Part shown: positions 1 through 64,000 of the stretch, piece after piece
Layout of the letters: every line of letters starts with the position of its first letter
Position numbering within the stretch: position 1 is the stretch's first letter
Assembly (NCBI GenBank): GCA_964539075.1
Contig: CAZIFU010000287.1
Span: 15,134 to 79,133, forward strand
Direction: 5' to 3'
DNA from: an uncultured Verrucomicrobiota bacterium
GTDB lineage: Bacteria; Verrucomicrobiota; Verrucomicrobiia; Limisphaerales; CAZIFU01
Length of the DNA stretch: 64,000 nucleotides
Program-made: the position numbers and the translations under genes
The notes under the pieces: model-generated
What the model was told of the DNA's origin: nothing
Database searches by the model: none
The model's input: only the letters and a program-made list of their open reading frames with translations

Positions 1-1149
1 GCCGCCGCCGTTGCCAAGACCGGCATTCCGGTCTTCGCGCACAAAGGCGAATCACTCGAAGAATACTGGGACTTCACCCTCGCCGCGCTCACACATCCCG
101 GCAACAAAGGCCCGCAACTCATCGTGGACGATGGCGGCGACGCCACGCTCCTCATCCACAAAGGCTATGAACTGGAAAACGGTGACAACTGGATCAACAC
201 GCCCAGCGACAATCACGAAGTCGCCGTCATCAAGGCGTTGTTGAAAAAGGTCGCGAATGAACGCTCCGGCTTCTGGCACGAAGTCGTGAAGGATTGGAAA
301 GGTGTTTCCGAAGAAACCACCACCGGTGTGCATCGCCTCTACCAGATGCTGGAGCGGGGCAAACTTCTCGTGCCCGCCATCAACGTCAACGACTCCGTCA
401 CCAAGTCCAAGTTCGACAACCTCTACGGCTGCCGCGAATCGCTCGCCGACGGCATCAAACGCGCCACCGACGTGATGATCGCCGGCAAGGTCGCGGTCGT
501 CGCGGGCTACGGCGACGTCGGCAAGGGCTGCGCGCATTCGCTCCGCGGATTTGGCGCACGCGTCATCGTCACCGAGATTGACCCCATCAACGCGCTGCAA
601 GCCGCGATGGAAGGTTTTGAAGTCACCACGCTCGAAGACACGCTCGGCATCGGCGACATCTACGTGACGACCACCGGCAATTGCGACGTCATCACGCTCG
701 ATCACATCCTCAAGATGAAGGATCAGGCCATCGTTTGTAACATTGGCCACTTCGACAACGAGATCCAGGTGGAAAAGCTCAACACGCTGAAAGGCGTGAA
801 GAAAATCAACGTCAAGCCGCAGTACGACAAATACGCACTGCCCAACGGCCGCACGATTTATCTGCTCGCCGAAGGCCGCCTCGTGAACCTCGGCTGCGCC
901 ACCGGCCATCCGAGCTTCGTGATGAGCAACAGCTTCACGAACCAGTGCCTCGCGCAACTCGACCTCTGGGCCAAACGCGACACCAACAAGATCGGCGTCT
1001 ATCGTCTGCCCAAGAAGCTGGATGAAGAAGTCGCCCGCCTGCACTTGGATCGCATCGGCGTGAAGCTGACCAAGCTCACGAAGAAACAGGCCGATTACCT
1101 CGGCGTGCCGCCCGATGGCCCATACAAGCCGGAGCACTATCGGTATTGA
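1..1149 (+). CDS. ahcY: S-adenosyl-L-homocysteine hydrolase (5' end outside window)
   Basis: Frame open from base 1; motifs [50 protein letters not shown]-terminal KPEHYRY. Confidence 0.97.
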
Positions 1150-1157
1150 AAATCAGG

Positions 1158-1186
1158 TTGTTTGAATCCGCCGCGTGTGTCATTGT
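1158..1186 (+). promoter_or_regulatory. Putative sigma70 promoter of cassette 1
   Basis: TTGTTT-17 nt-CATTGT with extended TG, ATG 6 nt downstream at 1193. Confidence 0.45.
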
Positions 1187-1192
1187 CATCCC

Positions 1193-1366
1193 ATGAACAG
1201 AGCAATCGTCACCAAGATGTACGGCGCAAAAGAGATTGAAGCGGAAGTCCGCCAAATGCGCCGGACAGCGAAGCGGATACTCGCGTCGAAAAGCGCGACG
1301 CGACGATTCCTTGCGGCCACCGGGATGTACACGCTGAAAGGCGAATTGAAGCCTCAATTCCGCTGA
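1193..1366 (+). CDS. Small basic protein (57 aa), candidate antitoxin
   Basis: ORF with TGATG overlap onto the next gene; start chosen from promoter geometry. Confidence 0.6.
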   Translation: MNRAIVTKMYGAKEIEAEVRQMRRTAKRILASKSATRRFLAATGMYTLKGELKPQFR

Positions 1367-1935
1367 TGCCTTCGCAATCCCTCGCCATCGGCTACCATGG
1401 GTGCGACCGCAGGTTGGTCGAAAAAGTGGTGGCGGGAGCGGCGGAACTCAAGCCGAGTCAAAACGCCTGGGACTGGTTGGGCCACGGCATCTATTTCTGG
1501 GAGGATAGTCGGGCGCGAGCCTTGCGTTGGGCGGAAACCGAGGCCCAACGGCACGGCACCAAAATCAAAACTCCCGCCGTGCTTGGCGCGGTCATCCAAC
1601 TCGGCCATTGCCTCAACCTCACCGAAACCGAGTCGCTCTCCCTCGTCAAAGGCGCGCATGAATTTTATACCAGCGCGTGCGCTTCGACGGGTTCCCCCGC
1701 AGCGACCAATCGCGGCCCGGAACTGCGCGCGCGATTTCTCGACTGCGCGGTGGTCGAAACCCTTCATCAACTTCGCACGAAAGAAAGAAAACAACCGTTC
1801 GACACCGTGCGCGGCTTTTTCTTGGAAGGGCGTGCTTTGTATCCCGGCGCGGGCTTTCGCGAGTTGGATCACATTCAAATCTGCGTACGCTCGCCCAAGC
1901 AGATCATCGGCTACTTTCTGCCGCGAAACGGTTGA
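1366..1935 (+). CDS. Hypothetical protein, probable ADP-ribosyltransferase-like (DUF3990-like) fold, candidate toxin
   Basis: YHG, GxGIYFW, RAxxWA and HIQICV motifs spaced like the H-Y-E/Q triad of ART enzymes; family assignment is inference. Confidence 0.65.
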
Positions 1936-1944
1936 ACGCATTGG

Positions 1945-2053
1945 GCACCTCGACCGCATTGGCGTGAAGCTGACCAGGCTCACGAAGAAACAAGCCGACT
2001 ACCTCGGCGTGCCGCCCGAAGGACCTTACAAGTCGGAGCACTACCGGTATTGA
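1945..2053 (+). pseudogene. Duplicated 3' end of ahcY (109 bp)
   Basis: Aligns to 1041-1149 with 12 mismatches, 9 synonymous; encodes [35 protein letters not shown]. Confidence 0.95.
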
Positions 2054-2223
2054 TTACCGTGGCTGCGCTCGTGAGAGCGCGGCTGAAATTGGCCTTGTTC
2101 TCAAGAACACCACGAACATTCAATGGCGAGCGGAGATCCCTTTCGCCTTTCTGCTTTCAACCGTGAAATTTGCTGTACACGCCAAATTTGTCGCCGCCAA
2201 AGAATGCAAAAGCCGCAAAGATT

Positions 2224-2263
2224 TCTCCCTGTCCGTCTCGAACGGCGAGAGGGCCGGGGTGAG
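2224..2263 (-). repeat. CCCTCACCCC-family palindromic repeat
   Basis: cctcaccccggccctctcg...agggaga; same family near 3997, 5846, 6184, 13735, 34382, 34505, 38985, 60500. Confidence 0.7.
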
Positions 2264-2272
2264 GTTTCGAAA

Positions 2273-2764
2273 TCAACTTAACCCCTGCTGAATCCGCCGC
2301 ATGAGCCGCGGCTCATTCTTCTTCGCAAGCTCATGTTCCCACACGCGCAACACAAGCCAGCCAGCGCCCTGCAACGTGCGCGTCACAAGCGCATCGCGCG
2401 CGATGTTGCCCGCCAGCTTCCGCCGCCAGAAAGCGCGATTGTTCTGCGGCTTCGTCGCGTGCTTCGGACAGCCGTGCCAGAAACAACCGTCCACAAAGAG
2501 TGCGAGCCGCACCTGCCTGAAAACGAAATCGGGGCGCACGGTGAATGGCGGGAAAAACTTCCAACGTCCAACGCTCAACTTTGAACGTTCAATGTTGGAA
2601 GTTGGACGTTGAACGTTTATTCGGATGACCACCTGTCGTCTCCATCCTGAAATCCGGTTCGCGCGCAACACCCGCGCCAGCACCAGTTCCGTGTCCTTGT
2701 TCCCGCGCCCGCGTATGCTCGACATCACCTCCGACCGCTTGGATTTGGAAAAGACATCAGTCAT
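2273..2764 (-). CDS. vsr: Very short patch repair endonuclease with in-frame heptamer-repeat insert
   Basis: MTDVFSKSKRSEVMSSIR, PDFVF, FVDGCFWHGCP, FWRRKL, LRVWEH; insert at about 2558-2617. Confidence 0.9.
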   Translation of the reverse strand: MTDVFSKSKRSEVMSSIRGRGNKDTELVLARVLRANRISGWRRQVVIRINVQRPTSNIERSKLSVGRWKFFPPFTVRPDFVFRQVRLALFVDGCFWHGCPKHATKPQNNRAFWRRKLAGNIARDALVTRTLQGAGWLVLRVWEHELAKKNEPRLMRRIQQGLS

Positions 2765-2775
2765 GAACAAAAATC

Positions 2776-2891
2776 TTTGACGCTAATTTCGCCAATTGTC
2801 GCCAATTCAGATTCGCGCTAATTCGCGCAATTCGCGTCTGAAAACGTCAGCCATTTGTTTTTAACCGCAGATTACGCGGATGAACGCGGAT
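2776..2891. repeat. Degenerate 9-mer-like tandem repeats
   Basis: cgctaattt/cgccaattg/cgccaattc, cgctaattc/cgcaattcg, gattacgcg/gatgaacgcggat; similar tracts at 3938-3970, 4074-4140, 12023-12065. Confidence 0.55.
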
Positions 2892-2929
2892 GCGAAAGGA
2901 GCGCGACCTTCAGGTCGCTTCAACTGTCG

Positions 2930-3187
2930 AACCTCGGCTTTGACATTAAATCTTTCGAGACCGACGGACACGACCGACTGATCGAAGTGAAGACGACTCG
3001 CTTTGGTTCATTGACCCCATTCTTTGCTTCCAAGAATGAAGTGCAAGTTTCCGAAGCGCACGAGGCTGAGTACCAACTTTACCGTCTGTTCAATTTTACC
3101 AGGCAACCGAGACTTTTTGCTTTGCCGGGTTCTCTTCGCAATACCTGTTCCCTTGATCCGATTCAGTTTTCTGCCCTGCCGCGCTGA
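2930..3187 (+). pseudogene. C-terminal fragment of a DUF3883/NO VEIN-C (PD-(D/E)XK-like) protein
   Basis: LGFDIKSFETDGHDRLIEVKTT...FFASKNEV...YQLYRLFNF; N-terminal part replaced by repeats. Confidence 0.6.
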
Positions 3188-3191
3188 ATAG

Positions 3192-3593
3192 CTATTTCAA
3201 CCAGTTGATTTTGATTTCCTTTTCCAGCGGTTTGAAGTCGGTGTCGGCGGTGACGAGTTCGGCTTTTTTGCTTTTGGCTAGCGCGGCGGCAAAAGCATCA
3301 GCCAGGCCGAGGTCGTGCGCGGTTTTCAATTGCGCGGCTGACTCGGCCAGGTCGCGGTCGAGCGGCGCAACGTCCAGTGGCATCGAGTGTTCAAACCGGC
3401 GCGCGGTTTCCCAGCCTTCCTTGCCGTGCTTGTTTTGCATCTTGTAAAGCACTTCCGCCCAGTTGACGGCGCTGATGAGCATGGGCTTGTCGGCGTCGGC
3501 GGCTTTGTGGAAAAGGTCGCGCACCTGTTCCATGCCCGGTTGCCCGAAGAACATGGCCAGCAGCGCCGAGGCGTCGAGAACGGTGGTCTTCAC
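3192..3593 (-). CDS. vapC: PIN-domain VapC toxin
   Basis: VLDASAL, SAVNWAEV, LGLADAF, LVTAD acidic PIN motifs; overlaps upstream antitoxin by 4 nt. Confidence 0.92.
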   Translation of the reverse strand: MKTTVLDASALLAMFFGQPGMEQVRDLFHKAADADKPMLISAVNWAEVLYKMQNKHGKEGWETARRFEHSMPLDVAPLDRDLAESAAQLKTAHDLGLADAFAAALAKSKKAELVTADTDFKPLEKEIKINWLK

Positions 3594-3856
3594 TTGCGGT
3601 TTTCCCGGTCGCGTTCGGCGCGGCGTTCCTCCAGATGCTCCTGCACGACGGATTTTTCGCCGGGCTTCTGTTTGAAGATGCCGCAGAAGGAATCAATGTA
3701 TTCGCGCGTGACGGGCTGGAAGATGATGCGATCACCTTCCTCCACAAAATTGATGCGCGTGCCGGGCTTGATGCCGAACCGGCGGCGGATGGACGAAGGG
3801 ACCACCAACTGGCCTTTGGATGTGACGTAGGCCGAATTCATAACATATTCTTTCAT
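3590..3856 (-). CDS. AbrB/MazE/SpoVT-family antitoxin
   Basis: VTSKGQLVVPSSIRRRFGIKPG swapped-hairpin signature; start at 3856 or 3841. Confidence 0.9.
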   Translation of the reverse strand: MKEYVMNSAYVTSKGQLVVPSSIRRRFGIKPGTRINFVEEGDRIIFQPVTREYIDSFCGIFKQKPGEKSVVQEHLEERRAERDRENRK

Positions 3857-3864
3857 TCGGCCAA

Positions 3865-3893
3865 AGTCTGGCATAGCCAATAATGTAAGGCAA
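3865..3893 (-). promoter_or_regulatory. Putative sigma70 promoter of the AbrB-VapC operon
   Basis: TTGCCT-17 nt-CAGACT with extended TG, 8 nt before ATG 3856. Confidence 0.45.
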
Positions 3894-3937
3894 GAAGTAT
3901 TTTGTAAGACATAAGCACAATGCCTGTTTTGCGTTTG

Positions 3938-4140
3938 AATCAGCGAGTATTAGCGTAAATCAGCGGTTAAACAGATTTCAACACCTCACCAATGCCCTCA
4001 CCCCCAGCCCCCCTCCCATCCGATGGGCGAGGGTGGCGTCAGAGTCTGCCCGATCGAGGCGGAGAGGGAGATGGCTTTTGTGTTCCTTGTGTTCTTTCGC
4101 GGCGATTTCATCCGTGTCCATCGGTGCTCATCCCGTGGTT
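3938..4140. repeat. Cluster of 9-mer-type and CCCTCACCCC-type repeats
   Basis: atcagcgag/attagcgta/atcagcggt; ccctcacccccagccccctccc...gagggaga; tgtgttcct/tgtgttctt. Confidence 0.55.
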
Positions 4141-4166
4141 GAAATGCATAATCAAGGCTAAAGAGC

Positions 4167-4195
4167 TTGACGACGGCGGCGAACGAACCTATCAC
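4167..4195 (+). promoter_or_regulatory. Putative sigma70 promoter
   Basis: TTGACG-17 nt-TATCAC, ATG 6 nt downstream at 4202. Confidence 0.55.
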
Positions 4196-4239
4196 CGCAG
4201 CATGGCCCGTGGAACGTCGCCGCCACGGGCGACACGAAA

Positions 4240-5802
4240 ATGAACGCTCCACACACCCGTCGTGAATTCCTGGCGGATGTCGGCCGCGGCATGTTGGTCG
4301 CCAGCGTCGGCCATGGCATGGCGACCGAACTCGGACTCGCGCCCGCTTTCGCCGCCGAGGCGGCCGACTCACTCGACTTCGGCCCGCTCGAACCGCTCGT
4401 GCGTCTCATGCAGGAGACGCCCGTCAACCGGCTCCTGCCCGCGCTGGCCGGCCAGCTCAAATCCGGCACCGACCTCCGCCGGTTGGTCGCCGCTGCTGCG
4501 CTCGCCAACGCCCGCACTTTCGGAGGTGAAGACTACGTCGGCTTCCACACGATGATGGCGCTCGCGCCGTCGCTGCACATGGCCCACGAACTTCCCGACG
4601 CGCTCCAGCCACTGCCCGTCTTCAAAGTCCTTTACCGAAACACCAATCGCATCCAGGAACGGGGCGGGCGCAACGAGGAGGTCCTGCACGCGGTCAAACC
4701 CGCGACGCTCTCCGAGGGTCTCCCCGGCGGTGAACTTCTCCGCGACGCCGTCCACCGCAACGATGTGAACGAGGCCGAGCAAACCTTCGCCACGCTCGCG
4801 CAACGCAGCGCCGATGACGCCCTCAATCACCTCCTCCACACCGTGCAGGACCAGACCGAAGTCCACCGTGTCGTCCTGCCTTATCGCGCCTGGGATTTGC
4901 TCGACCTCATCGGCAAGGAGCAAGCCCACACGCTGCTCCGCCAATCTGTCCGCTACTGCGTGAAGGCCGAGTCGTGGCAACACACCGCTGCCTTGGACGA
5001 GCCGCGTACGCTCCTGCCGAAATTGCTCGAACGGCACAATCTTCTCGCCCGCGCGCCCGGCACCCGCGCCGTGGAAGACGAGTGGGTCGAGGAACTCAGC
5101 CAGACCATTTTCAAATCCACGCCCGAACAAGCCGCCGAAACCGCCGCCGCCGCGCTCGCCGAGGGTGTTGCGCCCGCCGCCGTCGGTGAAGCCATTTCGC
5201 TCGCGGCCAACCAACTTGTCCTCCGCGACACGGGCCGGACGCCGCGCGACGAAGTGGCCGGCAAACCGCCCGGCAGCGTTCACGGCGACAGCATCGGCGT
5301 TCACGCCAGCGATTCCGCGTGCGCCTGGCGCAACCTCGCCCGCGTGAGCAACGCCCGAAACACCTTTGCCTGCCTTATTCTCGGCGCGTATCAAGTTGCC
5401 CTCGACCGCACCGCGCGCGGCGGTGATTTCTTGAACTGGCCGCCGCTGCCGGTGAAGGGGCATCTCGGCCAGATCAAATCCACCGAGGCCGGCGCGCTGC
5501 TGCGCGAAGCCGATGAAGCCATCCGCCAAAACCTCCAGGGCCACGCCGCCGCCGTCATCCACCGCTATGGTGAACTCGGCCACTCCCCACGTCCGGTGTT
5601 CGACCTGCTGTTGCGCTACGCCGTGAGCGAAGACGGCGCGCTTCACGCCGAGAAATACTACCGCACCGTGACCGAAGAATTCGCCGCGCTGCGCCCGGCG
5701 TTCCGCTGGCGTCAACTGGTGGCGCTCGCCCGCGTCACCGCCAGCGAATACGGCCGGCCCGCGCCGGGGATGGCGGAGGCAAGAGTGGTTTTGAAGGTTT
5801 AA
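4240..5802 (+). CDS. Hypothetical protein with twin-arginine-like N-terminus
   Basis: 520-aa ORF with host-like codon usage; TRREFL motif; His-rich motifs (GFHTMM, VHGDSIGVHASD, LHAEKYY). Confidence 0.8.
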   Translation: MNAPHTRREFLADVGRGMLVASVGHGMATELGLAPAFAAEAADSLDFGPLEPLVRLMQETPVNRLLPALAGQLKSGTDLRRLVAAAALANARTFGGEDYVGFHTMMALAPSLHMAHELPDALQPLPVFKVLYRNTNRIQERGGRNEEVLHAVKPATLSEGLPGGELLRDAVHRNDVNEAEQTFATLAQRSADDALNHLLHTVQDQTEVHRVVLPYRAWDLLDLIGKEQAHTLLRQSVRYCVKAESWQHTAALDEPRTLLPKLLERHNLLARAPGTRAVEDEWVEELSQTIFKSTPEQAAETAAAALAEGVAPAAVGEAISLAANQLVLRDTGRTPRDEVAGKPPGSVHGDSIGVHASDSACAWRNLARVSNARNTFACLILGAYQVALDRTARGGDFLNWPPLPVKGHLGQIKSTEAGALLREADEAIRQNLQGHAAAVIHRYGELGHSPRPVFDLLLRYAVSEDGALHAEKYYRTVTEEFAALRPAFRWRQLVALARVTASEYGRPAPGMAEARVVLKV

Positions 5803-5845
5803 GATCGGGTTGGAATGAGAATCGGCACATTGGGCACAGGAAATT

Positions 5846-6195
5846 CCCTCACCCCGGCCCTACCCATGAACCTCGCTGGCTGCGCAACGATGCGGCAAGG
5901 AGGCGGGTGATCGAAGTCGCGAAGCGCTTGGAGTGCGCCGGCCCCAGCCGGCGCTTTCCACATCATCAACAGCGCCGACTCGCGTCGGCGCACTCTCCCG
6001 CCTTGCGGGACTGACGCGCGGGCGAAGGCTCCATCCGGTTCAGGGGCACAATTCGTGAACTTCGATTCATGGAATTTCCCCCTGAGGGAGAGGGGGAATC
6101 TTGGCCAGCGTGTTCGCAATCCGAGCGCGCCCGGGTTGGTGTAGGACTGGATACCGTTCTCCCTCTCCCCCTGGGAAAGGATTGGGGTGAGGGCA
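5846..6195. repeat. Nested repeat cluster
   Basis: CCCTCACCCC element interrupted by a CCCATGAACC...GGTTCAGGGG shell (5863-6046) that contains a TTGGAGTGCG-type hairpin pair. Confidence 0.65.
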
Positions 6196-6289
6196 CCGCT
6201 TTATCGTTTGTCCCGATTATTACTGGGAAATGGTATGACTCGACCACGTTCCACCGCGTCCGACGGGCGTTTCGCCAACCAGGGAACCT

Positions 6290-7663
6290 TCAATACTCCC
6301 GATGCTTTTTGATGCCCGGCTGCGGGATGGGATACTTGCCGTCGGCGTCGGCGGGCAGCGGCGAGGGTGAATTCATCGTCAGCTTGTCCACGTCCGGCGC
6401 ATACTCGTGCTCGTGGTTGAGCATCTCCTCGAACGTGATCTCCTGGCCGGTGTGCGCCGCCATGCGGCCCATGGAAGTCACGAGGCTGGCTTCGACGCCG
6501 CGTTTGACTTCGTTGTAAGGCTTGTCGTCGCGAATGGCATCGAGAAGATCGTGCCATTCGTTGCTGTAGGGATCCGCCTCGCCCGGTTTGACATCGGAAG
6601 TCCAGATCAGCTTGTCGCGCTGCGGAGACAGGCCTTTGTAGGTGCTCGAAGGCAATCCGCAGTCGTTATGCGCCGAGGCGATCGCCATGCCTTTGGTGCC
6701 ATGCACGTAGCTGGAGTAAATCGGCAGGGCACCCACCATGCAGCGGCCGTCCATGAGGAACTTGGAGCCGTCGGCGAACGTGTATTCCACTGAATAGCTG
6801 TCGAAGTTCTGGTCAATGTCGTTGCCGCGATAATGCCGGCCGCCGATCGCCTGGGCCTTGACCGGCCAGGCGTTCTTCATCCAGCAGAGATGATCAATGT
6901 GGTGGATGTAGAAGTCGCTGAACCCCCCGCCGCTCGCCCAGAGGAAGCTGTGGAAACGTGAAATCTGCCACAACAATTCACTGGGTTGGCCGGGCCATTT
7001 TTCCGAGAATGCCGACCCGATCGGTCCCTGCATCCGGTAACCGCGCATGAGAACGATGTCGCCGATTTCGCCGTCCTGAATGCGGTGCTGCAGTTCCTGG
7101 AGCGCGCGGCTGTGACGTGACATCAAGCCCACGCCGACTTTCAAGTTCTTCGCCGAGGCCTCCTCCGCGAGCTTGAGCATGCGGCGCGAAGTCGGGCCGT
7201 CCGCCGTCAGCGGCTTTTCCATGAAGACGTTCAGGCCCTTTTGGATGGCGTAAGTAAAATGCACCCAGCGAAACGCCAGCGGCGTCGTGAAGATGACGAT
7301 GTCGCCCTTCTTGAGGCAATCCACCGCCTTCTGGTAACCGTCGAAGCCGATAAACTGGCGGTCTTCGGGCACGTCCACCTGTTTTTCGAATTTTTCCGTC
7401 AACGCGTGGTGGCTGCCCTTGAGCTTGTGCTCGAAGACATCGGCCATGGCGACGAGTTTGGGCGGGCCGCTGCAGGCCAGCGCGTTGGCGGCGGCGCCGG
7501 TGCCGCGGCCGCCGCAACCCACCAGCGCCAACTGGATATTGTCGCTCCCGACGGCGTGGACGTGCGGGAGGGCCACGCCGGCCAGGGCTGACGCGGCGGC
7601 GAGGCGGGTGCTGTTCTTCAGAAATTCGCGGCGTGAGGTGAGCAGGTTTTGGTTTTCGTTCAT
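6290..7663 (-). CDS. Tat-exported Gfo/Idh/MocA oxidoreductase
   Basis: SRREFL signal, ALVGCGGRGTGA, FMEKP motif. Confidence 0.9.
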   Translation of the reverse strand: MNENQNLLTSRREFLKNSTRLAAASALAGVALPHVHAVGSDNIQLALVGCGGRGTGAAANALACSGPPKLVAMADVFEHKLKGSHHALTEKFEKQVDVPEDRQFIGFDGYQKAVDCLKKGDIVIFTTPLAFRWVHFTYAIQKGLNVFMEKPLTADGPTSRRMLKLAEEASAKNLKVGVGLMSRHSRALQELQHRIQDGEIGDIVLMRGYRMQGPIGSAFSEKWPGQPSELLWQISRFHSFLWASGGGFSDFYIHHIDHLCWMKNAWPVKAQAIGGRHYRGNDIDQNFDSYSVEYTFADGSKFLMDGRCMVGALPIYSSYVHGTKGMAIASAHNDCGLPSSTYKGLSPQRDKLIWTSDVKPGEADPYSNEWHDLLDAIRDDKPYNEVKRGVEASLVTSMGRMAAHTGQEITFEEMLNHEHEYAPDVDKLTMNSPSPLPADADGKYPIPQPGIKKHREY

Positions 7664-7717
7664 AAAGCCATCTTCCTGACGTTCGCGAACCGATGTCAAT
7701 TCAAGAAGTCAGCCCGG

Positions 7718-7807
7718 TTTGGAGTTCACGCTTTAGCGTGTCTGCGCCGTTTGGAGTTCACGCTTTAGCGTGTCTGCGCTGACAGCCTAAAGGCTGGACT
7801 CCAAACT
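7718..7807. repeat. GGAGT-type REP-like hairpin with tandemly duplicated left arm
   Basis: tttggagttcacgctttagcgtgtctgcgc occurs twice, then acagcctaaaggctggactccaaac. Confidence 0.75.
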
Positions 7808-7833
7808 CCGGACATTCACGAACTGCTCCGCAC

Positions 7834-9417
7834 TTACATCCCATCCCGCAGAATCTCCCGCGCGGCGTTGTAGCCGCACGCGCCCATCACGCCGCCGCCC
7901 GGATGCGTGGCCGCTCCGCACAGGTAAAGACCGCGGACCGGCGTGCGATAGTTCGCGTAGCCGGGGACCGGCCGCAGGAAAAAGAGCCGGTGCAGGTGCA
8001 TCGCGCCCTGAAAAATGTTGCCGCCGGTCAGGCCATAACGCCGTTCCATGTCGAGCGGCGAAAGCACCTGGCGGGCAATCACCGCGCGGCGGAAGTTCGG
8101 CGCGTACTCGTTGAGGATGTCGAAGCACCGGTCGGCGAATTTTTCCTTCACGTCATCCCAGCTCGCGCCGCGCAGGTCCGTCGGCGCATACTGGACGAAC
8201 AGGGACATGAGATGTTTGCCCGGCGGCGCGACCGTCGGGTCCACCACGGACGGGATCGTGCCTTCCAGGATCGGGGATTCCGAAGGGCGGCCATATTTCG
8301 CGTCGTCGTAAGCGCGCTCGAGGTAGTCGAACGTGGGCGAGATATGGATCGTGCCGCGATGCTGCGGGCCGGCTTCCCTGCCCGGCAACGCCTTGAAGTC
8401 CGGCAGTTCGCCGAGCGCCACGTTGATTTTGAGCGAGGGGCTGGTGTAATCAATTCCGCGCACGGACTCGACGAAGTCGCCCGGCAGTTCGGCCGGGTCC
8501 ATCAGCTTGAGGAATGTGACATGGGCGTCGGCATTCGACACAACGGCGCCAGCGCGCAGCTCGGTTCCGTCTTCGAGCACGACGCCGGCCGCACGGCCGC
8601 GCTCGACGAGAATTGTTTTCACCGGCGCGTTGCAGCGAATCTCCGCGCCGCGCTCGCGCGCCGCCGCGGCCAGCGCGTTGCTGATGCCGCCCATGCCGCC
8701 GCGCACGTACCCCCAGACGCCGCGCGCGCCGTTGCACTCACCCATGACGTGGTGAAAAAGCACGTAGGCCGTGCCTGGCATGGACGGCGAGGCCATCGCG
8801 CCGATGATCGCGTCGGTGGCCAGCGTGACTTTGAGTTGTTCGGACTCGAACCAGCGGTCGAGAATGGGCCGCGCGGCGCCGGTGAGGATTTCGATCGCCT
8901 GCGCGCCGTCGCGGCCGAGTTTGCGGAAGCGCCAGGCCAGCCGGGCGAGTTGCGCCAGGTCGCGCCACCGTCCCGACCACGGGTCGGGCGGCGTCTGCAG
9001 GAGCGTCGGCTCGATGAAATCGGCCACGCGTTCGAGCATTTTTTCGTAACGGGGCAGCGCCGCGGCGTCCTTCGCGGAAAATTTGCTGATCTCGCGCCGG
9101 TTCAAGTCCGCGTCCGGTCCGAGCAACAGGTGACGGCCATCGGGGAACGGCGTGAACGAGGAAGGATTGCGCGGCAGCAGCTCGTAGCCGTGGCGCGGGA
9201 GATCGAGGTCGCGGATGATTTCGGGCCGCAACAGGCTGTTCACGTAGGCGGCGGTGGAGACTTTGAAGCCGGGCCAGATTTCCTCCGTCACGCAGGCGCC
9301 GCCGACCAGTTCGCGCCGTTCCAGCACGAGCACGCGCCGGCCCGCGCGGGCCAGGTAGGCCGCCGTCACCAGTCCGTTGTGCCCCGCGCCGATGATGAGA
9401 ATGTCGTAGTGAGCCAT
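7834..9417 (-). CDS. NAD(P)/FAD-dependent oxidoreductase, phytoene desaturase/PYROXD2-like
   Basis: IIGAGHNGLVTAAYLA, VLERR, C-terminal LYLCGAATHPGGGVMG. Confidence 0.9.
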   Translation of the reverse strand: MAHYDILIIGAGHNGLVTAAYLARAGRRVLVLERRELVGGACVTEEIWPGFKVSTAAYVNSLLRPEIIRDLDLPRHGYELLPRNPSSFTPFPDGRHLLLGPDADLNRREISKFSAKDAAALPRYEKMLERVADFIEPTLLQTPPDPWSGRWRDLAQLARLAWRFRKLGRDGAQAIEILTGAARPILDRWFESEQLKVTLATDAIIGAMASPSMPGTAYVLFHHVMGECNGARGVWGYVRGGMGGISNALAAAARERGAEIRCNAPVKTILVERGRAAGVVLEDGTELRAGAVVSNADAHVTFLKLMDPAELPGDFVESVRGIDYTSPSLKINVALGELPDFKALPGREAGPQHRGTIHISPTFDYLERAYDDAKYGRPSESPILEGTIPSVVDPTVAPPGKHLMSLFVQYAPTDLRGASWDDVKEKFADRCFDILNEYAPNFRRAVIARQVLSPLDMERRYGLTGGNIFQGAMHLHRLFFLRPVPGYANYRTPVRGLYLCGAATHPGGGVMGACGYNAAREILRDGM

Positions 9418-9553
9418 GACCACGGCCATCCAACCAGAACTGCGCGTAAAAACGAAGGAGGATTCGTACAAGCCGGCAGGGAACGGCGGGGAACGGTTGA
9501 CTTTCGCGGTTTCTCCCGTAGCGTCGCTCGCAAGTTGCGCCGCCGCGCCCGAC

Positions 9554-11656
9554 ATGAGAACATTTTGCTGCTGCGTCCTGTCAAGTTTGCTTACCATGAG
9601 TTGCGTTACCTTGCTCGAAACCCAACCACCCCGTCCGCCCGTCGCGAAGAAAATCCCCAAAGTGGACGTGCTGCACGGCGAGCGGCGCGTGGACGATTAC
9701 TTCTGGCTGCGCGAGAAGACCAATCCGGCGGTGCTGGCCTACCTCAAGGCGGAAAACGCCTACACCGCCCGCATCATGAAGCCGACGCAAAAGTTTCAGC
9801 AGGCGCTCTACAAAGAAATGCTTGGCCACATCAAGGAGACCGACCTCTCGGTGCCGTTCCGCTACGGCGGCTTCTGGTATTATTCGCGGACGGAGAAGGG
9901 CAAACAGTATCCGATCCTCTGCCGCAAGCGGGGCAGCCTCGACGCAACTGAAGAGGTCACGCTGGACTTGAACCAGCTCGCGCGCGGCCGGAAATTCCTC
10001 GCGCTCGGCGTTTATGAGGTCAGCGACGATGGCAACCTGCTGGCCTACTCGATTGATACGACCGGCTTTCGCGAGTACACGCTTTATGTCAAGGACCTCC
10101 GCACGGGAAAGCCCGGTCCGGAGAAGATTCCGAAGACCGGCTCAGTCGCGTGGGCGGCGGACAACCTCACGTTCTTCTACACGGTCGAAGATGAAGCCAA
10201 GCGCCAGTACCGGCTCTTTCGACATCGCCTTGGCGCGGCAAAGGACGAGTTGATCTTCGAGGAGAAGGACGAGTTGTTCGACATTGCGGTGGATCGTTCG
10301 CGCAGCAAGGTGTTTCTCTTTCTCGCCTCCACCAGCAAGACGACCACCGAGTTTCGCTACCTGGCCGCGGCCGGGCCGGACGCGGCCTGGCAGATCGTCG
10401 CGCCGCGCGAGCACGACCACGAATACGACGTGGACCATCACGGCGACAAGTTTTACATCCGGTCAAACAAAGGCGGGCGAAACTTCCAGCTCGTCACCGC
10501 GCCCATCGCTGACCCGCGTCCGGCGAACTGGACCGTGCTCGTGCCGCATCGCACGAACGTCATGATCGAGGGTGTGGAGCTGTTTGCCTCGCACTGCGTC
10601 CTGCTCGAACGCGAGAACGCCCTGCCGCGCGTGACAATTACCGACCTGAACGGCGGCGCTTCGCAGCGCATCGAGTTCCCCGAGCCGGCTTACGAAGTCG
10701 AGCCGGAGAACAATCCTGAATGGGAGACGACCGCGTTTCGTTACGCCTACCAATCCTTCGTCACGCCGCAGTCGGTCTATGACTACGACCGGGCAACGCA
10801 CACCGCGAAACTGCTCAAACGAACCGAGGTGCCACACTACGACGCGGCGCAGTACGAGAGCGAGCGCATCTTCGCTACGGCGAGCGACGGCACGCGCATC
10901 CCGATCTCGCTGGTTTATAGAAAGGGTTTCAAGCACGACGGCTCCGCGCCGCTGTCGCTCGATGGCTACGGCTCCTATGGCATCGTGAATGACGTGCGGT
11001 TTTCCGCGAGCCGGCTGGCGTTGCTCGACCGTGGCGTTGTGTTCGCGCAGGCGCACATCCGCGGTGGCGGCGAGCTGGGCAAGCTCTGGCACGACCAGGG
11101 CCGGATGATGAACAAGAAGAACACGTTCACCGACTTCATCGCGGCGGCGGAATTTTTGCTCGCGGAGAAATACACGGCCAGGGACCGGTTGATCATCACG
11201 GGTGGCAGCGCGGGCGGGCTGCTCATGGGCGCGGTGATGAACCTGCGGCCGGACTTGTTCAAGGCGGTCGTGACGCGCGTGCCGTTTGTGGATGTGATCA
11301 ACACGATGCTCGACGAGACGCTGCCGTTGACCGTCACCGAGTTCGAGGAGTGGGGCAATCCGAAGAAGAAAGACGAGTACGACTATCTCAAAACTTACAG
11401 CCCGTACGACAATCTCCGGCCCGCCGCGTATCCGGCGATGCTCGTGAAGACTTCGATCAACGACAGCCAGGTGATGTATTGGGAGCCGGCCAAATTCGTG
11501 GCCCGGCTGCGGGCGCTCAAGACCGACGCCAACCCGCTGCTGTTGCAGATCAATCTGCACGCCGGCCACGGCGGCAGTTCGGGCCGCTATGATTACCTGA
11601 AGGAGATCGCGTTCAACTACGCGTTCATCCTGGATCAGGCCGGCATCCACCAGTGA
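9554..11656 (+). CDS. ptrB: Oligopeptidase B (S9A)
   Basis: DDYFWLR, GGSAGG catalytic Ser motif, DSQVMYWEPAKF, AGHGG. Confidence 0.92.
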   Translation: MRTFCCCVLSSLLTMSCVTLLETQPPRPPVAKKIPKVDVLHGERRVDDYFWLREKTNPAVLAYLKAENAYTARIMKPTQKFQQALYKEMLGHIKETDLSVPFRYGGFWYYSRTEKGKQYPILCRKRGSLDATEEVTLDLNQLARGRKFLALGVYEVSDDGNLLAYSIDTTGFREYTLYVKDLRTGKPGPEKIPKTGSVAWAADNLTFFYTVEDEAKRQYRLFRHRLGAAKDELIFEEKDELFDIAVDRSRSKVFLFLASTSKTTTEFRYLAAAGPDAAWQIVAPREHDHEYDVDHHGDKFYIRSNKGGRNFQLVTAPIADPRPANWTVLVPHRTNVMIEGVELFASHCVLLERENALPRVTITDLNGGASQRIEFPEPAYEVEPENNPEWETTAFRYAYQSFVTPQSVYDYDRATHTAKLLKRTEVPHYDAAQYESERIFATASDGTRIPISLVYRKGFKHDGSAPLSLDGYGSYGIVNDVRFSASRLALLDRGVVFAQAHIRGGGELGKLWHDQGRMMNKKNTFTDFIAAAEFLLAEKYTARDRLIITGGSAGGLLMGAVMNLRPDLFKAVVTRVPFVDVINTMLDETLPLTVTEFEEWGNPKKKDEYDYLKTYSPYDNLRPAAYPAMLVKTSINDSQVMYWEPAKFVARLRALKTDANPLLLQINLHAGHGGSSGRYDYLKEIAFNYAFILDQAGIHQ

Positions 11657-11838
11657 CCGTGCAAGGCGCTGACACGATCCAATGCCCGTTCTGCGGCCAG
11701 CGCTGCGAGCTGGTCATTGACACCAGTATCGCCTCGCAACGATTCACGACGGACTGCGAAGTGTGCTGCCGGCCGTTCGAGGTAATCGCCGAGTGTGAAG
11801 AAGGCGAGGTGGTGAGCCTGGAAGCGCGTGCGGGTTAA
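11653..11838 (+). CDS. CPXCG-motif cysteine-rich protein
   Basis: CPFCG...DCEVCCRP; GTGA overlap with ptrB stop. Confidence 0.85.
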   Translation: MTVQGADTIQCPFCGQRCELVIDTSIASQRFTTDCEVCCRPFEVIAECEEGEVVSLEARAG

Positions 11839-11875
11839 TTGACTGGAAAAAGAACGCCGCGCGGCGGAGCCGCAA

Positions 11876-11965
11876 CCAAAAACATTGAACACTGGACATC
11901 CAACATCCAACATCGAACGCCGGACTTCGAAGTTCCCGTGCGCCAGTCAGTTCGATGTTCGATGG
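11876..11965. repeat. Heptamer-tandem hairpin
   Basis: (CCAACAT)n-like arm and ttcgatg/ttcgatg inverted arm. Confidence 0.65.
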
Positions 11966-12077
11966 GAAAATCGTCGCGGTGCGCGACGATTTAGACGGAT
12001 GCGACTGCAGAGATGAAAGGCCGTGAATTCATTTCTTTGTGTTCTTTGCGTTCTTTTGCGGCTATTTTCCAAACCTG

Positions 12078-12374
12078 ATGACACCCAACTTGATTCTCTG
12101 GATTTACGTGGCGTTGCTCGTGGTCGGCGGGTTGATGGGCCTTCTGAAAGCCGGCAGCAAGGTTTCGTTGATCATGTCGGTCGCGTTTGCCGTGCCGATT
12201 GCACTCGAAGCGGCGGGCGTGCTGCACGTCGCGCACCTCGCCGACATTCTGATCGGCGCGCTGCTGGTCGTCTTCGGCATCCGCTTCGCGAAGGGCAAAA
12301 AGTTCATGCCCGCCGGCTTGATGGTGATCGTCTCGGCCGCCGCCCTGGTGCTGCGGCTCGTCGTGTTGAAGTGA
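12078..12374 (+). CDS. TMEM14-family membrane protein
   Basis: GGLMGLLKAGSKVSL and RFAKGKKFMPAGL motifs. Confidence 0.85.
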   Translation: MTPNLILWIYVALLVVGGLMGLLKAGSKVSLIMSVAFAVPIALEAAGVLHVAHLADILIGALLVVFGIRFAKGKKFMPAGLMVIVSAAALVLRLVVLK

Positions 12375-12395
12375 GTTCCTTTCCGCTTCTTCGTT

Positions 12396-15194
12396 GTGGC
12401 TGAGCGCTCGCTTCCCATCTGGCAGCTTCATGCCGGCATCCTCGGCCATCTGAAAACCGGCAATCGCCTCGTGCTCGTCGCACCGACCGGTTCCGGCAAG
12501 ACCACGCAAGTGCCGCAGATGCTTCTCGACGCCGGCTTCGCTGGCGGAAATCCGAAATCCGAAATCCGAAATCCGAAACGGATTGTGGTGCTTCAGCCGC
12601 GACGGGTCGCCGCCCGCACCGTGGCCGCGCGCGTCGCGTGGGAGCGCGGTTGCAAACTGGGCAAGGAGGTCGGCTACCAGATTCGTTTTGACGATCAGAC
12701 CAGTCTCGGCACGCGCATTTGCTATGTGACGGAGGGGATTCTGCTCCGCTGGCTCCAGGACGACCGCGCGTTGCCGGACGTGGGCGTGATTTTGTTTGAT
12801 GAGTTTCATGAACGCAATTTGTTCAGTGACGTCGCGCTTGCGCTGGTGAAGCAGCTTCAGCAAACACAGCGGCCGGACCTGAAAATGGTCGTCATGTCCG
12901 CCACACTCGATGCCGAGCCGGTAGCGGATTATTTGGCGTTCGGGCATCCACCTTCCGGCGGCCCAACGGTAAAACCGCCTGAAGGCGGAACTCCAAACAC
13001 GGCCTGCCCGATTCTTATCTCCGAAGGCATCAGCTTCCCGGTGGAGATCCGTTACCTCGATCACCAGGACGAGCGGCCCATCACCGAGCAGGCGGCCGAT
13101 GGTGTCGAGGCCATCATCAACGCGGGCGAACCGGGGGACATCCTCGTCTTCATGCCGGGGATGGGCGAGATCAACGCCACGATCAACGCCCTGCGCGCCG
13201 CACGACTGATTGAACGCGTGGCGTTCATCCCGTTGCACGGCGATCTCCCGCCGGAGGAACAGGACCTGGCCTTCGCACAGAATCCGTTGCGCAAGGTGGT
13301 GGTCGCCACCAACGTGGCTGAAACGTCCGTCACCATTGACGGCATCCGGCACGTGGTGGACAGCGGTCTGGCGCGCGTGGCCCGCTACGACATCGAGCGC
13401 GGCATCGGCACGTTGTTCCTCGAGGACATCAGCCGCGCCTCGGCGGACCAGCGCAAGGGCCGGGCGGGCCGCACGGCGCCGGGCATGTGCCATCGGCTCT
13501 GGACCGCGAGCGGCCAGTTGAACCGCCCGGAGCGCAACACTCCGGAAATCCAACGCAGCGATCTGGCGGAGGTGGTGTTGCTGCTGCATTCGCTCGGCAT
13601 CAAGCGCGCCGCCGGGTTCGACTGGCTCGACAAGCCGGACCCACTGGCCGTCGAGCGGGCGGAGAAGCTGTTGCGGACGCTTGGAGCCTTACGAGCTTCG
13701 ATGCACACACCCCTCACGCGCTCTTCTGACAGCCCCCTCACCCCATCCCTCTCCCCCTCGGAGGGGGAGACGGTGCCCGCAGAGCGGGTGAGCGGTGAAA
13801 CCACCGACCTCACCCCCATCGGCCGCCAAATGCTCCGTTTGCCGATGCATCCGCGTTACTCGCGAATGCTGGTCGAGGCGTCGCGACGCGGCTGCGCGCC
13901 GGCGGCCGCCTTGTGCGCGGCGCTGGTGAGCGGCCGCGATTTGCTCCAGCGCGTGCGCCGGGAGGACCAGCACATCGCCGAAGCGCGCGAATTGTTCGAG
14001 GCCAGCCAGGACTCTGATTTTTTCACACTGATGCGGGCGTATCAGTTTGCGAAAAATTCCAACTTCAGCGTCGAGCGCTGCCGTCGCCACGGCATCAACG
14101 CGCAGGTGGCGCGGCAGGTGGAGCAGACGTTCGGGCAAATTCTCCAGATCGCGCAGCAACAGAAGCTGGTTCGGGGCCGGGAATCGGGGGACGAGGGCGA
14201 AGAACCTCCAACGTCCAACGTCCAACGTCCAAAGCCGGATGATGACGTCTTGCTGCGGTGCATCGTCGCGGGATTCGTTGACCAGCTTTGCCTGCGGCGC
14301 GATCAAGGGACGCTCGAATGCGATCTGACCGAAGGCCGGCACGGCACATTGATGCGCGAGAGCGTGGTGCAGAGCGCGCCCCTGTTTGTGGCGGCGACGG
14401 TTCGCGAAGTGACCGGGCGCGGCCCCGAGAACCTTACGTTGCTCGGTCTGGCGACGGCGGTGAAGCGCGCGTGGCTGGAAGAGATGTTTCCGGACCAGTT
14501 GAGCGCTCGCGTCGAGCACCTGTTCGACCGCACGCACAAACGTGTCGCCGGCGTGAAACTTGTGCGGTTCCACGACCTGGTCATTCATCACGAGCACCAG
14601 AGCGAAGTCGTGCCGGCGGCGGCGGGGCGCTCCCTGGCGGACGCCTATCACAAGGGCTATTTCGAACTGCCGCTGTTCAACCACGAAATAAAGCAATTCA
14701 TCGCCCGCGTGAACCTGGTCTGCGCGGCAAGGCCGGTACTGGAATTTCCGCGGTTTGACGAAACGGCGATCGCAGCGTGCCTGGCGCGGGCGTTCGCCGG
14801 GTTGACGCTGGTGAAGGAAGCGCAGGCCACGCATCTGAAGGAATCCTTCGCCGCGCACCTGGCCCCGGAGCAAGTCGGCTGGCTGGACGAACTCGCGCCG
14901 GCGGCGGTTCCCTGGCCCGGCGGCCGCAAGGTGAAGCTGCTCTACTCCGAGGACGCGGAGGCGGCGAAGAGCGAGGCGATTTCCCCGGAGGCGCAGGTGA
15001 AGTTGCTCGAGTGTTTCGAGCTCTCGGAGCATCCGCGCGTGTGCGAGGGCGCGATGCCGGTGAAACTCTGGCTGTGCGCGCCGGATGGAAAACGCCTGGA
15101 GTCCACGCTCGACTGGCCGGCCTGGAAGGCGGCGCAGTATCCGAAGCTCAAGCCGGCGTTGCTGAGGAAATATCCCGGCTTTACGTGGCGATAG
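12396..15194 (+). CDS. hrpB: ATP-dependent RNA helicase HrpB with four in-frame repeat inserts
   Basis: APTGSGKTT, DEFHER, MSAT, ATNVAETSVTIDG, QRKGRAGR; inserts near 12547, 12938, 13706, 14180. Confidence 0.92.
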   Translation: MAERSLPIWQLHAGILGHLKTGNRLVLVAPTGSGKTTQVPQMLLDAGFAGGNPKSEIRNPKRIVVLQPRRVAARTVAARVAWERGCKLGKEVGYQIRFDDQTSLGTRICYVTEGILLRWLQDDRALPDVGVILFDEFHERNLFSDVALALVKQLQQTQRPDLKMVVMSATLDAEPVADYLAFGHPPSGGPTVKPPEGGTPNTACPILISEGISFPVEIRYLDHQDERPITEQAADGVEAIINAGEPGDILVFMPGMGEINATINALRAARLIERVAFIPLHGDLPPEEQDLAFAQNPLRKVVVATNVAETSVTIDGIRHVVDSGLARVARYDIERGIGTLFLEDISRASADQRKGRAGRTAPGMCHRLWTASGQLNRPERNTPEIQRSDLAEVVLLLHSLGIKRAAGFDWLDKPDPLAVERAEKLLRTLGALRASMHTPLTRSSDSPLTPSLSPSEGETVPAERVSGETTDLTPIGRQMLRLPMHPRYSRMLVEASRRGCAPAAALCAALVSGRDLLQRVRREDQHIAEARELFEASQDSDFFTLMRAYQFAKNSNFSVERCRRHGINAQVARQVEQTFGQILQIAQQQKLVRGRESGDEGEEPPTSNVQRPKPDDDVLLRCIVAGFVDQLCLRRDQGTLECDLTEGRHGTLMRESVVQSAPLFVAATVREVTGRGPENLTLLGLATAVKRAWLEEMFPDQLSARVEHLFDRTHKRVAGVKLVRFHDLVIHHEHQSEVVPAAAGRSLADAYHKGYFELPLFNHEIKQFIARVNLVCAARPVLEFPRFDETAIAACLARAFAGLTLVKEAQATHLKESFAAHLAPEQVGWLDELAPAAVPWPGGRKVKLLYSEDAEAAKSEAISPEAQVKLLECFELSEHPRVCEGAMPVKLWLCAPDGKRLESTLDWPAWKAAQYPKLKPALLRKYPGFTWR

Positions 15195-15456
15195 GAGTGC
15201 AGGCACCCGTGCCTTCGCCCGGAAAGCTTCGAGTTCTTGTTCTTGCGGTTTCCCAAACTTTGTCGCATATGCGACGAAGTTTTGAAGCGCGTGGAGGCTT
15301 CGCATATTCGAAACTCAAGCGGACGTTGCTGATAAACATCCCGACTTTACGTGGCAGTAGGAACGCTGGCAGCTGTTCTCACGCTTGAACGTTTCAAGTT
15401 TTTGTTCGAGGGGTTATCCCAAACTTTGTCGCATATGCGACAAAGTTTGGGAGCGC
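15134..15456. repeat. 166-bp-period tandem duplication of the hrpB 3' end plus palindrome
   Basis: Stop-equivalent TAG at 15194 and 15360; TCCCAAACTTTGTCGCATATGCGAC at 15251 and 15417; perfect 36-bp palindrome at 15417-15452. Confidence 0.85.
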
Positions 15457-15513
15457 GTGAGGGCGTGAAACCCTTGTATTCGCGGGACGGCGGCCTGCGC
15501 TCCAATGCGGCGG

Positions 15514-16422
15514 TTACTTTTTGGGCGCTTTCTTCGGCTCCGCTTTTTTCGCGTCGGCTTTACCGGGTTTCTCGTAGGAGACGTTGATGTCCATCCTGCC
15601 TTTCCAGGTGTCGGGCACCGGTTGGCCGAGCGTCCAGTAGACGGCATTGAGCACGAGTCGCTGGAAGGGTTCCACGCTGAAGTCTTCGGGGTGGCCCAGC
15701 GTGGTGAAGAAAATGCGGCCGCCGAATTTGTTTTTCCAGGTCCAGGCCACCGGGTTGTCGGGGGCGGGCTTGTTGGGATCAACGGCTTTGCCCGACAACA
15801 GCCGCGTGGCATCGGCGGGCGGCCATTTGGGCAGGACCTGGTAAAGCCAGGAGCGGACGTGAAACGACCCGGTGGCGCCTTTCAGGATTGGCTCCTTCGC
15901 CGCCGCCGGAATGATCGAGACATCCGTGCTGCATTGATGGCCGTAATGCGTGTGGCCGTCGGCGCCCCAGCCGGGCGGCGCGCCGAAGGCTTCCGCGGCC
16001 CAGCCGTTCCATTTTTCCAACGGATCACCTTCGGGATATTTGAAGGAGTGCGAGCTGGTGCGAAAGCCGATCATCGGTCTGCCGGATTTTGCATAAGCCT
16101 CGACGTGCTGGATCTGCTGGGCGGGCAACGCGCGCCAGCGTAAAAAGAAAATGGCGAGGTCGGCGGTATCGAGCGCTTCAAGGCCGGGAATGTCATTGCC
16201 GGCTTCATCGGGAACGGATTTGAGGACGGTCGTCTTGAAACCGTACTGGGTTGACAGCGCCTGGGCGAGCAAGGGCATCGTCCGTTCCGAACCGTATTCG
16301 TGGTCGCCGACGATGAAGACAATGTGTGGGGGTGGGGCGGCTTTCGCCGATGTTGCCGTCAAGCCGGCCAGCAGCAGGAGCGCGAGCAGGCCAGCGGTGA
16401 CAAGGTGGGGCAAAGTTTTCAT
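15514..16422 (-). CDS. ThuA-like domain protein (secreted)
   Basis: Signal peptide; GDHEY, GFRTSSH, PVAWT, FFTTLGHPEDF. Confidence 0.85.
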   Translation of the reverse strand: MKTLPHLVTAGLLALLLLAGLTATSAKAAPPPHIVFIVGDHEYGSERTMPLLAQALSTQYGFKTTVLKSVPDEAGNDIPGLEALDTADLAIFFLRWRALPAQQIQHVEAYAKSGRPMIGFRTSSHSFKYPEGDPLEKWNGWAAEAFGAPPGWGADGHTHYGHQCSTDVSIIPAAAKEPILKGATGSFHVRSWLYQVLPKWPPADATRLLSGKAVDPNKPAPDNPVAWTWKNKFGGRIFFTTLGHPEDFSVEPFQRLVLNAVYWTLGQPVPDTWKGRMDINVSYEKPGKADAKKAEPKKAPKK

Positions 16423-16524
16423 CGGATTCTCAGTTGGTGTGAGCGGACAACATCCATTTCCTCCCGCTATCGTAAAGGGGGAAAATTCCAACCGCGTGCG
16501 ATGGCATGGCGAGGCCGGATCCGG

Positions 16525-16827
16525 TCAGACCTCGAAATCGAACACGATGGCGGACTCGATTTGCGCCAGAAACAATGCCTTCACGCGTTCATGTTCGGGA
16601 TGCGGCAGGTACTCGTCGCGCGCCGCCACATCCCTGAACGTCATCACCAGGCCGTGGGTGTACCCCCCGCTGAGGCCCTCGGTGCTGATGTTGGCGCCGG
16701 CGACGTAATCCTCGATGCCCGGGAAGGATTCGGTCAATTCGAGGAGTTCATTGAACAGTTGGTCAATCTGTTCAGTGCTGGTGCCTTCTTTGAACTTGAC
16801 CAGAACAACGTGCTTGATTTTTGTCAT
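16525..16827 (-). CDS. Dabb / stress-responsive alpha-beta barrel protein
   Basis: IKHVVLVKFK, GYTHGLVMTF, YLPHPEH, FDFE. Confidence 0.9.
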   Translation of the reverse strand: MTKIKHVVLVKFKEGTSTEQIDQLFNELLELTESFPGIEDYVAGANISTEGLSGGYTHGLVMTFRDVAARDEYLPHPEHERVKALFLAQIESAIVFDFEV

Positions 16828-17055
16828 AAAAACGATTTTCGCCTGAGTTCGTCGCTAAATTTCGGAGTTTCCCAACCCGCGCCGCCGCCATGATGCCGAG
16901 GGCGACTTCGACTGCGGGCTTCTTCCAGCCAGCCAGCGTGATGACGTTCATGGCCTCATAATGGCCGTTCGCGGGGCAATGTCAAACTTCGCGGGAAAAA
17001 TTATTCAGCCATTCGCAGCGGCCTGCGCCAGCGCTTTCAGCCTTTTTCCGGGAGG

Positions 17056-19197
17056 TTAAAAGGAGAGAATTTTGAACAGGTTGCTCTCCTCGTCGGTCCA
17101 CAGGCGGATGCGGTGAAAATCGCCTGCCGGCTCATCGGTGGCGTCACGGATCTGTTTGGTCTGCAGAAATTCATCATTGCGCGTCACCAGCATCCACTCG
17201 GAATTATAGGCGCCCGATGTTTCCTCGTCCTCCTCGCGTTCGTCCACGTCGTCGTCGTCAATGATCGCGCACGGGAAGCGAAAATGGTCCGCCAGCCCGA
17301 GCACCACCGGTTGCAGGTTCAGGTAGCGGTTGGAAATGTGCACGCAGATCACGCCGTCGGGCTTCATGTGGCGCTGGTAGGTTTCAAAGCACTCTTTGGT
17401 CAGCAAATGCACCGGAATGGCGTCGCTGCTGAAGGCGTCGAGCACCAGGATGTCGAACTGTTGCGGCGCCTCGCGTTCGAGGGAGAGCCGCGCGTCGCCC
17501 AGGATGATTTCGACCCTGGCCTCGCAATTCGACAGGTAGGTGAAACGGGTTTGGGCAATCTGCTTCACTTCCGGGTTGATTTCGTAAATGCGGATATAAT
17601 CACCGGGCTTGCCATGGGCCGTCACCGTGGCGGTGCCCAGGCCGACCACCCCGATGCGCCGGTTGATTTGCCGGGGAAAATGACGCATCGTAAGGCCCAC
17701 GCCACTGCTCTTGGTATAATACGTGGTTGCCAGCCGCTGCTTGTCTGGTGCCACGAACTGCAGGCCATGCGTGGTGCCGCCATGCTGCAACACGATTCGG
17801 TGGTTACTGGGCGTGTCTTTGCCGGATTCGTACGCGGTGAGGACCCCATAAAAATTGCGCGAGCGCGTGAGGATTTGCTTCCATTCCTCGGGCTCATCGC
17901 CATAAAGCGCGATGGCCAACCCCACCAGCACGACGATCAACACGTCCCGCGCCCAGCGGGGTCGGCCGCCGTGGAGCGGACTGGCCGGGTCGTGAAACAG
18001 CGCCAGCACCGCCAGGAGGCAGCAGGCCCAGAAGCCCCAATGCAATTCCGCATACGAACGGAACACCAACGGCGCCACCAGTGCCACCAGCAGCCCGCCA
18101 AACGCGCCCCCGGCGGCGATCATCAGATAGAAGGCTGTCAAGTGTTTGGGGCTGGGCCGGAGGCGATAGAGTTCCCCGTGGCACACCATGCAGCCGATGA
18201 ACATCGCGGTCAGATACACGGTGATCTCGGTTAACATGCGGGGAGCCTGAACCGCGTGATCCAGGAGCCAGACCACCGGCCGAAGCCAGATACTGGCCGA
18301 GTCCGGTACGGGCTTGCCCAGCATGATCCAAACCACCGCGCCGAGGGCCAGCACCAACCCGGAAAGCCACACCGGCCGCCAATACCAGCGGGGGCTGTCG
18401 AAACTGACGATAAATGACACCAGATAAAAGCTCAACGGCAGCACCCACAAAAATGGGATCACCGCAATGTCCTGGCAGATTTTGTTCGTCACTGCCAGCA
18501 GCAACACCGAGGCGCACGCGGGTAGAAAAAACCACAGCAACCGTCTGACCGCGCTGATTTCCTCCGGCTCCGATGTCCCGTGGCCAGGCGGTGGTTCGAC
18601 CGGCTTCGCCGATTTTTTCCAGAGGCTCACCGCGCAGTAACCGCAGACCAGGACGAAGACACCCAGCCCCGCCGACCAGAGATTCGCTTGGTCCCGGCGC
18701 GTGAGGTTCGGCTCGACCACGAAGGGGTAACCCACCAGCGCCAGCAGTGAACCGACGTTGGAGAGCGCGTAGAGGCGGTAAGGTGATGCCCCCGGCCGCG
18801 TCTGGCTGAACCACGCTTGCAGCAGCGGCCCAGTGGCCGAAAGCACAAAATAAGGAAGGCCCAGCGTAATGAACAACAAAACAAGAATCCGCCACATGGG
18901 ATTGCCCGGATCAGCCGGCTTCCACCCGTTGTCCGGCGGGATCAGCCACAACGCCAATGCCAGCGCCGCCAGGAGCAGCGCCAGATGCACGACCGCCTGT
19001 GCGCGCGGCCGCAGCCATCGGATGCTGAAATGCGCGTAAGCATAACCGCCCAACAGCAGCGTCTGGAAAAACAACATGCAGGTCGTCCAGACTGCCGGCG
19101 TGCCGCCGAACCACGGCAGGATGAATTTGCCGATCAGCGGTTGGACCAGGAACAACAGGAACGCACCGGTGAAGATGGCCAGACTGTAAGCGAGCAT
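17056..19197 (-). CDS. Fused membrane domain / spermidine synthase-like SAM-dependent protein
   Basis: Multi-TM N-terminal half; HGGTTHGLQ, VVGLG, YEINP, GDARLSLE, DAFSSDAIPVHLLT. Confidence 0.88.
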   Translation of the reverse strand: MLAYSLAIFTGAFLLFLVQPLIGKFILPWFGGTPAVWTTCMLFFQTLLLGGYAYAHFSIRWLRPRAQAVVHLALLLAALALALWLIPPDNGWKPADPGNPMWRILVLLFITLGLPYFVLSATGPLLQAWFSQTRPGASPYRLYALSNVGSLLALVGYPFVVEPNLTRRDQANLWSAGLGVFVLVCGYCAVSLWKKSAKPVEPPPGHGTSEPEEISAVRRLLWFFLPACASVLLLAVTNKICQDIAVIPFLWVLPLSFYLVSFIVSFDSPRWYWRPVWLSGLVLALGAVVWIMLGKPVPDSASIWLRPVVWLLDHAVQAPRMLTEITVYLTAMFIGCMVCHGELYRLRPSPKHLTAFYLMIAAGGAFGGLLVALVAPLVFRSYAELHWGFWACCLLAVLALFHDPASPLHGGRPRWARDVLIVVLVGLAIALYGDEPEEWKQILTRSRNFYGVLTAYESGKDTPSNHRIVLQHGGTTHGLQFVAPDKQRLATTYYTKSSGVGLTMRHFPRQINRRIGVVGLGTATVTAHGKPGDYIRIYEINPEVKQIAQTRFTYLSNCEARVEIILGDARLSLEREAPQQFDILVLDAFSSDAIPVHLLTKECFETYQRHMKPDGVICVHISNRYLNLQPVVLGLADHFRFPCAIIDDDDVDEREEDEETSGAYNSEWMLVTRNDEFLQTKQIRDATDEPAGDFHRIRLWTDEESNLFKILSF

Positions 19198-19233
19198 GGC
19201 GCGAGGGAAAAAAGTGGCGGCGCGCGACGGGAC

Positions 19234-20016
19234 TCAGTTGGCGTATTTGGCCAGCAGGCGTTGCAGGCTGGCTTCGGTCAATCCCGCCGGATGTCCTTCC
19301 CAGCGCACGATGCCCCGTGGATCGATCAGGAGGCCGTGGGGGATCCCGCGCACCTGCGCGGCGGCAGCCGTCCGGCCGCGGGTGTCGATCGCGCTGTAGT
19401 ATTCCATCTTCGGCGTGGTCAACTTGCGCACCGTTGCTTCCGGCTCATCAGACAACCCCAACACGATCAGGCGGTCGCCATATTTGTCATGCAGTGCGTT
19501 CAAGTGGGGAATCGAGGCCCGGCACGGCCCGCACCAGGTCGCCCAGAAATCCACGAAGAGAAACTTTCCCTCGCGTGACGGCGCTTCCTTGATCCACTTT
19601 TCCACGGCGATGGCGGGCGCAGGCTGGTTGAGAAAAGACTTCGCTGATATTTTATTGGCCGCGTCGGCAACTTCCGGTTCCGCGCCGCCGCGCGGGTGGG
19701 GGGCCGGGGTGTTGGGCGTCAGATACATCGGGTGACCGCCTTTGGCCCTGGCTTCCGCCTGGAGCTTTTCCGCCTCCGCCGCCTTGACTGCGTCAAAGCC
19801 GAACTTCTTCTGCAATTCCGGGTCCAGCTCTTTGAGCTTCGCGTTGGCGACCCCGCCGGCGTGCATGAAATACAAATCCGTGGCCGACTGGGCGGTGACG
19901 ATGGCGTTGGTGTACGTGCGCGGTCCCACCTTGAGCGTCGCAAGTTTTTCCTCGGCGGCCCACAGGGTGGAGGTGAGCACGGCCAGGCCTGCCCACCGAA
20001 TAATTCGGGACGTCAT
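19234..20016 (-). CDS. TlpA-family thiol-disulfide reductase
   Basis: Signal peptide; VDFWATWCGPC. Confidence 0.88.
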   Translation of the reverse strand: MTSRIIRWAGLAVLTSTLWAAEEKLATLKVGPRTYTNAIVTAQSATDLYFMHAGGVANAKLKELDPELQKKFGFDAVKAAEAEKLQAEARAKGGHPMYLTPNTPAPHPRGGAEPEVADAANKISAKSFLNQPAPAIAVEKWIKEAPSREGKFLFVDFWATWCGPCRASIPHLNALHDKYGDRLIVLGLSDEPEATVRKLTTPKMEYYSAIDTRGRTAAAAQVRGIPHGLLIDPRGIVRWEGHPAGLTEASLQRLLAKYAN

Positions 20017-20073
20017 CCCTTGCGTATGCCTGAGGACCGGACGTTTGACAAGACTAACCGCGTGGGCGCTCGT

Positions 20074-20856
20074 TCAGCGCGTTTTGCCGATCGGGTCCGC
20101 CTTCCCGTCGTTTCTGAAATTGTCCCGCCAATGGCTCAGGAAGAATTTCTTCTCCATCGGCAAAAAAGTGTCCGCCGTGCCCACGATCGGGCGCAACGCC
20201 GTGGACATTTGCAAAGCGACGAGCAGAAAGAGGACCGTCCACACGCGCCGCCCGCCCCCCGCCTGGCCGCTCAAATGGCGGAAGCCGGCGTCCAGAAAGC
20301 GCAGGCCGAAATACGTGGCGAGCAGCCAGAACGACAGGTGCAGTGCCCCCATGGCCGTCAGCGATTCTGTGGTCTGCGAAAACACCCAGGCCACCGGCGC
20401 GAACCCGATCAACAACACCGTCATCAGCGCCAGCAAACCCGCCAGCAAACCGAGCACCTCCACCAGCCGTCCTTGCGAACCGCCGAGGCACGAAAAAATG
20501 TAGAGGCTCGGCAAACAGATCAGCGCCGAAAGAAGCAGCCCGCCGGCGATCTTGACCGGCGCCGCCCAGAGTTGCGTTCCGCCCGAAAACGTGCCGACGA
20601 CAAGCCCGTACGTCAGGGCGCAAAAGATCGCGCTGACGAGCAGCGCGCTGACGAGCGGGCCGGGCCGCGGCTGGCGCAACTGAAACATCACGCGGCGCGG
20701 CTGGCGCAGGAGGGCTTCGATGGCGCTGACGAGATTCAGGATGGGCCGGTCCTCGCCTGGATTTCCGCCCAAGGGGCGATTGGCAGCATCGAGCGGCGCT
20801 TGGACCGGCGGGATTTGCGGCGGCACGAGGGGCGGGGTGGAGGGCAAGTCGTTCAT
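20074..20856 (-). CDS. Yip1-like multi-pass membrane protein
   Basis: About five TM helices; paralog of the next ORF (both end in LRPxVG...F). Confidence 0.7.
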   Translation of the reverse strand: MNDLPSTPPLVPPQIPPVQAPLDAANRPLGGNPGEDRPILNLVSAIEALLRQPRRVMFQLRQPRPGPLVSALLVSAIFCALTYGLVVGTFSGGTQLWAAPVKIAGGLLLSALICLPSLYIFSCLGGSQGRLVEVLGLLAGLLALMTVLLIGFAPVAWVFSQTTESLTAMGALHLSFWLLATYFGLRFLDAGFRHLSGQAGGGRRVWTVLFLLVALQMSTALRPIVGTADTFLPMEKKFFLSHWRDNFRNDGKADPIGKTR

Positions 20857-20882
20857 GGTGTCGTTTTGGTTGAAGTGTTTGT

Positions 20883-21596
20883 TCACGGTGAAAACAGATG
20901 GCGCGCAGCGCGGAAGAGCGCTTCGTAGAAACTGCCGCGCAACCAGTCGTCGCGGAGGAATTGCACGGGCAATCCCGGCGAGCCGACGAACGGCCGGAGA
21001 ATCCACGCGAGCTGGCTGCCGAGGAACAGGTTTACCGCCAGCCAGGCGAAAAGGACTTTGCGGGCGATGACCCGGCTGCCGCTGAATTCGCGCAACAGTT
21101 GAACCAGGCGCACATTCGCCGTCATGCCCGCGAACGCGATCATCGCCGTCTGCGACACCAGAATGAAGCTGTAGGCTGACAAGTTGACGCGCGAGCCTGG
21201 CTCAAGTGGCGGCGTGTTCCAGACCAGGAAATAAAGCACGGGGCTGAACGCGCCGAGAATGACCGCGGCGATGGTGAAGCTGAGCAGCACGGCGAGCAGC
21301 GACTGGCGCACAGTGAGGTTGAGGCCCAGCAACGGGGCGAGCATCGCGTTGAGCAGGCCATTGCCCAGGGTGGTGAGCAGGAGGATGAGCGGCAGCTTGA
21401 TGGCCGTGTAGAGCGCTTGCAGCGGGTCGCGCCAGGAACCAATCGCCGCGCCAAACGCGGCCGTGCCGGCGACGATCACGACGAGGCACAGGTGGAGCCG
21501 CGCGGAGGTCCATTGCTCCAGCCAGCCGCGGATGGGTCGCGCTTCGCCGCGCAGCAGCACGGGAACGTCGCGAAGCTGGATGGCCAGGACATTCAT
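20883..21596 (-). CDS. Yip1-like multi-pass membrane protein
   Basis: AIKLPL and QLAWILRPFVG; overlaps neighbour by 4 nt. Confidence 0.7.
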   Translation of the reverse strand: MNVLAIQLRDVPVLLRGEARPIRGWLEQWTSARLHLCLVVIVAGTAAFGAAIGSWRDPLQALYTAIKLPLILLLTTLGNGLLNAMLAPLLGLNLTVRQSLLAVLLSFTIAAVILGAFSPVLYFLVWNTPPLEPGSRVNLSAYSFILVSQTAMIAFAGMTANVRLVQLLREFSGSRVIARKVLFAWLAVNLFLGSQLAWILRPFVGSPGLPVQFLRDDWLRGSFYEALFRAARHLFSP

Positions 21597-22309
21597 GGCG
21601 TTGGCTCAATGAATCTGCACGCCGCTAGCGCGCCACCGGTGTCGGAGCGAATCCTTCGCAACACCATCGCCACCGGCGCGGACATCAGCAGTAGCGCGAC
21701 GAGGAACAGCGGCCAATTGAAGCGTTCGGGAAGCAGGTTCCGTAGCGCGTCGTCGCCTTGTCCAGCCACACGCAGGGCGTCGGCCATGAACACGTAGAGC
21801 ACCAGAGCGGCACCGGCCGCGGCCAGCGCCCACCAAGTCCACTCGGCGCGCGGGGCCGGTGGCGTGCGCTCAAATTGAGTCACAGCCGTGCCCCAAAGAA
21901 CCATCAACGTGGCGATACAAACCGGCGCCAGCACCGGGCTCCACCACGGCAGCGGCACCAAAAACAGAATGTCCCAATCGAACAATGACCGCGGCCAGCC
22001 GGTGATCGCTTTCAGGAAAACGTAGTAGAAAATGTCCCACACGCCGAATGCGATCAGGCCGTAGCCCAGCCGCGTGCGCCACGTCCGGCCCGCGAGCCAG
22101 CCGACGGTCAGCAACATGATCAACGTGGCCAGCTCGCGGACCATTTCAGCCGGCGCGAGACCCCCGAATTTCGGCAAGGGATACGGCTGATACGGTTCGA
22201 TACGGTCAATCAACGTCCGCAGGTAGAACACAACCGCCGCTTCGACCCAGGCCATCGCGACGGCATAGACGACGACGATCAGCCAGCGGCGGCAGCAGCG
22301 GTGGTTCAT
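21593..22309 (-). CDS. Hypothetical membrane protein
   Basis: Hydrophobic ORF with WVEAAVV, RELAT, WDIFYY, WDILFLVP; coupled to ispH by ATGA overlap. Confidence 0.75.
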   Translation of the reverse strand: MNHRCCRRWLIVVVYAVAMAWVEAAVVFYLRTLIDRIEPYQPYPLPKFGGLAPAEMVRELATLIMLLTVGWLAGRTWRTRLGYGLIAFGVWDIFYYVFLKAITGWPRSLFDWDILFLVPLPWWSPVLAPVCIATLMVLWGTAVTQFERTPPAPRAEWTWWALAAAGAALVLYVFMADALRVAGQGDDALRNLLPERFNWPLFLVALLLMSAPVAMVLRRIRSDTGGALAACRFIEPTP

Positions 22310-23244
22310 GCGAGAGAGATCAGTGGGTCGTGGATTTCTACCAGTTCGCGCAGGCGCGTTTCGACGGCGTCGATGAGCGGGTCGGGCGTGGACGTGCCGG
22401 CGGTGATCCCGACGATTTCAGCCCCGGCGAACCATTCCTCGCGCAGATCCCCGGCAGTCTGCACGTGGTGGACCCGCCGGCAATGACGGCTGCAGGTGCT
22501 GACCAGTTCGCGCGTGTTGTTGCTGTGCGCGCCGCCAATGACCACCACCACGTCGCACCGTCGAGCCAGTTCGATGGCTGCCGTCTGGCGTTGCTTGGTC
22601 GGCTGGCAGACCGTGTCCGTGAACCGCACCTCGGAACGCGGAAAACGTTGAAGGATCAACGCCACCAGCCGCCGCACCCGGTCAATCGGCTGGGTCGTCT
22701 GCGCGACAATTCCAAACCGGGCGTGTTCCCTCAGCTTTGCCACGTCTGCCTCGGTCAAAACCACGTCGAACGCGTCCAAATCCTCCGTCATGCCGCGCAC
22801 CTCCACGTGGTCGCGCTTGCCGACGATGACCGGATGACAGCCTTGCTCGACCAGCCTGGCCAGGGCGCGGTGCGCGAAGGCCACCAGCGGGCACGTGGCC
22901 TCCAGCACGTTCAAGCCGCGCTCGCGCACCCGGCTCTTGGTCCGTTCCGACGCGCCGTGGGCGGTCACCATCACCGTCGGTGTGGTCACGCCGGCCACCT
23001 GCTGCTCGAGGCGAATGCCTCTGGCGCGAAGGCCGGCGAGGACCGTTTCGTTATGAACCAGGTCGCCGAGTATGGTCAACGGGCCGGCGGCTGCCTGCTC
23101 CTCGGCCAGCGCGATGGCGTCGCGGACGCCGAAGCACATGCCGAGGTGTTCGGCGCGGAGGATTTTCAGTCTGGCGGGCGGCGGCGCAAACGGAGCCGGG
23201 CCGGCGGGCGGATTCCAATGCGGGGTGGCGGAAGTTTGTGTCAT
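22306..23244 (-). CDS. ispH: 4-hydroxy-3-methylbut-2-enyl diphosphate reductase
   Basis: GMCFGV, LVHN, AHG, ATCPLV, HVEV, DTVC, SNN, TAGTSTP: three Fe-S cysteines and catalytic His/Glu present. Confidence 0.92.
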   Translation of the reverse strand: MTQTSATPHWNPPAGPAPFAPPPARLKILRAEHLGMCFGVRDAIALAEEQAAAGPLTILGDLVHNETVLAGLRARGIRLEQQVAGVTTPTVMVTAHGASERTKSRVRERGLNVLEATCPLVAFAHRALARLVEQGCHPVIVGKRDHVEVRGMTEDLDAFDVVLTEADVAKLREHARFGIVAQTTQPIDRVRRLVALILQRFPRSEVRFTDTVCQPTKQRQTAAIELARRCDVVVVIGGAHSNNTRELVSTCSRHCRRVHHVQTAGDLREEWFAGAEIVGITAGTSTPDPLIDAVETRLRELVEIHDPLISLA

Positions 23245-23253
23245 GGCCGATTA

Positions 23254-23270
23254 GCTTTGTATTGCAAAGT
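23254..23270. promoter_or_regulatory. Candidate operator CTTTG-N5-CAAAG upstream of ispH
   Basis: GCTTTGtattgCAAAGT; same motif at 24256. Confidence 0.55.
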
Positions 23271-23313
23271 ATAAGACTTGAAGGGTTCGTTGGCGTTCAA
23301 AATATTTTTCGAT

Positions 23314-23625
23314 TCAGCGGGCCCGGCGGGACTGGCGGACGATTTGTTCGAGCAGGTTGATGTAGGCGGCGAACGCCTTCTTGCCGGCGGCCGTCAGCGC
23401 GCAGGTGGTCAGCGGGCGGTTGTTCTGGAAGGATTTGGCCACGGCGACGTAACCGGCCTCCCGCAGGGTGCGGATGTGGGTGGTCAGATTGCCGTCGGTC
23501 ATTTCAAGCGTGTCGCGCAGCTCGGTGAACGACAGTTCGGGTGTGGCGGCCAGCGACGACATGATGGCCATGCGCCCCTTTTCGTGAATCACCCGGTCGA
23601 GCTGAAGGAAAGGTTCCGGGTTCAC
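23314..23625 (-). CDS. Winged-helix transcriptional regulator (MarR/ArsR-like)
   Basis: LDRVIHEKGRMAIM, SFTELRDTLEMTDGNLTTHIRTL, LTAAGKKAF. Confidence 0.9.
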   Translation of the reverse strand: MNPEPFLQLDRVIHEKGRMAIMSSLAATPELSFTELRDTLEMTDGNLTTHIRTLREAGYVAVAKSFQNNRPLTTCALTAAGKKAFAAYINLLEQIVRQSRRAR

Positions 23626-24248
23626 GCTTCATTCTTCCGCTGCTCGGTGAAGTGGAGGTAAACACCGTAGGCCAGATGCAGTCCGCCGAACAAAACGCCC
23701 ATCACCGGGTGTGGCGACTTCGCCGGCCAGGCATTTTCCGAAATGGCCAGGCCCAGTGCCAGCGCGCAGCCACAAAGGATGAAACCCCAGCCGAAGAGTC
23801 TGATGCCGCGCGGCGTGAAGAACCCGGCCGCGTTGAGCGCGCAGCCGTAAAACAGCGCCCAGATGGGAATCAGCCAGCCCACAATCACGGACTCGTGCTG
23901 CCACTTCTGCGCGAGAATCAAAGTCAACACCGCCACGCCGAAAAACGGCGGGAGCAAGGCCTGGGTGATCCGGCGCGCGGGCGGCGACCAGAACGGCTCG
24001 GCGTCTTTCAAGGACTGCCGGCGCGCCAGCAGGTAGGAAGCGGCCAGGGCGGCCACGGCGGTCAGCAGCCACAAACCGACAAAGCCGCGGGTGGAGTGGA
24101 ATCCTCCCAGTTCGCCGACGAACGCGGCCGCCACGCCCAGCAGCCCGGCGCAAAGCATGATGGGCGCCAGCGCGCAACGGTAAATCGCCGAACGTTCCAT
24201 CAAGGTCCGGATCACTTGCAGGTTGTCCTCCGCCCAGTTCAGTTTCAT
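23622..24248 (-). CDS. Hypothetical membrane protein
   Basis: AEDNLQVIRTLMERS N-terminus, about six TM segments, FGGLHLAYG. Confidence 0.8.
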   Translation of the reverse strand: MKLNWAEDNLQVIRTLMERSAIYRCALAPIMLCAGLLGVAAAFVGELGGFHSTRGFVGLWLLTAVAALAASYLLARRQSLKDAEPFWSPPARRITQALLPPFFGVAVLTLILAQKWQHESVIVGWLIPIWALFYGCALNAAGFFTPRGIRLFGWGFILCGCALALGLAISENAWPAKSPHPVMGVLFGGLHLAYGVYLHFTEQRKNEA

Positions 24249-24255
24249 GCCGGAT

Positions 24256-24272
24256 ACTTTGCGCGGCAAAGT
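24256..24272. promoter_or_regulatory. Candidate operator ACTTTG-N5-CAAAGT
   Basis: Perfect 6-bp inverted arms 7 nt upstream of ATG 24248; TTGACT just upstream. Confidence 0.55.
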
Positions 24273-24349
24273 TAAAGAGTCAAGTCAATATTTCTGCGCA
24301 CGATCGGGAGGGTGGGGCGAGGACAGGTTGAAATCCTGCCGCTCAGCGT

Positions 24350-26293
24350 TCACTGCTGAAAGGCGGCGTGCTGCGGATTGCCTTCGGACATCAGGTAGGC
24401 CAGCAGGTCGAGGATCTGTTCCTCTTGGAGCAGGTTCAACAGCCCGCCGGGCATCAGCGAGAGCGCCTGCGGTTCGCGCGCCAGCAGATCCTTCTTCGCG
24501 TACTTCGTGATGAGCGTTTCGGACGGGCCGGTCTGGATGAAAACCGAGTCGCCTTCCTCCCTCACGATGAAGCCGGTGATCGGTTCGTCGCTGCCGATCT
24601 TAAAATTGTAGGCGCGGTAGCGCGGCTCGATGACTTTCGACGGGTCGAGGATTTCCGCGAGCACGGCCCGGGGGTCGTCTTTGTATTTGGCGAACACGCC
24701 CGTGAGGTTCGGCCCATAGGCGGCGCCGTGGTCGCGGACCTGATGGCACGCGACGCAACCCACGCTGGTGAAAAGCTCTTTGCCCTTCTCGAAGCCGCGT
24801 CCGCTCGCCAGCTTGCTGAGCGCGGGCGCGAGGTCTTCGAACTTCCACTCGGTAATGGCCGGCGCGGCCGGCTCGTTTGGATTTTTGGTGAGGTATTCCT
24901 CCAAGTCGTCCACGACCATCATCACGCCGCGCATCCGCTGCCAGTGGCCGGGGAATGTGCAGACGTAAGGATACTTGTCGGCCTGCTTCGGCGCAGTGAA
25001 CGACAGCTTTGTCTTCTCGTCGGGGTTGATGAGTTTGGTGGCGAAGAGCACCTTCGGTGAAGCGGGGATGTAGAGGCGGCCCTGCTCGTCGGGCACGGGC
25101 GGCATCTTCTCGGCGGCAGAGCCGATTTCCTCCAATGCACCGGGTGCGACGATGACGAGGTTGTGCGGCATCGCGTCGGGGTTCTCGAAGTGAATCTCCA
25201 CCGGCTTGCCGGCCTCGACGACGATCTGCGTTTTGTCGAAGAACATCTGCTCGTGGAGGGTCTTGATGACGATGACACGCACCGAAAGGCTGCCGAGGGT
25301 TTTGCGGATGCTCTTGCCGTCATCGGCGGGGAGCAAGAGCGAAAGGTCGCTGGCGAGCGAGGCCACGGCCAGGAAGTCCGGCCCGGTGCGCTGGGCGGGT
25401 GGCACCCTGGCCGCGTAGTCCACGAGGCTCTGCGCAACAAGCCCGGCGAGTTCCTTGTTCCAGGAATCCTTCGGCAGCTTCGCCAGCGCGTGGACGGCGA
25501 GGAGGCGCTCCTGGCCCTGCTGAATCAAACCGGCGAGCAGCGCAAAGTTTTCCTTCTCGCTGCCTTTCATCGCGGAGAGCGCGGCGATGGCGGCGCGGAG
25601 AACTTCGGGAGTCGGCGCGCTCATCACCAGGGGCGCGACCTTCGACTGGAATTGTGCGCGGAGCGCCGCGTCCGGCACGCGCGGCAAACCGGCGACGATG
25701 GCGGCGAGGCGGTCGTTGTCCTGCGACGCGGCGGTCCAGACGGCATCGGCATTGCCTTCGGCGATGATGAGGCCGGCGGCGGCGGCTTCCTTCGCGGCGG
25801 AGTGCTTTGCCTTGCCGAGCAGCGCGTCGAGGGCGGCTTTCTTCGCGGCGAATTCAGCGGGCTTGGATTTCACGAGCAACTTTGCGAGGTCGTTGAGGAC
25901 GGTGGCGGCATCCTTGTCCTCCCTGGCGTCGAGGCGTTCGAGCGAGGCGAGGAGTTCGGTGACGCGGTCGGTCTTGCGGATCAGGGCGAGCGCATCCACG
26001 GCCTCTTCGCGGTCCTTGGCGCTCATCTTCGCGCGCTCGAGGATGGCCTCATAAACCGGCGCGTATTTCGCGTCGGTCGTCTGGCGGTCCACCATGAGGA
26101 GCTGGACGTTGGAGAGGCGGCCGAGCTGGTAGGCGACCAGGCGCGGACTTTTGTCGAGGAACACGACGGGCTTCTCGATCTGGGCGGCGTCGCTGTGGTT
26201 GTGCTCCGCGTTCTGGGCGGGCAGCGGCGCGGTGGAAAGGGAAACAGCCGCGATCAACGGGAGCCAGTGGCTGGTGAGGATGAGTCGGCGCAT
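24350..26293 (-). CDS. Secreted HEAT-repeat / cupredoxin / cytochrome c protein
   Basis: Signal peptide; MPHN and CTFPGHWQRM type-1 Cu ligands; CVACH heme motif; GPNLT, EILDPS, SLMPGGL. Confidence 0.88.
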   Translation of the reverse strand: MRRLILTSHWLPLIAAVSLSTAPLPAQNAEHNHSDAAQIEKPVVFLDKSPRLVAYQLGRLSNVQLLMVDRQTTDAKYAPVYEAILERAKMSAKDREEAVDALALIRKTDRVTELLASLERLDAREDKDAATVLNDLAKLLVKSKPAEFAAKKAALDALLGKAKHSAAKEAAAAGLIIAEGNADAVWTAASQDNDRLAAIVAGLPRVPDAALRAQFQSKVAPLVMSAPTPEVLRAAIAALSAMKGSEKENFALLAGLIQQGQERLLAVHALAKLPKDSWNKELAGLVAQSLVDYAARVPPAQRTGPDFLAVASLASDLSLLLPADDGKSIRKTLGSLSVRVIVIKTLHEQMFFDKTQIVVEAGKPVEIHFENPDAMPHNLVIVAPGALEEIGSAAEKMPPVPDEQGRLYIPASPKVLFATKLINPDEKTKLSFTAPKQADKYPYVCTFPGHWQRMRGVMMVVDDLEEYLTKNPNEPAAPAITEWKFEDLAPALSKLASGRGFEKGKELFTSVGCVACHQVRDHGAAYGPNLTGVFAKYKDDPRAVLAEILDPSKVIEPRYRAYNFKIGSDEPITGFIVREEGDSVFIQTGPSETLITKYAKKDLLAREPQALSLMPGGLLNLLQEEQILDLLAYLMSEGNPQHAAFQQ

Positions 26294-26388
26294 ATACTGT
26301 CGAGGCAGTATGCCAAAGGAAGGGACGGTTTCCAGTGGAGATTGTTCAAGCGCGGAGCCAGAGCGCGGATGCCTTCATGCGCGTGATT

Positions 26389-26595
26389 GTTTGGAGTTCA
26401 GGCTTTAGCCTGCTCTGGCCGTGACAAGCTGAAGAGGCTGTGTGAAAAATACCCCAACGCCGCATCCTCCTCGTTCTCGTCCTCGTCCTCGTCCTCGAAA
26501 ACCCTTGAAAAATCGAGGACGAGGACGAGAACGACGACGAGGATAAACCGTCACGAAGGGTTTTTCACACAGCCTCTGAAGCTTGAACTCCGAAC
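26389..26595. repeat. GGAGT-type REP hairpin interrupted by a MITE
   Basis: gtttggagttcaggctttagcc ... caagctgaa[MITE]tgaagcttgaactccgaac. Confidence 0.75.
26434..26576. mobile_element. 143-bp MITE-like element
   Basis: Perfect 16-bp terminal inverted repeats GAGGCTGTGTGAAAAA; 4-bp target duplication TGAA; internal (GTCCTC)n/(GAGGAC)n hairpin. Confidence 0.85.
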
Positions 26596-26597
26596 GC

Positions 26598-29309
26598 TCA
26601 CTTGAACTTCTCAAGCTGCTTCATCGTCTCGTCGAGGCAGTATTTGATGTAGTAATCCGGTTTGTTCGGATCCTTTTCCTTGTCAAGCGCGCTGAGAGCG
26701 ACTTCGGCGGCCTTGCTCGTCTGGAAGAAGCTGCAGGCGCGGATGGCTTCGAGGCGGACGCGCGGATGCTCGTCGTTGGCCTGGACTTCCAGAAGCGCCA
26801 GCGGGTCTTTCACGCGGTCGCGCCAGTAGCAAAGGACATGCGTGGCGGCGGCGCGGGCGTGGTAGTCGGGAGAGCGGAGCAACTGCTTGAGCAACGATTC
26901 GTCCACCATGTTGTGCCACTGGTGTACCCAGAGCGCCTCCAGCAGGTGATGCGGGTAGTCCTTGTCCTTCTTGTCGAGTGACGCGGCCCATTTCTTTGTG
27001 GCAGCGATGACTTTCGCGCTGTCGTGCTTGCCGAGTTCAATCTTGGCGCGCGTGCGCAGGTCGTCTTCCGGTGTCTTGAGCGCATCGAGCAACGCTTCGA
27101 TGGGCTGGCCGTCAATTTTCACGGGCTTGAGCAGCGGGCGGCCTTCGTAGGTGATGCGGTAAATGCGGCCGTGGGTCTTGTCGCGGTTCGGGTCGCGGAT
27201 GTGGTGCTGCAAATGGCCGATGAGCGGCTTGGCCCAGTCGGCGAAATAAATGGAGCCGTCCGGCGCGACGGCGACGCAGGACGGGCGGAAGTTCGGGTCG
27301 TCGGATTTCACGAGGTCTTCGGGGAGCGTCTCACCCTGCAGGCCGGAGCCGTCCTCGGTGATCTTCACGCGCCAGATGCCCTGGAAGGTGATGACATTGC
27401 AGTTGAGGAAATTTCCCTGGAACTCCTCCGGGAAATGCCGGCTGGAGAGCATGCCGGTGCCGGCGCACGGGCGCGACGGGCGTTTCCAGAACTCCTGCAT
27501 CTTGTCGTGCTTCCTGGGGAAATCAATGTGGCCGCTGAAGGCGGGGCCGAAGTAGTTCGCGTTGCCGGTCGCGTCGGTGACGATGTCGCTGCCCCAATAG
27601 TCGAACACGCGGCCGTGGGGGTTGGCGAAGTTGTAGGCGACGTACCGCTCGAACTTGTGCGTGAGCGGTTCGTAGCGATAGACGCAGCCGTCAATGTTGC
27701 GCACCGGGCCGGCGGCGGTTTCAACCTGCGTGCGGTGGAAGACGCCGTCGCTCAGATAAATCGCCCCGCCGGGGTCGAGCACGATCGAGTTGGCGGTGTG
27801 GTGCGAGTCGGCGGAGTCCATGCCCATGAGCACGCGCTCCTTCCAGTCGGCCTTGCCATCGCCGTCCGTGTCGCGCACGAACCACAGGTTGGGCGCCTGC
27901 ATGAGGAGGACGCCGTCCTTGAAAAATTGAAAGCCGGTCGGGCAGTTCAGGTCGTCAATCCAGGTCGTGGCCTTGTCGGCTTTGCCGTCGCCGTTCCTGT
28001 CCTCGAAGATGAGGAGCTTGTCGCCCACCTTGCTGTCCGGCGTGCGCTCGGGGTAATTTGGCCACGCGGCGACCCACAGACGGCCCTTCGTGTCGAACGT
28101 CATTTGCACCGGGCTGGCGAGTGCGGGAAATTTTTCCTCGCTCGCGAACAGGGTGACCTTGCAGCCCTTCGGCACAGTCATGTGCTTGACGGCTTCTTCG
28201 CCGCCGAGATACGGGGAAATGTCCTTCTTGTTCGGCGGGACTTTCGTTACCGGGGGGAGGTTCGTGTCGGCCAGTTTGAGGTCGCCGCCTTTGGCCACGG
28301 CCCAGACGCGCAGGTCGCGGTTGGCGGTCTTCACGTCGCGCTGCGCCATTTCCTCCTGCATGACCTTGGAGTTGGTGATCATCGGCACGTCTTTCGGCGG
28401 GTTCTTCTTCGTCCCCTTGAAATCCACGCCTTCCCCGTAACTCATCTTGGAGCGGCCGCCATAGACGTTGTAGCCGTCCACGGTCCGGTAACGGGCGTGC
28501 CACTCGGCGTTCTTCGCGTTGATGGCGGCGCGGAGTTTCTCGAGGTTGCCGGACGGCGCCGTCTCGTTGAAGAGGGCGCGAAAAATTTCGTGCGCAAGCG
28601 CCTTGTCGCCGGCCTCGGTGAGATGGACGGTGTCGAAGGTGAGCGGTTGCCCCTTCTTCGACGCCTCCGCGTAAAGCTGCTGCGACAGGGGAATCAGGTC
28701 CACGAACGGCACGCCGTTGGCCTTGGCGACCTCGGCCATCGCGGCGGCGTACTTCTTCAGGTTGGCGTTGCTCGCCTCCGTGGACGGCAGATTCGGGTCG
28801 TTGATTTTCTCCGCGGCGATGGGCGAGAAGAGCACGAGGCGCGGCGCGCCCCTGCCGCTGAAATTTTTCGTCTTCGTCTCCTGGAGGAATGTATCGAGGT
28901 CCTTTTTGAACTTGGGCAGGCCCGCGTCGCCGGCGAACGACTCGTTGAAGCCGAAGAAGGCGAAGATGACATCAGCCTTGACCTTCGTGAGCCACTCGTC
29001 CGACGAGCCGAAGTTTTCCGAGCGATTGCGAAGGGCGACGTCTTCCTTGCGGGGCTTGTCGAGGAAACCGGCGACCTCGTCGCCGGGGAAGGCGAGGTTG
29101 CGGAAGACGAGGTCGTGCTTGGGGAAGCGCGCCACCGTGAGCGTCTCCAGCCAGCCGTGGTGCTGCATGCGGTCGGCGAGCGCGTTGCCGATGAGGGCGA
29201 CGTGGTCGCCGGGGTTGAGGGTCAGGCTGGCGGCGGACGCTGTCGTGGCAACCGCGGCGGCCAGCAGGAGGGCGGAAAGAAATCCACGCAAGGCTTTGCA
29301 AATGCTCAT
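26598..29309 (-). CDS. PVC-type membrane-bound dehydrogenase domain protein (SGNH + beta-propeller + HEAT)
   Basis: Signal peptide; ALIGNAL...FGFNES SGNH-like domain; LFASE...FDTKGRLWV, DTDGDGKAD, GRIYRI. Confidence 0.85.
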   Translation of the reverse strand: MSICKALRGFLSALLLAAAVATTASAASLTLNPGDHVALIGNALADRMQHHGWLETLTVARFPKHDLVFRNLAFPGDEVAGFLDKPRKEDVALRNRSENFGSSDEWLTKVKADVIFAFFGFNESFAGDAGLPKFKKDLDTFLQETKTKNFSGRGAPRLVLFSPIAAEKINDPNLPSTEASNANLKKYAAAMAEVAKANGVPFVDLIPLSQQLYAEASKKGQPLTFDTVHLTEAGDKALAHEIFRALFNETAPSGNLEKLRAAINAKNAEWHARYRTVDGYNVYGGRSKMSYGEGVDFKGTKKNPPKDVPMITNSKVMQEEMAQRDVKTANRDLRVWAVAKGGDLKLADTNLPPVTKVPPNKKDISPYLGGEEAVKHMTVPKGCKVTLFASEEKFPALASPVQMTFDTKGRLWVAAWPNYPERTPDSKVGDKLLIFEDRNGDGKADKATTWIDDLNCPTGFQFFKDGVLLMQAPNLWFVRDTDGDGKADWKERVLMGMDSADSHHTANSIVLDPGGAIYLSDGVFHRTQVETAAGPVRNIDGCVYRYEPLTHKFERYVAYNFANPHGRVFDYWGSDIVTDATGNANYFGPAFSGHIDFPRKHDKMQEFWKRPSRPCAGTGMLSSRHFPEEFQGNFLNCNVITFQGIWRVKITEDGSGLQGETLPEDLVKSDDPNFRPSCVAVAPDGSIYFADWAKPLIGHLQHHIRDPNRDKTHGRIYRITYEGRPLLKPVKIDGQPIEALLDALKTPEDDLRTRAKIELGKHDSAKVIAATKKWAASLDKKDKDYPHHLLEALWVHQWHNMVDESLLKQLLRSPDYHARAAATHVLCYWRDRVKDPLALLEVQANDEHPRVRLEAIRACSFFQTSKAAEVALSALDKEKDPNKPDYYIKYCLDETMKQLEKFK

Positions 29310-29450
29310 AATTTTTCGGGCTTTCCAGTGAACGCGATATCCGACGCAGAAAGCGCGGGATAATTCATCGGAAGCCGGCGGGATTCAAGCCGCAATTTGC
29401 GCCTCCCGGTTCACGGGCGCCTCTTGCGGGCGTGTTGCCCCGGCCTGATT

Positions 29451-29531
29451 TCGGAGGGATGAGCTACGCGAGTCCCGAACCTGTGTCGGTTGTCCGGGAT
29501 AATTCGAGGGACTCGCCTGGCTCGTCCCGCC
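29451..29531. repeat. GGAGGGACGAGCT-family hairpin
   Basis: Arms gagctacgcgagtccc / gggactcgcctggctc; family also at 47130-47208 and 50035-50101. Confidence 0.7.
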
Positions 29532-29570
29532 GGGCAAGCCTTGGGGCAGGCGGCCGCTGTAAAAAATCAC

Positions 29571-29617
29571 TTGCTTTTCATAACTTTATTCTGTAATTTC
29601 TGTCATGACAGAAATTA
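29571..29617 (+). promoter_or_regulatory. Promoter plus 24-bp palindromic operator centred on the start codon
   Basis: TTGCTT-17 nt-TAATTT, ATG 5 nt downstream; perfect palindrome TAATTTCTGTCATGACAGAAATTA at 29594-29617. Confidence 0.7.
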
Positions 29618-30159
29618 AAGAAATTATGTCCAAGCTCAGTCCAATCCAGCAGAAGTTCATCCTCCACTGGGGCGAGATGGGGACGCGCTGGGGCATCAAC
29701 CGCACCGTGGCGCAAATCCACGCGCTGCTTTTCATGTCGCCCAGGCCACTCAACGCCGACGACCTGGTCGAGACCCTCGGTGTGGCCCGCTCGAACGTCA
29801 GCACCAGTCTCAAGGAGTTGCAGGGGTGGGGGATTGTGAAGCTTGTCCACGTGATGGGCGACCAGCGCGACCATTTTGAGAGCATGAAGAATGTGTGGGA
29901 GATGTTCCGCGTCGTGCTCGACGAGCGGAAGAAGCGCGAGATTGATCCCACCATGCGGATGCTTCACGAGTGCATCGTCGAAGCCGAGAAGGACAAGACG
30001 ACCGACGAGTACACCGGGCAACAGCTCCGCGAGCTGCACGATTTCTTTGCGACGACGACCGTGTGGTATGTGCAGATTCGCAAGTGGCCGACCGCCGCGA
30101 TGGTCAAGTTCATGAAGCTCGGCGACAGAGTCCTGAAAGTCCTCGGCCTCGGTGGTTGA
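29605..30159 (+). CDS. GbsR/MarR-family transcriptional regulator
   Basis: FILHWGEMGTRWGINRTVAQIHALL, SNVSTSLKELQGWG, RKKREIDP. Confidence 0.92.
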   Translation: MTEIKEIMSKLSPIQQKFILHWGEMGTRWGINRTVAQIHALLFMSPRPLNADDLVETLGVARSNVSTSLKELQGWGIVKLVHVMGDQRDHFESMKNVWEMFRVVLDERKKREIDPTMRMLHECIVEAEKDKTTDEYTGQQLRELHDFFATTTVWYVQIRKWPTAAMVKFMKLGDRVLKVLGLGG

Positions 30160-30520
30160 AATGTTTGTGAATGTTGAACGCACATCCAACGCTCTGCGCG
30201 GTGAAGTGCTTTACGATGCCGACTGCGCCATCTGCTCGCGCGGCACGACAGGCCGGGACAGTTTCTTTGAACGACGAGGCTTCCACTGGCTTCCGCTCCA
30301 AGAGCCCGACGCAGCCACGCGCCTCGGCGTGAGTGATGTGGAATTACGCGCGGAGATGAAACTGCGCCTTGCAGATGGTCGCGTGATCGGCGGCGTGGAG
30401 GCGTGGGCGGTTTTGTTCCGCTTGGTCTGGTGGTTGTGGCCGGTCGGAGTCTTGATCGGGCTGCCGGGTAGCGTTCACGATGCACGGGATGGGTCTGCGG
30501 TGATTCGGGCAGAACACCTT
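30152..30520 (+). pseudogene. DCC1/DUF393 thiol-disulfide oxidoreductase, 3' end degraded
   Basis: LYDADCAIC, PLQ, GGVEAW, WWLWP; similarity lost after LPG and the ORF runs into the convergent gene. Confidence 0.55.
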
Positions 30521-30549
30521 GATAAACCGGACGGTCGTTGTGACGCCCT

Positions 30550-32016
30550 TTATTTCAACTGTTGCAGCAGGTCCAGCAGCGTGGCGGTGATTTTCACCGA
30601 GGCATCCACGGCAAGATAGCTCGACTTGGCGCGCCAGGTTTCGTAACCGCCCAGCTGATGGTGTTCGGGCGTGGGCAGGTAGCCGTTGTAACCGTTGGCC
30701 AACTCGATGGTGAAGGTCGGCTGGAACGGACTTTTCTCTTTCAGCTCCAGCCCCGTTTCGACAAACGTCTCGCACGGGACCGCCGTGATCGCCAGTTCCC
30801 CCAGGCGCAAGGCCTGCAAGATCAGCGTCACTTGCGCCGGATATTCCGCCAGTTGCACGGTTTCGCGGGCGTAAATCTCTGCCTCCGTCTCCAGGCGCGG
30901 CAATTTTTTCGCGCGTGACAGGATCTCCCTGGCCCGCGCGACATCCTCTGCCGTCGGCCGGCGCACGCCGAGCGTGATTTCCTTTTGCACCACGCTCAAC
31001 GGGACCCAGTTTTGATACGAGAGGCCTTGATAAACCCGGAGCGCTTCCGCCGCGACCTTGTTGGCGACGAACCGGATCTGGCCGTATGGTCCAGCCACTT
31101 TCTCCTGTCGGCCGGTGAAATCAATGTTGTTGATGTTGCCGCTGGTGCCGTTGGACATCATGGCCACGAACGGCGGATCCTGCCGGTCGGCCTTCAACAA
31201 TTCCGTCATGCGGTCGCAAAAGGCGCCGTAGTAATCCGCCGAGATGTGGCCCGCGCCGACGCCGCCGACGTAGTGCAACGAGTAGTTGGCCAGCAGCGCG
31301 ATCGGCCGGCCGTCGGGCGATTGGACGGCGATGACCGGCAGTTCGGGGTCCGTCGGCCCGGCCGGCTCCAGAAGGTTCGGGTTCTTGACGCCGGGATTCA
31401 TTTTCACCTGGTCGAAGCCGCCGAACGGATCGGGCAGCGGCGTGCCCGGTTTCATCTTCCAGCGGCGGTTGAAGACCTGGCCCGGTTCGCGGCCAACGCC
31501 CCAGCCGATGCGCGCCGGCGCCAGGTTGTTGATCGCGCGCCGCACGCCATCGGCGATGCGCAGGGCCAGGAACTTCCGGTATTCCGGGTCCGGCTCGCTC
31601 TGAAACACGGCCGCGGCGGTCCCGCAGGAGTGCGAGTGCGTGGCGGACATCAGCATGTTCTGCACCGCCAACCCGGTGGCCTCGTGCACCAGGCGTTTGG
31701 CCTCGTCGAGAATCTCGCGCGGGATCATGCAACTGTCGCTCACGACGATCGCCAGCCGCGTCTGGCCGTCGTCGAGCACCAGGCAACGTGCGTGGAGTTC
31801 GTCGTGGATGTGCGTGGCCGGGTGGTCCTGCATGCCGCCGTTGATCGAGCTGCCGAGCCGGGGCGTGATGGTGCTCGTCGCCGCGCCGGCGCGGAACTGC
31901 TTTCCGGCTTCGGCGGCGCCGGCGCGCGTGAGGTTCACCGCCACCGCAGCCGCCGCGAGCAGGGTGATGATTCTGCCGGCGCAGCTGCCGGGGGTCGTTT
32001 TGCGTTGGCCAAACAT
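30550..32016 (-). CDS. Neutral/alkaline ceramidase-like family protein
   Basis: HDELHAR, SATHSHS, NYSLHY, NGTSGN, ELANGYNGYLPT, GGYE. Confidence 0.8.
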   Translation of the reverse strand: MFGQRKTTPGSCAGRIITLLAAAAVAVNLTRAGAAEAGKQFRAGAATSTITPRLGSSINGGMQDHPATHIHDELHARCLVLDDGQTRLAIVVSDSCMIPREILDEAKRLVHEATGLAVQNMLMSATHSHSCGTAAAVFQSEPDPEYRKFLALRIADGVRRAINNLAPARIGWGVGREPGQVFNRRWKMKPGTPLPDPFGGFDQVKMNPGVKNPNLLEPAGPTDPELPVIAVQSPDGRPIALLANYSLHYVGGVGAGHISADYYGAFCDRMTELLKADRQDPPFVAMMSNGTSGNINNIDFTGRQEKVAGPYGQIRFVANKVAAEALRVYQGLSYQNWVPLSVVQKEITLGVRRPTAEDVARAREILSRAKKLPRLETEAEIYARETVQLAEYPAQVTLILQALRLGELAITAVPCETFVETGLELKEKSPFQPTFTIELANGYNGYLPTPEHHQLGGYETWRAKSSYLAVDASVKITATLLDLLQQLK

Positions 32017-32030
32017 GATTGTGCTCCTGT

Positions 32031-33095
32031 TCAAGGACTGTTGTTGGCGGGCCTTTCTTTGTCCACGCCCGGTGCGGCCAGGAAATCCACCTTCGCGCTC
32101 AACTCCGGGGTGAGAAACTTGTCCGGGTTTTTGATCTGCACCTTGATTTGCAGCGTGCCCTTTTGCCGGTTGGCTTCGGGAGCGATCTCGGCCACGTAAC
32201 CCTCGTAGGCCCGGTCGAGATACGCCTCCGGGGCGATCCGGCACTTCTGGTTGAGCGAAACTTTCGAGAGGTCCGCCTCGTTCAATTCAATCTCCACCTG
32301 CAGGTCCTTCGGGTCCGCCACCGAGATCAACGCGGTGCTCGGCCCGCGCGTGCCGCCGAAACTTTGCGGCACCACCAGCTCGTTCGGGTCCACCAGTTTC
32401 TCCAACACCACGCCGTCGATCGGCGAGCGGATGATGCACCAGTCGAGATACGTCTTGATCAACTGGATCGCGCCCTCGCCCTCCTGGACCTGCGCCTTTG
32501 CCGCCTCGAGCTGCAGGCGGGCGTCGTCCTCGGTCTTCTGCATCTCGACCTTCGTCGCGACGAGCTGTTCCGCGCGATGCAAATCCAACTCCGCCTTGGC
32601 CACGCCGACTTTCGCCGCGGCGAGCCGTCCTTCGGTTTCCGCCAGCCGCGCGCGATATTCGGCGTCGTCGAGCCGCACGACCACCTGGCCATTGGTCACC
32701 ACGTCACCCTTTTTCACACCGATCCATTTCACCACGCCGAGGAAGCGTGTGCTGAGTTCGATCCGCTCGCGGTTGATGATGTAGCCAGAGACCGTGAGCA
32801 CCGCGCCTTCGAGGCGGCCCGAGGCGGTGGCCGCTGGGTTCACGGAAGTCGCCGCCTGGGATTTCCCGGTGGCGGACGCGGTGGATTTCGGTTTAGGCGC
32901 AGCGTCCTCGGTCGTCTTGCGGCGCTCACCGCCGCCGGCGAAGACGCGGACCTTGTCCGAGGCGCGCGGCCACATGAAGAACACGGCCACGCCGGCGAGG
33001 GCGATCACGCCGATGAAAATCGCCCAGAGCGGTGTGTGCGAACGCTGCCTGGCTCCCGATTCGATGTGGAGTTGTTGGAGCTTGTCCTGGTTCAT
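32031..33095 (-). CDS. Efflux periplasmic adaptor (HlyD/MFP family)
   Basis: TM anchor, lipoyl-like VKKGDVV, coiled coil, IRSPIDG, LTPELSAKV. Confidence 0.9.
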   Translation of the reverse strand: MNQDKLQQLHIESGARQRSHTPLWAIFIGVIALAGVAVFFMWPRASDKVRVFAGGGERRKTTEDAAPKPKSTASATGKSQAATSVNPAATASGRLEGAVLTVSGYIINRERIELSTRFLGVVKWIGVKKGDVVTNGQVVVRLDDAEYRARLAETEGRLAAAKVGVAKAELDLHRAEQLVATKVEMQKTEDDARLQLEAAKAQVQEGEGAIQLIKTYLDWCIIRSPIDGVVLEKLVDPNELVVPQSFGGTRGPSTALISVADPKDLQVEIELNEADLSKVSLNQKCRIAPEAYLDRAYEGYVAEIAPEANRQKGTLQIKVQIKNPDKFLTPELSAKVDFLAAPGVDKERPANNSP

Positions 33096-34345
33096 ACGGA
33101 TTTGAGCGCGGCAATCACGGGCAGGCGCGCGGCGCGCAGGGCCGGAAGAAACGTTCCCGCCAGACCGACCGCGATGGCGAACTGGATCCCCTTGAGCATC
33201 AACTTTGGCGTGATGGCGAACTCGAAGATCAATTCGCTGAACGTCTCGAAGCCGAACCAGCTCACCGTGGTGCCGTTGAGGAGGAACGACACGCCGATGC
33301 CCAGCACGCCGCCGATCAACGCCAGCAGCACCCCTTCGATCAGAAAACTCAACACCACCGTGCGCCGCCGGAATCCCAGCACGCGCAGCGTCCCCACCTC
33401 GCGCGTGCGCGCGCCCACCGCGGCATACATCGTGTTCATCGCGGCGAAGACTGCACCGATGGACATGAAGCGCGCGAGGAAATTGCCCATCCAGCGGATC
33501 GGCACCGCGGTCTTGGTCTGCGCCTTGTAGTAGTCCAACTCGGACAGTGTGCGGAGCTGGAGGCGTTTGTCGCCCTCGATGCGCTTGACCAGGTTCGTGC
33601 GCGCCTGCGGATCGTCCGCCGGCCGGACCAACAAGCTCGAATACATGTCGCGGTCGAAGAGCCGGCGGCATTCCTCGACATCCATCCACGATTCGGAATC
33701 GAACGCGCTGTTCTGGCCGTCGAGCCAGCCGACCACCGTGAGCACAGCCGGGCCGGTCTTGAACGATTCGCCGATGTCGAAGTTCGCGAACCGGTCGGCC
33801 AGGCGGCGGCTGACGACGACCTCGCGTTTGCCCGGCTCGAACCAGCGGCCGGCCACGAGCGTCACCTGTGGGCGCAACTCCGGCCCGCGCGGCGAAATGC
33901 CGCGGAGCAGCACATTGGCCTCGCCGACATTGGTGCCCTTGCGCGGGAGGTTCATGATCACCAGCACGTCGGCGGAATAAAGCGGCTGGCCGCGCTCGTT
34001 GCGCGCGACCTCGGGGGCGTATTCGAGCGTCTTGACCTGCTCGCGCGAGATGAGGCTGCTCGACTCGGCGGTGGAGCCTTTGCGCACGGCGATGAGGTTG
34101 CGCGGGTCGCCGGTGTTGGCGCCGCTCTTCTCGATGCCCGCCGCCAGCGCCTGCACGAGCACGAACACCGCAACGACCAGCGCGATGCCGAGCACGGCGG
34201 CGAGCGTCGCGCGCCAGCGGACAATGACATTGCGGAGGTTGTAGCCGAGCTTCAACGGCCCGGTCGCCGCGGCGTAGATCATGAACACCACCAACCCCGC
34301 GTAGAACGCTACCACGAGCCAAATGATGATTGTGAAGGGATTCAT
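33092..34345 (-). CDS. ABC transporter permease (MacB/FtsX-like)
   Basis: MNTMYAAVGARTREVGTLRVLGF, PALRAARL. Confidence 0.9.
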   Translation of the reverse strand: MNPFTIIIWLVVAFYAGLVVFMIYAAATGPLKLGYNLRNVIVRWRATLAAVLGIALVVAVFVLVQALAAGIEKSGANTGDPRNLIAVRKGSTAESSSLISREQVKTLEYAPEVARNERGQPLYSADVLVIMNLPRKGTNVGEANVLLRGISPRGPELRPQVTLVAGRWFEPGKREVVVSRRLADRFANFDIGESFKTGPAVLTVVGWLDGQNSAFDSESWMDVEECRRLFDRDMYSSLLVRPADDPQARTNLVKRIEGDKRLQLRTLSELDYYKAQTKTAVPIRWMGNFLARFMSIGAVFAAMNTMYAAVGARTREVGTLRVLGFRRRTVVLSFLIEGVLLALIGGVLGIGVSFLLNGTTVSWFGFETFSELIFEFAITPKLMLKGIQFAIAVGLAGTFLPALRAARLPVIAALKSV

Positions 34346-34380
34346 GGCCAGACTTCAACCGCGGCGCTCGATGGCAGAAA

Positions 34381-34513
34381 GCCCTCACCCCGGCCCTCTC
34401 CCGGCGGGAGAGGGGGAACCGCATCCAGTCGTTCGCAAAACCGTCGCCCCCATACCGCCATCACGCTGGCCATGATTCTCCCTGTCCCTCCGGGAGAGGG
34501 CCGGGGTGAGGGG
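34381..34513. repeat. Inverted pair of CCCTCACCCC-family repeats
   Basis: gccctcaccccggccctctcccggcgggagaggggg and ccctccgggagagggccggggtgaggg. Confidence 0.8.
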
Positions 34514-34546
34514 TTTTGTTTCGCGCGTGTCTGCATGGTCACGGCC

Positions 34547-35692
34547 TCAGTCGAGAGTTCGCAATCCGTCCACGACCGTCGCGCGCGCCACCGCCAGCGA
34601 CGGCGGGAGCGCGGCAACGATTCCCAAACCGGCCGCGACGGTGAACGCCATTCCCAAAATGCGCGGCGTCACCTCGAAGCAGACAAAGATGCCGTTGGTG
34701 AGTTTCTGGATGTCAATCGTGCCAAAGAACAGCCACGCGCCGCCCGCGCCGAGCACCGCGCCGAGCATCGCCAGGCCAAAACTCTCGGCGAGGATGAACG
34801 CGAAAAGTTCGCGCCGGCGGTAGCCCAGCGCCTTGAGCACGGCCAGTTCGCGGAAGCGTTCGCGGATGGCCATGCTCATCGTGCTGACCGTGACGAGCAG
34901 CAGGGTGAAGACGACCACGGTGCAGATCGAGCCGATGAGGATTTTGATGTTGCCCCACATCGAGACGAAGCCCATCTGGAACGCCCGCTCGGTCTCGGCG
35001 CGTACTTCGGCGGAGGTGTTGGCGAAGGCTTTGTTGATCGCGTCGATCACCGCCGGCGCGACCCCGGCGGACCCGGCGCGCAGCCACCAGGTGCCCACGA
35101 TGCCGCTGTTGTTGAGCGATTCGTCGAGCAGTTTGTGGTGGAGGAAGACGTTGCGGTCGTCGAGCGTGCCGGCATAAACCGCCGCGATCTCGAGGTCCAC
35201 GTCCATCGGATAGATCGTGCTGGAGAGTTTCATCTTGTCGCCGATCTTGAGTTTGTATTTCGCCATCGTGTCCTTGCCCACGAGGCACGAGAGCCGGTTT
35301 TTCTTCCACGCCTCGATCTGCTCCGGATCGGTGTGCGCCTCGACGAACACGTTGGTGAACCGCACCGGGTCCACGGCGAACTGCGCGAAGGTGGTGAACT
35401 CCTCGTCCTTGTATTTGCCGCCGAACCAGGTGAAGGGCGTCACCGCGGCGATGCCCGGAATCCGGTCGAGCGTGGCCAACTGCCGCGCCGGCAGCACGGC
35501 GGCGAGCGACACCTTGTTGCGCACCACGATCCGCAGCGACGAGCCGATGTCCTCGGGCGGCACCGTGAATTCGTGCAGCGTGACCAGCAACATCACGAAC
35601 AGGAACAGGCTGACGGCCACGCTCAGGACCGTGAGCGCGGCGCGGCGCTTGTTGCGCAACGCGTTCCTGGCGATGAAGCCGGCGAGGGTCAT
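34547..35692 (-). CDS. ABC transporter permease (MacB/FtsX-like)
   Basis: [28 protein letters not shown]. Confidence 0.9.
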
Positions 35693-36414
35693 GGAAGTGC
35701 GGAGTGAGGAGTGCGGAGTGCGGAGTGAAGCGGCTCATCGGTCAGCTCGCCCTTTTCCAGATGAACGCTGCGCGAACCGTACGCGGCGGCCTTGGGATCG
35801 TGCGTGACCATGATGACGGTCTTGCCGGCCTGGCGACTCAAGGATTGCAGAATCGTGAGCACCTCCTGCGCGGAGGCGGAGTCGAGATTGCCCGTCGGTT
35901 CGTCAGCGACGACGAGGCTCGGGTCGGTCACCAGTGCGCGGGCGATGGCGGCGCGCTGTTCCTGGCCGCCGGACAATTGGCGCGGCAAATGGCGCGCGCG
36001 ATCGGCAAGGCCGACGAGTTCGAGCGCGGTGTTTACCAGCTTGCGGCGTGCACGCCCGCCCAGCCTGGTGAGCAACAGCGGCAGTTCGACATTTTCGTAG
36101 GCCGTCAACACGGGGATCAAATTGAAGGTCTGGAAAACGAAGCCCACGTTCTGGTTGCGCCAGTCCGCCAGATGGGATTCGTTGAGCGTGGTCAGGTCGA
36201 TGCCTTGCACGCGACACTCGCCGCGGGTGGGCCGGTCAATGCCCGCGATGATGTGGAGCAGCGTGGACTTGCCGGAGCCGGACGGCCCCATGAGCACGAG
36301 GAACTCTCCGGTTTGAATCTCCAGGGAAACGTCCTTGAGCGCGGTGACGTTGATTTCCCCTTGCAGGAAAATCTTCGTGAGCTGGCGCGTGACGACAACG
36401 GGAGTGGCGGCCAT
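35689..36414 (-). CDS. ABC transporter ATP-binding protein (LolD/MacB-like)
   Basis: [28 protein letters not shown]; C-terminal tail encoded by a heptamer repeat. Confidence 0.92.
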
Positions 36415-36591
36415 AAATGTCCCGTCACTCATACGGCAACGGCGCGCCCATTGCAACCCGTGGGGCACGCGGCCGCCTCGTCCGCGGGCTGTCCGAGGCG
36501 TTGGATTTTGTCCCCGCTTCGCCAGAAGAACCGAGCCTCGGGACCGCGGCGGCAAAAAAACACTCGCGGGCGAGGCCGCCCGCGCTCCTCG

Positions 36592-37626
36592 TCAACGCGG
36601 AAGCAACTCCGCAAACGCCGACGTCCTCTTTTCGGTGAACGCGCCTTCACCGCGCAGAATGAACAAACAGGCGAAGTTGTTTTGGACGGCGAGTTCAAAC
36701 CCTGCATCGGGTCCGAGGACGGTCAACCCCGTCGCCAGCGCGTCCGCGGTCATGCACGAATCGTGCGCCACGCTGACCGAGGTCAGGTTATGGGCAGCGG
36801 GCCGTCCGGTGCGCGGATCAATGATGTGCGCGTAGCGGCGTCCGGCAGCGCTGAAGAAGTTGCGGTAGTCGCCGGAGGTGGCCAGCGCCCGGTCCTTCAG
36901 TTCGACGACACGCTCGATTTCGCGCCCGGTGTCGAGCGGGCGCTCGATGCCCACGCGCCAAGGGTGGCTCAGCGCACTGTGGCCGCGCGCCGCCAGTTCG
37001 CCGCCGATCTCGACAAGGTAATGGCCCGCGCCGGACTTCACGAGCAGCGCGGCGACCGCGTCCACCGCGTAACCCTTGGCGATGGCGGAGAGGTCCACGG
37101 AAAGTTCCGGGTTCAACTTCCGCAGCGCGGGCGGGTCCAATCTCGCGTCGAGCCGGCGGTAATCCACCCTCCGCCGCGCTTTCGCAATCGCTTCGTCGGA
37201 TGGTACCACGGCCGTGCGCCGCTCCGGGCCGAAACCCCACAGGCGAACCAGCGGGTCCACGGTCACATCGAACGCGCCACCGGTCAGCCGGCTGATCCGC
37301 TGTGCCTCCTCGACAACAACGGCGAACTCGCGCGACACGGCGAACCAGTTCGTCTCGCGCTGGCGGTTGAAGCGCGATAGTTCCGAGTCTGCGCGATAAG
37401 TGGACATCTGTTGGGTGAGCCGTTCGAGCAGGGCGTCGGTCTCGCGTTGCAGCCCGTCGGCGGTCATGGTCGCAGAATCGGCCAAGGCCCGAACGCGGTA
37501 AGTCGTGCCCATGGCGCGGCCGGTGAGAACGATTTCCTCCGACGCCGCGGCCCGGGCGACGCCGGCGAACAGGAGTAGCAGCACGCCGCCGAAAATCCGG
37601 CCGACTGCTTTCTGCAAACGTTTCAT
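36592..37626 (-). CDS. apbE: FAD:protein FMN transferase
   Basis: AMGTT, FDVTV, DLSAIAKGYAVD, EIGGE, ATSGDYR, HIIDPRTG, ADALAT. Confidence 0.92.
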   Translation of the reverse strand: MKRLQKAVGRIFGGVLLLLFAGVARAAASEEIVLTGRAMGTTYRVRALADSATMTADGLQRETDALLERLTQQMSTYRADSELSRFNRQRETNWFAVSREFAVVVEEAQRISRLTGGAFDVTVDPLVRLWGFGPERRTAVVPSDEAIAKARRRVDYRRLDARLDPPALRKLNPELSVDLSAIAKGYAVDAVAALLVKSGAGHYLVEIGGELAARGHSALSHPWRVGIERPLDTGREIERVVELKDRALATSGDYRNFFSAAGRRYAHIIDPRTGRPAAHNLTSVSVAHDSCMTADALATGLTVLGPDAGFELAVQNNFACLFILRGEGAFTEKRTSAFAELLPR

Positions 37627-38900
37627 GGCGCACCGATCAGCCGTTCGTTGATGAGCGGAAACTGCCACCAGATCAGCGCCACCAAAGCCACCATCAGCGC
37701 GGCGGCAACGTCGCGCCGCCCGAAACGGTCGTGCCTGCCGTGCGAGCGCACGAACTCCAGCAGCGCGCCGGTCGGGCAGCCGTAACGGCAATACGCCTGC
37801 GGGATGAACAGCGAGGCGATCAGGCCAACGACCGCAACTGCGATGGTCGCCCAGCCCGCGGACTTGAAGATGTAGGCGTCGAACGGTTCGAGGTCGGCGA
37901 GATCGAACGGAGCCGCGAGCATCACCACCAGCAGCACAAACACCAGCGACAGCGCGGGCAGCCATTGGAGTCCGGCGCCGAGCCGCGCGGGCACGTTGAT
38001 CTTCCCCCGCAGCCCTAGCCGGCCCAGCCATTCCTGCGCGGCGCCGTGCGGACAGAGTTGGTGGCAATAGAGCGGTTTCTTCGCCGCCCACGGCACGACG
38101 AACACCGCGACCACGAAGAGCGCCAGGCCCGGTGCGAGCGTCCACGGCACGCCGGATTTCATCCAGCCGGCGAGCAGCGATTGGGCGATGAGGTCGCCGT
38201 TGATAAAGCCGACGTAACCGATGACCAGCACCTGGAACGCGCGCCGCCACCCGCGCCGGCCGCGCCGGTGCGCGAACGTCATCACACACCCGAGGCCGGT
38301 GACGGCCAGCAACCCGGCGTCGCGCGCGCGGAACCGCAGCGGCGGCCGTGCGGCGAGTTCCTCATTCACCACACGCAACCGGTGACGGATGCTTTCGGCC
38401 ATCGCCATGCTGGTCATCGTCGCGCCGGAGACGCCTTCGATGCCGGCTTTTTTGAAGTCGAGGTCCGCGAGTTGGTCCCAGTCCAGACCGTTGAACTTTT
38501 TCATGAACTTGCGGTCGGTCACGATGTCTTCGACGTGCGTGCGGGTGTCCTCGCTGCTGCGGATTTTGATGCCGAGGACTTTTCCGCCCGCATCGAACGC
38601 CACCAGCACGTCGGTCACGCCGCAATAGCCGATGATGCCGGCGGCCTGCGGCAGCGTGCGAATGACATAGCCGATCTGTTCACCCTGCGTGTCGAGCACG
38701 TGTAGCCCAGCGCGCTCGGCGGGGTCGAGTTGCAGGCTGACGGCGTTCGTAAAGAATCTCCTGGCTTCCTCCAATTCGACGGGCTTGTCGCCCTGCACAC
38801 GCAACCGCACGTGATGATCGCGGATGAGCCAGGCGATCAGCACCAGCACGCCGAGGCGGTAAAGCTGGAGCGCAACCAACGTGAGCTTCGCGGCGGGCAT
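37623..38900 (-). CDS. FMN-binding / 4Fe-4S membrane protein (NosR/RnfG-like)
   Basis: GVSGATMTS flavinylation motif; YCHQLCPHG and YCRYGCPTG cysteine motifs. Confidence 0.85.
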   Translation of the reverse strand: MPAAKLTLVALQLYRLGVLVLIAWLIRDHHVRLRVQGDKPVELEEARRFFTNAVSLQLDPAERAGLHVLDTQGEQIGYVIRTLPQAAGIIGYCGVTDVLVAFDAGGKVLGIKIRSSEDTRTHVEDIVTDRKFMKKFNGLDWDQLADLDFKKAGIEGVSGATMTSMAMAESIRHRLRVVNEELAARPPLRFRARDAGLLAVTGLGCVMTFAHRRGRRGWRRAFQVLVIGYVGFINGDLIAQSLLAGWMKSGVPWTLAPGLALFVVAVFVVPWAAKKPLYCHQLCPHGAAQEWLGRLGLRGKINVPARLGAGLQWLPALSLVFVLLVVMLAAPFDLADLEPFDAYIFKSAGWATIAVAVVGLIASLFIPQAYCRYGCPTGALLEFVRSHGRHDRFGRRDVAAALMVALVALIWWQFPLINERLIGAP

Positions 38901-38984
38901 CGCCCGCGAGTGTGGCAAAACGCAACGCGAAGCTCAACGCACTTCAAGGAGTCGGAATGAAATTTCCATCCTTGCCGCCGCCTG

Positions 38985-39630
38985 CCCTCACTCCGGCCCC
39001 ACTGCCATTGAATTGAGCCCAAGACACGCTAAAGCGTGGACACCGAACGCGTGGAAACCCGTTTGGTGTGCACGCTTTAGCGTGTCCCGTTTCCAAGGAC
39101 CGTTCGCTAATTCAATGGCGGTGCACCCCGGCCCTCCCGAAGGGAGAGAATCCAAGGACGCGCGATCGCGCATAGTGCCCATGACCCGGCTGAGGGACTC
39201 GCCGGCGCGCCAGCGTCTTGGAGTGCGGCAGTCCTCTGCCGCTGTCGCAAGCCGCGGGAGTCCGAAAGCGCCAGAGGACTGGCGCAGTCCAAGACCTTGC
39301 GGAGTGAGGACGGTTCATGGGTAGCCTCCACTTCCAACTTTGGACGCGCATCGGGGCCATGAACTGGTTAGCGCTTCCGTTGTCGCGCCAGCGTCTTGGA
39401 GTGCGCCAGTCCTCTGGCGCTTTCGACCACCCACGACTTTCAAAGCGCCAGAGGACTGGCGCAGTCCAAAACCTTGCGGAGTGAGGACGGTTCATGGGTA
39501 GCCTCCACGATCCGAACATCGCGTACTGGAACCATCAACCCTGGAGCGCGGCATTTATGCCGCTTCACGAATCGTGCAGTATGGGACGTCGAAGCGGCAT
39601 AAATGCCACGCTCCAAAGGCGGTTCACGGG
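38985..39630. repeat. Modular nested repeat cluster
   Basis: CCCTCAC element split by a 14-bp-IR element (39001-39122) carrying a REP pair; three consecutive CCATGAAC...GGTTCA(T/C)GGG shells carrying hairpins. Confidence 0.8.
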
Positions 39631-39723
39631 TAGGGGGAATCGCCGCCAGTCGTTCGCCGAAACCGGCGCGCTTGGATTGCAAACACGCTGGGCCGATCTG
39701 AACGGTTTGTCGGCGAGAAGATC

Positions 39724-41997
39724 TCACGGCGCCGGCAACACCTGCACGGCGTCAATATGCACGTTGCCGTCCACGCCCTCGGCCCTCACCTCGACGGCGC
39801 CGGGTTGGCCGGCCGCGAAGCGGAACACGCCGAGCGACACGAACGTCGGCGGCACCGGCGGCTCGACTTGTTGGTTGACGCGGATGGTTTTCGCGCCGTC
39901 GGCGCTGTGGACGGTGACGGGCACGTTGCGGGCGCGGTTTTCGTGCGGCTGATAGGCGTAGCGCACTTCGTAACGCCCGGTCGCCGGCACGTTGAACTCG
40001 AAGCGCGCCGTCGCCCCGGATTTCGCCGACGCATATTGATAATGCGCGCCGACGTGGCCCTTGAGGCCCTCGCCTTTGGTCCATTTGCCGGTGAGTCTGG
40101 CCTGCGCGTCGTCAATGACGATGCCGGCCAGAGTGGCCGGGTCCACGTTATTGATTTCGAGTTTGGGCGGCGGCAGTTCCTTCGCGTCGGCCGGGATGTA
40201 AATTTTGCCGCCCAGGCTGTCGCGCCGCGCCACGCCGCGGAGGTTGATCAACTCCTGCAACTCGGCGAAGTAGGAATGATAGATGTCGCGCGGCGCGCAG
40301 TGATGGAGGAGGCAGAGCGAAGCGGCCTTGCCGACGACTTCGCCGATCATGCCGCCGGTCTTCATCACGCGCACGGTGCCCAGCGCTTCGTGCGTGACGC
40401 TCACGTCGCGGCCCGACATGAAAAGATTTTCGATGTTGCGCGAATAGAAGCAGCGATACGGCACCGGGTAGCCGTGCTCGCGGTCCACTTTCTTGTCCAT
40501 GATCGCCTTGGAGATGAAGGGGTCGTCCGGAAATTTCTTCGCGTATTCGTCCTTTGGATAATGGAGGTCAATGTCCCACGTCGTGGGCACGGTGCCGTCG
40601 GAAAACGGCCGCTTGCTTTCGATATCCTCGCGGGTGAGGACCACGTCGCCGAGCAACTGGCGCGACTCGCGCGTGCCGCCGATGTAGGCGACCCATTCGA
40701 GCTTCGCGTTCTGGTGCTCCTCCTTGCCGTCCTTGTTCTTCATCGCGTTGAACGCGCCGTAAATCGCGCGGAGATTCCAGTCGCGGGTGTATTCGAGGTC
40801 GTGGATCGGGTGCTTGTTGAAGCCGCTTTCCCAGAACCAGTCGGCTTTGTTGCGCTTGGGGTATGGGAAATCGTCCATCGTCAGGGCCAACGCCCACGGC
40901 ACGTCGGGGAAGGGCGCGGGTTGATCGCCGTCTTTCCAGCGCCACATGTTGCTCATGCCGAGGTGATCCTCCTCCTTGAGCGTGTGATCGGCGCCGGCGA
41001 GCGCGCCGATGGCGGCGTGGCCCGTGGAATCCACGAACAGCGTGCCCTGGAAGCGGCGCACTTCGCTGGTCAAGGTGTTGAAGGCCAGCACGGCGACGAT
41101 TCGTTTCTTGTCGTTGCTCATCTCGACGGCGTAAGCGTGAGTGTTGAGGAACAGCGAAATGTTCTTCTCCGCCCGGATGAGCGCCTCCTTTTTTTCGTCG
41201 CCGAACTCCTCGAAGGTGCCGGGCGACGCCTTGGCGTGGTCCATGAACTCCTCGACGATCTCGCCGAGGTTCGGGTAAAGGCCGCGCCGCGTGCCGCCCA
41301 TCGCCCAGACGCGGACCTCCGAACTGCCGTTGCCGCCGAGCACGGGCCGGTTTTGAATGAGCGCCACCTTCAGCCCCATGCGCGCTGCCGAGATTGCGCT
41401 GCCCATGCCGCCGTAACCGCCGCCGACCACGACGAGGTCGAAGGGACCGGTGTCCGCCGGCTTGTCCGGCAACCCGAGCAACTGCTTGCGCCAGGCAACG
41501 AGCGACTTCGCGTCGTTGGGCGGCTCGAACGCCGTGTCCTTGCTGAACAGAATTGCGTCGCAACGGCCCTCGAACCCGGTCAAATCGTGCAGCGCGATTT
41601 TCGTGTCGGCCTTCGCGATCTCCACCGTGCCGCCGTCGTGCCAGAACCATTCGGCGCCTTTTGTGCCGAAGGTTTCCTTCAGCGGCTGGCCCTCGACGAG
41701 CACCTGGAATTTTCCCGGCGCGCCGGGGGCCTTCCAGCGCGCGACCCAATCTTTCGTGCGCACCCAGACGCGATACGCGCCAGTGCCGGGAAACTTCACG
41801 GTCGTCATTGCGTCCTTGACCGGTTCGCCCAGGCCGTGCGCGAGCAGGTAAGGCGAACCCATGCTCTCGATGAATTGTGTGTCGAGCGACCAGCCGCCGG
41901 GGTCCTGGAAGCTCTCGGCCTCCAAGAGCAGATGATCGGCGGCGAACAGGGGCAGCGCGGCGGCCAGCGACAGAAGGGCGGCGAGCAAACGTTTCAT
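39724..41997 (-). CDS. Secreted FAD-dependent oxidoreductase with C-terminal golvesin/xanthan-lyase-like beta domain
   Basis: VVVGGGYGG, LGGNGSSE, VDSTG, RESRQLLG, VPYRCFYS, GTVRVMKTGG. Confidence 0.85.
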   Translation of the reverse strand: MKRLLAALLSLAAALPLFAADHLLLEAESFQDPGGWSLDTQFIESMGSPYLLAHGLGEPVKDAMTTVKFPGTGAYRVWVRTKDWVARWKAPGAPGKFQVLVEGQPLKETFGTKGAEWFWHDGGTVEIAKADTKIALHDLTGFEGRCDAILFSKDTAFEPPNDAKSLVAWRKQLLGLPDKPADTGPFDLVVVGGGYGGMGSAISAARMGLKVALIQNRPVLGGNGSSEVRVWAMGGTRRGLYPNLGEIVEEFMDHAKASPGTFEEFGDEKKEALIRAEKNISLFLNTHAYAVEMSNDKKRIVAVLAFNTLTSEVRRFQGTLFVDSTGHAAIGALAGADHTLKEEDHLGMSNMWRWKDGDQPAPFPDVPWALALTMDDFPYPKRNKADWFWESGFNKHPIHDLEYTRDWNLRAIYGAFNAMKNKDGKEEHQNAKLEWVAYIGGTRESRQLLGDVVLTREDIESKRPFSDGTVPTTWDIDLHYPKDEYAKKFPDDPFISKAIMDKKVDREHGYPVPYRCFYSRNIENLFMSGRDVSVTHEALGTVRVMKTGGMIGEVVGKAASLCLLHHCAPRDIYHSYFAELQELINLRGVARRDSLGGKIYIPADAKELPPPKLEINNVDPATLAGIVIDDAQARLTGKWTKGEGLKGHVGAHYQYASAKSGATARFEFNVPATGRYEVRYAYQPHENRARNVPVTVHSADGAKTIRVNQQVEPPVPPTFVSLGVFRFAAGQPGAVEVRAEGVDGNVHIDAVQVLPAP

Positions 41998-42152
41998 AAT
42001 GGTGACGACGACACTAACATTCCGGCGCGCCGTTCGGCCAGCCCATTCCGCAGGGGGAACATGGGCTGGCCATTTCACCTTGGGAGCAGCCTCGATCTTC
42101 CTGAAACCGAAAGCCGGTGATGGTCGGTAAAATCGCCCACCCCATGAAACTC

Positions 42153-42304
42153 GTAGCCGCCGACGTCAGTCGGCGCACTGCCTTCCCGTCCGAGAACATT
42201 TGGCGCGGACTGACGTCCGCGGCTACCCGGCACCGTAGCCGCCGACGTGAGTCGGCGCTCATCGTTCCTGGCATAAGAGTGCGCCGACTGACGTCGGCGG
42301 CTAC
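42153..42304. repeat. Four GTAG REPs in two inverted pairs
   Basis: GTAGCCGC(C/G)GACGT(C/G)AGTC(G/C)GCGC at 42153, 42203, 42235, 42281. Confidence 0.9.
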
Positions 42305-42428
42305 GGTTCATGTTACCGCGGCGGCGAAATCCATCGTTCCTGGCCCGACTTCAGGCTTGCCAAAACCCGCGCGCTTTGCTTCCATGCAACCAAGCAAACT
42401 CCAACCCACCTTCAACCGGAGAAATACC

Positions 42429-43199
42429 ATGAATTCTTCTTTGCCTTCTGATTCGAATCGCGGTCCGCGCATCCTCAGTCCCGATGCCATTGCGCTGTTG
42501 CGGCGGACGCGGCAAGGCATGTTAGTCCGGATGCTGTCCGGTCCGGCGGCGGGTGGCGGGGTGCGGGGTGCGGGCGCGTCGCGGCGGCAGTTCCTCAAGG
42601 GCGCGCTGCTCGGGGCGGCGGCGTGGTCGCTACCGTGGGCCGCGCGGGGAGCAGCTGTAGTCCAACAGCTATCAGGCACGAACTTTGTCGCCAACGCAGA
42701 GTTTGAGTTCGTGGACACGTCAACATGCGCGTTGGGTGACATCACACACGTCAGCGTTCTAACTGGCGTGTCGATGGTGAAGAACGGCGAGACAAACCCC
42801 GCTCCGCTGACGGCGGTCGCAATTGCTCGCTTGAACTTCTGCACTTTTTATTCTCAGTTCGCCATCGGCAATGTGGTGAACCCGACTCAAATCATCGATA
42901 GCAAACTGAGGACAGCGTCAGTGGATGTTGACATTCCGGTTCAAGACGAAGGCACGAATACGGTCGTTCTCGCCCACGTGAATATCCAATGGACGGCGTT
43001 ATCCAATGCAGCGGCGGCCACTTTTAACGATGTCTTCACCGCGCCGGGATTGACAGTTGGCTACCACTCCACCGGGAAATTCATCCCGGCAATCGCAGTC
43101 GGATCGGTTACGATCGGAACTCACAACTTTACGCCCCAGCCGTCGATTGAGGCTATTATCGGCAAGGCCAAGACTCACCTGATTACGGTCCAGCACTGA
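42429..43199 (+). CDS. Hypothetical Tat-exported beta-rich protein
   Basis: SRRQFLKG motif then hydrophobic stretch; GGAGA RBS; mature region looks less GC-rich than host genes. Confidence 0.7.
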   Translation: MNSSLPSDSNRGPRILSPDAIALLRRTRQGMLVRMLSGPAAGGGVRGAGASRRQFLKGALLGAAAWSLPWAARGAAVVQQLSGTNFVANAEFEFVDTSTCALGDITHVSVLTGVSMVKNGETNPAPLTAVAIARLNFCTFYSQFAIGNVVNPTQIIDSKLRTASVDVDIPVQDEGTNTVVLAHVNIQWTALSNAAAATFNDVFTAPGLTVGYHSTGKFIPAIAVGSVTIGTHNFTPQPSIEAIIGKAKTHLITVQH

Positions 43200-43344
43200 A
43201 TCACTGCATACTGACGAGGAGCGAATCCAAGCCATAACGCGTAAGTTCTAAATGGCGTTTTGTTGACTTCATGGTTGGATGGTTTTTCTGACAGCGTCCG
43301 GCACCTTTACCATCAGCCACTGAGCGCGCCCTTTCGCCCCATCC

Positions 43345-43501
43345 GTAGCCGCCGACGTCAGTCGGCGCACTTCCTTCCCGCCGGAGAAACCTTGGCGCGG
43401 ACTGACGTCCGCGGCTACCGCGCGCCGTAGCCGCCGACGTTAGTCGGCGCAGTCTTTCCCCCTCACCCGAAAAATCAGCGCGGACTCACGTCCGCGGCTA
43501 C
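43345..43501. repeat. Four GTAG REPs in two inverted pairs
   Basis: Copies at 43345, 43395, 43427, 43478. Confidence 0.9.
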
Positions 43502-43506
43502 GAGGG

Positions 43507-44133
43507 CTATTCCATCTCGCGCGGCGGGAGGATCCGTTGCTCGATACCCGGTTCGCGCACCGACAAGTAGTGCTTCCAAAACCACGGCCAGTAATCCGGC
43601 TCGAAGGGATTCAATCGCGGATACCCCGGCACGACCGCACCCAGATACGGCCAGTCCGGCGGCGCCTTCACCAGCCCGCCCTTGAACGGATTGAGCAGCA
43701 CGTAATCCGCGCAGGCGAGGCTGAACGCGCGCCGTTGCCGCTCCTCCGCCGTGAGCACGTGATCGTGCGGCTGATGCTGGAACTTCGCCGGCTTGAGGAA
43801 CGGACCGAGTTGCGCGCGGAGAAACTTCATCCCGTTGCGCTGGTCGGCCTGCTTGCGGATGCCCATCCAGACAAGATGAACGTGGTTGGGCATGAGGCAA
43901 TAGGCCGGGCAGAGCAATCCCTCGCGGGCGGCGGCATGAAGCATCATCTCGCGAAAGGCGGCGTGGAAGGAATGGTCCAGCCAGCCCGATTGGCGATGCG
44001 CCACGGGCAGGGTCCAGAAGACCACGGCGTCGGCCTGGTAAAACTCGCGCTTCAACCGCGGGAGATAGTGGGAGAACGAGGAGCGTGGCTTGCGCTCGTC
44101 AGGGTTTGGGGAACCACCGGATGGATCGGGCAT
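43507..44133 (-). mobile_element. REP-associated tyrosine transposase (RAYT, Y1/HUH family)
   Basis: AYCLMPNHVHL HUH motif, DYVLLNP...GL catalytic Tyr, DWPY; flanked on both sides by GTAG REPs. Confidence 0.88.
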
Positions 44134-44146
44134 GGGCGGGAGATTA

Positions 44147-44202
44147 GCGCGGACTTACGTCCGCGGCTACGCCGCGTCGTAGCCGCCGACGTGAGTCGGC
44201 GC
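44147..44202. repeat. Two GTAG REPs upstream of the RAYT
   Basis: Copies at 44147-44170 and 44179-44202. Confidence 0.88.
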
Positions 44203-44291
44203 GGTTCGGCTCCCGGCGGATGGAAGGTTGCGCCGCGAGGCAGAGGAGAACCACGAACGGACGCGAAGGGACACCAGAAGGAGTTTCATAA

Positions 44292-44364
44292 GGCCAACCA
44301 CGGGGGGCTCCGTCGAGCCAATTCATTCCGCGCCCGAGGCGGCTCGACGGAGTCTCGCCCCACC
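44292..44364. repeat. GTGG-type REP-like hairpin
   Basis: ctccgtcgagcc / ggctcgacggagtctcgccccac; related pair at 58599-58675. Confidence 0.65.
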
Positions 44365-44509
44365 TTGCGAAACCACTTCTTCTCGCGCGAGGGATCGAAC
44401 ACACGAGATTCATGGCGCGGAAAAGGAGATCAAGGGACGCATAGTTTCGAGAACCGGTGCTGAAACTAACTTGTCATTGGCGTTGCTTCGTGTCCATTCG
44501 TGGCTGGCT

Positions 44510-45403
44510 TCACTTCGTGAAACCCATTTCCTTCAACCACAACGCGCATTGCGTCGTCCAGGGGTGGCGGTTGTCCGGGTCCCATTGTTGGCCGCCCAGT
44601 CCGAGGCCGTGGCGGCCCTTGGGATAAATGTGCAGCGAGAACGGCACGCCGTTCTGGCGCAGCGCGGCGGCGAACTCGAGACTGTTCTCCACCTTCACCG
44701 AGCTGTCCTCGAACGTGTGGAAGAGGAAACACGGCGGCGTATCTTTGGTGACCTGCTTTTCGTTCGACAGCAATTCAACGAGTTTGGGATCAGGGTTGTC
44801 GCCCAGCAGGTTTTTCCGCGAACCGGCGTGCGCGTTCGGCCCCGCCAGCGTGATGACCGGGTAACACAGGATGCCCAGGTCGGGCCGCGAACTGACACGG
44901 TCAATCGGGTCGGTGGCGGTCGCGTCGCCGGCGTCGTAGTGGGTCAGGCCGGTGGAGGCGAGGTGGCCGCCGGCGGAGGACCCCATCAGGCCGATGCGTT
45001 TGGGGTCGAGCTTCCATTTTTCGGCATTGGCGCGGACGTAGCGGATGGCGCGGTTAACATCCTGCATCATGGCCGGGTGTTTGTAGCCGGAGGTGCCGAG
45101 GCGGTACTTGAGCACGAAGCCGGCGATGCCCTGCTCGTTGAGCCACATGGCATAATGCGAACCTTCATGGGGTGCCAGGGCGCCGTAGCCGCCGCCGGGG
45201 CAGATGATCATTGCCCCGCCGGTGGCTTTGGCGGGGCTGGCGAAGTGCGGCGTGAGCGTGGGCGTGTCCTTGTCTACGTTGCCGAGCGCGCCGGGGGCGC
45301 CGTTGGGCCAGAGCGGAAAGGCGTCGCGGGGCGGCGCTTGACCGAAGACTTGTCCTGCGGTGACACCAAGCAACAAGGCCAGCAGACACAAAGAATATTT
45401 CAT
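44510..45403 (-). CDS. Secreted alpha/beta hydrolase (esterase)
   Basis: PGGGY, GSSAGGHL nucleophile motif, HTFED, HGLG. Confidence 0.9.
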   Translation of the reverse strand: MKYSLCLLALLLGVTAGQVFGQAPPRDAFPLWPNGAPGALGNVDKDTPTLTPHFASPAKATGGAMIICPGGGYGALAPHEGSHYAMWLNEQGIAGFVLKYRLGTSGYKHPAMMQDVNRAIRYVRANAEKWKLDPKRIGLMGSSAGGHLASTGLTHYDAGDATATDPIDRVSSRPDLGILCYPVITLAGPNAHAGSRKNLLGDNPDPKLVELLSNEKQVTKDTPPCFLFHTFEDSSVKVENSLEFAAALRQNGVPFSLHIYPKGRHGLGLGGQQWDPDNRHPWTTQCALWLKEMGFTK

Positions 45404-45524
45404 AGGCTTGCGGGAGAATAAACAACCGGCGCGCCGGATTCAAATGAATTGCCGGTGTTCCCCGCCTGCCGGGGTGGCCTCTTCCACTCTGGGTTGTTCA
45501 GCGGTCACACACCCTGAGCCCTCC

Positions 45525-45562
45525 GGCTCTTAATCTTAATCTTGCTCTTGCTCTTGATCCTC
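45525..45562. repeat. Hexamer tandem repeat
   Basis: ctcttaatcttaatcttgctcttgctcttgatcctct. Confidence 0.6.
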
Positions 45563-45604
45563 TCGACGATGGGCCAAGAGATCAAGTGCAGGAACCCGAC
45601 GAAA

Positions 45605-46012
45605 ATGAATCCGCCTTTCCGCCGCATCCCGCCTCTTGGGCCGCCCCGGGCGAATTCCCGCCAGCGCGTCCTGGCGCAATGGCGCGGTGTGGACCTGACC
45701 CCGCTCGAAAAAGCGCAATCCGTCCACGCCCGAACCCCCGGCCAATTGTTGCCCGGCGTGCTGCAGGGCATGGGCCTGGAACGCCGCCGCGCCGAAGCCG
45801 AAGTCGTCAAGGTCTGGAACCACCTCATTGATCCGAACATCGTCGCCCACGCCCAACCCGTCGGAGTGCGACGCGGCACGCTCTTCGTGGTCGTGGACAG
45901 CAGCGTGTGGCTCTCCGAAATTGTCCGTTATCGCCGCAAAGAAATCCTCGACCGCCTCCAGCACAGCTTCGGCCGCGAAGTCATCGCGCGGATTTCCTTC
46001 CGCGTCGGTTGA
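45605..46012 (+). CDS. dciA: DUF721 / DciA helicase-loader family protein
   Basis: WNHLIDPNIVAHAQP...GTLFVVVDSSVWLSE...ISFRVG. Confidence 0.8.
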   Translation: MNPPFRRIPPLGPPRANSRQRVLAQWRGVDLTPLEKAQSVHARTPGQLLPGVLQGMGLERRRAEAEVVKVWNHLIDPNIVAHAQPVGVRRGTLFVVVDSSVWLSEIVRYRRKEILDRLQHSFGREVIARISFRVG

Positions 46013-46027
46013 CGCACGCGCGCGGCG

Positions 46028-46150
46028 AAACTACGTGTTCAAAGTTCAAACGAAGCTCCAAAGACCGGGCTCCCAAGCAGACGGGTTCCCAGGCGCGTTC
46101 TTTTGGAATTTGGGATTGGGGTTTCATTTGAGCTTGGACCATTGAGTTTG
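46028..46150. repeat. Heptamer-tandem hairpin between convergent genes
   Basis: ttcaaag/ttcaaac/ctccaaa arm and ttggaat/ttgggat/ttgagct/ttggagc arm. Confidence 0.6.
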
Positions 46151-46156
46151 GAGCTT

Positions 46157-47077
46157 TCAGGACTCTTCCAACGGCTCCGGCTGGAGGCCGGGCACCCCCG
46201 CGTCCTCCAGCCGTTTGATCTCCGCCGTGTAACCCTGGCGGAAGGTCGGGTACTTGAGCTGGCAGCCCAGCTCCATTCTGAGCTTGCGGTTGAGCACTTT
46301 CCTGTGCGTCAGGCCGCGCTTGCCGGCAGCTTCCGGCTCCCCGGTCGCGAACGGTGGCATTTCTTTGCCGAGCGTCTCGGAAAGCCAGCGGAAGAAATGC
46401 AGTTGCGTCACCGGTTCGTCATCCACGGCGTTGTAAATCTCACCGGGCCGGCCGCTCTGGAGCGCCGCCACGAGGCAGCCCACCAGGTCGTCGCGATGAA
46501 TCATGTTCATCAGCCGCCCGCCCTGGCCTTCGATGCGCGCCTCGTTCCGGAGATATTGCTGAAACAGATGGCCGCGGCCGGGGCCGTAAATGCCCGCCAC
46601 GCGCAGGATCACCGCCGGAAAGTTTTTCTCCCGTGCCGCCGCGAGCAGCAGCCGCTCCGTTTCCAGCAGCACCCGGGCCGTTTCGCCGGCCGGTTCGGTG
46701 GGGCTGCTCTCCTTGACCTGCGAACCATCCGTCTGTCCGTAAACACCGGTGCTGCTCGTATAGACAAATTTTCTTGGCAGCGCGGGGGCCAGCCATTCGA
46801 TCAAATTGCGCGTGCCGTTGAAATAAACGGCGCGATATTCCTCGACCCCTCCGTGGCTGGACGAAACCGTGTTCACCACCCAATCGAACGGGCCGGGAAG
46901 CTTCTTCAAGTCGTCAAAGTTCGTGATGTCGGCCGTCAGCGGATGAATCCCGGCGGCCTGGAGCGTGGCGGCGGCGTCAGCCGAGCGGCGCACGCCGAAG
47001 ACTTCATGCCCCAGTTGCGCCAGCTTCGTCCCCAGCGGCGAGCCGACGTATCCGCAGCCGACGATCAACACACGCAT
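46157..47077 (-). CDS. NAD-dependent epimerase/dehydratase (YeeZ-like SDR)
   Basis: LIVGCGYVG, YTSSTGVYG, LRVAGIYGP, IHRDD, YNAVDD. Confidence 0.88.
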   Translation of the reverse strand: MRVLIVGCGYVGSPLGTKLAQLGHEVFGVRRSADAAATLQAAGIHPLTADITNFDDLKKLPGPFDWVVNTVSSSHGGVEEYRAVYFNGTRNLIEWLAPALPRKFVYTSSTGVYGQTDGSQVKESSPTEPAGETARVLLETERLLLAAAREKNFPAVILRVAGIYGPGRGHLFQQYLRNEARIEGQGGRLMNMIHRDDLVGCLVAALQSGRPGEIYNAVDDEPVTQLHFFRWLSETLGKEMPPFATGEPEAAGKRGLTHRKVLNRKLRMELGCQLKYPTFRQGYTAEIKRLEDAGVPGLQPEPLEES

Positions 47078-47129
47078 GACCGGAGTTAAACGCAATGGCG
47101 CAGCGAGGCCAAGCCGCAAAACCCATTTT

Positions 47130-47208
47130 TCGGAAGGACGAGCTACGCGAGTCCCTAACTTCCCGGCCGGCCCTTTCAAATGGGGACTCGCGTAGCTCGT
47201 CCCTCCGA
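47130..47208. repeat. GGAGGGACGAGCT-family hairpin
   Basis: Near-perfect 26-bp arms in a divergent intergenic region. Confidence 0.8.
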
Positions 47209-47285
47209 AGCCGACGCCTCGTGATCGCCCAGCCATCCAAACTTCGCTTTGTTTCAATCCCGTTCCCTGATAGATTGGGCGCTCA

Positions 47286-50030
47286 ATGGCCGAATCGCCT
47301 TCTATTTCAACCGCGGCTCTCGAAGCGGAAACCATTCCGCACTCCGCACTCCGCACTCCGCATTTCCCCGAACTGCTCGCCCCGGCCGGCGATTGGGAGT
47401 GCGCCCGCGCGGCCGTCGAGAACGGCGCCGACGCAATCTACTTCGGCCTGGAAAAGTTCAACGCCCGGATGCGCGCGCGCAATTTCACCGGGACGGACCT
47501 GCCCAGGTTGATGGAGTTTCTCCACCGCCGAGGTGTGAAGGGCTACGTCACTTTCAATACGCTCGTCTTCGCCAATGAGCTGGCCGAGGCGACGCAATAC
47601 CTGCGCGCCATCATCGCCGCCGGCGTGGACGCCGCCATCGTGCAGGACGTGGGCATCTGCCGGCTGATCCGGCGCCTCTCACCCGATTTCCCGATTCACG
47701 CGAGCACGCAGATGACGATCACCAGCGCCGCCGGCGTGGAGTTCGCGCGCGAACTGGGCTGCCACCTGGTCGTGCTGGCGCGGGAGAATTCGTTGAAGGA
47801 AATCGAGAAGATTCAAGAGGCACAGCGCGCTTCGTTCGGAGTCCAGCCTTCAGGCTGTTCCTCCGCGCCCGGACAGCCTGAAGGCTGGACTCCGAACTTG
47901 CCGCTCGAGGTGTTCGTCCACGGCGCGCTCTGCGTGGCCTACTCGGGCCAATGTCTCACCAGCGAGGCGCTGGGCGGCCGCAGCGCCAATCGCGGCGAAT
48001 GCGCGCAGGCCTGCCGGATGCCCTACGAGTTGATCTCCGACGGCAACCGGATTCCCCTCGGCGACAAAAAATATCTCCTCAGCCCGCAAGACCTCGCCGG
48101 GCTGGAAGTATTGTCCGAACTGGTCCGTCTCGGCGTCGCTTCACTCAAGATCGAAGGCCGCCTCAAGTCGCCCGAATACGTGGCCGGCATCACGCGCGTT
48201 TACCGCCAGGCGCTGGATGATTTACGATTTACGATTTACGATTTACGAGAATCGCGAAGTTCGGAAGCTGTGGCCGAAACCAGCCCGGCGCGTAAATCGC
48301 AAATCGTAAATCGTCAATACGAGATGGAGATGTCCTTCTCGCGCGGCCTCTCCACCGGCTGGTTCCGTGGCAACGACCACCAGGCGCTCGTCCACGCCCG
48401 ATTCGGCAAGAAACGCGGCGTGTCTCTCGGCGAAGTCACCCGCGTGCTGCACGACGCCGTGGTCGTCCGCCTCGCCGGCCCGCTCAAGCCCGGCGACGGC
48501 ATCGTGTTCGACGCCGGCCATCCCGAAGAGAAAGAGGCGGGCGGGCGGGTCTTCAAGGTTCAAAGTGCAAAGCGCAACGTTCAAGGTTCGCCCCAGGCCA
48601 CCGTGACCTTCGGCCGTGGCGCAGTGGATTTCACCCGCGTCCACGTCGGCGACAAGGTTTGGAAGACGAGCGACCCGGAACTTGACCGCCGCCTGCGCCG
48701 GACGTTTGCAGGCGACGTGCCGAGGTTTCAACGGCCGATTCACCTCGAAGTCCACGGCCACGCTGGCGCGCCACTCACGCTCATCGCCGGTGACGAGCCT
48801 GGCCACATCGTGCAGATCGCCTCGACGGTGCCGCTCGCACCGGCCGAAAAGCAGCCGCTGACGACCGAGCGCCTGACCGGGCAACTGGGCCGTCTTGGCG
48901 GCACGCCCTTCACGCTCGGGGATTTGCACAACCACCTCGAAGGCGACGTCATCCTGCCGGTCCGCGAACTCAACGCGCTCCGCCGCGCAGCCGTGGCGCA
49001 ATTGGAGGCGCTCCGCGCTCAGCCGAAGCGGTGGACGCTGAACGAATGTGGAATGCGGAATGCGGAATGCGGAATAGAGCACAACGGGTCTCACGAATCC
49101 AAAATTCCGCGCCCCGCCCTCCGCGCTCCGCAGTTGATCGTCTTGGTCCGCTCGCTCGCCCAACTGGAGTCCGCGTTGCGCTGCGGCGTCGAAACGGTCT
49201 ATTGCGAATTCGCGGACCCGAAGAAATACCGCGAGGCCGTCACGCTCTTCCACACCGCGCGCGGCTGCGCTGTTTCCCAAGACCCCAAATCCCAGACCCC
49301 ATCCCCTTCAATCTGGGTGGCTCCTCCGCGCATCACCAAGCCGGGCGAGGAATGGATTCTCCAGCAAGTCCGCTCCTGCAACGCCGACGGCTACCTCGTC
49401 CGCAACTATGATCACCTGAAGTTTTTTGCGGGCTGCCGGCGCATCGGCGACTTCTCGCTCAACGTCGCGAACCCGCTCACGGCGGAATACTTCAAGGAGA
49501 AGTTCGGCCTGGAGCGCGTCACGGCCTCCTATGACCTGAACATCACGCAGCTCGAAGCGCTGCTGCGCGCCGCGCCGCCGGAATGGTTTGAGGTGACGAT
49601 TCACCAGCACATGCCGATGTTTCACATGGAGCACTGCGTCTTCTGCGCGTTCCTCTCCACCGGCAAGGACTACCGCGATTGCGGCCGCCCCTGCGACAAG
49701 CACGACGTGAAGCTCCGCGACCGTGTGGGCATGGAACACCCGCTCAAGGCCGACGTGGGCTGTCGCAACACCGTCTTCAACGCGCGCGCCCAGACGGGCG
49801 CCGAGTTCATCGAACCTCTCCTGGCGATCGGGGCGCGTCATTTTCGCATCGAATTCGTCAACGAATCGCCCGTCGAAGTGGCGCGCACGATCACGCAGTA
49901 TCGCGCGTTGTTGCGCGGCGAAATCACCGGCGCGCGACTTTGGCAGGAGTTGAAGTTGATCAACCAGCTCGGCGTCACCCGCGGCCAGTTGGATCAGACC
50001 GAAGTGCGCAAGGTGGTGCCGAAAGCGTAG
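47286..50030 (+). CDS. Peptidase U32-family Fe-S protein with DUF3656-like region (RlhA-like RNA hydroxylase), six in-frame repeat inserts
   Basis: ELLAPAG, FNARMRA, HASTQ, HGALCVAYSGQC, NRGECAQACR, SLKIEGR. Confidence 0.88.
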   Translation: MAESPSISTAALEAETIPHSALRTPHFPELLAPAGDWECARAAVENGADAIYFGLEKFNARMRARNFTGTDLPRLMEFLHRRGVKGYVTFNTLVFANELAEATQYLRAIIAAGVDAAIVQDVGICRLIRRLSPDFPIHASTQMTITSAAGVEFARELGCHLVVLARENSLKEIEKIQEAQRASFGVQPSGCSSAPGQPEGWTPNLPLEVFVHGALCVAYSGQCLTSEALGGRSANRGECAQACRMPYELISDGNRIPLGDKKYLLSPQDLAGLEVLSELVRLGVASLKIEGRLKSPEYVAGITRVYRQALDDLRFTIYDLRESRSSEAVAETSPARKSQIVNRQYEMEMSFSRGLSTGWFRGNDHQALVHARFGKKRGVSLGEVTRVLHDAVVVRLAGPLKPGDGIVFDAGHPEEKEAGGRVFKVQSAKRNVQGSPQATVTFGRGAVDFTRVHVGDKVWKTSDPELDRRLRRTFAGDVPRFQRPIHLEVHGHAGAPLTLIAGDEPGHIVQIASTVPLAPAEKQPLTTERLTGQLGRLGGTPFTLGDLHNHLEGDVILPVRELNALRRAAVAQLEALRAQPKRWTLNECGMRNAECGIEHNGSHESKIPRPALRAPQLIVLVRSLAQLESALRCGVETVYCEFADPKKYREAVTLFHTARGCAVSQDPKSQTPSPSIWVAPPRITKPGEEWILQQVRSCNADGYLVRNYDHLKFFAGCRRIGDFSLNVANPLTAEYFKEKFGLERVTASYDLNITQLEALLRAAPPEWFEVTIHQHMPMFHMEHCVFCAFLSTGKDYRDCGRPCDKHDVKLRDRVGMEHPLKADVGCRNTVFNARAQTGAEFIEPLLAIGARHFRIEFVNESPVEVARTITQYRALLRGEITGARLWQELKLINQLGVTRGQLDQTEVRKVVPKA

Positions 50031-50034
50031 CTGC

Positions 50035-50101
50035 CGGAGGGAGGAGCGACGCGAGTCCCCGACTGATCCAGGAGTGGGACTCGCGCAGCTCGTCCCTCCG
50101 A
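50035..50101. repeat. GGAGGGACGAGCT-family hairpin between convergent genes
   Basis: cgcgagtccc / gggactcgcg arms. Confidence 0.75.
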
Positions 50102-50115
50102 AACGTTTGGCGCGT

Positions 50116-51237
50116 TTACCCGATCTTCTGCCGGAAGCGCAGGACGCACAGGGCGAAGAGCGCGCCGCCCATCCCCGACAGGACCACCAGGTGTTGCCAG
50201 AAATCGTGCAGGCTCGCCCCGCGCAGGATGATGGCCCGCGCCAGTTCGATGAAGTACGTGGTCGGCAGGCACGCGCCCAGCGCCCAGAAAATCCAGGGCA
50301 TCGTCTCGCGCGGAAAGATGAACCCGGAGAAGAAGACCGACGGCATGATGAAAATCATGCTCATTTGCAGCGCCTGCATCTGGTTTTGCGCGCGGGTCGA
50401 GAGCAGCAGCCCCAGGCTCAACAGTGAAAAGATATACAACACCGTCGCCGCCGCCAGCGCCGTCAGGCTGCCGGCAATCGGCACGTCGAACAGCCAGTGC
50501 ATGATGGCGTAGAGGCCCGAGGACATCACGATGCCGATGCACAGGTAGGGCACGAGCTTGCCGAGCATCAGGCCCCACCGGGAAAGCGGGCTGACGAGCA
50601 GTTGCTCCAGGGTGCCGCGCTCGCGCTCGCGCACCAGCGACATCGCCGTGGCGAACGTCGTCGCGATTTGCAGCACCACGCCGATGACGCCCGGCACGAA
50701 AAAGTTCGGGCTGCGCATGGCCGGGTTGTAGAGAATTTGCGGTCGCACTTCGACGGGCAGTTCGCGCAGGCCGGTTTGGGTCTGGAAGTGCAGCAGCGAT
50801 TCGCGGAAGGCCACGCTGATGGAGGTGTTCAACGCCGAGCCGGCGATGGTGGAACTGGAGCCGTCAATAAGCACCTGAAGGTGCGCGGTGCGGCCGGCGT
50901 GGAGGTTGCGCGTGAAGTCGGGCGGGATTTGCAGGCCCACGTAGGCCTTGCCGCGGCGGATGACGGCGGCCAGTTCGTCCACGCTTTGCACCTCGCCCAC
51001 CACGCGGAAGGTCTGTGTGTTGACGAAGCGCTCGATGATCTGCCGGCTCTCGGTGGTGCGGTCCTCGTTGAGAACGACCATCGCCATGTGCTTCACGTCG
51101 TTGTCCAGCGCGTAACCGAACGCGACCATCTCGATCAGCGGCGGGAAGAACATGAAGAACAGCGTCAGCGGATCGCGCAGGACCACGCGGAATTCCTTGT
51201 AGAGAATGGCGGAGAAGCCGCGGAAGGGGGTTTTCAT
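50116..51237 (-). CDS. ABC-2 type transporter permease (YbhR/YbhS-like)
   Basis: LYNPAMRSPNFFVPG, RERERGTLEQLLVSP, FSGFIFP. Confidence 0.92.
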   Translation of the reverse strand: MKTPFRGFSAILYKEFRVVLRDPLTLFFMFFPPLIEMVAFGYALDNDVKHMAMVVLNEDRTTESRQIIERFVNTQTFRVVGEVQSVDELAAVIRRGKAYVGLQIPPDFTRNLHAGRTAHLQVLIDGSSSTIAGSALNTSISVAFRESLLHFQTQTGLRELPVEVRPQILYNPAMRSPNFFVPGVIGVVLQIATTFATAMSLVRERERGTLEQLLVSPLSRWGLMLGKLVPYLCIGIVMSSGLYAIMHWLFDVPIAGSLTALAAATVLYIFSLLSLGLLLSTRAQNQMQALQMSMIFIMPSVFFSGFIFPRETMPWIFWALGACLPTTYFIELARAIILRGASLHDFWQHLVVLSGMGGALFALCVLRFRQKIG

Positions 51238-51265
51238 CGGGCAACCTTCGGGAGCCGTACGTTGG

Positions 51266-51415
51266 AAAATGACGAATGACGAATGACGAATGACGAAAGA
51301 ATGACGAAGCTCGAAGCCCCAAGACGCGTGCGCAAATCGTTCGCGTTGGCATCGGCTGTTTCGACATTCGTCATTTGGAATTCCTTGGTCATTAGGATTT
51401 GGTCATTCGTCATTG
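51266..51415. repeat. (GAATGAC)n heptamer hairpin
   Basis: Four to five GAATGAC units and an inverted GTCATT(C/T) arm; supplies the ATPase stop codon. Confidence 0.8.
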
Positions 51416-52365
51416 CCCCGAGCGCCGTTGATGCGATCACTTGTCAAAGCGACGAAAACATCCTCCAGCGACGGCGCAATCGGCCGGATGTCCGCGCGCG
51501 CGATGCCCACCTTCGTCAGTTCCTCGCGCATGAGTTGCTCGGACATGTCCTGCTCGATCAGCAGGTGCATGGATTGGCCGAAGACCGTCGCGGCCTTCAC
51601 CCCCGGCAGCCGCCGCAACGACTGCAAGCCCACCGTCACGTGCTCGCACGTCACGTCCACCCGGCGTGTGCCGGGCGGGTTGACGACGCGGAGTTGCTTG
51701 AGCGCATCCGGCTCGCCGCACACCACCAGTTTGGAGAAGGAGATGTAGCCCACGTGCGAACAGCGTTCCGCCTCGTCCATGTAATGCGTCGTGATGAACA
51801 GCGTGATCCCCTTGCTGGAAAACTCGAAGAGCAAATCCCATAACTCGCGCCGCGCCACCGGATCAATGCCCGCCGTCGGCTCGTCGAGAAACAGCACGCT
51901 CGGCTTGTGTACCAACGAGCAGGCCATCGCGAGCCGTTGCCGCCAACCGCCGGAGAGCAGGCCGGCGCGGCGAGCGAGGTAGGGTTCGAGGTGCGTGAGC
52001 GTGATAAGTTCGTCGCGCCGCTGCGCCAGCGCCGCGCCGCGCAGCCCGTAGAGCCGCGAGTAAAACGTGATGTTCTCGTGCGCCGTCAATTCGTCGTAGA
52101 GCGAGAACTTCTGCGACATGTAACCGATGAGCGACTTGATGTGCTCCGTCTGCCGCGCCACGTCGTAGCCGGCGATGGTCGCGCGCCCCTCGGACGGTTC
52201 CAGCAGCCCGCACAACATGCGGATGACCGTGGACTTGCCCGAGCCGTTGGGACCGAGGAAGCCGAAGATGGACCCTTTGGCGACGCTGAACGACACGCCG
52301 TCCACGGCGGTGAAATGTCCAAACCGCTTCGTCAGGTTTTCACATTCGATCATCGCGTCGGGCAT
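51403..52365 (-). CDS. ABC transporter ATP-binding protein
   Basis: [33 protein letters not shown]. Confidence 0.93.
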   Translation of the reverse strand: MPDAMIECENLTKRFGHFTAVDGVSFSVAKGSIFGFLGPNGSGKSTVIRMLCGLLEPSEGRATIAGYDVARQTEHIKSLIGYMSQKFSLYDELTAHENITFYSRLYGLRGAALAQRRDELITLTHLEPYLARRAGLLSGGWRQRLAMACSLVHKPSVLFLDEPTAGIDPVARRELWDLLFEFSSKGITLFITTHYMDEAERCSHVGYISFSKLVVCGEPDALKQLRVVNPPGTRRVDVTCEHVTVGLQSLRRLPGVKAATVFGQSMHLLIEQDMSEQLMREELTKVGIARADIRPIAPSLEDVFVALTSDRINGARGNDE

Positions 52366-52373
52366 GGTGAAGA

Positions 52374-52991
52374 TCACTCGGTTGTTACCTCGAACCCCTC
52401 AAAGCGCTGTTCCCAAACTTGCATCAACGGTCGCCAGTCATTCCCGTCGCCAGCCCTCAGTGCGGCGAAATAATTGGACTCGCCTGCGGTCTCCGTGGGA
52501 ACAAGGTCAACCGGCGGAAGTTCCAACCGGCGGAGCAATTCACGAAGAAAGAGACGGGTGACACGACCATTGAAATCGTTGAACGGATGGATCGAGAGCA
52601 GGCGCCCCTCGGCAAACGCGAGCATTTCCAGGAGCAGGTCATCCATCTTCCTGCTGGCATTTTGGAGACGCACACGAAGGTTCTCGCTGTAGTCACGCAT
52701 GAGGATGGGCACGCGAAACGGCGGTGGTGGGTTGTGCTCGCCGACCGTCACCTCGGCGTCGCGCCACCGACCCGCCCATTCGGGCACCAGATCAGCGGCG
52801 ATTTCAGAATGAAAACGCAGGATGAGTTCGCCACCGGGGTCTTGGGCAGCAAAAGCGCCTGAAGCAATGGCGGTTTCCACGCGGAGCACACGTTCGGCCA
52901 GCAGCGGCGCCAACTGCGAATAACTCAGGAGGCCGCTTGTGGTTTGAATGAAGCGGGTCGCTCCGCCTGGCGGTGTAGTTTCTCCAGCCAT
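52374..52991 (-). CDS. Fic-domain protein (class I toxin candidate)
   Basis: HPFNDFNGRVTR, a variant of HPFx(D/E)GNGRxxR. Confidence 0.88.
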   Translation of the reverse strand: MAGETTPPGGATRFIQTTSGLLSYSQLAPLLAERVLRVETAIASGAFAAQDPGGELILRFHSEIAADLVPEWAGRWRDAEVTVGEHNPPPPFRVPILMRDYSENLRVRLQNASRKMDDLLLEMLAFAEGRLLSIHPFNDFNGRVTRLFLRELLRRLELPPVDLVPTETAGESNYFAALRAGDGNDWRPLMQVWEQRFEGFEVTTE

Positions 52992-53122
52992 GATTGGTCA
53001 ACGGCCTCCTTCTCGAACGCCATGGACAGGGCCACCTGGCGCGGAATCCGCCGCCAACAAATCTCCTGCCGGGCTTCAGCATTGAGCCGCCGCCAGCGTT
53101 GGATGGTTTCAGTCCATTTCAT
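52925..53122 (-). CDS. Small protein, candidate FicA-like antitoxin
   Basis: Directly upstream of and overlapping fic; SMAFEK resembles the (S/T)xxxE(G/N) inhibitory motif. Confidence 0.6.
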   Translation of the reverse strand: MKWTETIQRWRRLNAEARQEICWRRIPRQVALSMAFEKEAVDQSWLEKLHRQAERPASFKPQAAS

Positions 53123-53128
53123 GCCGGA

Positions 53129-53157
53129 ACATTACTGCCGATGCGGTAGCCAGACAA
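53129..53157 (-). promoter_or_regulatory. Putative sigma70 promoter of the Fic cassette
   Basis: TTGTCT-17 nt-TAATGT, ATG 6 nt downstream. Confidence 0.6.
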
Positions 53158-53159
53158 GA

Positions 53160-53324
53160 CTACAATCCGCATAACATGCGGATGACTGTGGACTTGCCCG
53201 AGCCATTGGGACCGAGGAAGCCGAAGATGGACCCCTTGGCCACGCTGAACGATACGCCATCCACAGCGGTGAAATGCCCGAACCGCTTGGTCAGGTTTTC
53301 GCAGTGGATCATCGCGTCGGGCAT
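53160..53324 (-). pseudogene. Duplicated, truncated 5' end of the ABC ATPase gene
   Basis: 54 codons match 52204-52365 with 16 mismatches, 14 synonymous, then TAG. Confidence 0.95.
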
Positions 53325-53332
53325 GAGGCAGC

Positions 53333-54791
53333 CTATTCGGGTAGGCGCAGTTTCCAGAGAAACTCGTCCGTTGCGATGTAAACGGAATTCTTGGCAACCA
53401 CAGGCGAATGGTAAAGCCCCAGAGGCAACTGAAAGCGGCCAAGACATTTCTTTTTCCTGCCGGCCGCGAACACAATCAAGTCACCGTCATCAGTTCCGAC
53501 CAGAACCTTGCCGTCTGCAAGGCAGGGCGAGCCATAGTAACAACCGCGCGCGCCGTCAGCGAGTCGGCTGTGCCAGATTTCTTCCCCGGTCTTTTCATCC
53601 AGGGCAAATAAAACGGCCTGCCAGCCCAAGACATAAACGATTCCGTCGGCCACGGTGGCCGAGCCGTAAGTGCTGCCGAACTCTGGATGTTGAAATGTCC
53701 AGCGCACGGCTTTCGCAGTAGCGTCGCCACGATGCCCGAGGGCAATGGCGTAAAGCGGCGCGTTGGTTTGAGGTTGCTCAAAGTCATTGTTCAGACCGAC
53801 ATAGATCGTATCGCGATGGACAGTCGGAGTTCCTACGAAGAAATTTTTCCGGTTTTCGGGATACAAACCGGATTCCACTGCTCGCCAGTCGTTCGCCGCA
53901 GGTTCCGTGCAATTGGCCTTCCAAATCTCCCGTCCAGTCTTCGGTTCAAATCCATACAACCATCCATCCCCCCCCGGGAAAAATCACCTGGTCCACGCCG
54001 TTCACTCGCGCAACGGCGGGCGAAGACCACTGGCCATACATGATTGCCTGGCCCGGCGCGTGACTGCTCCAAACCACTTTGCCGCTCTCCTTGTCCACCG
54101 CCAGAAATGACGGCGCGGAACTCGGTTCGCCTGACGGACGGCAACCTTCGCCGGTAACGCAAAACACCAAGTTGCCCGGCACCATGGGCGAGCAAATCGG
54201 ATTGCCTACGTCGCCCGCATCCCGCTTGAAGACGCCGAGCTCTCGAACCATGTCGAGTTTCCAGATGAAGTCGGCGTCGGTCGGTCCGGTGAGGTCCTCC
54301 GACGTGAAAGGGCTGTTGTTCTTGCCGTCGCGGAAACCCTCCATGTCCACGCAGACCAACTCGCCACGATTGCTCACATACAACGCGCGCCCGCCTTCCA
54401 CCCACGGGCGCGAATTGATGAACCCCAGCATGTCGTTGACACGTTCTGGAAGTCTGGGATGGGCTGACTGCCACAGAATCTCGCCCGTCTGGCTGTTGAA
54501 GCACTTCAGCGCACCACCCTCTTCCGCGATCTTGTGAGTGCGCGGATCCTCTCTTTGAAAACTCGTGCCAACCAGAATCTTTTCGCGCGAGAGCGCTACT
54601 GCGCCGGAGTTCCAGCCAATCTTCGCGCGCCAGATCACATACTTGCCGCCATCCTTGGTGCAATCCCAAACCGGAGCTTTTTCCACCTCGGGGTCTATTT
54701 GAGCGCGAAGAGCGTTCGCAAGGGACAGCATCAGGACGAACGTCAGCGCGAGGCAACGAAACGTTCTTGATCGGCAGTTCTTTCGTTTCAT
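53333..54791 (-). pseudogene. PQQ-binding-like (BamB-type) beta-propeller protein split by a +1 frameshift in a G8 tract
   Basis: ORFs 53946-54791 and 53333-53959 join as FPGGDGWLYGFEPKTG if the G run at 53968-53975 is G7. Confidence 0.8.
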
Positions 54792-54806
54792 AACGTTGTC
54801 TGGTTC

Positions 54807-54831
54807 TTACTTTGCCACGATCGGGAACGTC
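54807..54831 (-). repeat. Short diverged copy of the hlyD 3' end
   Basis: g-acg-ttc-ccg-atc-gtg-gca-aag-taa (TFPIVAK*) versus 55539-55563 g-acg-ttt-ccc-ggc-ttg-acg-aag-tga (TFPGLTK*); 17/25 nt identical. Confidence 0.45.
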
Positions 54832-55180
54832 ACGATTCCGGCGGAGGATTTGCGGCCAGATAAGCCTCCAAGCGCGCGATCAAGGGTGGAAGGTCTCGTT
54901 GCACGGTGTCCCACACGACATCCAGGTCCACATCGTCGTAGTCGTGGATGAGAATGTTCCGCATCGCGGTGATCAGCTTCCAGGGGATCTCGGGGAAAGT
55001 TTTGAGGGCTTCGGGAGACAGTCGGCGGGCGGCTTCGCCGATGATCTCAAACTTGCGGTTCACCGCTTCATACTTTTCTTCGTTTGCCTTGAAATCCTCG
55101 CGGGAGACGCCGCTGGTGAATCGCCGGATGGCTTTGGCAGCTTCGAGAATATCCTCCAGATAAGCATTATCCTTCGGCAT
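54830..55180 (-). CDS. hepT: HEPN (DUF86) RNase toxin
   Basis: EIIGEAA, IPWKLITAMRNILIHDY (RX4H), DVVWDTV. Confidence 0.92.
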   Translation of the reverse strand: MPKDNAYLEDILEAAKAIRRFTSGVSREDFKANEEKYEAVNRKFEIIGEAARRLSPEALKTFPEIPWKLITAMRNILIHDYDDVDLDVVWDTVQRDLPPLIARLEAYLAANPPPES

Positions 55181-55475
55181 AAATCGGCGTTGCCGTGGAA
55201 AGGATGGAATGTTTACGGTAGCGATTGCGGCTGCGCTCAATGGCGCGGCGGCTCACCAAATCCACCGGACGACCGAACAACTCTGCTAACTTTTCCTGCA
55301 TATCCGCCCAATCGAGCAGCGTCGGACGCGCATCTGAACGAAGCGTGGCCAGCAGATCAACGTCGCTGTCACCGCGAAAATCATCGCGCAGCGCCGAGCC
55401 GAACAATTCGAGCCGGGCAATGCCGCGTTCCCGGCAGAATCGTCCAAGCTTCTCGCGATTGAAGTTCAGCTTCAT
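55167..55475 (-). CDS. mntA: Minimal nucleotidyltransferase antitoxin
   Basis: LFGSALRDDFRGDSDVDLL, GRPVDLV. Confidence 0.92.
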   Translation of the reverse strand: MKLNFNREKLGRFCRERGIARLELFGSALRDDFRGDSDVDLLATLRSDARPTLLDWADMQEKLAELFGRPVDLVSRRAIERSRNRYRKHSILSTATPIYAEG

Positions 55476-55481
55476 GCTGCT

Positions 55482-55510
55482 GTTTTACCATTTTGAATCG
55501 GCGCTGTCAA
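55482..55510 (-). promoter_or_regulatory. Putative sigma70 promoter of the MNT-HEPN cassette
   Basis: TTGACA-17 nt-TAAAAC with extended TG, ATG 6 nt downstream. Confidence 0.6.
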
Positions 55511-55538
55511 AATCGCCCTGTTCGCGCGTTTTGTGATT

Positions 55539-56501
55539 TCACTTCGTCAAGCCGGGAAACGTCGCCTCCACCGACATGCCGGCGCGCAGTTGGCCGTCGG
55601 GATTCTCCAGCCGCAGCTTCACGCCGAAGACCTGCTTGATGCGCTCGTCGGCGGTCTGCACGTTGCGCGGGGTGAACTCGGCGGCGCGGCCAATCTGCTC
55701 GACCGCGCCCTTGAACTCCCTGTCGGGGAACGCGTCGGCGCGAGCCGTTACGGCGTCCCCAAGTTGGATGTGTCCCAGCCACGGTTGCGGCACGAAGACG
55801 CGCACCCAAAGATGATTGGTCAACAGCAGCGTGGCCACCTCGCGGTTCGGCGCGAGCACGTCGCCCGGCTTCACGCTCAACACTTCGAGCACGCAATTGG
55901 TCGGCGCCGCGATGGTCATCTCGCGGAGCTGCGCGTCGGTCTCGGCCAGTTGCGCGCGCGCCTGAGCCAGCCGCTCCGGCCGCGTGCCCGCCAGCAGCAG
56001 GTCGTAACGCGCCTTGGCGGCGGCGGCGCTTTTCTCCCGCGTGGTCGCCTGGCTCACCGCGCGGTCGCGCTCGGTTTCAGAAACCGTCTTGTCGCGGAAC
56101 AATTCCTCAGCGCGCTTGCGCTCGGTGCGGGCGAGGTCCAGTTCGGCCAGTTGCGCCTCCCACTCGGCCTGGACGGCGGCGATTTCCTCCTTGCGCGGGC
56201 CGGCTTCCCACTCGGCGAGCATCGCGGCCATTTGTTCGCGGCGCGCGCGGAGTTCGGCGGCGTCGAGCTGGACGATGGGCTGGCCGGTTTGCAGTGCGTC
56301 GCCTTCCTGCGCAAAAATTTTCTCCACGCGCCCGCCGTAGCGCGAGGCGACGCGGGCCTCGTCGGTTTCAATCGTGCCGGAGACGCCCGCCCGGTCCGCG
56401 GGGAAAGCCGCCCGGTCGCAGGCCGCCAGCAAAAGCAGCGGCAGGAGCGCGGCGCCGAGTGTGATGCCAGAATTGATGTTCACCCGGCGCGAACATAGCA
56501 A
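55539..56501 (-). CDS. HlyD-family secretion adaptor (YbhG-like lipoprotein)
   Basis: LLAAC lipobox, VSGTIE, VASRYGGRV, AEFTPRNVQT, LRAGMSV. Confidence 0.9.
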   Translation of the reverse strand: MLCSRRVNINSGITLGAALLPLLLLAACDRAAFPADRAGVSGTIETDEARVASRYGGRVEKIFAQEGDALQTGQPIVQLDAAELRARREQMAAMLAEWEAGPRKEEIAAVQAEWEAQLAELDLARTERKRAEELFRDKTVSETERDRAVSQATTREKSAAAAKARYDLLLAGTRPERLAQARAQLAETDAQLREMTIAAPTNCVLEVLSVKPGDVLAPNREVATLLLTNHLWVRVFVPQPWLGHIQLGDAVTARADAFPDREFKGAVEQIGRAAEFTPRNVQTADERIKQVFGVKLRLENPDGQLRAGMSVEATFPGLTK

Positions 56502-56586
56502 GCGCGCCCGCGCGGTTCAATGCCGCAAAGAAACCTGTCCAAATGACGCCATTGGTATATTTTGACGGTGGCGAAAAGGTTTCCGC

Positions 56587-57243
56587 ATGACGTTTGCATC
56601 GCGCAATGAAGCCGGCGAACAATTGGGCCGCCGTCTGCAGCAGCAAAAGGTTGCGGCCGACCTGGTGCTGGGACTGCCGCGCGGCGGCGTGGTGGTGGCC
56701 GCGGCGGTGGCCCGCGCCCTGGGCTGTCCGCTCGACGTGATCGTCGTGCGCAAGATCGGACACCCGCGCCACCGCGAGTTCGCCGTGGGCGCGCTGGCCG
56801 AGGACGGCACGGTGGTTCTGGACGAAGCCTCGTTGGACAACACCGGGGTCAATCGCGCCGAACTGGATGAAGTGATCGCGGAGGAATCGCAGCGGCTGAT
56901 GGATTACCGGGGGAAGTTTCACCGGGCCGGTTTGCCCGCGCTCAAGGGCCGGCGTGTTCTGATCGTGGATGATGGCCTGGCGACGGGCGCGACGATGGAC
57001 GTAGCGGTGCGCGCCGCGAAGAACCAGGGTGCGCTCCAGGCAGTCGTGGCGGTTCCCGTCGCGTCGGACAGCGGCGTGGACCGGTTGCGGCGCGCCGCCG
57101 ACGACGTCATCGCGCTGCTGGTGGACCCGGGCTTCATGGCCGTGGGGCAATACTACGTGCGGTTCGATCAAACCTCGGACGAGGAAGTGGTGCAACTCCT
57201 GGACGCGGCCCGCGCTCGCGCCGATTCGCCGTCGTCGTCGTGA
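56587..57243 (+). CDS. Phosphoribosyltransferase-family protein
   Basis: LGLPRGGV, VRKIG, LIVDDGLATGAT, AVGQYY..FDQTSDEEV. Confidence 0.92.
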   Translation: MTFASRNEAGEQLGRRLQQQKVAADLVLGLPRGGVVVAAAVARALGCPLDVIVVRKIGHPRHREFAVGALAEDGTVVLDEASLDNTGVNRAELDEVIAEESQRLMDYRGKFHRAGLPALKGRRVLIVDDGLATGATMDVAVRAAKNQGALQAVVAVPVASDSGVDRLRRAADDVIALLVDPGFMAVGQYYVRFDQTSDEEVVQLLDAARARADSPSSS

Positions 57244-57312
57244 CCCGCACTGCGGAAGAAGATTTTCCGCGCGCGGACGGCGAAATAAACCGGGAGGCGA
57301 AGATTGTCCGGA

Positions 57313-57397
57313 AAACCTTGAACCCTGAACCTCGAACCTTGAAGATCGGCGCCGAACCGGGTGGCGTTCAAAGTTCGAGGTTCAAGGTTCAAGGTTT
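57313..57397. repeat. Heptamer-tandem hairpin between convergent genes
   Basis: (GAACCTT/C)n arm and (TTCAAGG)n inverted arm. Confidence 0.75.
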
Positions 57398-57481
57398 GTT
57401 TGGTTGCGGCTTTGCCGCGTCAGTCCTTTATGTCCTCGTTGTTTGACTATTTGCCCGATTCAGGAACAAGCGCCACCGTGG

Positions 57482-58567
57482 CTACAGGTGTTCGCCCGCC
57501 AGCACGTCCGTCTCCTTCAACGCGAGCGGGAATGGTTCCAGCGGCATCGGCCGGTCGTGGTTCAGGAACACTTCGCAGACGCGGCAGAAATCGGCCCCGG
57601 TCGTCACGCGGCGGATCTGGTGGAGGAACTGCCCCGTCGGCTCGACGCCCAGGCCGATGTAGTTCATGTATTTTTTCATCTTCTGCACGTGCGCGTTCTC
57701 CTTGACGCCCGCAGGCCGCACGGTTTCAAACAGCTCGCGAACATAGCGCCACACGTCGTGGCCGCGCGGCACGAAAAGCGTCTCGCCACGCCGGTGCTGG
57801 CGGATTTGGTGAAAGAGCCAAGGATTGCGAATCGCGCCGCGCCCGATCATCAAACCGCGCGCGCCGGTCTGCTGGAGGACTTCCGCGGCCTTCGCGGCGG
57901 AATAGACATTGCCATTGGCCAGCACGGGGCAGCGGACGGCGGCGGCCGCGCGGGCGATGTAATCGTAATGGACCTCGCTGCGATACATCTCCGCCACCGT
58001 GCGCCCGTGGACCGTCAACAGGTCAATCGCATGCTTCGCGAAAATCGGCAGCAGTTCATCGAACACCTGGGGTGAGTCGAAGCCAAGGCGCGTTTTGACG
58101 GTGAACTTGATCGTGATGGCGTCGCGCAACGCGCCGAGGATGGCGTCCACGCGCTGCGGCTCGCGCAGCAAACCGCCGCCGGCACACTTGCGATAGACCA
58201 CCGGCGCGGGGCAGCCGAGGTTGAGGTCCACGGCCACGATGGGGAGTTGCTGCAGTTCCCTCGCCGTGCGCACGAGCGCCGGGATGTCGTTGCCGATCAT
58301 CTGCGCGACGACGGGCCGGCCGGTCGGATTCTGCGTGATGGATTCAAGTATCCACGGCTCCAGGTTCGACGTGGCATGGACGCGGAAATACTCGGTGAAA
58401 TAAACGTCCGGCCCGCCGTAACGCGCCATGAGCCGCCAGAACGGCAAATCGGTCACGTCCTGCATCGGCGCCAGCACAAGGATCGGCGCGGCGCCACGCA
58501 GCAGGGCGTCAAATTGTTCGTGATGACTCACGCGAGGATTTAACCACGGAGGGACAAGGATGAACAC
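57482..58567 (-). CDS. dus: tRNA-dihydrouridine synthase family protein (start may be GTG at 58531)
   Basis: LAPMQDVT, AQMIG, DLNLGCP, TVKTRLG, TVHGRT, ANGNV, MIGRGA. Confidence 0.92.
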   Translation of the reverse strand: MFILVPPWLNPRVSHHEQFDALLRGAAPILVLAPMQDVTDLPFWRLMARYGGPDVYFTEYFRVHATSNLEPWILESITQNPTGRPVVAQMIGNDIPALVRTARELQQLPIVAVDLNLGCPAPVVYRKCAGGGLLREPQRVDAILGALRDAITIKFTVKTRLGFDSPQVFDELLPIFAKHAIDLLTVHGRTVAEMYRSEVHYDYIARAAAAVRCPVLANGNVYSAAKAAEVLQQTGARGLMIGRGAIRNPWLFHQIRQHRRGETLFVPRGHDVWRYVRELFETVRPAGVKENAHVQKMKKYMNYIGLGVEPTGQFLHQIRRVTTGADFCRVCEVFLNHDRPMPLEPFPLALKETDVLAGEHL

Positions 58568-58598
58568 GAATAAGATGCCGTTTCAAAAGTCTCATTTG

Positions 58599-58675
58599 GT
58601 GGGGCGAGCGTCCTCGCGAGCCCTGACTCGGTGAAGCCTTATTGATTCGAAGGCTCGCGGGGACGTTCGCCCCAC
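58599..58675. repeat. GTGG-type REP pair
   Basis: gtggggcgagcgtcctcgcgagcc / ggctcgcggggacgttcgccccac. Confidence 0.8.
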
Positions 58676-58722
58676 CTTTTTGAAACGACTTCCCAAAGCA
58701 GGAGCTCCGCGCGCCGGGCGGT

Positions 58723-59592
58723 TCATTCGAATTGCGGGTGCGCTTGCAAACGTTCCCAGGTCCCGGGCGACAGCGGCGCCTGGCGGTAAACGGGTTCCCC
58801 GAGCGGCTCGGCGCTGGTCGAGTTGCGCGCGCGCTTCAACCATTTCCGGTCGAGCGGCTCCTCGATCAACGTCCGCGTGTTGGCGGCGATGGTGGTTTCC
58901 TCCTTCTCACCCGTGGCGTGGCCGGCGCCGACGAAGAAGCCCGCGAGCAACAGCGTGACGCGGAGCATCGTGCTGCGCGAGTAGGTCGGCAGCGCGCAGG
59001 GACGCTGCGCATCGAGCAGCCGGAACAGGTTGGTGAACAATGGCAGCGTCCACATCGCCGGATTTTTCGCCGGTGAGAACGCATCGAACAAAATCGCGTG
59101 CGGGGCGGGGAGCGGGGAAGCGGGCGAGCGGGCAAGTGAGCGATGGAGAAGAGAAGGGAAATCGCCGAGGTGAAGTTCCCAGGCCACGTTCTGCCGGGCG
59201 TCGCGGAAATTCACGTGGTGCGTTTTGAGAAGCGTTTGCAACGGCGTTCCGTAGCCGCCGAAGTAGCCGAGCGCGTCGGCGTGTTCGAGCGCGAATTCGA
59301 GCGGCTCCAACGTCCGATCGAAACTGACCAGCCGGAGCGTCGCGGGGAGGTCGCGCGTGGCCCGCAGCACCGTGAGCGCGTTGGCAGCGGCGCCCAGGCC
59401 CACGTCCCAGACCACGAATTCGCCGTGATGGTCGCGTAGTCGCTCGACCAGCCGCAGTTGCCTGACATAAAGCGCCTCCGCCTCGGCGACGGGGCCGATG
59501 ACGGGATGAAACGTTTCGCGCTCGGCCAGCGAATGGACGCTGTGCACGCCGCAGGCCAGCCTCACCATTTTGTAGCCGGAGAGGGGTGGCAC
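58723..59592 (-). CDS. MnmC/MnmD-like SAM-dependent tRNA methyltransferase
   Basis: ETFHP, EAEALYV, WDVGLGAAAN, LFDAFSPAKNPAMW, TYS, KEETT. Confidence 0.8.
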   Translation of the reverse strand: MPPLSGYKMVRLACGVHSVHSLAERETFHPVIGPVAEAEALYVRQLRLVERLRDHHGEFVVWDVGLGAAANALTVLRATRDLPATLRLVSFDRTLEPLEFALEHADALGYFGGYGTPLQTLLKTHHVNFRDARQNVAWELHLGDFPSLLHRSLARSPASPLPAPHAILFDAFSPAKNPAMWTLPLFTNLFRLLDAQRPCALPTYSRSTMLRVTLLLAGFFVGAGHATGEKEETTIAANTRTLIEEPLDRKWLKRARNSTSAEPLGEPVYRQAPLSPGTWERLQAHPQFE

Positions 59593-59598
59593 AGCGGG

Positions 59599-61815
59599 TC
59601 AACGCACGGCGCGTTTGCGTTTGCCGCCGCGCGGGTAGCGGACTTTGACAGGGGCGGCGGGCGACTGCATTCCCAGTGCACCGCGTTTGAGTTCGTTGAT
59701 CTGATCGCGGAGCAGCGCGGCTTTTTCGAACTCCAGGTTGTTGGCGGCTTCGAGCATTTCGGCTTCGAGTTCGCGGAGGGTCTCGGTCACGTCGAAGTTG
59801 CCGCCGGCTTCGTTGATCACGGCCGCGGCGCGGGCGGAGCCTTCGCGATACACCGCCAGGCTGTCCTCGACGGCGCGGCTGACGCTGCGCGGGGTGATGT
59901 GGTGCTCGCGGTTGTAGGCGAGCTGCTTCTCGCGGCGGTAGTTGGAAATGGCCAGAAACTTTTGAATGCTCTGCGTCATCACGTCGGCGTAAAGGATCAC
60001 TTCACCGTTCAGATGGCGTGCGGCGCGGCCGGCGGTCTGAATCAAACTCGTCTCGCTCCGGAGAAAACCTTCCTTGTCAGCGTCGAGAATGGCGACGAGC
60101 GACACCTCCGGCAGATCGAGGCCTTCGCGCAGCAGGTTGATGCCGACGAGCACGTCGAACTCGCCCTTGCGGAGCCCGCGCAGAATCTCGACACGCTCGA
60201 TGGCGTCAATCTCGCTGTGCAGGTAACGGACGTTGATGCCGATGTCGCGGAGGTAATCGGTCAGTTCCTCGGCGGTGCGCTTGGTCAGCGTGGTGACGAG
60301 CACGCGCTCTTTTTGCTCGACCCGTTTGCGCGCCTCGTTGATGAGGTCATCAATCTGGCCCTTGAGCGGTTTGACGGTGATGACCGGGTCCACCAGGCCG
60401 GTGGGGCGGACGACCTGTTCGACGACGCCGGAATTTCCACTGCCCAGGCCCTCGCTTTGCGGGACCACCCTCTCCCCACCCGATGGGGAGAGGGACGGGG
60501 TGAGGGGTGCTCTTGTTTCTTCCGTAGCAGCCGACGTGAGGAGGCTCTGATCAATGTCCTTTGAAGAATGAGCCTCCTCACGTCGGCTGCTACGAACTTG
60601 AAGGGCACTCTCCCCTGCCCATTGAATTTCCCGACCGCCTGGCGTGGCGCTGACATAAATGGTCTGGTTCTGGTGGCCTTGAAACTCGCCGAAGTTCAGG
60701 GGGCGATTGTCGAGCGCGCTGGGGAGCCGGAAACCGTGCTCGACGAGGACGGTCTTGCGCGAGCGGTCGCCTTCGTACATCCCGCCGATCTGCGGGACGG
60801 TGGCGTGCGACTCGTCAATCACAAGCAGGAAATCCGGCGGGAAAAATTCCATCAAGGTGCAGGGCCGCGAACCGGCCGGCCGGCCGGTGATGTGGCGCGA
60901 ATAATTTTCAATGCCGGAACAAAAGCCCATCTCCTCCATCATCTCCAGGTCGTACTCGGTGCGCATCTTGACGCGCTGGGCTTCAAGCAGTTTGCCGTGC
61001 TTTTCGAACCACGCGATGCGGTCGCCCAGTTCCTCGCGGATGGTCAGGACGGCGCGCTTTGTTTTTTCAGCGGGCGTGACGAATTGTTTGCCGGGGAAAA
61101 CGGTGACCACTTCCAGGCCCTCGATTTTGTCACCGGTGAGCGGCTCGAAGCGGGTCAGGCGCTCCACCCGGTCGCCGAAAAACTCGATGCGCAACGCGTC
61201 TTCCACGTAGGCGGGGCACAGTTCGACGGTGTCGCCGCGCACGCGGAACTGGCCGCGGGTGAACTCGATGTCGTTGCGGTTGTATTGCAGGTCCACCAAA
61301 CGGAGGAGGAACTGGTCGCGGGTCAGTTCCTGGCCGGCGCGCAAGTGGACGAGCATCGTCTCGTAATCCTCCCGGCTGCCGATGCCATAGATGCACGAGA
61401 CGCTGGCGACCACGATCACGTCGCGTCGCGCGAAGAGCGAACTCATCGTCGAGAGCCGCATCCGCTCGATCTCCTCGTTCACGCTGGAATCCTTCTCGAT
61501 GAAGGTGTCGGTGCGCGGGATGTAGGCTTCGGGCTGGTAATAATCGAAATAACTCACGAAATACTCGACGGCGTTGCGCGGAAAAAAACTTTTGAATTCG
61601 GCGTAAAGCTGCGCCGCGAGCGTCTTGTTGTGCGAGATGACGAGCGTGGGCTTGTTTACGTTTTGGATGGCATTGGCGATGGTGAAGGTCTTGCCGGAGC
61701 CGGTGACGCCGAGCAGCACCTGATGCTTCGCGCCGGACAACAGCCCCTCGGTCAGCTTCGCAATCGCTTGCGGCTGGTCACCGGCGGGCGCGTATGGGGC
61801 GACGAGTTCGAACAT
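59599..61815 (-). CDS. uvrB: Excinuclease ABC subunit B with ~60-aa repeat-derived insert
   Basis: [50 protein letters not shown]-terminal UVR domain. Confidence 0.97.
60459..60593. repeat. In-frame GTAG REP hairpin plus CCCTCACCCC element inside uvrB
   Basis: Perfect 23-bp arms at 60524-60546 and 60571-60593; second element at about 60461-60507. Confidence 0.9.
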
Positions 61816-61870
61816 TTCTGATCGCGCGGGTTTTCCTCGGGCAAGCGCAAAGAGACGATTGCACGGCGAT

Positions 61871-62158
61871 TCAAATAGCCTTGGCCAGTTGGCGGCGCTT
61901 CATGCCCAGGCGAAAAAGGGTTTGCAGCAGCAGGTCAATGGATACCGTGGCATCGGCCGCCTCCATCTTGGCAACACGGGATTGACTGGTTTTCAAGCGC
62001 GCCGCCAAGGCCGTCTGCGTGAGTCCCTGTTCCTGTCGCAAAGCGCGCACCTGACGGGCGAGCGCCCGTCGCATCTCGATGAATTCCAGGTCGGCGTCGG
62101 ACAGGTCTAGGAAGTCCTGCACCGAGCCTTCCACCCAACCGTTTTTCAACTTTTTCAT
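61871..62158 (-). CDS. XRE/HTH antitoxin
   Basis: [24 protein letters not shown]; overlaps toxin by 4 nt. Confidence 0.9.
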
Positions 62159-62487
62159 GGCTGGCTTGCTTCGTAGAGTTTCACCCGCCGCCGGCAGTTT
62201 TGGATTACTGCGTCCGGCGTTTTTTCAGTCTTCTTCTCAAACACGTCCAGAACCACGACGGCGTCCGCTTCGAGGCGGTAAATCACCCGCCACGCTTTGT
62301 TCCGGTCGTTCACGCGCAACTCGTGGCAGCGCGGACCGATGATCGGCATCGGGCGGGAGTGGGGCAGACCCAGGTTCTCGCCGTCCTGCAAGTCTCGCAA
62401 GAGCATCCCGATTTCCCGCCGGGCTTCCACGCTCATCGGCGGGGTTTTCACCTCGCCGTGCAGCCAGCGCAGGGGCTTGCCGTTCAT
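62155..62487 (-). CDS. RelE-like (Gp49/DUF891-type) toxin
   Basis: LPHSRPMPIIGPRCHELRV, WRVIYR, FEKKTEKTP. Confidence 0.9.
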   Translation of the reverse strand: MNGKPLRWLHGEVKTPPMSVEARREIGMLLRDLQDGENLGLPHSRPMPIIGPRCHELRVNDRNKAWRVIYRLEADAVVVLDVFEKKTEKTPDAVIQNCRRRVKLYEASQP

Positions 62488-62497
62488 CGTGCGATGG

Positions 62498-62526
62498 AAG
62501 CTATGTCAGAACAGGTATAGTGTCAA
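62498..62526 (-). promoter_or_regulatory. Putative sigma70 promoter of the RelE-XRE cassette
   Basis: TTGACA-17 nt-TAGCTT, 10 nt before ATG. Confidence 0.65.
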
Positions 62527-62533
62527 CCGCGTG

Positions 62534-62658
62534 CCCCGTGATACCGACCAGCTTCTGGTGCTTCGCGCCGGACAACAGCCCGTCGGTCCGGTTCGCAACT
62601 CCGAAAGCTTTCGAGGCCGGTCACCGGCGGGTTTGAACGATGCGGACAACTCAAACCT
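62534..62658 (-). pseudogene. Degenerate duplicate of the uvrB 5' end
   Basis: RFELSASFKPAGD...[+8 nt]...[22 protein letters not shown] versus Uvr[14 protein letters not shown]...[22 protein letters not shown]; exact 23-nt match tgcttcgcgccggacaacagccc. Confidence 0.9.
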
Positions 62659-62928
62659 GCCAATCGAACGTCTGAGCAGGCGCGAGCGTGTCAACACGGG
62701 TGGTGTCACGATTTTCGGGAAAGGGGTCCAGCGCCGGGAGGCACGCGTTGATTCGGTCAAAAAGCGCCGTCAGAGAGGCGCTCACCATCGCGACGGGCCT
62801 GCCGAACATCCGCCGGGCGTTTCCGGGCGAATAATTACTTCACTTCGGCCGGCTTTCAGTTAATCTGGACAATCACAAGCACACACGATGCGCCCGCCTC
62901 ACGCAAAGCAGTATTCACCGACGGCGTT

Positions 62929-64000
62929 ATGAAGTTGCTCGTCTTCGCTCACACCCCGCCGCCGCATCACGGCCAGAGCTACATGGTGCAACTCATGTTG
63001 GCCGGCTTCGGCGGGGACCGGTGCAAGCGCGCGCCGCAAACTCACACCGCCGCGCCTGAGCACGCGGCCCGCTACGGGATTGCCTGCTATCATGTCAACG
63101 CCCGCTTGTCCCGAAAGCTGGAGGACATCGGGAGCGTCCGACCGGCCAAGCTGGTGTTGCTCCTGGGTTATTGTCTGCAAGCCCTCTGGTGCCGCGTCCG
63201 CTTCGGTGTCACCAATTTTTACTACGTGCCCGCCCCCGGTCAACGCTCAGCGCTGTTGCGCGATTGGGTGGTCATGCTGCTGTGCCGGCCGTTTTTCAAG
63301 CGAATCATTTTGCACTGGCACGCCGCCGGTTTGTCCACCTGGCTGGACACCGCTGTGCCCGCCTCCTCCCGCTGGCTCACTTACCGGCTGCTCAAACACG
63401 TTGATCTGAGCATCGTCCTCTCGGCCTTCAACCGGGCGGATGCCGAAAAATTCCTGCCCCGCCAGATCCAGGTCGTCAGCAATGGCATTCCCGATCCCTG
63501 TCCGGACTTTGAACGGGAGATTCTGCCGCGGCGCAACGCGCGATTCGCCGCCCGCGGCAAGATTCTGGCCGGCGGGAGGCTGACGGACGCGGAGCTGGAA
63601 AACACCGGCGGGGATCCGCAAATCTTCCGCATCCTGTTTCTGGCCCACTGCACCCGGGAGAAAGGACTCTTCGATACAGCCCAGGCCGTCCTCAGCGCCA
63701 ATCGCCAACTGGCCGCCAGCGGCAGCCCGATCTCGCTGCATTTGCAGGTGGCGGGCAACTTCGTGACGGCAGAGGAAAAAGCCGGGTTCGATCTTCTGCT
63801 CGCGGACCCGCAAACCCGCCGCTTCATTGCTTACACGGGCTTTATCTCGGGCGAGGAGAAGCACGCCGTTCTCAAAACGGCCGACTTGTTCTGTTTTCCA
63901 ACCTGTTATCGGAATGAAAATCAGCCGGTGAACCTGATCGAGGCGATGGCCTACGGATTGCCGATCCTGACCACCCGCTGGCGTTCCCTGCCCGAACTGC
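62929..64000 (+). CDS. Glycosyltransferase family 4 (3' end outside window)
   Basis: Not in the ORF track; MKLLVFAHTPPPHHGQS..., LHWH, FPTCYRNENQPVNLIEAMAYGLP (E-x7-E). Confidence 0.88.
   Translation, partial: MKLLVFAHTPPPHHGQSYMVQLMLAGFGGDRCKRAPQTHTAAPEHAARYGIACYHVNARLSRKLEDIGSVRPAKLVLLLGYCLQALWCRVRFGVTNFYYVPAPGQRSALLRDWVVMLLCRPFFKRIILHWHAAGLSTWLDTAVPASSRWLTYRLLKHVDLSIVLSAFNRADAEKFLPRQIQVVSNGIPDPCPDFEREILPRRNARFAARGKILAGGRLTDAELENTGGDPQIFRILFLAHCTREKGLFDTAQAVLSANRQLAASGSPISLHLQVAGNFVTAEEKAGFDLLLADPQTRRFIAYTGFISGEEKHAVLKTADLFCFPTCYRNENQPVNLIEAMAYGLPILTTRWRSLPEL

Follow-up and report, generated by a model that had tools for sequence, protein, structure and literature searches.

In-frame heptamer arrays and a REP-like palindrome occupy length-variable regions of a conserved verrucomicrobial U32-family gene

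How a conserved protein-coding gene can hold six segments of repetitive DNA and stay in frame, and what those segments are doing there, is the question raised by a U32-family gene in a 64,000-nucleotide stretch of DNA (the window) from an uncultured Verrucomicrobiota bacterium. The host is a soil/sediment Verrucomicrobium. Six in-frame repeat inserts had been proposed for this gene, and a C at position 48300 within one of them had been read as a stop-removing substitution, and hence as a sign of selection on a translated, functional gene. Tandem Repeats Finder and an inverted-repeat search recovered all six repeat segments inside the open reading frame, at the positions where they had been predicted (Table 1). 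Four are clear, namely the (TCCGCAC)3.9 array, the hairpin with perfect 25-nt arms, the (GATTTAC)4.3/(GTAAATC)-type hairpin and the (GGAATGC)4.6 hairpin, while the arrays at 48552 and 49276, although present, are degenerate 7-nt arrays (24 of 31 and 14 of 19 lag-7 matches respectively, the former in a single orientation) which are recognisable mainly via perfect arrays in orthologues. The term insert holds in part, as the repeats are real but the loops exist, in a shorter form, in all orthologues, so that each site is a loop plus an insert and not a clean insertion.

Table 1. Features of the U32 gene, its repeat segments and the adjoining palindromes
Feature	Position	Strand	Evidence
Intergenic palindrome upstream of the U32 gene, 27-nt arms, 96%	47129-47209		inverted-repeat search
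U32-family gene, 914 aa	47286-50030	+	ORF list, Pfam, invariant columns, AF2 model
Site 1, perfect (TCCGCAC)3.9 array	47336-47362	+	Tandem Repeats Finder, 100% matches
Site 2, palindrome, perfect 25-nt arms, 14-nt loop	47834-47897	+	inverted-repeat search, fold
Site 3 left arm, perfect (GATTTAC)4.3, encodes DLRFTIYDLR	48219-48248	+	Tandem Repeats Finder, 100%
Site 3 hairpin loop, translated ESRSSEAVAETSPA	48249-48290	+	single-copy depth
Site 3 right arm, CGTAAAT x4.0	48291-48318	+	Tandem Repeats Finder, 85% matches
Site 4, degenerate TTCAAGG/TTCAAAG array	48552-48589	+	Tandem Repeats Finder, x5.4, 77%, score 34
Site 5 left arm, (GAATGCG)4.6, encodes ECGMRNAECGI	49044-49075	+	Tandem Repeats Finder, 96%
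Site 5 right arm, decayed TCCGCNC-type array	49104-49131	+	Tandem Repeats Finder (49106-49131), x3.7, 78%
Site 6, degenerate CCCMAGA-type array	49276-49301	+	Tandem Repeats Finder, x3.7, 73%, score 31
Intergenic palindrome just past the U32 stop codon, 25-nt arms, 88%	50035-50100		inverted-repeat search

The site 1 array encodes 10 residues immediately N-terminal to the first invariant residue, P28. At site 2 the two arms (47834-47858 and 47873-47897, 25 nt) are 100% complementary and the palindrome is translated as FGVQPSGCSSAPGQPEGWTPN; neither a GTAG nor a CGTC tag was found on it, its arms reading GTTCGGAGTCC... The site 3 arms (48220-48247 and 48291-48318, 28 nt) are 93% complementary, the right one reading CGTAAAT CGCAAAT CGTAAAT CGTCAAT and encoding RKSQIVNRQ, and the loop between them exceeds the 5-codon loop found in orthologues by 8 codons and shows no relationship to that loop. 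Pairing at site 5 (49050-49068 and 49104-49122, 19 nt) is only 74% complementary, its right arm encoding IPRPALRAPQ here and PHSALRTPH in orthologues. These segments exceed what chance would give and period 7 is specific: the window holds 10 strict lag-7 arrays compared to 0-3 at other lags among 4-12, relaxed criteria gave 12 windows at lag 7, 0-3 at each of the remaining lags and none in shuffled sequence, and 68 verrucomicrobial loci yielded 67 strict period-7 arrays compared to at most 7 at other lags.

Pfam assigned the product to Peptidase_U32 (PF01136; 284 bits against a gathering cut-off of 22.4, E 8e-85, in two stretches) and DUF3656 (PF12392; 93 bits, E 2e-26), and the protein comprises an N-terminal U32 TIM-barrel-like module, DUF3656 and a C-terminal Cys-rich U32-like module. 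A CX6CX15CX3C motif in the N-terminal module (C216, C223, C239 and C243) is invariant in 120 orthologues, and we take it to be the four-Cys motif of the Fe-S-binding U32 proteins (UbiU/UbiV, TrhP and RlhA), a cluster being putative here; Peptidase_U32 with DUF3656 is presumably the architecture of E. coli RlhA/YdcP. With the U32 Fe-S hydroxylases (RlhA, TrhP, UbiU/UbiV) the protein has in common the U32 domain, DUF3656 and the invariant motif, but unlike them it has the additional C-terminal Cys-rich module. Orthology to RlhA, which had been suggested, found no backing in NCBIfam, where no RlhA model matched and the scores for TrhP (216.8 bits against an equivalog cut-off of 534), UbiU (153.9 against 440) and UbiV (41.3 against 275) fell far below their cut-offs. 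Approximately 300 columns, Cys motifs included, are invariant across the 120 orthologues (68-77% identity), and 80 of 80 orthologous loci stay open in one frame until a stop codon or the end of the contig is reached (frames obtained by extending the main tblastn match). From these comparisons the gene is intact and conserved, it probably encodes a working enzyme, and its translation is very probable.

ATG 47286 is the sole canonical start upstream of the invariant PELLAPAGDW and no start codon lies between the site 1 array and P28, so the site 1 array must be translated if the protein is made. Contigs from two libraries labelled RNA-Seq run from 48558 to 49301 without differences and keep the inserts of sites 4-6, although DNA carry-over into such libraries is possible. 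Examples of tryptic peptides that span inserts are FTIYDLR and NAECGIEHNGSHESK. The idea of a translated, functional gene thus holds in part, the reading frame being whole, the sequence conserved and translation very likely, but it does not follow from the C at 48300 alone.

That base is indeed a C at codon position 1 (frame CGT AAA TCG CAA ATC), where a T would give TAA, but taken singly it is a weak sign of selection since non-coding copies are often without TAA. A set of 31 GTAAATC-type right arms that follow GATTTAC arrays on metagenome contigs, and of which none tested as being in an open plus-strand frame, kept TAA in 62 of 107 units, with 42% lacking it (exactly CAA in 9 of 107, or 8%, and TCA in 18), which means that chance would leave an arm of four units with a single in-frame TAA position open in about four cases out of ten. 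The site is stop-free as claimed, but a T>C direction was not borne out, as the codon at 48300 is GAA in most orthologues, CAA in the window and L011, and TCA in L006; the stop-free state is thus old, and the C seen in the window may be derived from G. The argument for selection is better made by comparing units within arms: in six orthologous arms, which are phylogenetically non-independent, TAA is retained in 0 of 6 in-frame units and in 14 of 18 out-of-frame units (Fisher p = 0.0016). The orientation of stop-bearing units in coding sequences (19 open-sense versus 2) was dropped as evidence because it is circular, the genes having been called from open frames.

All six sites fall in length-variable regions of the protein, with minimum/median/maximum lengths for sites 1-6 in 80 orthologues of 10/24/364, 8/11/35, 14/24/55, 12/14/39, 19/25/54 and 2/12/36 amino acids; site 2 has 29 aa here compared to 8-11 aa in most orthologues. 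The same six sites are occupied in orthologues by other 7-nt units or palindromes, with 5-23 distinct 7-residue-period peptide units per site across the 120 orthologues, including NPQSAIRNPQ, IGNRQSA and similar at site 1, perfect arrays at site 4 (for example (GTTCAAA)n in L018), and (TCAACCC)n PSTLNPQPS and other units at site 6, and cyanobacterial orthologues carry cyanobacterial repeats at site 3. A phmmer search of PDB sequences returned nothing at E 0.001 or better, and no solved U32 structure was usable for mapping because Foldseek against the PDB returned generic TIM barrels only. An AF2 model built from 120 sequences (pLDDT 76, pTM 0.81; an earlier 24-sequence model was too poor, with pLDDT 59) predicts that the inserts lie in the disordered N-terminal tail, in coil segments, in one beta-turn and in the linker between domains. 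Site 1 would be in the N-terminal tail (pLDDT <50 for residues 1-23), site 2 in coil 184-206 (pLDDT <50 at 189-200), site 4 in turn 428-436 between beta strands 418-427 and 437-442, site 5 in the interdomain linker (pLDDT <50 at 589-611) and site 6 in coil 659-674 between a helix and a strand (pLDDT ~60), while at site 3 the left arm is modelled as extending helix 296-325 and the loop has pLDDT <50 at 326-340.

The repeats are dispersed. In the source metagenomes the arrays have a depth of 400-1550x compared to 12-15x for the U32 gene; the left arm of site 3 reaches 970-1550x against ~13x for the gene, which identifies it as a dispersed repeat, and that of site 5 reaches 420-950x, while the site 3 loop is near baseline. 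Whole-hairpin, MITE-like transposition at site 3 was considered and is unlikely, as the arms alone are high-copy and the loop is single-copy. In metagenomes at large, (GATTTAC)3 or longer was found in 120 contigs and only 9 of 111 GATTTAC arrays lay in an open frame. Within the window, copies related to the site 2 palindrome occur at 7783-7802 and 12975-12994, the TTCAAGG-type family of site 4 forms an intergenic hairpin at 57313-57397, and the palindromes on either side of the U32 gene belong to one family with another at 29452-29532. Strong hairpins of the window are mostly intergenic. In-frame repeats also occur in its UvrB, HrpB-like helicase and ABC ATPase genes, the UvrB insert (60523-60594) being an in-frame, GTAG-tagged hairpin that starts CGTAGCAGCC.

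It is likely that this is a working U32 enzyme gene in which dispersed intergenic repeats, travelling as passengers, have colonised the N-terminal tail together with five loops or linkers. The colonising repeats would be of two kinds, tandem arrays of 7-nt units (often inverted pairs forming hairpins) and REP-like palindromes. The arrays may have arrived through slippage of the polymerase on the spot or through recombination with copies elsewhere. Because 7 nt do not make whole codons, successive units of an array fall into the three frames in turn and give a peptide of 7-residue period, such as DLRFTIY, ECGMRNA or HSALRTP. Persistence would be confined to copies whose added length is divisible by 3 and which are stop-free in the frame used, and GATTTAC/GTAAATC, the complement of which has TAA, would keep both arms only with a variant unit at the in-frame TAA, in this case CAA. 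The repeat-encoded peptides would then be tolerated passengers and purifying selection would act as a filter on pre-existing variant units, with no dedicated repair substitution.

The distribution of arrays fits less well with repeats being passengers. Mere tolerance would not be expected to raise their density above that of non-coding DNA, yet 38 subdivision-3 loci gave 44 strict arrays in 103 kb of U32 gene compared to 24 in 509 kb of flanks, so that 44 of 68 sit inside the gene at a density approximately 9-fold over the flanks, a count inflated by shared ancestry. (The GC3-based gene calls are rough and lower-GC loci lose some genes, making the split between coding and intergenic DNA outside the U32 gene approximate.) The orthologous loci of cyanobacteria have the same loops and many nearby heptamer arrays, with only 1 of 32 arrays inside the gene, a contrast which appears to count against passengers and weakens permissive loops plus repeat supply as a full explanation of the hot spot. 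The site 3 arms likewise do not decay neutrally, which also counts against passengers: they are 84-92% identical among the window gene, L001, L005 and L011, with GC3 of 0.24-0.33 compared to 0.68-0.80 for the gene, while the loop (at 0.57) and the 4-fold sites (at 0.56) have reached saturation. It is conceivable, though we consider it rather doubtful, that the heptamer arrays in subdivision-3 coding loops are maintained and exchanged by a sequence-specific process, such as gene conversion drawing on copies across the genome or insertion targeted to arrays already present as landing pads, by which fixed sites would turn over between unit families and yet stay near the family consensus. If true, translated loops would be part of the life cycle of the repeat family, through a mechanism known from no bacterium.

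The same silent conservation at site 3, where the loop drifts, could mean that the repeats are kept for a function, either as cis-acting hairpins at sites 2, 3 and 5 (translation pausing between domains, mRNA stabilisation or a recombination signal) or as recruited helix-extension or linker peptides. The left arm of site 5 behaves similarly (26-30 of 30-33 nt identical in L001, L003 and L010), the hairpins at sites 2, 3 and 5 are predicted to be very stable as RNA (-56, -41.7 and -38.8 kcal/mol; z -11.5, -6.4 and -3.3 respectively), the left arm of site 3 is modelled within a helix, and enrichment over the flanks would also fit. We nevertheless regard such a function as improbable, as one site carries different units or unrelated palindromes across orthologues and many have none (the 8-11 aa versions of site 2), the site 3 element survives in L029 as a relic that has drifted completely and in L003 as one that has drifted halfway, and no compensatory changes were found between the site 3 arms, facing units in L001 both being altered with loss of pairing. 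Folding also gave no structure at the single arrays of sites 1, 4 and 6, and Rfam matched no family anywhere in the window.

Gain or loss of a 7-nt unit would shift the frame, and two arrays are perfect over ~4 units in a class of repeats thought to be slippage-prone (PMC4679880), so the arrays might act as contingency switches turning the gene off and on by phase variation. This is very unlikely, given that none of these short arrays exceeds 4.6 units, that the single open frame is kept in all 80 orthologues (as extended from the main match) and that six independent switches would leave a conserved housekeeping-type gene mostly off; contigs of two DNA metagenomes also had no indels, which is weak evidence because contigs lose rare variants. 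Finally, Logan unitigs of the source runs end within the perfect arrays at 47337-47361 and 48220-48246, as might be expected if the contig were mis-joined at repeats and the in-frame inserts artefactual, or the gene a decaying pseudogene. Either is extremely unlikely, as single unitigs (47627-48246 and 48220-49633) span sites 2, 4, 5 and 6 without differences, the frame and the order of conserved blocks run across both breaks as in 120 independently assembled orthologues, and the ~300 invariant residues speak against decay.

Returning to colonisation by passengers as the favoured explanation, the locus shows how large a load of repeat DNA a conserved enzyme can absorb, and it marks six permissive positions, usable for tagging or domain dissection, in a widespread and structurally unsolved U32 subfamily. 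It is also a concrete example of the genetic code acting as a filter on a repeat with a unit length that three does not divide: each unit being read in three frames, hairpins with a stop in the complement would survive in genes only as imperfect copies. If arm conservation at the nucleotide level and the 9-fold excess in this one gene hold true in complete genomes, they could make the biology of bacterial heptamer repeats testable. In practical terms, repeats of this type interrupt assemblies and put low-complexity stretches into the predicted proteins of Verrucomicrobia MAGs.

Events of this kind are already known and the U32 gene is an unusually dense case. Like the Rickettsia palindromic elements (Ogata et al.), which are dispersed, stop-free palindromes found both between genes and in frame in conserved genes, where they give extra peptides that are absent from orthologues and thought to be located in loops, the inserts described here have dispersed copies outside genes, lie in frame in a conserved gene and vary among orthologues; their loop or linker location is predicted by the AF2 model, with the left arm of site 3 extending a helix. 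The Rickettsia elements are 105-146 bp long and form few defined families, whereas those described here are mostly short 7-nt arrays or hairpins thereof, with six in one gene and differing repeats at the same sites of orthologues. According to Di Nocera et al. 2013 (PMC3733652), intragenic GTAG REPs reach their highest number in the verrucomicrobium Opitutus terrae, often in uvr genes, and intragenic GTAG/CGTC REPs are often dimers encoding 20-30 aa, which the authors propose to be neutrally placed in flexible linkers or loops. The in-frame, GTAG-tagged UvrB hairpin of the window is exactly alike, while the U32 palindrome is untagged and the heptamer arrays do not count as REPs; a search of supplementary text of PMC3733652 gave no U32 genes. 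In many bacteria no long simple repeats are more abundant than those with 7-nt units, and most of these lie between genes (PMC4692102, PMC4679880). A literature search found no paper on heptamer repeats in Verrucomicrobia. The cyanobacterial STRR, GGGAATC of Xanthomonas and Nostoc (PMC4692102) and TAACTGA of Beggiatoaceae (PMC4679880) resemble the arrays described here in having 2-6 or more tandem units, an over-represented period of 7 and several unit families per genome, and in being sometimes inverted pairs and occasionally translated as 7-residue repeats. They are reported to be mainly intergenic and under-represented in coding DNA, whereas here a single gene of subdivision 3 holds them at 9-fold the density of its flanks.

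The repeats lie in a U32-family reading frame, the single long one of its region, whose product matches the Pfam models Peptidase_U32 (E 8e-85, in two stretches) and DUF3656 (E 2e-26). A protein search gave thousands of relatives, of which the best 120 (identity 68-77%, 854-962 amino acids, from Verrucomicrobiota or Pedosphaera) are named as U32 peptidases or DUF3656 proteins and share about 300 invariant columns, including C216, C223, C239, C243 and a second cysteine cluster near 784-826. Scanning a single genome of each species yielded 80 orthologous loci in subdivision 3 (Limisphaerales/Pedosphaera-type), Opitutaceae and Nostocales cyanobacteria; in all 80, extension of the main tblastn match gave one open frame that ended at a stop codon or at the edge of the contig. 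NCBIfam scores were far under the TrhP, UbiU and UbiV equivalog cut-offs, leaving the RlhA orthology of the original prediction unsupported; on sequence grounds the protein can be called U32-family and DUF3656-type, and not an RlhA orthologue. Its closest non-verrucomicrobial relatives are the Nostocales loci L051 and L064-L080, whose amino acid identity (63-65%) is high for two phyla, and heptamer repeats are plentiful in both lineages.

All six repeat elements predicted for the gene were present, those at 48552 and 49276 being degenerate. Tandem Repeats Finder (TRF) reported seven period-7 rows within the gene, and an inverted-repeat scan found the palindrome of site 2, the GATTTAC/GTAAATC pair of site 3 (28 nt, 93% complementarity) and a weak GGAATGC pair at site 5 (19 nt, 74%). 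RNA folding gave hairpins at sites 2, 3 and 5 of -56, -41.7 and -38.8 kcal/mol (z -11.5, -6.4 and -3.3 respectively), while structure was absent from the three single arrays at sites 1, 4 and 6.

Repeat-bearing genes of the window and their repeats; site lengths in amino acids are minimum/median/maximum among the 80 orthologues, with the window copy in brackets
Feature	Coordinates	Strand	Description	TRF matches	Site length
U32-family gene	47286-50030	+	914 aa
Site 1 array	47336-47362	+	TCCGCAC x3.9	100%	10/24/364 (27)
Site 2 palindrome	47834-47858 / 47873-47897		perfect 25-nt arms		8/11/35 (29)
Site 3 left arm	48219-48248	+	GATTTAC x4.3	100%	14/24/55 (31), whole site
Site 3 right arm	48291-48318	+	CGTAAAT x4.0	85%
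Site 4 array	48552-48589	+	x5.4, degenerate	77%	12/14/39 (18)
Site 5 left arm	49044-49075	+	GAATGCG x4.6	96%	19/25/54 (31), whole site
Site 5 right arm	49106-49131	+	x3.7	78%
Site 6 array	49276-49301	+	x3.7, degenerate	73%	2/12/36 (14)
HrpB-like DEAH helicase	12396-15194	+	two heptamer arrays and one palindrome, in frame
Helicase array	12547-12578		(GAAATCC)4.6, encodes GNPKSEIRNPK within DEAD domain
Helicase palindrome	12975-12994		site-2 family, encodes PPSGGPTVKPPEGGTPN
Helicase array	14203-14232		(AACGTCC)4.3, encodes PPTSNVQRPK
ABC transporter ATPase	35689-36555	-	C-terminal tail from (CCGCACT)n array 35696-35727
UvrB in-frame hairpin	60523-60594 (gene 59599-61815)	-	GTAG-tagged, perfect 25-nt arms, aa 407-430

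When the 80 orthologues are aligned, the repeat segments match the six length-variable regions one for one, and thus each "insert" is a repeat added to a loop present in all lineages. Mapping onto a predicted structure, as originally proposed, places the sites in a tail, coils, a turn and a linker (a second AlphaFold model from 120 sequences was used, with pLDDT 76 and pTM 0.81, the first being poor). Site 1 is modelled as a disordered N-terminal tail (residues 1-23, pLDDT <50), site 2 as coil from helix 170-183 to strand 207-210 (189-200 <50), site 4 as a turn (428-436) with strands 418-427 and 437-442 either side, site 5 as a long linker (579-615; 589-611 <50) from DUF3656 to the C-terminal module and site 6 as coil (659-674); at site 3 the left arm is predicted to lengthen helix 296-325, followed by loop 326-340 (pLDDT <50). 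No solved structure was found close enough to check this loop mapping. The ATG at 47286 is the only canonical start 5' of the invariant PELLAPAGDW and has an in-frame TAG four codons before it, so the site 1 array would have to be translated.

Different repeats occupy the same sites in orthologues. Peptides of 7-residue period are abundant there (NPQSAIRNPQ, ECGMRNAECG, DCGLRIADCG, PSTLNPQPS, SEIGNRKS, NSKFKIQNS, HSALRTPHS), palindrome peptides such as FGVPPSGGS..PPEGGTPN and GRAGSPLPA..DGAHGVTRPT are recognisable, and among the 120 orthologues each site holds 5-23 distinct units, and lag-7 peptide runs have, by rough arithmetic, about 13 times the density in the sites that they have in the remaining protein. 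P0002, the closest relative listed (77% identity), lacks an array at site 1, and its site 3 palindrome is a different one. Among the 12 cyanobacterial orthologues, site 3 is occupied by a cyanobacterial repeat (..PNPLTPFPAREGG..) in seven, and site 6 by a heptamer array in one.

Three copies of a 7-nt unit pass through all three frames; for an array of at least three perfect units to be coding, its seven cyclic codons must all be sense codons. The unit GATTTAC satisfies this, but its complement GTAAATC contains TAA, and hence a perfect GATTTAC hairpin is not possible inside a gene. Neither GGAATGC nor its complement holds a stop; TTCAAGG has a complement with TGA, and site 4 has the open orientation only, while an intergenic copy (57313-57397) has both arms. 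At site 3 the codons read CGT AAA TCG CAA ATC GTA AAT CGT CAA TAC, in which a T in place of the C at 48300 (codon position 1) would give TAA, and the original prediction took this T>C difference as a pointer to selection for an open frame. We compared 31 GTAAATC-type right arms that follow arrays of three or more GATTTAC units on metagenome contigs, treated as non-coding: none of the 31 passed as embedded in an open + frame (for 30 no open frame spanned the arm, and the remaining one was too close to the end of its contig). TAA was intact in 62 of their 107 units, the variants being TCA (18), AAA (10), CAA (9) and GAA (1); two arms had three perfect units in a row, and the chance of such a right arm being open, given the frame, is about 4 in 10. 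The C variant pre-exists in this repeat family. At the same codon most orthologues have GAA, whereas the window and L011 have CAA and L006 has TCA. Absence of a stop at this position is old, and the window C need not derive from T. The logic of the original prediction is sound in principle, but the single C by itself is weak evidence. Its interpretation is partly supported, in that the gene is functional and its frame is kept open. More weight attaches to a comparison between units of the orthologous arms, where the in-frame unit keeps TAA in 0/6 and out-of-frame units in 14/18 (Fisher p 0.0016, the arms sharing ancestry).

Inserts that were merely neutral passengers, left from an old insertion, would be expected to drift. 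The element at site 3 is old: the orthologous loci L001, L003, L005, L011 and L029 have it at one length and with a 5-codon loop in common. In L029 (9102-9188) the hairpin is a relic (DDLRSANTDSRATETAARPAESAHRQ) that has drifted fully, to 57% identity and a gene-like GC3 of 0.81, at a length unchanged from the intact element elsewhere, and illustrates neutral decay of the insert; L003 is half-way. In the window copy, L001, L005 and L011 the arms retain 84-92% mutual identity and a GC3 of 0.24-0.33 (against 0.68-0.80 in their genes), in contrast to saturation of the loop (0.57) and of the gene's 4-fold sites (0.56), and the left arm of site 5 has the same conservation pattern. The window element, with its perfect left arm and a loop unrelated to that of the orthologues and 8 codons longer, looks as though it has been renewed. 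Such conservation could come from homogenisation against an abundant pool of identical arrays, from repeated slippage in three-unit steps, or from selection on DNA or RNA; no compensatory changes between the site 3 arms were seen among the orthologues.

Contigs of X3, a library labelled metagenomic RNA-Seq, are identical to 47933-48126, 48558-49018 and 48995-49301, and one of X5, labelled likewise, to 48562-48935, together traversing sites 4, 5 and 6 without gaps. This favours transcripts that keep the inserts, DNA carry-over being possible. In X3 the bin holding the GATTTAC array (48170-48266) reaches a depth of about 3370, where the gene has 3-5, and its contigs include one of 5.2 kb with its own depth of 31.9. 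Some part of the community thus seems to transcribe GATTTAC arrays abundantly.

The period of seven is specific, with 10 strict arrays at lag 7 in the window against 0-3 at lags 4-12 (relaxed score 12 against 0-3, and 0 in shuffles), 67 in 68 verrucomicrobial loci against at most 7 at other lags, and a lag-7 bias also in 12 cyanobacterial loci (35 arrays). In two freshwater-sediment metagenomes containing the contig the gene has a depth of 12-15x and its three good arrays 400-1550x, with unitigs of both ending within them, which marks these arrays as dispersed repeats of the community. Across 38 subdivision-3 loci, 44 strict arrays fell within the U32 gene (103 kb in total) and 24 within its flanks (509 kb), which makes the gene 9.1-fold richer in them (binomial p 2e-18, orthologous arrays not being independent; the 44 represent about 30 different site-unit combinations). 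In cyanobacterial loci 1/32 arrays lay inside the gene, and of the arrays with at least three GATTTAC units, taken from metagenome contigs in general, 9/111 were in an open frame.

In-frame repeats are a genome-wide habit of which the U32 gene is the extreme, as the helicase, ATPase and UvrB genes also carry them, the ATPase array being of the site 1 unit family. Most strong hairpins of the window are intergenic. Clustered intergenic REP-like palindromes, many GTAG-tagged (GTAGCCGCCGACG...), are arranged as dimers and arrays at 39023-39615, 42153-42307, 43345-43502 and 44147-44202. A period-6 hairpin (26468-26543; (TCCTCG)5 and (CGAGGA)5 arms, 90% complementary) lies between two minus-strand genes, a 166-bp unit is repeated twice in tandem over the helicase 3' end and next spacer (15133-15459; 79% matches, TRF score 414), and a perfect 32-nt direct duplication (7717-7779) directly after a gene end at 7699 adjoins a site-2-family palindrome (7749-7806).

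The Rickettsia palindromic element and the REP families already provide examples of palindromic repeats lying in frame within conserved genes, and novelty here lies in a combination of features. A literature search for heptamer repeats in Verrucomicrobia found no paper. New are the heptamer arrays and heptamer-stem hairpins apparently translated in frame, the six occupied sites within one gene, the turnover of unit families at fixed sites across the whole order, the enrichment of the gene in arrays relative to its flanks and the nucleotide-level conservation of arms. Heptanucleotide repeats are the most abundant long simple repeats in many bacteria; they lie chiefly between genes, at times occur in inverted form and are seldom translated (PMC4692102, PMC4679880). 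According to Di Nocera et al., intragenic GTAG REPs reach their highest number in Opitutus terrae, a verrucomicrobium, and many of them lie in uvr genes; these authors proposed neutral placement in linkers or loops (PMC3733652); the UvrB palindrome of the window is the kind of case that they reported.

Follow-up and report, generated by a model that had tools for sequence, protein, structure and literature searches.

In the window analysed here, the whole stretch of 64,000 nucleotides, two small genes coding for a FicA-like protein and a Fic protein lie between two copies of the 5' end of an ABC transporter ATPase gene, and both copies are chimeras, of reciprocal composition, when judged against orthologues with no such cassette. 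The pattern fits one homologous crossover placed inside the repeat, not at its edge, which would account for both copies. Further small cassettes, several of toxin-antitoxin type, are accompanied by duplicated ends of other genes, and comparison with relatives suggests that, through such repeats, ordinary homologous recombination can bring these cassettes into conserved genes and take them out again.

Layout of the repeat and its cassette

Cassette and transporter genes all lie on the minus strand, with these features at and around the locus:

50116..51237, minus: ABC-2 permease, 373 aa
51403..52365, minus: ABC-2 type transporter ATPase, 320 aa, Pfam ABC_tran 1.8e-31
52204..52381, minus: downstream repeat copy, forming the 5' end of the working ATPase gene; derived states in codons 7-16, partly shared with Fic-bearing lineages, native-like from codon 24
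52374..52991, minus: fic, 205 aa, motif HPFNDFNGRVTR, GC3 0.64
52925..53122, minus: ficA-like gene, 65 aa, overlapping the start of fic by 67 nt
53123..53159, minus: left end of the cassette, promoter-like, -35 TTGTCT at 53157-53152, -10 AGTAAT/TAATGT at 53136-53129
53163..53340, minus: upstream repeat copy, the ATPase 5' fragment ORF and a leader of ~16 nt with weak similarity; native-like in codons 1-16, divergent (foreign-like) in codons 24-54
53333..54791, minus: PQQ_2/BamB-like beta-propeller gene, two overlapping ORFs, split at a C-run near 53965
54830..55475, minus: MNT/HepT toxin-antitoxin pair, in the same slot between the HlyD and ATPase genes
55539..56501, minus: HlyD-family membrane-fusion gene, with which the transporter operon begins

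The first 54 codons of the ATPase gene are present twice, at 52204-52365 and 53163-53324; a repeat search paired 52208-52381 with 53167-53340 at 88% identity. Comparison codon by codon gives exactly the counts that a sequence-only reading of this DNA had reported: 16 mismatches over 162 nt, 14 of them single synonymous changes, with both remaining ones in codon 7 (GAA/CAC, E7H), i.e. 14 of the 15 differing codons are synonymous. The fragment ORF (53324..53160, minus) runs for 54 codons to a TAG, and the two 8-nt spacers of that reading are likewise in place: the fragment ATG stands 8 nt past the TAG of the upstream PQQ-like ORF (stop 53333-53335), and the intact ATPase ATG 8 nt past the TGA of fic (52374-52376). 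No terminator was found between fic and the ATPase gene across this gap, and the two co-oriented genes are probably co-transcribed. The ATPase also matches TIGR01188 (drrA) at 4.6e-79, which is below the cut-off of that family. Further upstream, the PQQ_2/BamB-like gene (GC3 0.60-0.71) occupies a variable slot between the HlyD and ATPase genes, which is filled by other genes in relatives; neither the HlyD 3' end nor the PQQ 5' end was found duplicated beside the MNT/HepT pair.

Misassembly, or a chimeric bin of two strains, would be a natural suspicion in a metagenomic window, given that repeats ~90% alike can confuse assemblers, and the earlier reading had named misassembly as what would overturn it. 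However, in two independent freshwater-sediment runs, unitigs that match the window over 52288-53210 and 52288-53295 without a single difference span both junctions at an even depth of ~13x, which excludes misassembly, and the repeat-cassette-repeat architecture recurs in at least five independent assemblies of other lineages. We give an artefact practically no credence.

Two other sources of the fragment were rejected. The window contains no second ATPase paralogue, the other potential refuter named at the outset: the only other match is a 52-nt Walker-A stretch (67-71%), and the relatives examined have a single ATPase copy. A diversity-generating retroelement was considered because the repeat is ~90% alike; the mismatches fall at third positions and are of every kind, the repeat covers the 5' end of the gene, and Pfam scans of ~35 window ORFs returned no reverse transcriptase. 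Separately, repeats at 42152, 43344 and 44096 are REP-like hairpin elements, a different phenomenon.

The cassette consists of ~55 nt of promoter-like DNA, the 65-aa FicA-like gene and the 205-aa Fic gene, and is found in many contexts across Verrucomicrobiota. In every one of these contexts the ~55 nt upstream of ficA are conserved. The sequence-only reading had placed a promoter 2 nt past the fragment TAG: a TTGTCT(17 nt)TAATGT motif does begin there, and position and conservation speak for it, but a sigma-70 consensus scan did not call the proposed ficA promoter; the hexamers are better in other lineages, e.g. TTTGCT..TATATT. The junction motif GGATTGnnGTCTTGTCTGG is common to the lineages with the cassette in the ATPase context and is also present at locus L016 (acs context), minus the ATPase-derived bases.

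Both genes of the cassette are real and conserved, as first read. The Fic protein matches Pfam PF02661 with 45.5 bits (cut-off 24; E = 1.4e-11), its best PDB sequence match is FICD (4e-13), and its PADLOC match is PDC-S04 (2.4e-22). An AF2 model of moderate confidence (mean pLDDT 66) matches FICD, EcFicT, VbhT and Bep8 with TM scores of 0.55-0.68, the Fic-fold matches having a Foldseek probability of 1.00. The 65-aa ORF is conserved upstream of fic in ~60 loci, with S-M-(A/S)-F-E invariant and R, K, Q or G as the next residue, i.e. a conserved SM(A/S)FE(R/K/G/Q)E motif; the FicA-like protein has no match in Pfam, NCBIfam, PADLOC or the PDB sequences. In one locus (L025) the two proteins are fused into one. 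The Fic motif HPFNDFNGR departs from the canonical HxFx(D/E)GNGRxxR by an F in place of the first G, and this substitution, picked up in the initial reading, is a trait of the subfamily and no local defect: it occurs in 116 of 120 homologues (HPFxDFNGR), with the H, D, N, G and both R retained. Fic homologues found number 891 and, judged by sequence, the HPFxDFNGR proteins are a large subfamily with a small partner of its own.

The class I Fic toxin-antitoxin modules (VbhT-VbhA, EcFicT-EcFicA, Fic-1-AntF), described in general terms in PMC3667792 and PMC5033356, likewise comprise a ~200-aa Fic-fold protein encoded after a small gene with an S-x-x-x-E helix motif. The present pair differs from them in its HPF(T/N)DFNGR motif, with F for the first G of GNGR, in a putative antitoxin motif that ends in R/K where the class I inhibitory motif, (S/T)xxxE(G/N), has G/N, in the 67-nt overlap of ficA and fic, and in having FICD, not FicT or VbhT, as the closest solved relative of Fic by sequence. 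The Fic protein is a presumptive toxin.

Reciprocal chimerism and cassette-free relatives

The five closest orthologues of the ATPase (L102, L100, L101, L109 and L110; 88-94% identical) are all without the Fic cassette, and in the ATPase tree the window copy is sister to L102 within a cassette-free clade. A comparison of both copies with relatives had been proposed as a check, and the 16 sites at which the copies differ were judged against these five. The outgroups agree with the fragment at nt 7, 9 (only three of five), 12, 24 and 36 (codons 7-16), and with the working copy at nt 60, 72, 108, 126 (three of five), 141 and 147 (codons 24-53); nt 78 is an exception and nt 33 is ambiguous. Thus, a reciprocal-chimera pattern fits 11 of the 12 polarisable sites, and Fisher's exact test gave p = 0.005 with the first outgroup set. 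The switch of polarity along the repeat places the crossover between codons 16 and 24.

The working copy carries six derived sites within 30 nt (codons 7-16), and three of its derived 5' states (GAATGT) are those of the Fic-bearing loci L018, L011 and L014. The fragment has five derived states in codons 24-51, all synonymous (P 0.001-0.004 under neutral decay), in contrast to a truly decaying fragment at L100, which has the changes D22H, P39S (within Walker A) and M50V. No donor with the unique synonymous states of the fragment was found. Foreign-looking sequence is confined to approximately the first 16-23 codons of the working copy, the remainder being native, and to the 3' two thirds of the upstream fragment. 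The earlier proposal that the cassette supplied the working 5' end stands for those first codons and fails for the rest; with the exchange point inside the repeat, what came with the cassette was not simply an entire substitute for the 5' end in the manner of the e14 element. The reciprocal pattern is compatible both with a gain in the window lineage and with a loss in its relatives, and any direction assigned to the event in this lineage is presumptive.

Base composition points the same way as the relatives. The cassette has a GC3 of 0.64-0.67 against 0.86-0.90 in the transporter genes, and in 9 of 9 loci examined it has 0.64-0.74 against 0.75-0.87 in the adjoining host gene. This low GC3, together with five closest relatives that have no cassette, supports in outline, at the level of sequence, that the Fic cassette is foreign to the transporter locus. 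The Fic tree has a star-like shape (80-86% identity), and its correlation with the ATPase tree is weak (rho 0.40, p 0.07), which leaves room for a long vertical residence.

Recurrence of gene-end duplicates and competing explanations

The sequence-only reading treated the feature as a one-off; instead, it is one case of a recurrent architecture. All lineages with the Fic cassette in the ATPase gene have an identical cassette junction, and codons 48-54, next to that junction, are decayed or frameshifted in L001 and L015, both as expected if this edge always travels as non-coding DNA. Two further cases are in the window itself:

1041..2053, plus: ahcY case; intact ahcY 3' end at 1041-1149, cassette genes at 1175..1366 and 1366..1935, and after them the last 36 codons once more, at 1945-2053 (89%), up to the same TGA
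61700..62650, minus: uvrB case; Gp49/HigB-like gene (62487..62155) and HTH gene (62158..61871) precede the intact uvrB 5' end, with a decayed duplicate of codons 10-40 (~62535-62650) upstream of these two genes

The polarity of the ahcY copies against three cassette-free relatives is mixed. Elsewhere, a Pedosphaera genome (L016) has an array of three co-oriented cassettes set apart by four copies of the acs 3' end (131 nt, plus one of 276 nt), with two of the 131-nt repeats beginning at exactly the same nucleotide. At locus L018, 77-nt copies of the HlyD 3' end stand on both sides of YefM-YoeB; at L058 the Fic cassette is flanked by copies of a cupin-gene segment; and at L100 the 5' end of the same ATPase gene holds another two-gene cassette, distinct from the Fic one and with a 194-nt repeat of its own. 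One repeat boundary coincides with a stop or start codon, and the toxin stop lies within 0-10 nt of the next repeat.

These boundaries invite an explanation by site-specific integration through a trans-acting recombinase, integron-like or of the e14 type, with the repeat as the att site. The precise ends at stop and start codons, the co-oriented L016 array with its shared repeat start, and the precedent of e14 in icd with its icdC fragment (PMC13626634) would all suit it. Against it, no recombinase was found in the cassettes or among the ~35 window ORFs scanned against Pfam; the repeats derive from unrelated genes and span 77-276 nt, and reading the junctions in seven independent cases brought no common core to light; folding of both strands of the acs, ahcY and ATPase repeats gave no attC-like hairpins (z -0.06 to -1.67); and the crossover in the window lies in mid-repeat, not at an edge. 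Neither attachment hairpins nor a shared recombination core found support, and we consider site-specific integration quite unlikely. Duplication in situ at the moment of insertion, by staggered-break fill-in or replication template switching, would be the simplest source of an insert flanked by a target duplication and could use any target gene. However, the copies would be identical at birth: subsequent neutral decay predicts about half nonsynonymous changes, at odds with the synonymous excess among the differing codons, and a native working copy, at odds with the six derived sites clustered in its codons 7-16. As reciprocal chimerism also argues against it, it appears very unlikely.

A different history would have one ancient insertion inherited vertically with the operon, its copies homogenised by intrachromosomal gene conversion and the cassette lost from the relatives. 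It would be in keeping with the identical junction, with copies that cluster by locus (90-95% identity within a locus versus 75-89% between loci) while repeat edges decay, and with a Fic divergence (80-86% identity) of the same order as that of the ATPase. Loss by recombination between the repeats would be easy and would yield exactly the single-copy chimera observed, and from an ancestor like the window copy, excision in the same interval would leave relatives with the same chimeric pattern. This model was downgraded because the closest relatives proved cassette-free: it requires at least two independent losses, with crossovers in one 24-nt interval, against a single gain. Moreover, the 10%, almost purely synonymous divergence of the copies is unexplained by it unless the fragment is effectively selected (pooled over loci, copy-versus-copy codon differences are 32 synonymous and 9 nonsynonymous), the GC3 of the cassette has not shifted toward the host in any lineage, and the Fic gene of L016, in its acs context, nests among those of the ATPase context. 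We regard it as rather doubtful. Selection might alternatively act on the 54-74-aa product of the fragment or on its translation, perhaps in the control of the putative cassette promoter, which would begin 2 nt downstream: the window, L001, L011, L015 and L018 all keep an ORF that has its start codon, and nonsynonymous divergence is low. Yet its length and C-terminus vary by lineage (54, 71 or 74 aa), it is frameshifted in L015, at L014 it is reduced to its last 17 nt with the cassette retained, and a lone Walker-A segment would be unlikely to fold; a functional fragment thus seems extremely improbable.

Portable homology as a possible route for small cassettes

The best reading of these observations is that toxin-antitoxin cassettes bring along their own portable homology, in the form of a copied end of a conserved gene; how a cassette and a gene end are first joined lies outside the model, as do the repeat boundary at a stop or start codon and the short distance from the toxin stop to the next repeat. 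The FicA-Fic pair would be a compact, horizontally mobile toxin-antitoxin, possibly phage-defence, cassette that travels linked to a copy of the ABC ATPase 5' end, and occupied and empty loci would be interconverted by one RecA-type homologous crossover within the ~170 nt of homology. This explanation as a whole, i.e. a mobile cassette with homology-driven gain and loss at the ATPase 5' end, is the one we hold to be somewhat likelier true than false. The crossover could come about by Campbell-type integration and excision of a circle made up of one repeat and the cassette or, equivalently, by uptake of linear donor DNA with the two repeat copies as arms; the involvement of RecA and either form of the intermediate are presumptive. 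After integration, the upstream fragment would have a native 5' part and a foreign 3' part, and the working gene a foreign 5' part and a native remainder, so that the gene would stay intact and the co-oriented cassette would be read within the operon. Recombination of repeat with repeat would remove the cassette without a scar; the contigs of the runs showed no excised allele, excision joint or circle.

Integration of a non-replicating circle with a gene fragment by a single Campbell-type crossover is a standard laboratory method for gene disruption and tagging. Its product is an insert between direct homology repeats, each a reciprocal chimera, and a second crossover reverses the event. The ATPase locus has the same form: the insert is flanked by direct repeats, the target gene is intact on one side, and the repeats are reciprocally chimeric relative to the unoccupied allele at the polarisable sites noted above. 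To our knowledge, such insertion has not been described as a natural way of life of chromosomal toxin-antitoxin cassettes. A literature search by word matching, with limited coverage and hence weak as evidence, returned no prior description of such cassettes flanked by gene-end duplicates.

Three known systems offer partial parallels. In Escherichia coli, intact icd runs into the e14 or phage 21 element, with the icdC fragment on the far side, and on excision of e14 the two copies recombine into a chimeric functional icd (PMC13626634). There too the element has an intact gene end on one side and, on the other, a displaced copy of that end, ~100-170 nt long and with mostly synonymous differences (PMC13626634). 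However, e14 is a prophage of 15 kb that encodes an integrase and has a short att core on the border of the duplicate, whereas the insert here is ~0.8 kb, with only ficA and fic and no recombinase found; and where an edge crossover of the e14/icd type leaves one copy native and the other foreign, here both are chimeric with the breakpoint in codons 16-24. Integron arrays similarly have small, compact, co-oriented cassettes, often toxin-antitoxin pairs with their own promoters, separated by repeats of ~60-140 nt, and L016 resembles them in its stacked cassettes with ORF stops abutting the next repeat. Unlike in integrons, no IntI (among the ~35 window ORFs scanned against Pfam) or attI was found; the repeats here are coding ends of housekeeping genes with no hairpin folding as in attC, and each array opens with a repeat that still belongs to a functional gene. 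Polymorphic toxin loci (PMC3482391) have orphan toxin/immunity cassettes, each with a piece of the main gene in front of it. At those loci, a conserved upstream-gene segment is copied before the downstream cassettes and serves as recombination homology, and what is exchanged is the C-terminal toxin tip of the main gene; in contrast, the repeated segment here runs to the same stop codon, which leaves the host protein as it was.

Verrucomicrobiota may harbour a recombinase-free, integron-like system of toxin-antitoxin and defence cassettes that use housekeeping gene ends as homology, a wider proposal that we put forward tentatively as possible. Under it, host homologous recombination would insert, excise, exchange and stack cassettes in any genome irrespective of synteny, at gene ends such as those of the ABC ATPase, acs, ahcY, uvrB and HlyD genes, with the gene always left intact, and the gene-end fragments would be attachment sites of a selfish element and no debris.

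In terms of protein families, the analysis defines a large Fic subfamily with F at the anion-hole position of the motif and a small partner of its own. As for mobility, the movement of chromosomal toxin-antitoxin and small defence cassettes has been unclear so far, because most of them have no mobility gene. If gene-end duplicates are handles, host recombination alone would suffice for invading conserved genes and for scarless exit, which would explain the patchy distribution of such cassettes. Short 'pseudogene fragments' beside toxin-antitoxin pairs would then be a searchable signature of recent gain and could serve to map the breakpoints of recombination in bacteria that are uncultured. Operons would also be rewired with no loss of function, e.g. 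the transporter of this window, which plausibly stands behind a putative toxin-antitoxin promoter predicted from conservation.

The cassette and its place at the ABC ATPase

The whole region is encoded on the minus strand, with a two-gene cassette, a ficA-like gene and fic, lying between a fragment and the working copy of the 5' end of an ABC ATPase gene:

56501..55539, minus strand, HlyD-family gene
55475..54830, minus strand, MNT/HepT pair
54791..53333, minus strand, PQQ_2 beta-propeller gene, in two ORFs
53324..53160, minus strand, ABC_tran fragment, 54 codons, ending at TAG
53122..52925, minus strand, 65-aa ORF (ficA-like)
52991..52374, minus strand, Fic gene, 205 aa
52365..51403, minus strand, ABC ATPase
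51237..50116, minus strand, ABC-2 permease

Codon-by-codon comparison bore out the sequence-only reading that codons 1-54 of the ATPase are present twice, with 16 mismatches, 14 of them single synonymous changes, and an E/H change; the latter is at codon 7 (GAA in one copy vs CAC in the other). The two 8-nt spacers, the TAG and the hexamers that start 2 nt past it are likewise as had been claimed. Misassembly, the objection raised by that reading, does not apply: in two independent freshwater-sediment runs, unitigs cross both junctions with no difference, and the duplication is therefore no assembly artefact.

The 205-aa protein matches the Pfam Fic profile and has 891 homologues at E <= 1e-5; among the 120 listed, almost all are of 205 aa with 71-87% identity, and the named organisms are mostly Verrucomicrobiota. 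Its best solved relative by sequence is FICD (4e-13), and a structure model of moderate confidence (pLDDT 66) matches FICD, EcFicT, VbhT and the Bep Fic domains. Further matches are to SoFic and to PDC-S04, a candidate defence family of PADLOC (2.4e-22). The F reported in place of the first G of the Fic motif is indeed present and, as 116 of the 120 listed homologues have HPF(T/N)DFNGR, is a subfamily trait rather than a lesion. The 65-aa FicA-like partner, in which SM(A/S)FE is invariant, is kept in ~60 loci and found no match in profile libraries or among solved structures; the pair is similar to class I FicTA modules, yet departs from both of their defining motifs. At L025:5845-6595 (L-numbers denote loci from public assemblies) FicA and Fic are fused in frame into one 250-aa ORF, a naturally occurring switch from a two-gene, class I-like module to a single-chain class II-like Fic.

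About 55-64 nt 5' of ficA are conserved in all cassette contexts and carry -35/-10-like hexamers whose positions are fixed (the weaker version in the window was not called by a promoter consensus scan), and the right end of the conserved unit is the Fic stop codon, which makes the unit a compact cassette of ~0.8 kb. Its GC3 (0.64-0.74) is lower than that of the adjacent host gene (0.75-0.87) in 9/9 loci examined. Co-transcription of the cassette with the transporter, toxicity of Fic and any defence role of the cassette are predictions. In six loci (L020, L051, L053, L060, L064, L086) the same short N-terminal fragment of another gene (..KFPSIRIEG..ILDKIE..) directly follows the fic stop, in L053 with no long ORF behind it; this may be a gene-end piece travelling with the cassette.

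The MNT/HepT toxin-antitoxin (TA) pair between the HlyD and PQQ-like genes (54830-55475, minus strand) has a GC3 of 0.63-0.65, and a search for a duplicate flanking it detected none. Within 53940-53985 (minus strand) a run of 8 C divides the PQQ_2/BamB-like gene into overlapping ORFs (54791..53946 and 53959..53333), a frameshift or sequencing error. The 165-nt ATPase-permease spacer (window 51268-51414) is made up of tandem GAATGAC heptamers opposite their own inverted complement (arms of 48 nt, 73% complementary), and in relatives its length is highly variable (overlap to 410 nt).

Polarity of the two copies and the direction of change

The order fragment-ficA-fic-ATPase-permease recurs, with different flanking genes, in five other lineages (L001/L017, L011, L015, L018 and L014), of which L014 lacks most of the fragment but keeps its last 17 nt. 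All Fic-plus-ATPase lineages have one junction in common, ..CGCATGTTGTGCGG|ATTGCGGTCTTGTCTGG. Each fragment is 89-95% identical to its own neighbouring ATPase vs 75-89% to the copies in other loci, and codons 48-54, next to the junction, have decayed in L001 and carry a frameshift in L015.

A search with the ATPase recovered orthologues far closer than any Fic-bearing one, and five were inspected. The 5' end is single in four of them: L102 (94%), with HlyD, an unrelated 223-aa gene and then the ATPase; L109 (90%); and L101 and L110 (89%), with other neighbour genes. The slot between HlyD and the ATPase, which holds the PQQ_2/BamB-like gene in the window, is taken by unrelated genes in relatives, e.g. 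a TIR-domain gene in L109. The fifth, L100 (91%), is syntenic with the window; its order is an ATPase fragment of 83 aa, another two-gene cassette unlike that of the window (104 aa and a 175-aa nucleotidyltransferase-like protein) and then the intact ATPase; its repeat is of 194 nt, its junction differs from that of the Fic cassette, and its fragment is truly decayed (D22H, P39S in the Walker A motif, M50V).

The 16 differences were polarised against these five outgroups. At nucleotide positions 7, 9, 12, 24 and 36 (codons 7-16) it is the fragment that agrees with the outgroups, and at 60, 72, 108, 126, 141 and 147 (codons 24-53) it is the working copy; at 9 and at 126 the agreement is with 3/5 outgroups. 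Position 78 is the single exception, and position 33 is ambiguous; Fisher's exact test of the split with the first outgroup set gave p = 0.005. In the working copy, three derived states (GAATGT) match Fic-bearing lineages, and the five derived states in codons 24-51 of the fragment are all synonymous (P 0.001-0.004 under neutral decay). By these patterns the two copies are reciprocal chimeras of native and foreign functional sequence, with the exchange between codons 16 and 24, the product expected of one homologous crossover within the repeat. Neither a site-specific event at the repeat edge nor in situ duplication with later decay predicts such a pattern.

The same chimeric pattern would also arise if the relatives had lost the cassette from an ancestor like the window lineage by crossover in the codon 16-24 interval. 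In the ATPase tree the window sequence is sister to cassette-free L102 inside a cassette-free clade, so that gain requires one event and loss at least two, all in the same breakpoint interval; gain in the window lineage is favoured, long residence being a less probable alternative. For Fic the tree is star-shaped and agrees only weakly with that of the ATPase (rho 0.40, p 0.07), and the Fic of L016, from another target gene, nests among those of ATPase context.

Other cassettes between gene-end duplicates

Two further cases occur in the window, and an array lies in a Pedosphaera contig:

1041-2053, plus strand, ahcY 3' end: 109-nt copies (89%) flanking a two-gene cassette, 1175..1935
61700-62650, minus strand, uvrB 5' end: Gp49/HigB-like and HTH antitoxin-like genes, flanked by the intact start on one side and a decayed copy on the other
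320-6895 of L016 (Pedosphaera sp. Baikal-deep-G230, SIBJ01000029.1), three cassettes behind acs

Both ahcY copies finish at the same TGA and their polarity is mixed; the cassette encodes a 63-aa ORF (1175..1366) and a 189-aa ORF (1366..1935), the latter with a weak PADLOC match to PD-T4-9_A (2.9e-7). The upstream uvrB copy retains codons 10-40, in which nonsynonymous changes and an indel have accumulated, and looks like an older instance of the architecture. In L016, one cassette is VapC-type, one holds a 180-aa nucleotidyltransferase-like gene, and one combines a 572-aa gene with FicA-Fic. Copies of the acs 3' end, 131 nt long, stand between them, and two of these start at the same nucleotide; the final copy is of 276 nt, every copy terminates at the stop codon, and copies 1-2 and 3-4 are of two sequence types. 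Elsewhere, L018 has YefM-YoeB flanked by copies of the HlyD 3' end (77 nt) and, between 85-nt copies of a Bro-N gene end, a small gene in reverse orientation; in L058 copies of a cupin-gene segment flank the Fic cassette. As common rules, the cassette is mostly co-oriented with the target gene, the intact gene meets it at its own start or stop codon, and 0-10 nt separate the stop codon of the toxin from the repeat that follows.

In an actinobacterial Ilumatobacteraceae MAG (L033:4983-7312) a segment of an HTH gene is directly repeated (209 nt, 86%) on either side of a distant 414-aa Fic gene with a canonical motif. Possibly, then, Verrucomicrobiota are not alone in having this architecture.

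The window has other repeats as well. A perfect hairpin inside uvrB (~60480-60560, minus strand), GTAGCAGCCGACGTGAGGAGGCTC...GAGCCTCCTCACGTCGGCTGCTAC, is in frame (peptide ..SLLTSAAT..) and related to REP-like repeats (42152-42258, 43344-43450, 44096-44202) that adjoin a 208-aa ORF (44133..43507) with no Pfam match. Non-coding 39167-39508 has two direct-repeat pairs at ~177-nt spacing (81 nt at 77%, 67 nt at 99%).

A proposed recombination model

Pfam scans of about 35 window ORFs returned no recombinase, folding indicated no hairpin potential in the repeats, and reading of the junctions showed no shared core motif. The best-supported proposal is that the cassette travels with the copied end of a conserved gene attached, and that host homologous recombination would use this copy for cassette insertion or removal. 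The junction-proximal edge of the repeat would always move as non-coding DNA and hence decay, while the remainder would be refreshed again and again from functional genes, resulting in a synonymous bias.

The reaction is the same as Campbell-type integration, familiar from laboratory vectors. The cassette arrays are similar to integron arrays, but no IntI was found with them and no attC structure. A similar product is presented by e14 in icd of E. coli, with its icdC fragment (PMC13626634); e14/icd, however, has an integrase and an edge-located core, neither of which was found here. Word searches of the literature turned up no earlier account of TA cassettes with gene-end duplicates on either side, which is weak evidence of novelty. 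Insertion of this kind would leave the target gene intact and place the cassette within an operon and, by gain or loss alike, empty and occupied alleles interconvert through recombination inside the repeat.

Follow-up and report, generated by a model that had tools for sequence, protein, structure and literature searches.

In-frame hairpin repeats at the domain 1a-3 linker of UvrB in an uncultured Verrucomicrobiota bacterium

Results

A 60-codon in-frame insert separates the two RecA-like domains of UvrB

The window, a stretch of 64,000 nucleotides of DNA from an uncultured Verrucomicrobiota bacterium, was found to encode a UvrB protein with an unusual linker, together with a transposase-like open reading frame (ORF) and sets of hairpin repeats (Table 1). 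The identity of the uvrB product was established by phmmer search of the PDB, which retrieved the UvrB structures of Bacillus caldotenax at an E-value of 5e-256, and by Pfam, which detected the full domain set of ResIII/DEAD, UvrB_inter, Helicase_C, UvrB, and UVR. The PDB alignment was split, with residues 2-398 of the query paired with residues 5-402 of the B. caldotenax protein and residues 462-711 with residues 405-656; thus, about 60 residues of the window UvrB are without a counterpart. In the solved structures, only 2-3 residues join domains 1a and 3 at this point. Similarly, the interval from SATP to RPTG spans 85 residues in the window UvrB vs 24-25 residues in UvrB proteins devoid of an insert. 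Both results bear out an earlier note on this DNA, made by inspection of the sequence, which had reported about 60 extra codons after SATPG. The location given in that note (60431-60613) agrees broadly with ours, the boundaries being narrowed here to 60433-60612. The insert had also been described as lying in the helicase core; it is indeed in UvrB, but rather than being within the folded core it is positioned directly after helicase motif III (SAT), in the linker that connects the two RecA-like domains.

The frame and the downstream motifs were found to be intact, as had been proposed. Stop codons were absent throughout the 180-nt insert, the sequences flanking it displayed coding-type GC3, and the Helicase_C, UvrB, and UVR domains were all detected C-terminal to it. 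All residues invariant among 96 orthologues, including those of the Walker A (GSGKT), DExH, SAT, and GRAAR motifs, were retained in the window protein.

Other types of element were also considered. Inteins are characterised by a HINT fold, which takes up about 130 residues or more, together with an N-terminal Cys or Ser and a C-terminal His-Asn. An intein or mini-intein was ruled out based on the insert having 60 residues, a Glu at its start, no His-Asn, and no Pfam domain at aa 399-461. The 8-mer GAATTTCC, present at 60431 and 60624, was rejected as a target-site duplication: excision of the 193 nt between the copies would break the frame, and the repetition of an 8-mer inside 300 nt is the chance expectation. 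Scans of the insert for promoters and terminators gave no signal above chance, and an Rfam search of the insert gave nothing above threshold, the matches below it being to generic miRNA hairpins.

Table 1. Coordinates in the 64-kb window of uvrB, its insert, the RAYT-like ORF, and the hairpin repeats
Feature	Position	Strand	Description
uvrB CDS	59599-61815	minus	738 aa, intact; ORF list, PDB phmmer, Pfam
In-frame insert	60433-60612	minus	180 nt, 60 codons, aa 402-461; domain 1a-3 linker; PDB gap
Element A	60523-60594		GTAG REP doublet (REPIN-like); 25-nt arms, DNA fold
Element A, arms	60523-60547, 60570-60594		
Element A, loop	60548-60569		22 nt
Element B	60436-60508		decayed CCCTCACCCC/GGGAGAGGG hairpin repeat, family D5
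Element B, inner hairpin	60468-60494		CCCTCTCCCCA/TGGGGAGAGGG, 11 bp, intact
Element B, outer arm	60495-60508		GACGGGGTGAGGGG, intact
Element B, partner outer arm	60436-60467		several substitutions and a 10-nt insertion
Element B, copies elsewhere	2230-2267, 6158-6195, 34477-34514		family D5
RAYT-like Y1/HUH transposase ORF	43507-44133	minus	208 aa, divergent
GTAG REP cluster	42153-42307		sister subfamily GTAGCCGCSGACGTSAGTCSGCGC
GTAG REP cluster flanking RAYT-like ORF	43345-43501		
GTAG REPs, other flank of RAYT-like ORF	44138-44202		families D1, D3, and D8

The insert is composed of two hairpin repeats

Read in the orientation of the gene, the insert was found to be ordered as (i) a lead encoding ESALQV; (ii) element A; (iii) a 15-nt spacer; and (iv) element B. 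Element A comprises CGTAGCAGCCGACGTGAGGAGGCTC, the 22-nt loop, and GAGCCTCCTCACGTCGGCTGCTACG, and can be described as a pair of REPs in inverse orientation, set close together and foldable into one long hairpin, each REP having GTAG as its outermost bases (the arms end in CGTAGC and GCTACG). The earlier note had called it a perfect GTAG hairpin with 23-bp arms; the hairpin is perfect and headed by GTAG, and its arms are slightly longer, with 100% complementarity over 25 nt. The DNA fold of element A was calculated at −35.6 kcal/mol (z = −11.7) and the RNA fold of the whole insert at −117.9 kcal/mol (z = −9.5). The exact arm variant was present just once within the 64-kb window, where the number of chance matches expected is none. 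When examined by eye, the uvrB arm (AGCCGAC GTGA GGAGGCT) displayed only 4 bp of internal pairing and appears to differ from single REPs in being without most of the internal palindrome; REPs of the sister subfamily have internal stems of 6-7 bp, as seen on the flanks of the RAYT-like ORF of the window and in P0073 (AGCGGAC GTGA GTCCGCT).

The presence of a second repeat element in the insert, likewise suggested by the earlier note, was substantiated: element B is a decayed hairpin repeat of a family with four copies in the window (2230, 6158, 34477, and 60471). Its state of decay was judged codon by codon against the copies found at the same site in two orthologues, P0087 (intact) and P0002. 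As one of its outer arms is mutated compared with these copies, element B is the older part of the insert. The perfect 25/25 arms of element A beside the decayed element B imply that element A is much younger or has been kept perfect somehow; its arms give the impression of being recent or of having been renewed.

The insert is present in unitigs from two metagenomes

The absence of the insert from reads, raised beforehand as a possibility that would count against it, was examined with Logan unitigs of two freshwater-sediment metagenomes (runs X1 and X2). These runs are possibly the source of the assembly, such that the check is independent of the assembler and concerns the same sample. Unitigs were found to cover 60279-60550 and 60569-60952 with no mismatches and at a depth of 12-16, similar to the flanks; both insert junctions were read from unique uvrB sequence, and a 64-nt unitig spanned the loop of element A. 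A joint skipping the insert (60432 to 60613) was detected among none of the unitigs and contigs of these runs. The summed unitig depth was 1000-2600 at the arms of element A and 500-2600 for the arms and element B overall, compared with 12-16 for the flanks, as would be seen for repeats that abound in the sediment community. The insert in uvrB is thus confirmed as real. That the assembler wrongly joined a repeat into uvrB is scarcely conceivable: though the arms are of high copy number in the metagenome and unitigs break there, unitigs made by a different assembler cross both junctions in two runs at flank-like depth, and independent assemblies of relatives (P0002 and P0011) have elements A and B arranged at the same codon.

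Element A is related to REPs that adjoin RAYT genes

The RAYT-like ORF of the window was compared with known transposases. It matched the NCBIfam model of the REP-associated tyrosine transposase (RAYT), NF047646, with an E-value of 1e-13 and a score of 51 bits for a cut-off of 80, over profile positions 3-145 of 146, and the Escherichia coli TnpA-REP structure (PDB 4ER8) with an E-value of 5.5e-4; Pfam gave no match for this ORF. The REPs surrounding it, like those clustered at 42153-42307, were found to represent a sister variant, not the arm variant of uvrB, with 20 of 24 bases matching between the two. The exact uvrB arm variant was detected next to RAYT homologues of relatives. One of these (locus L006) is 61% identical to the window ORF and has the arm on both sides, inverted; in two others (L090 and L094), the arm adjoins the RAYT homologue. 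Since the exact arm adjoins RAYT homologues in relatives, element A is assigned to a family of REP doublets apparently served by a RAYT. The relationship to RAYT REPs that had been claimed for this hairpin is upheld by this proximity, by the GTAG head, and by the 20/24 match, and the classification of element A as a RAYT-type, REPIN-like doublet is supported at the level of sequence. A chimeric UvrB-RAYT-UvrB query was also used to look for an entire RAYT inside the linker of UvrB; among the best 8000 candidates none was found, and the best non-self matches (at most 291 bits) were plain UvrB proteins of 531-777 aa.

The insert is predicted to extend a helix and form a disordered stretch

The protein was modelled by AlphaFold2 from 96 sequences, resulting in a model of moderate quality (mean pLDDT 72.3, pTM 0.71). 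In this model, aa 394-424 formed one long helix (pLDDT 85-91), which begins with the native REIQW and the lead and runs through the first arm and the loop of element A up to the first residue of its second arm. Disorder was predicted for aa 427-459 (pLDDT < 50), which comprise the greater part of the second arm together with the spacer and element B. The expectation that a linker between domains 1 and 3 would be seen in a predicted structure is consistent with this helix and the disordered stretch after it, which lie at the domain 1a-3 linker. When the model was searched with Foldseek, the top matches were UvrB structures with an rmsd of about 12 Å; thus, the domain arrangement of the model is unreliable. 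With regard to expression, a search for RNA runs found none of this organism, and a soil metatranscriptome (X24) contained only fragments of other organisms at 90-95% identity.

The same linker is occupied by different repeats in related UvrB proteins

We also investigated the linker in the best 120 UvrB homologues, which were 73-85% identical to the window protein and, where named, mostly from Verrucomicrobiota or Limisphaerales. Relative to a baseline of 25 residues, the linker was found to be longer in 59 of the 120 homologues, by 3-69 residues. In an alignment of 96 UvrB sequences, it was the only internal site with insertions of six residues or more, and 45 of the sequences carried one. 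The linker peptides could be sorted into at least eight repeat families, including (i) family A in two subtypes; (ii) family B in three reading frames; (iii) RRDACPT/GVPPVS, resembling the GTAG-19 peptides of Opitutus terrae that are found in the supplement of an earlier survey (PMC3733652); (iv) PPEGGTPN; (v) KLKLELQ; (vi) GILPA..GRMPAAT; (vii) FREKA..LPSAAT; and (viii) one 17-residue peptide; more were obtained from a second homologue search. Regardless of the repeat in between, the inserts of these orthologues were found to start with R(E/Q)SA.. and end with ..PGV.

To follow gain and loss, a tree was inferred by IQ-TREE with the insert removed; its deep nodes were weakly supported. At least 14 changes in insert presence or absence were needed on this tree. 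When the families were analysed separately, family A required 9 changes for 9 carriers, family C 8 changes for 8, and family B 8 changes for 15, and families A and C were never common to sister sequences. The well-supported sisters P0051 and P0053 provided a clean filled/empty pair, with a 99-nt REP doublet between EW-x-Q and GVVEQ. Elements A and B with their spacer recur at the same codon in P0002 and P0011, which suggests that the arrangement in the window is inherited in part. As even close relatives can differ in the repeat family found in the linker and many have no insert at all, no particular sequence or structure appears to be required there.

A second sample was ascertained by DNA patterns downstream of the linker, an intact ORF not being required for inclusion. 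Among the 80 uvrB loci collected, all of the 13 long linkers were in frame and stop-free. Linkers of unusual length were also found outside of the main group: in a second clade (L130-L137) a long linker is conserved, and its variable middle includes, by eye, repeat-like peptides, and an unrelated locus (L170) has an insert of the VIPAKAGIQ type at the same linker.

The REP family of element A is found inside other genes

A scan with the 22-mer arm GTAGCNGCCGACGTGAGGAGGC, in one genome per species, identified at least 118 stretches with the REP. The 22-mer was identical across many divergent MAGs, and the records among the matches listed were mostly Verrucomicrobiota MAGs, including Limisphaerales, subdivision 3, and a MAG labelled Pedosphaera. 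Among these matches, which are outside of the window's own genome, no copy was in uvrB. Copies were scored as intragenic if a stop-free frame with coding-type GC3 extended for at least 80 codons on each side. By this measure, at least 22 of the 103 classifiable copies among the matches listed, about a fifth, were intragenic and in frame. Ten hosts were confirmed by Pfam, i.e., HrpB (in two species), IleRS, ValRS, RecN, a NuoE-NuoF fusion, XseA, a class-III aminotransferase, an NtrC-like activator, and GatB, and the element was located within or between domains of these proteins. Across the hosts the REP was translated in at least three frame combinations (e.g., SRREEA..LLTSAAT and ASSRRLL); because the element is read in different frames in different hosts, its conservation is at the level of DNA and not of the peptide. 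In HrpB, L004 and L117 share two insertion sites that are filled by different families of repeat, and one of these sites is again directly after motif III. A preference of intragenic doublets for a hairpin length that is a multiple of 3 was considered and dismissed, as this length was observed for 5 of 12 intragenic doublets vs 18 of 46 others, which is no signal; the flanks must restore the frame.

Discussion

Our results are best explained by two selfish hairpin repeats residing in a permissive linker of UvrB as tolerated, translated DNA, a reading that we consider to be highly likely. Two non-autonomous hairpin repeats would have entered the short linker between the RecA-like motor domains of UvrB, with element B as the earlier, partly decayed arrival from a second repeat family and element A mobilised in trans by a RAYT, as REPIN-like elements are. 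Since the 180-nt insert is devoid of stop codons, it would be transcribed and translated with uvrB, and its product is predicted to be a 60-residue surface excursion in which a helical extension is followed by a disordered loop. The decorated UvrB is probably still functional, as the ATPase, the beta-hairpin, and the parts binding UvrA and UvrC are untouched and the invariant residues are kept. The peptide would be a by-product, with the DNA as the conserved part, and the linker may tolerate almost any in-frame sequence. Because only a precise in-frame deletion can remove an element from a needed gene, repeats would be expected to accumulate and swap at such a site. We infer that the hotspot is caused by a permissive linker in combination with this retention bias.

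Beyond mere tolerance, the domain 1a-3 linker of UvrB could be a preferred and long-lived harbour for REP-type hairpins, which we regard as a tentative and rather doubtful extension. This idea is based on the replacement of unrelated families by one another at the same codon across Limisphaerales-like Verrucomicrobiota, the inserts at the UvrB linker in at least two other bacterial lineages (L130-L137 and L170), some with repeat-like peptides, and the REP-type inserts in the corresponding post-motif-III linker of HrpB. If it were true, either the mobilising machinery would prefer the target DNA or an existing hairpin, or there would be selection for hairpins in needed genes, where imprecise deletion is lethal.

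Co-option of the insert is improbable. Here the stem in the mRNA would serve as a regulatory site, with its 25-27 perfect base pairs being, for example, a target of RNase III or a cause of a translation pause between domains, or the extended helical linker would confer a new property on UvrB. The stem has stayed perfect despite the decay of the neighbouring element B, the RNA fold of the whole insert is predicted to be very stable, the helix at aa 394-424 is modelled with confidence, and the R(E/Q)SA.. start and ..PGV end are common to insert-bearing orthologues; in addition, Di Nocera et al. (PMC3733652) speculate on the alteration of repair-gene activity via REPs. However, the repeat family at the site differs among close relatives, many of which are without an insert, the reading frame of the element varies among its other host proteins, and the insert has no Rfam match and no terminator or promoter signal above chance.

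Even less likely, and very improbable, is that the insert cripples UvrB and that the lineage is a partial excision-repair mutant, in line with the mutator hypothesis put forward by Di Nocera et al. The insertion does separate the two ATPase domains, which power the enzyme by moving relative to each other, and the domain arrangement of the AlphaFold2 model is unlike that of the crystal structures. Counter to this, the window protein retains all residues that are invariant among the 96 aligned sequences, GC3 in the flanks is of the coding type, and inserts of 3-69 residues are in frame in about half of the orthologues across the order; these in-frame inserts and the 73-85% identity elsewhere in the protein point to purifying selection on a working uvrB.

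The uvrB insert, read as tolerated hairpin DNA, is of a kind that is already known. In the survey by Di Nocera, De Gregorio, and Rocco (2013, BMC Genomics 14:522; PMC3733652), GTAG REPs are found as single or dimeric elements in frame inside genes, are most numerous as intragenic elements in the verrucomicrobium O. terrae, and may occupy flexible linkers. Many of these intragenic REPs are in replication and excision-repair genes, with the latter over-represented among the hosts, including uvrA of O. terrae and Thioalkalivibrio and uvrB of Rickettsia conorii, and recB of two Xanthomonas species has different REPs at about the same site. The earlier note's proposal that the REP system is linked to a conserved DNA-repair protein therefore stands for the insert in uvrB, although such a link had already been described. 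The survey covered a few dozen complete genomes, most of its inserts are 20-30 residues, and the domain 1a-3 linker of UvrB is not reported in it, whereas the insert examined here is a 60-residue composite of two families. We have not found a description of the reuse of a single site on the scale observed for this linker, which is filled in about half of the orthologues of the order by at least eight families through at least 14 events.

Other comparisons are also informative. Element A is similar to the REPIN-RAYT system (Bertels and Rainey 2011, PMC3116915; TnpA-REP, 4ER8) in (i) the pairing of inverted REPs across a short spacer into one long hairpin; and (ii) the association with a Y1 transposase gene that is present as a single copy and has these REPs on its flanks, an arrangement seen for the uvrB arm variant in L006. 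Unlike the uvrB family, REPINs of the classic type lie nearly always outside of genes and are specific to a lineage. Rickettsia palindromic elements (RPEs; Ogata et al. 2000, 2002, cited in PMC3733652), the classic example of translated palindromes, are likewise in-frame palindromes in conserved proteins, translated and located on the surface away from active sites, and the uvrB insert resembles them in its in-frame, stop-free placement outside of the catalytic motifs of a conserved protein. RPEs differ in that they have no sequence relationship to the uvrB insert and no GTAG head, their host is an obligate intracellular alphaproteobacterium, and their insertions are mostly inherited at a site and not swapped between families as at the UvrB linker.

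The uvrB case by itself is ordinary, adding one more REP-decorated repair protein in a phylum known to abound in them. The UvrB linker as a whole is of more interest: dozens of in-frame insertions, replacements, and near-precise losses have arisen independently at one codon position, and this natural series could reveal the site choice and retention of REPs and REPINs, the limits to which a helicase linker can be stretched, and the rate at which selfish DNA becomes protein. It also carries a warning for annotation: peptides such as RRDACPT in the housekeeping proteins of these MAGs are derived from repeats and are not domains.

Elsewhere in the window, a 914-residue ORF (47286-50030), which by eye resembles a peptidase of the U32 family, was noted to carry hairpin repeats at 47834-47897 and 48220-48318, both in frame, and, also by eye, two more repeat-like peptides.

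Occupation of the same helicase sites by different repeat families

HrpB is another SF2 helicase that repeats the UvrB pattern of different families at the same sites. Two HrpB positions were found to be occupied by different repeat families in L004 and L117, contig stretches recovered with the element A arm: (i) just after motif III (SAT), where L004 carries a B-type repeat and L117 an A-type repeat; and (ii) before the HA2 ratchet, where L004 has an A-type repeat and L117 one of the RDARAP type. For UvrB, a second clade (loci L130-L137, 58-64% identical) was found to have a conserved extension of 35-70 residues at the same linker (..NSVVGNKGYIPHRRQRIGEEE..EKFD..PGAPLIVEQ). Repeat-like peptides were noted by eye in the variable middle of this extension, and a VIPAKAGIQ-type insert lies at the same linker in an unrelated lineage (locus L170).

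Conservation and loop structure of element A

In the genome-contig scan (L001-L118), the exact 22-nt arm of element A was identical among MAGs whose UvrB proteins differ by at least 20%. This conservation is far above that expected of neutral DNA, and the repeat family must therefore be renewed or constrained, presumably through the RAYT transposase. The verrucomicrobial REP was also present in MAG records titled Bifidobacterium, Klebsiella or Akkermansia muciniphila (L002, L007, L008, L029, L057, L074, and L079), which look like mislabelled submitted bins.

The loop of element A often holds 7-nt units of the TCCGAAR kind in variable number (L014-type loops; examples are given in the table), from which peptides such as KSEVRSPKSEI and SEIRNPKSEI are derived. 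The unit is TCCGAAG in the UvrB orthologue P0014, the only copy read as DNA, and the loop is of the short form in the window's own uvrB copy. In the mRNA sense, the latter hairpin (60523-60594) carries a Shine-Dalgarno-like GGAGG in one arm and CCUCC in the other, which are predicted to pair mutually in the folded mRNA; no start codon was found at a suitable distance downstream of this GGAGG.

A second decorated gene in the window

Since a 914-residue ORF, which on visual inspection resembles a U32-family peptidase, also contains two in-frame hairpin repeats, the decorated genes of the window are not limited to uvrB. Repeat peptides of the HSALRTPH- and ECGMRNAECG-type were likewise seen by eye in this ORF.

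Genes and repeats with in-frame insertions or L014-type loops
Feature	Location	Strand	Remark
HrpB helicase with in-frame repeats	L004:1371-4046	-	MAG different from that of L117
HrpB helicase with in-frame repeats	L117:3-1625	-	MAG different from that of L004
P0014, with L014-type loop	L119:2125-4287		
L014-type loop	L089		
L014-type loop	L101		
L014-type loop	L114		
914-residue ORF, putative U32-family peptidase	window 47286-50030	+	resemblance judged by eye
In-frame hairpin repeat in this ORF	window 47834-47897		coding-type flanks; peptide QPSGCSSAPGQPEGWTPN
In-frame hairpin repeat in this ORF	window 48220-48318		coding-type flanks
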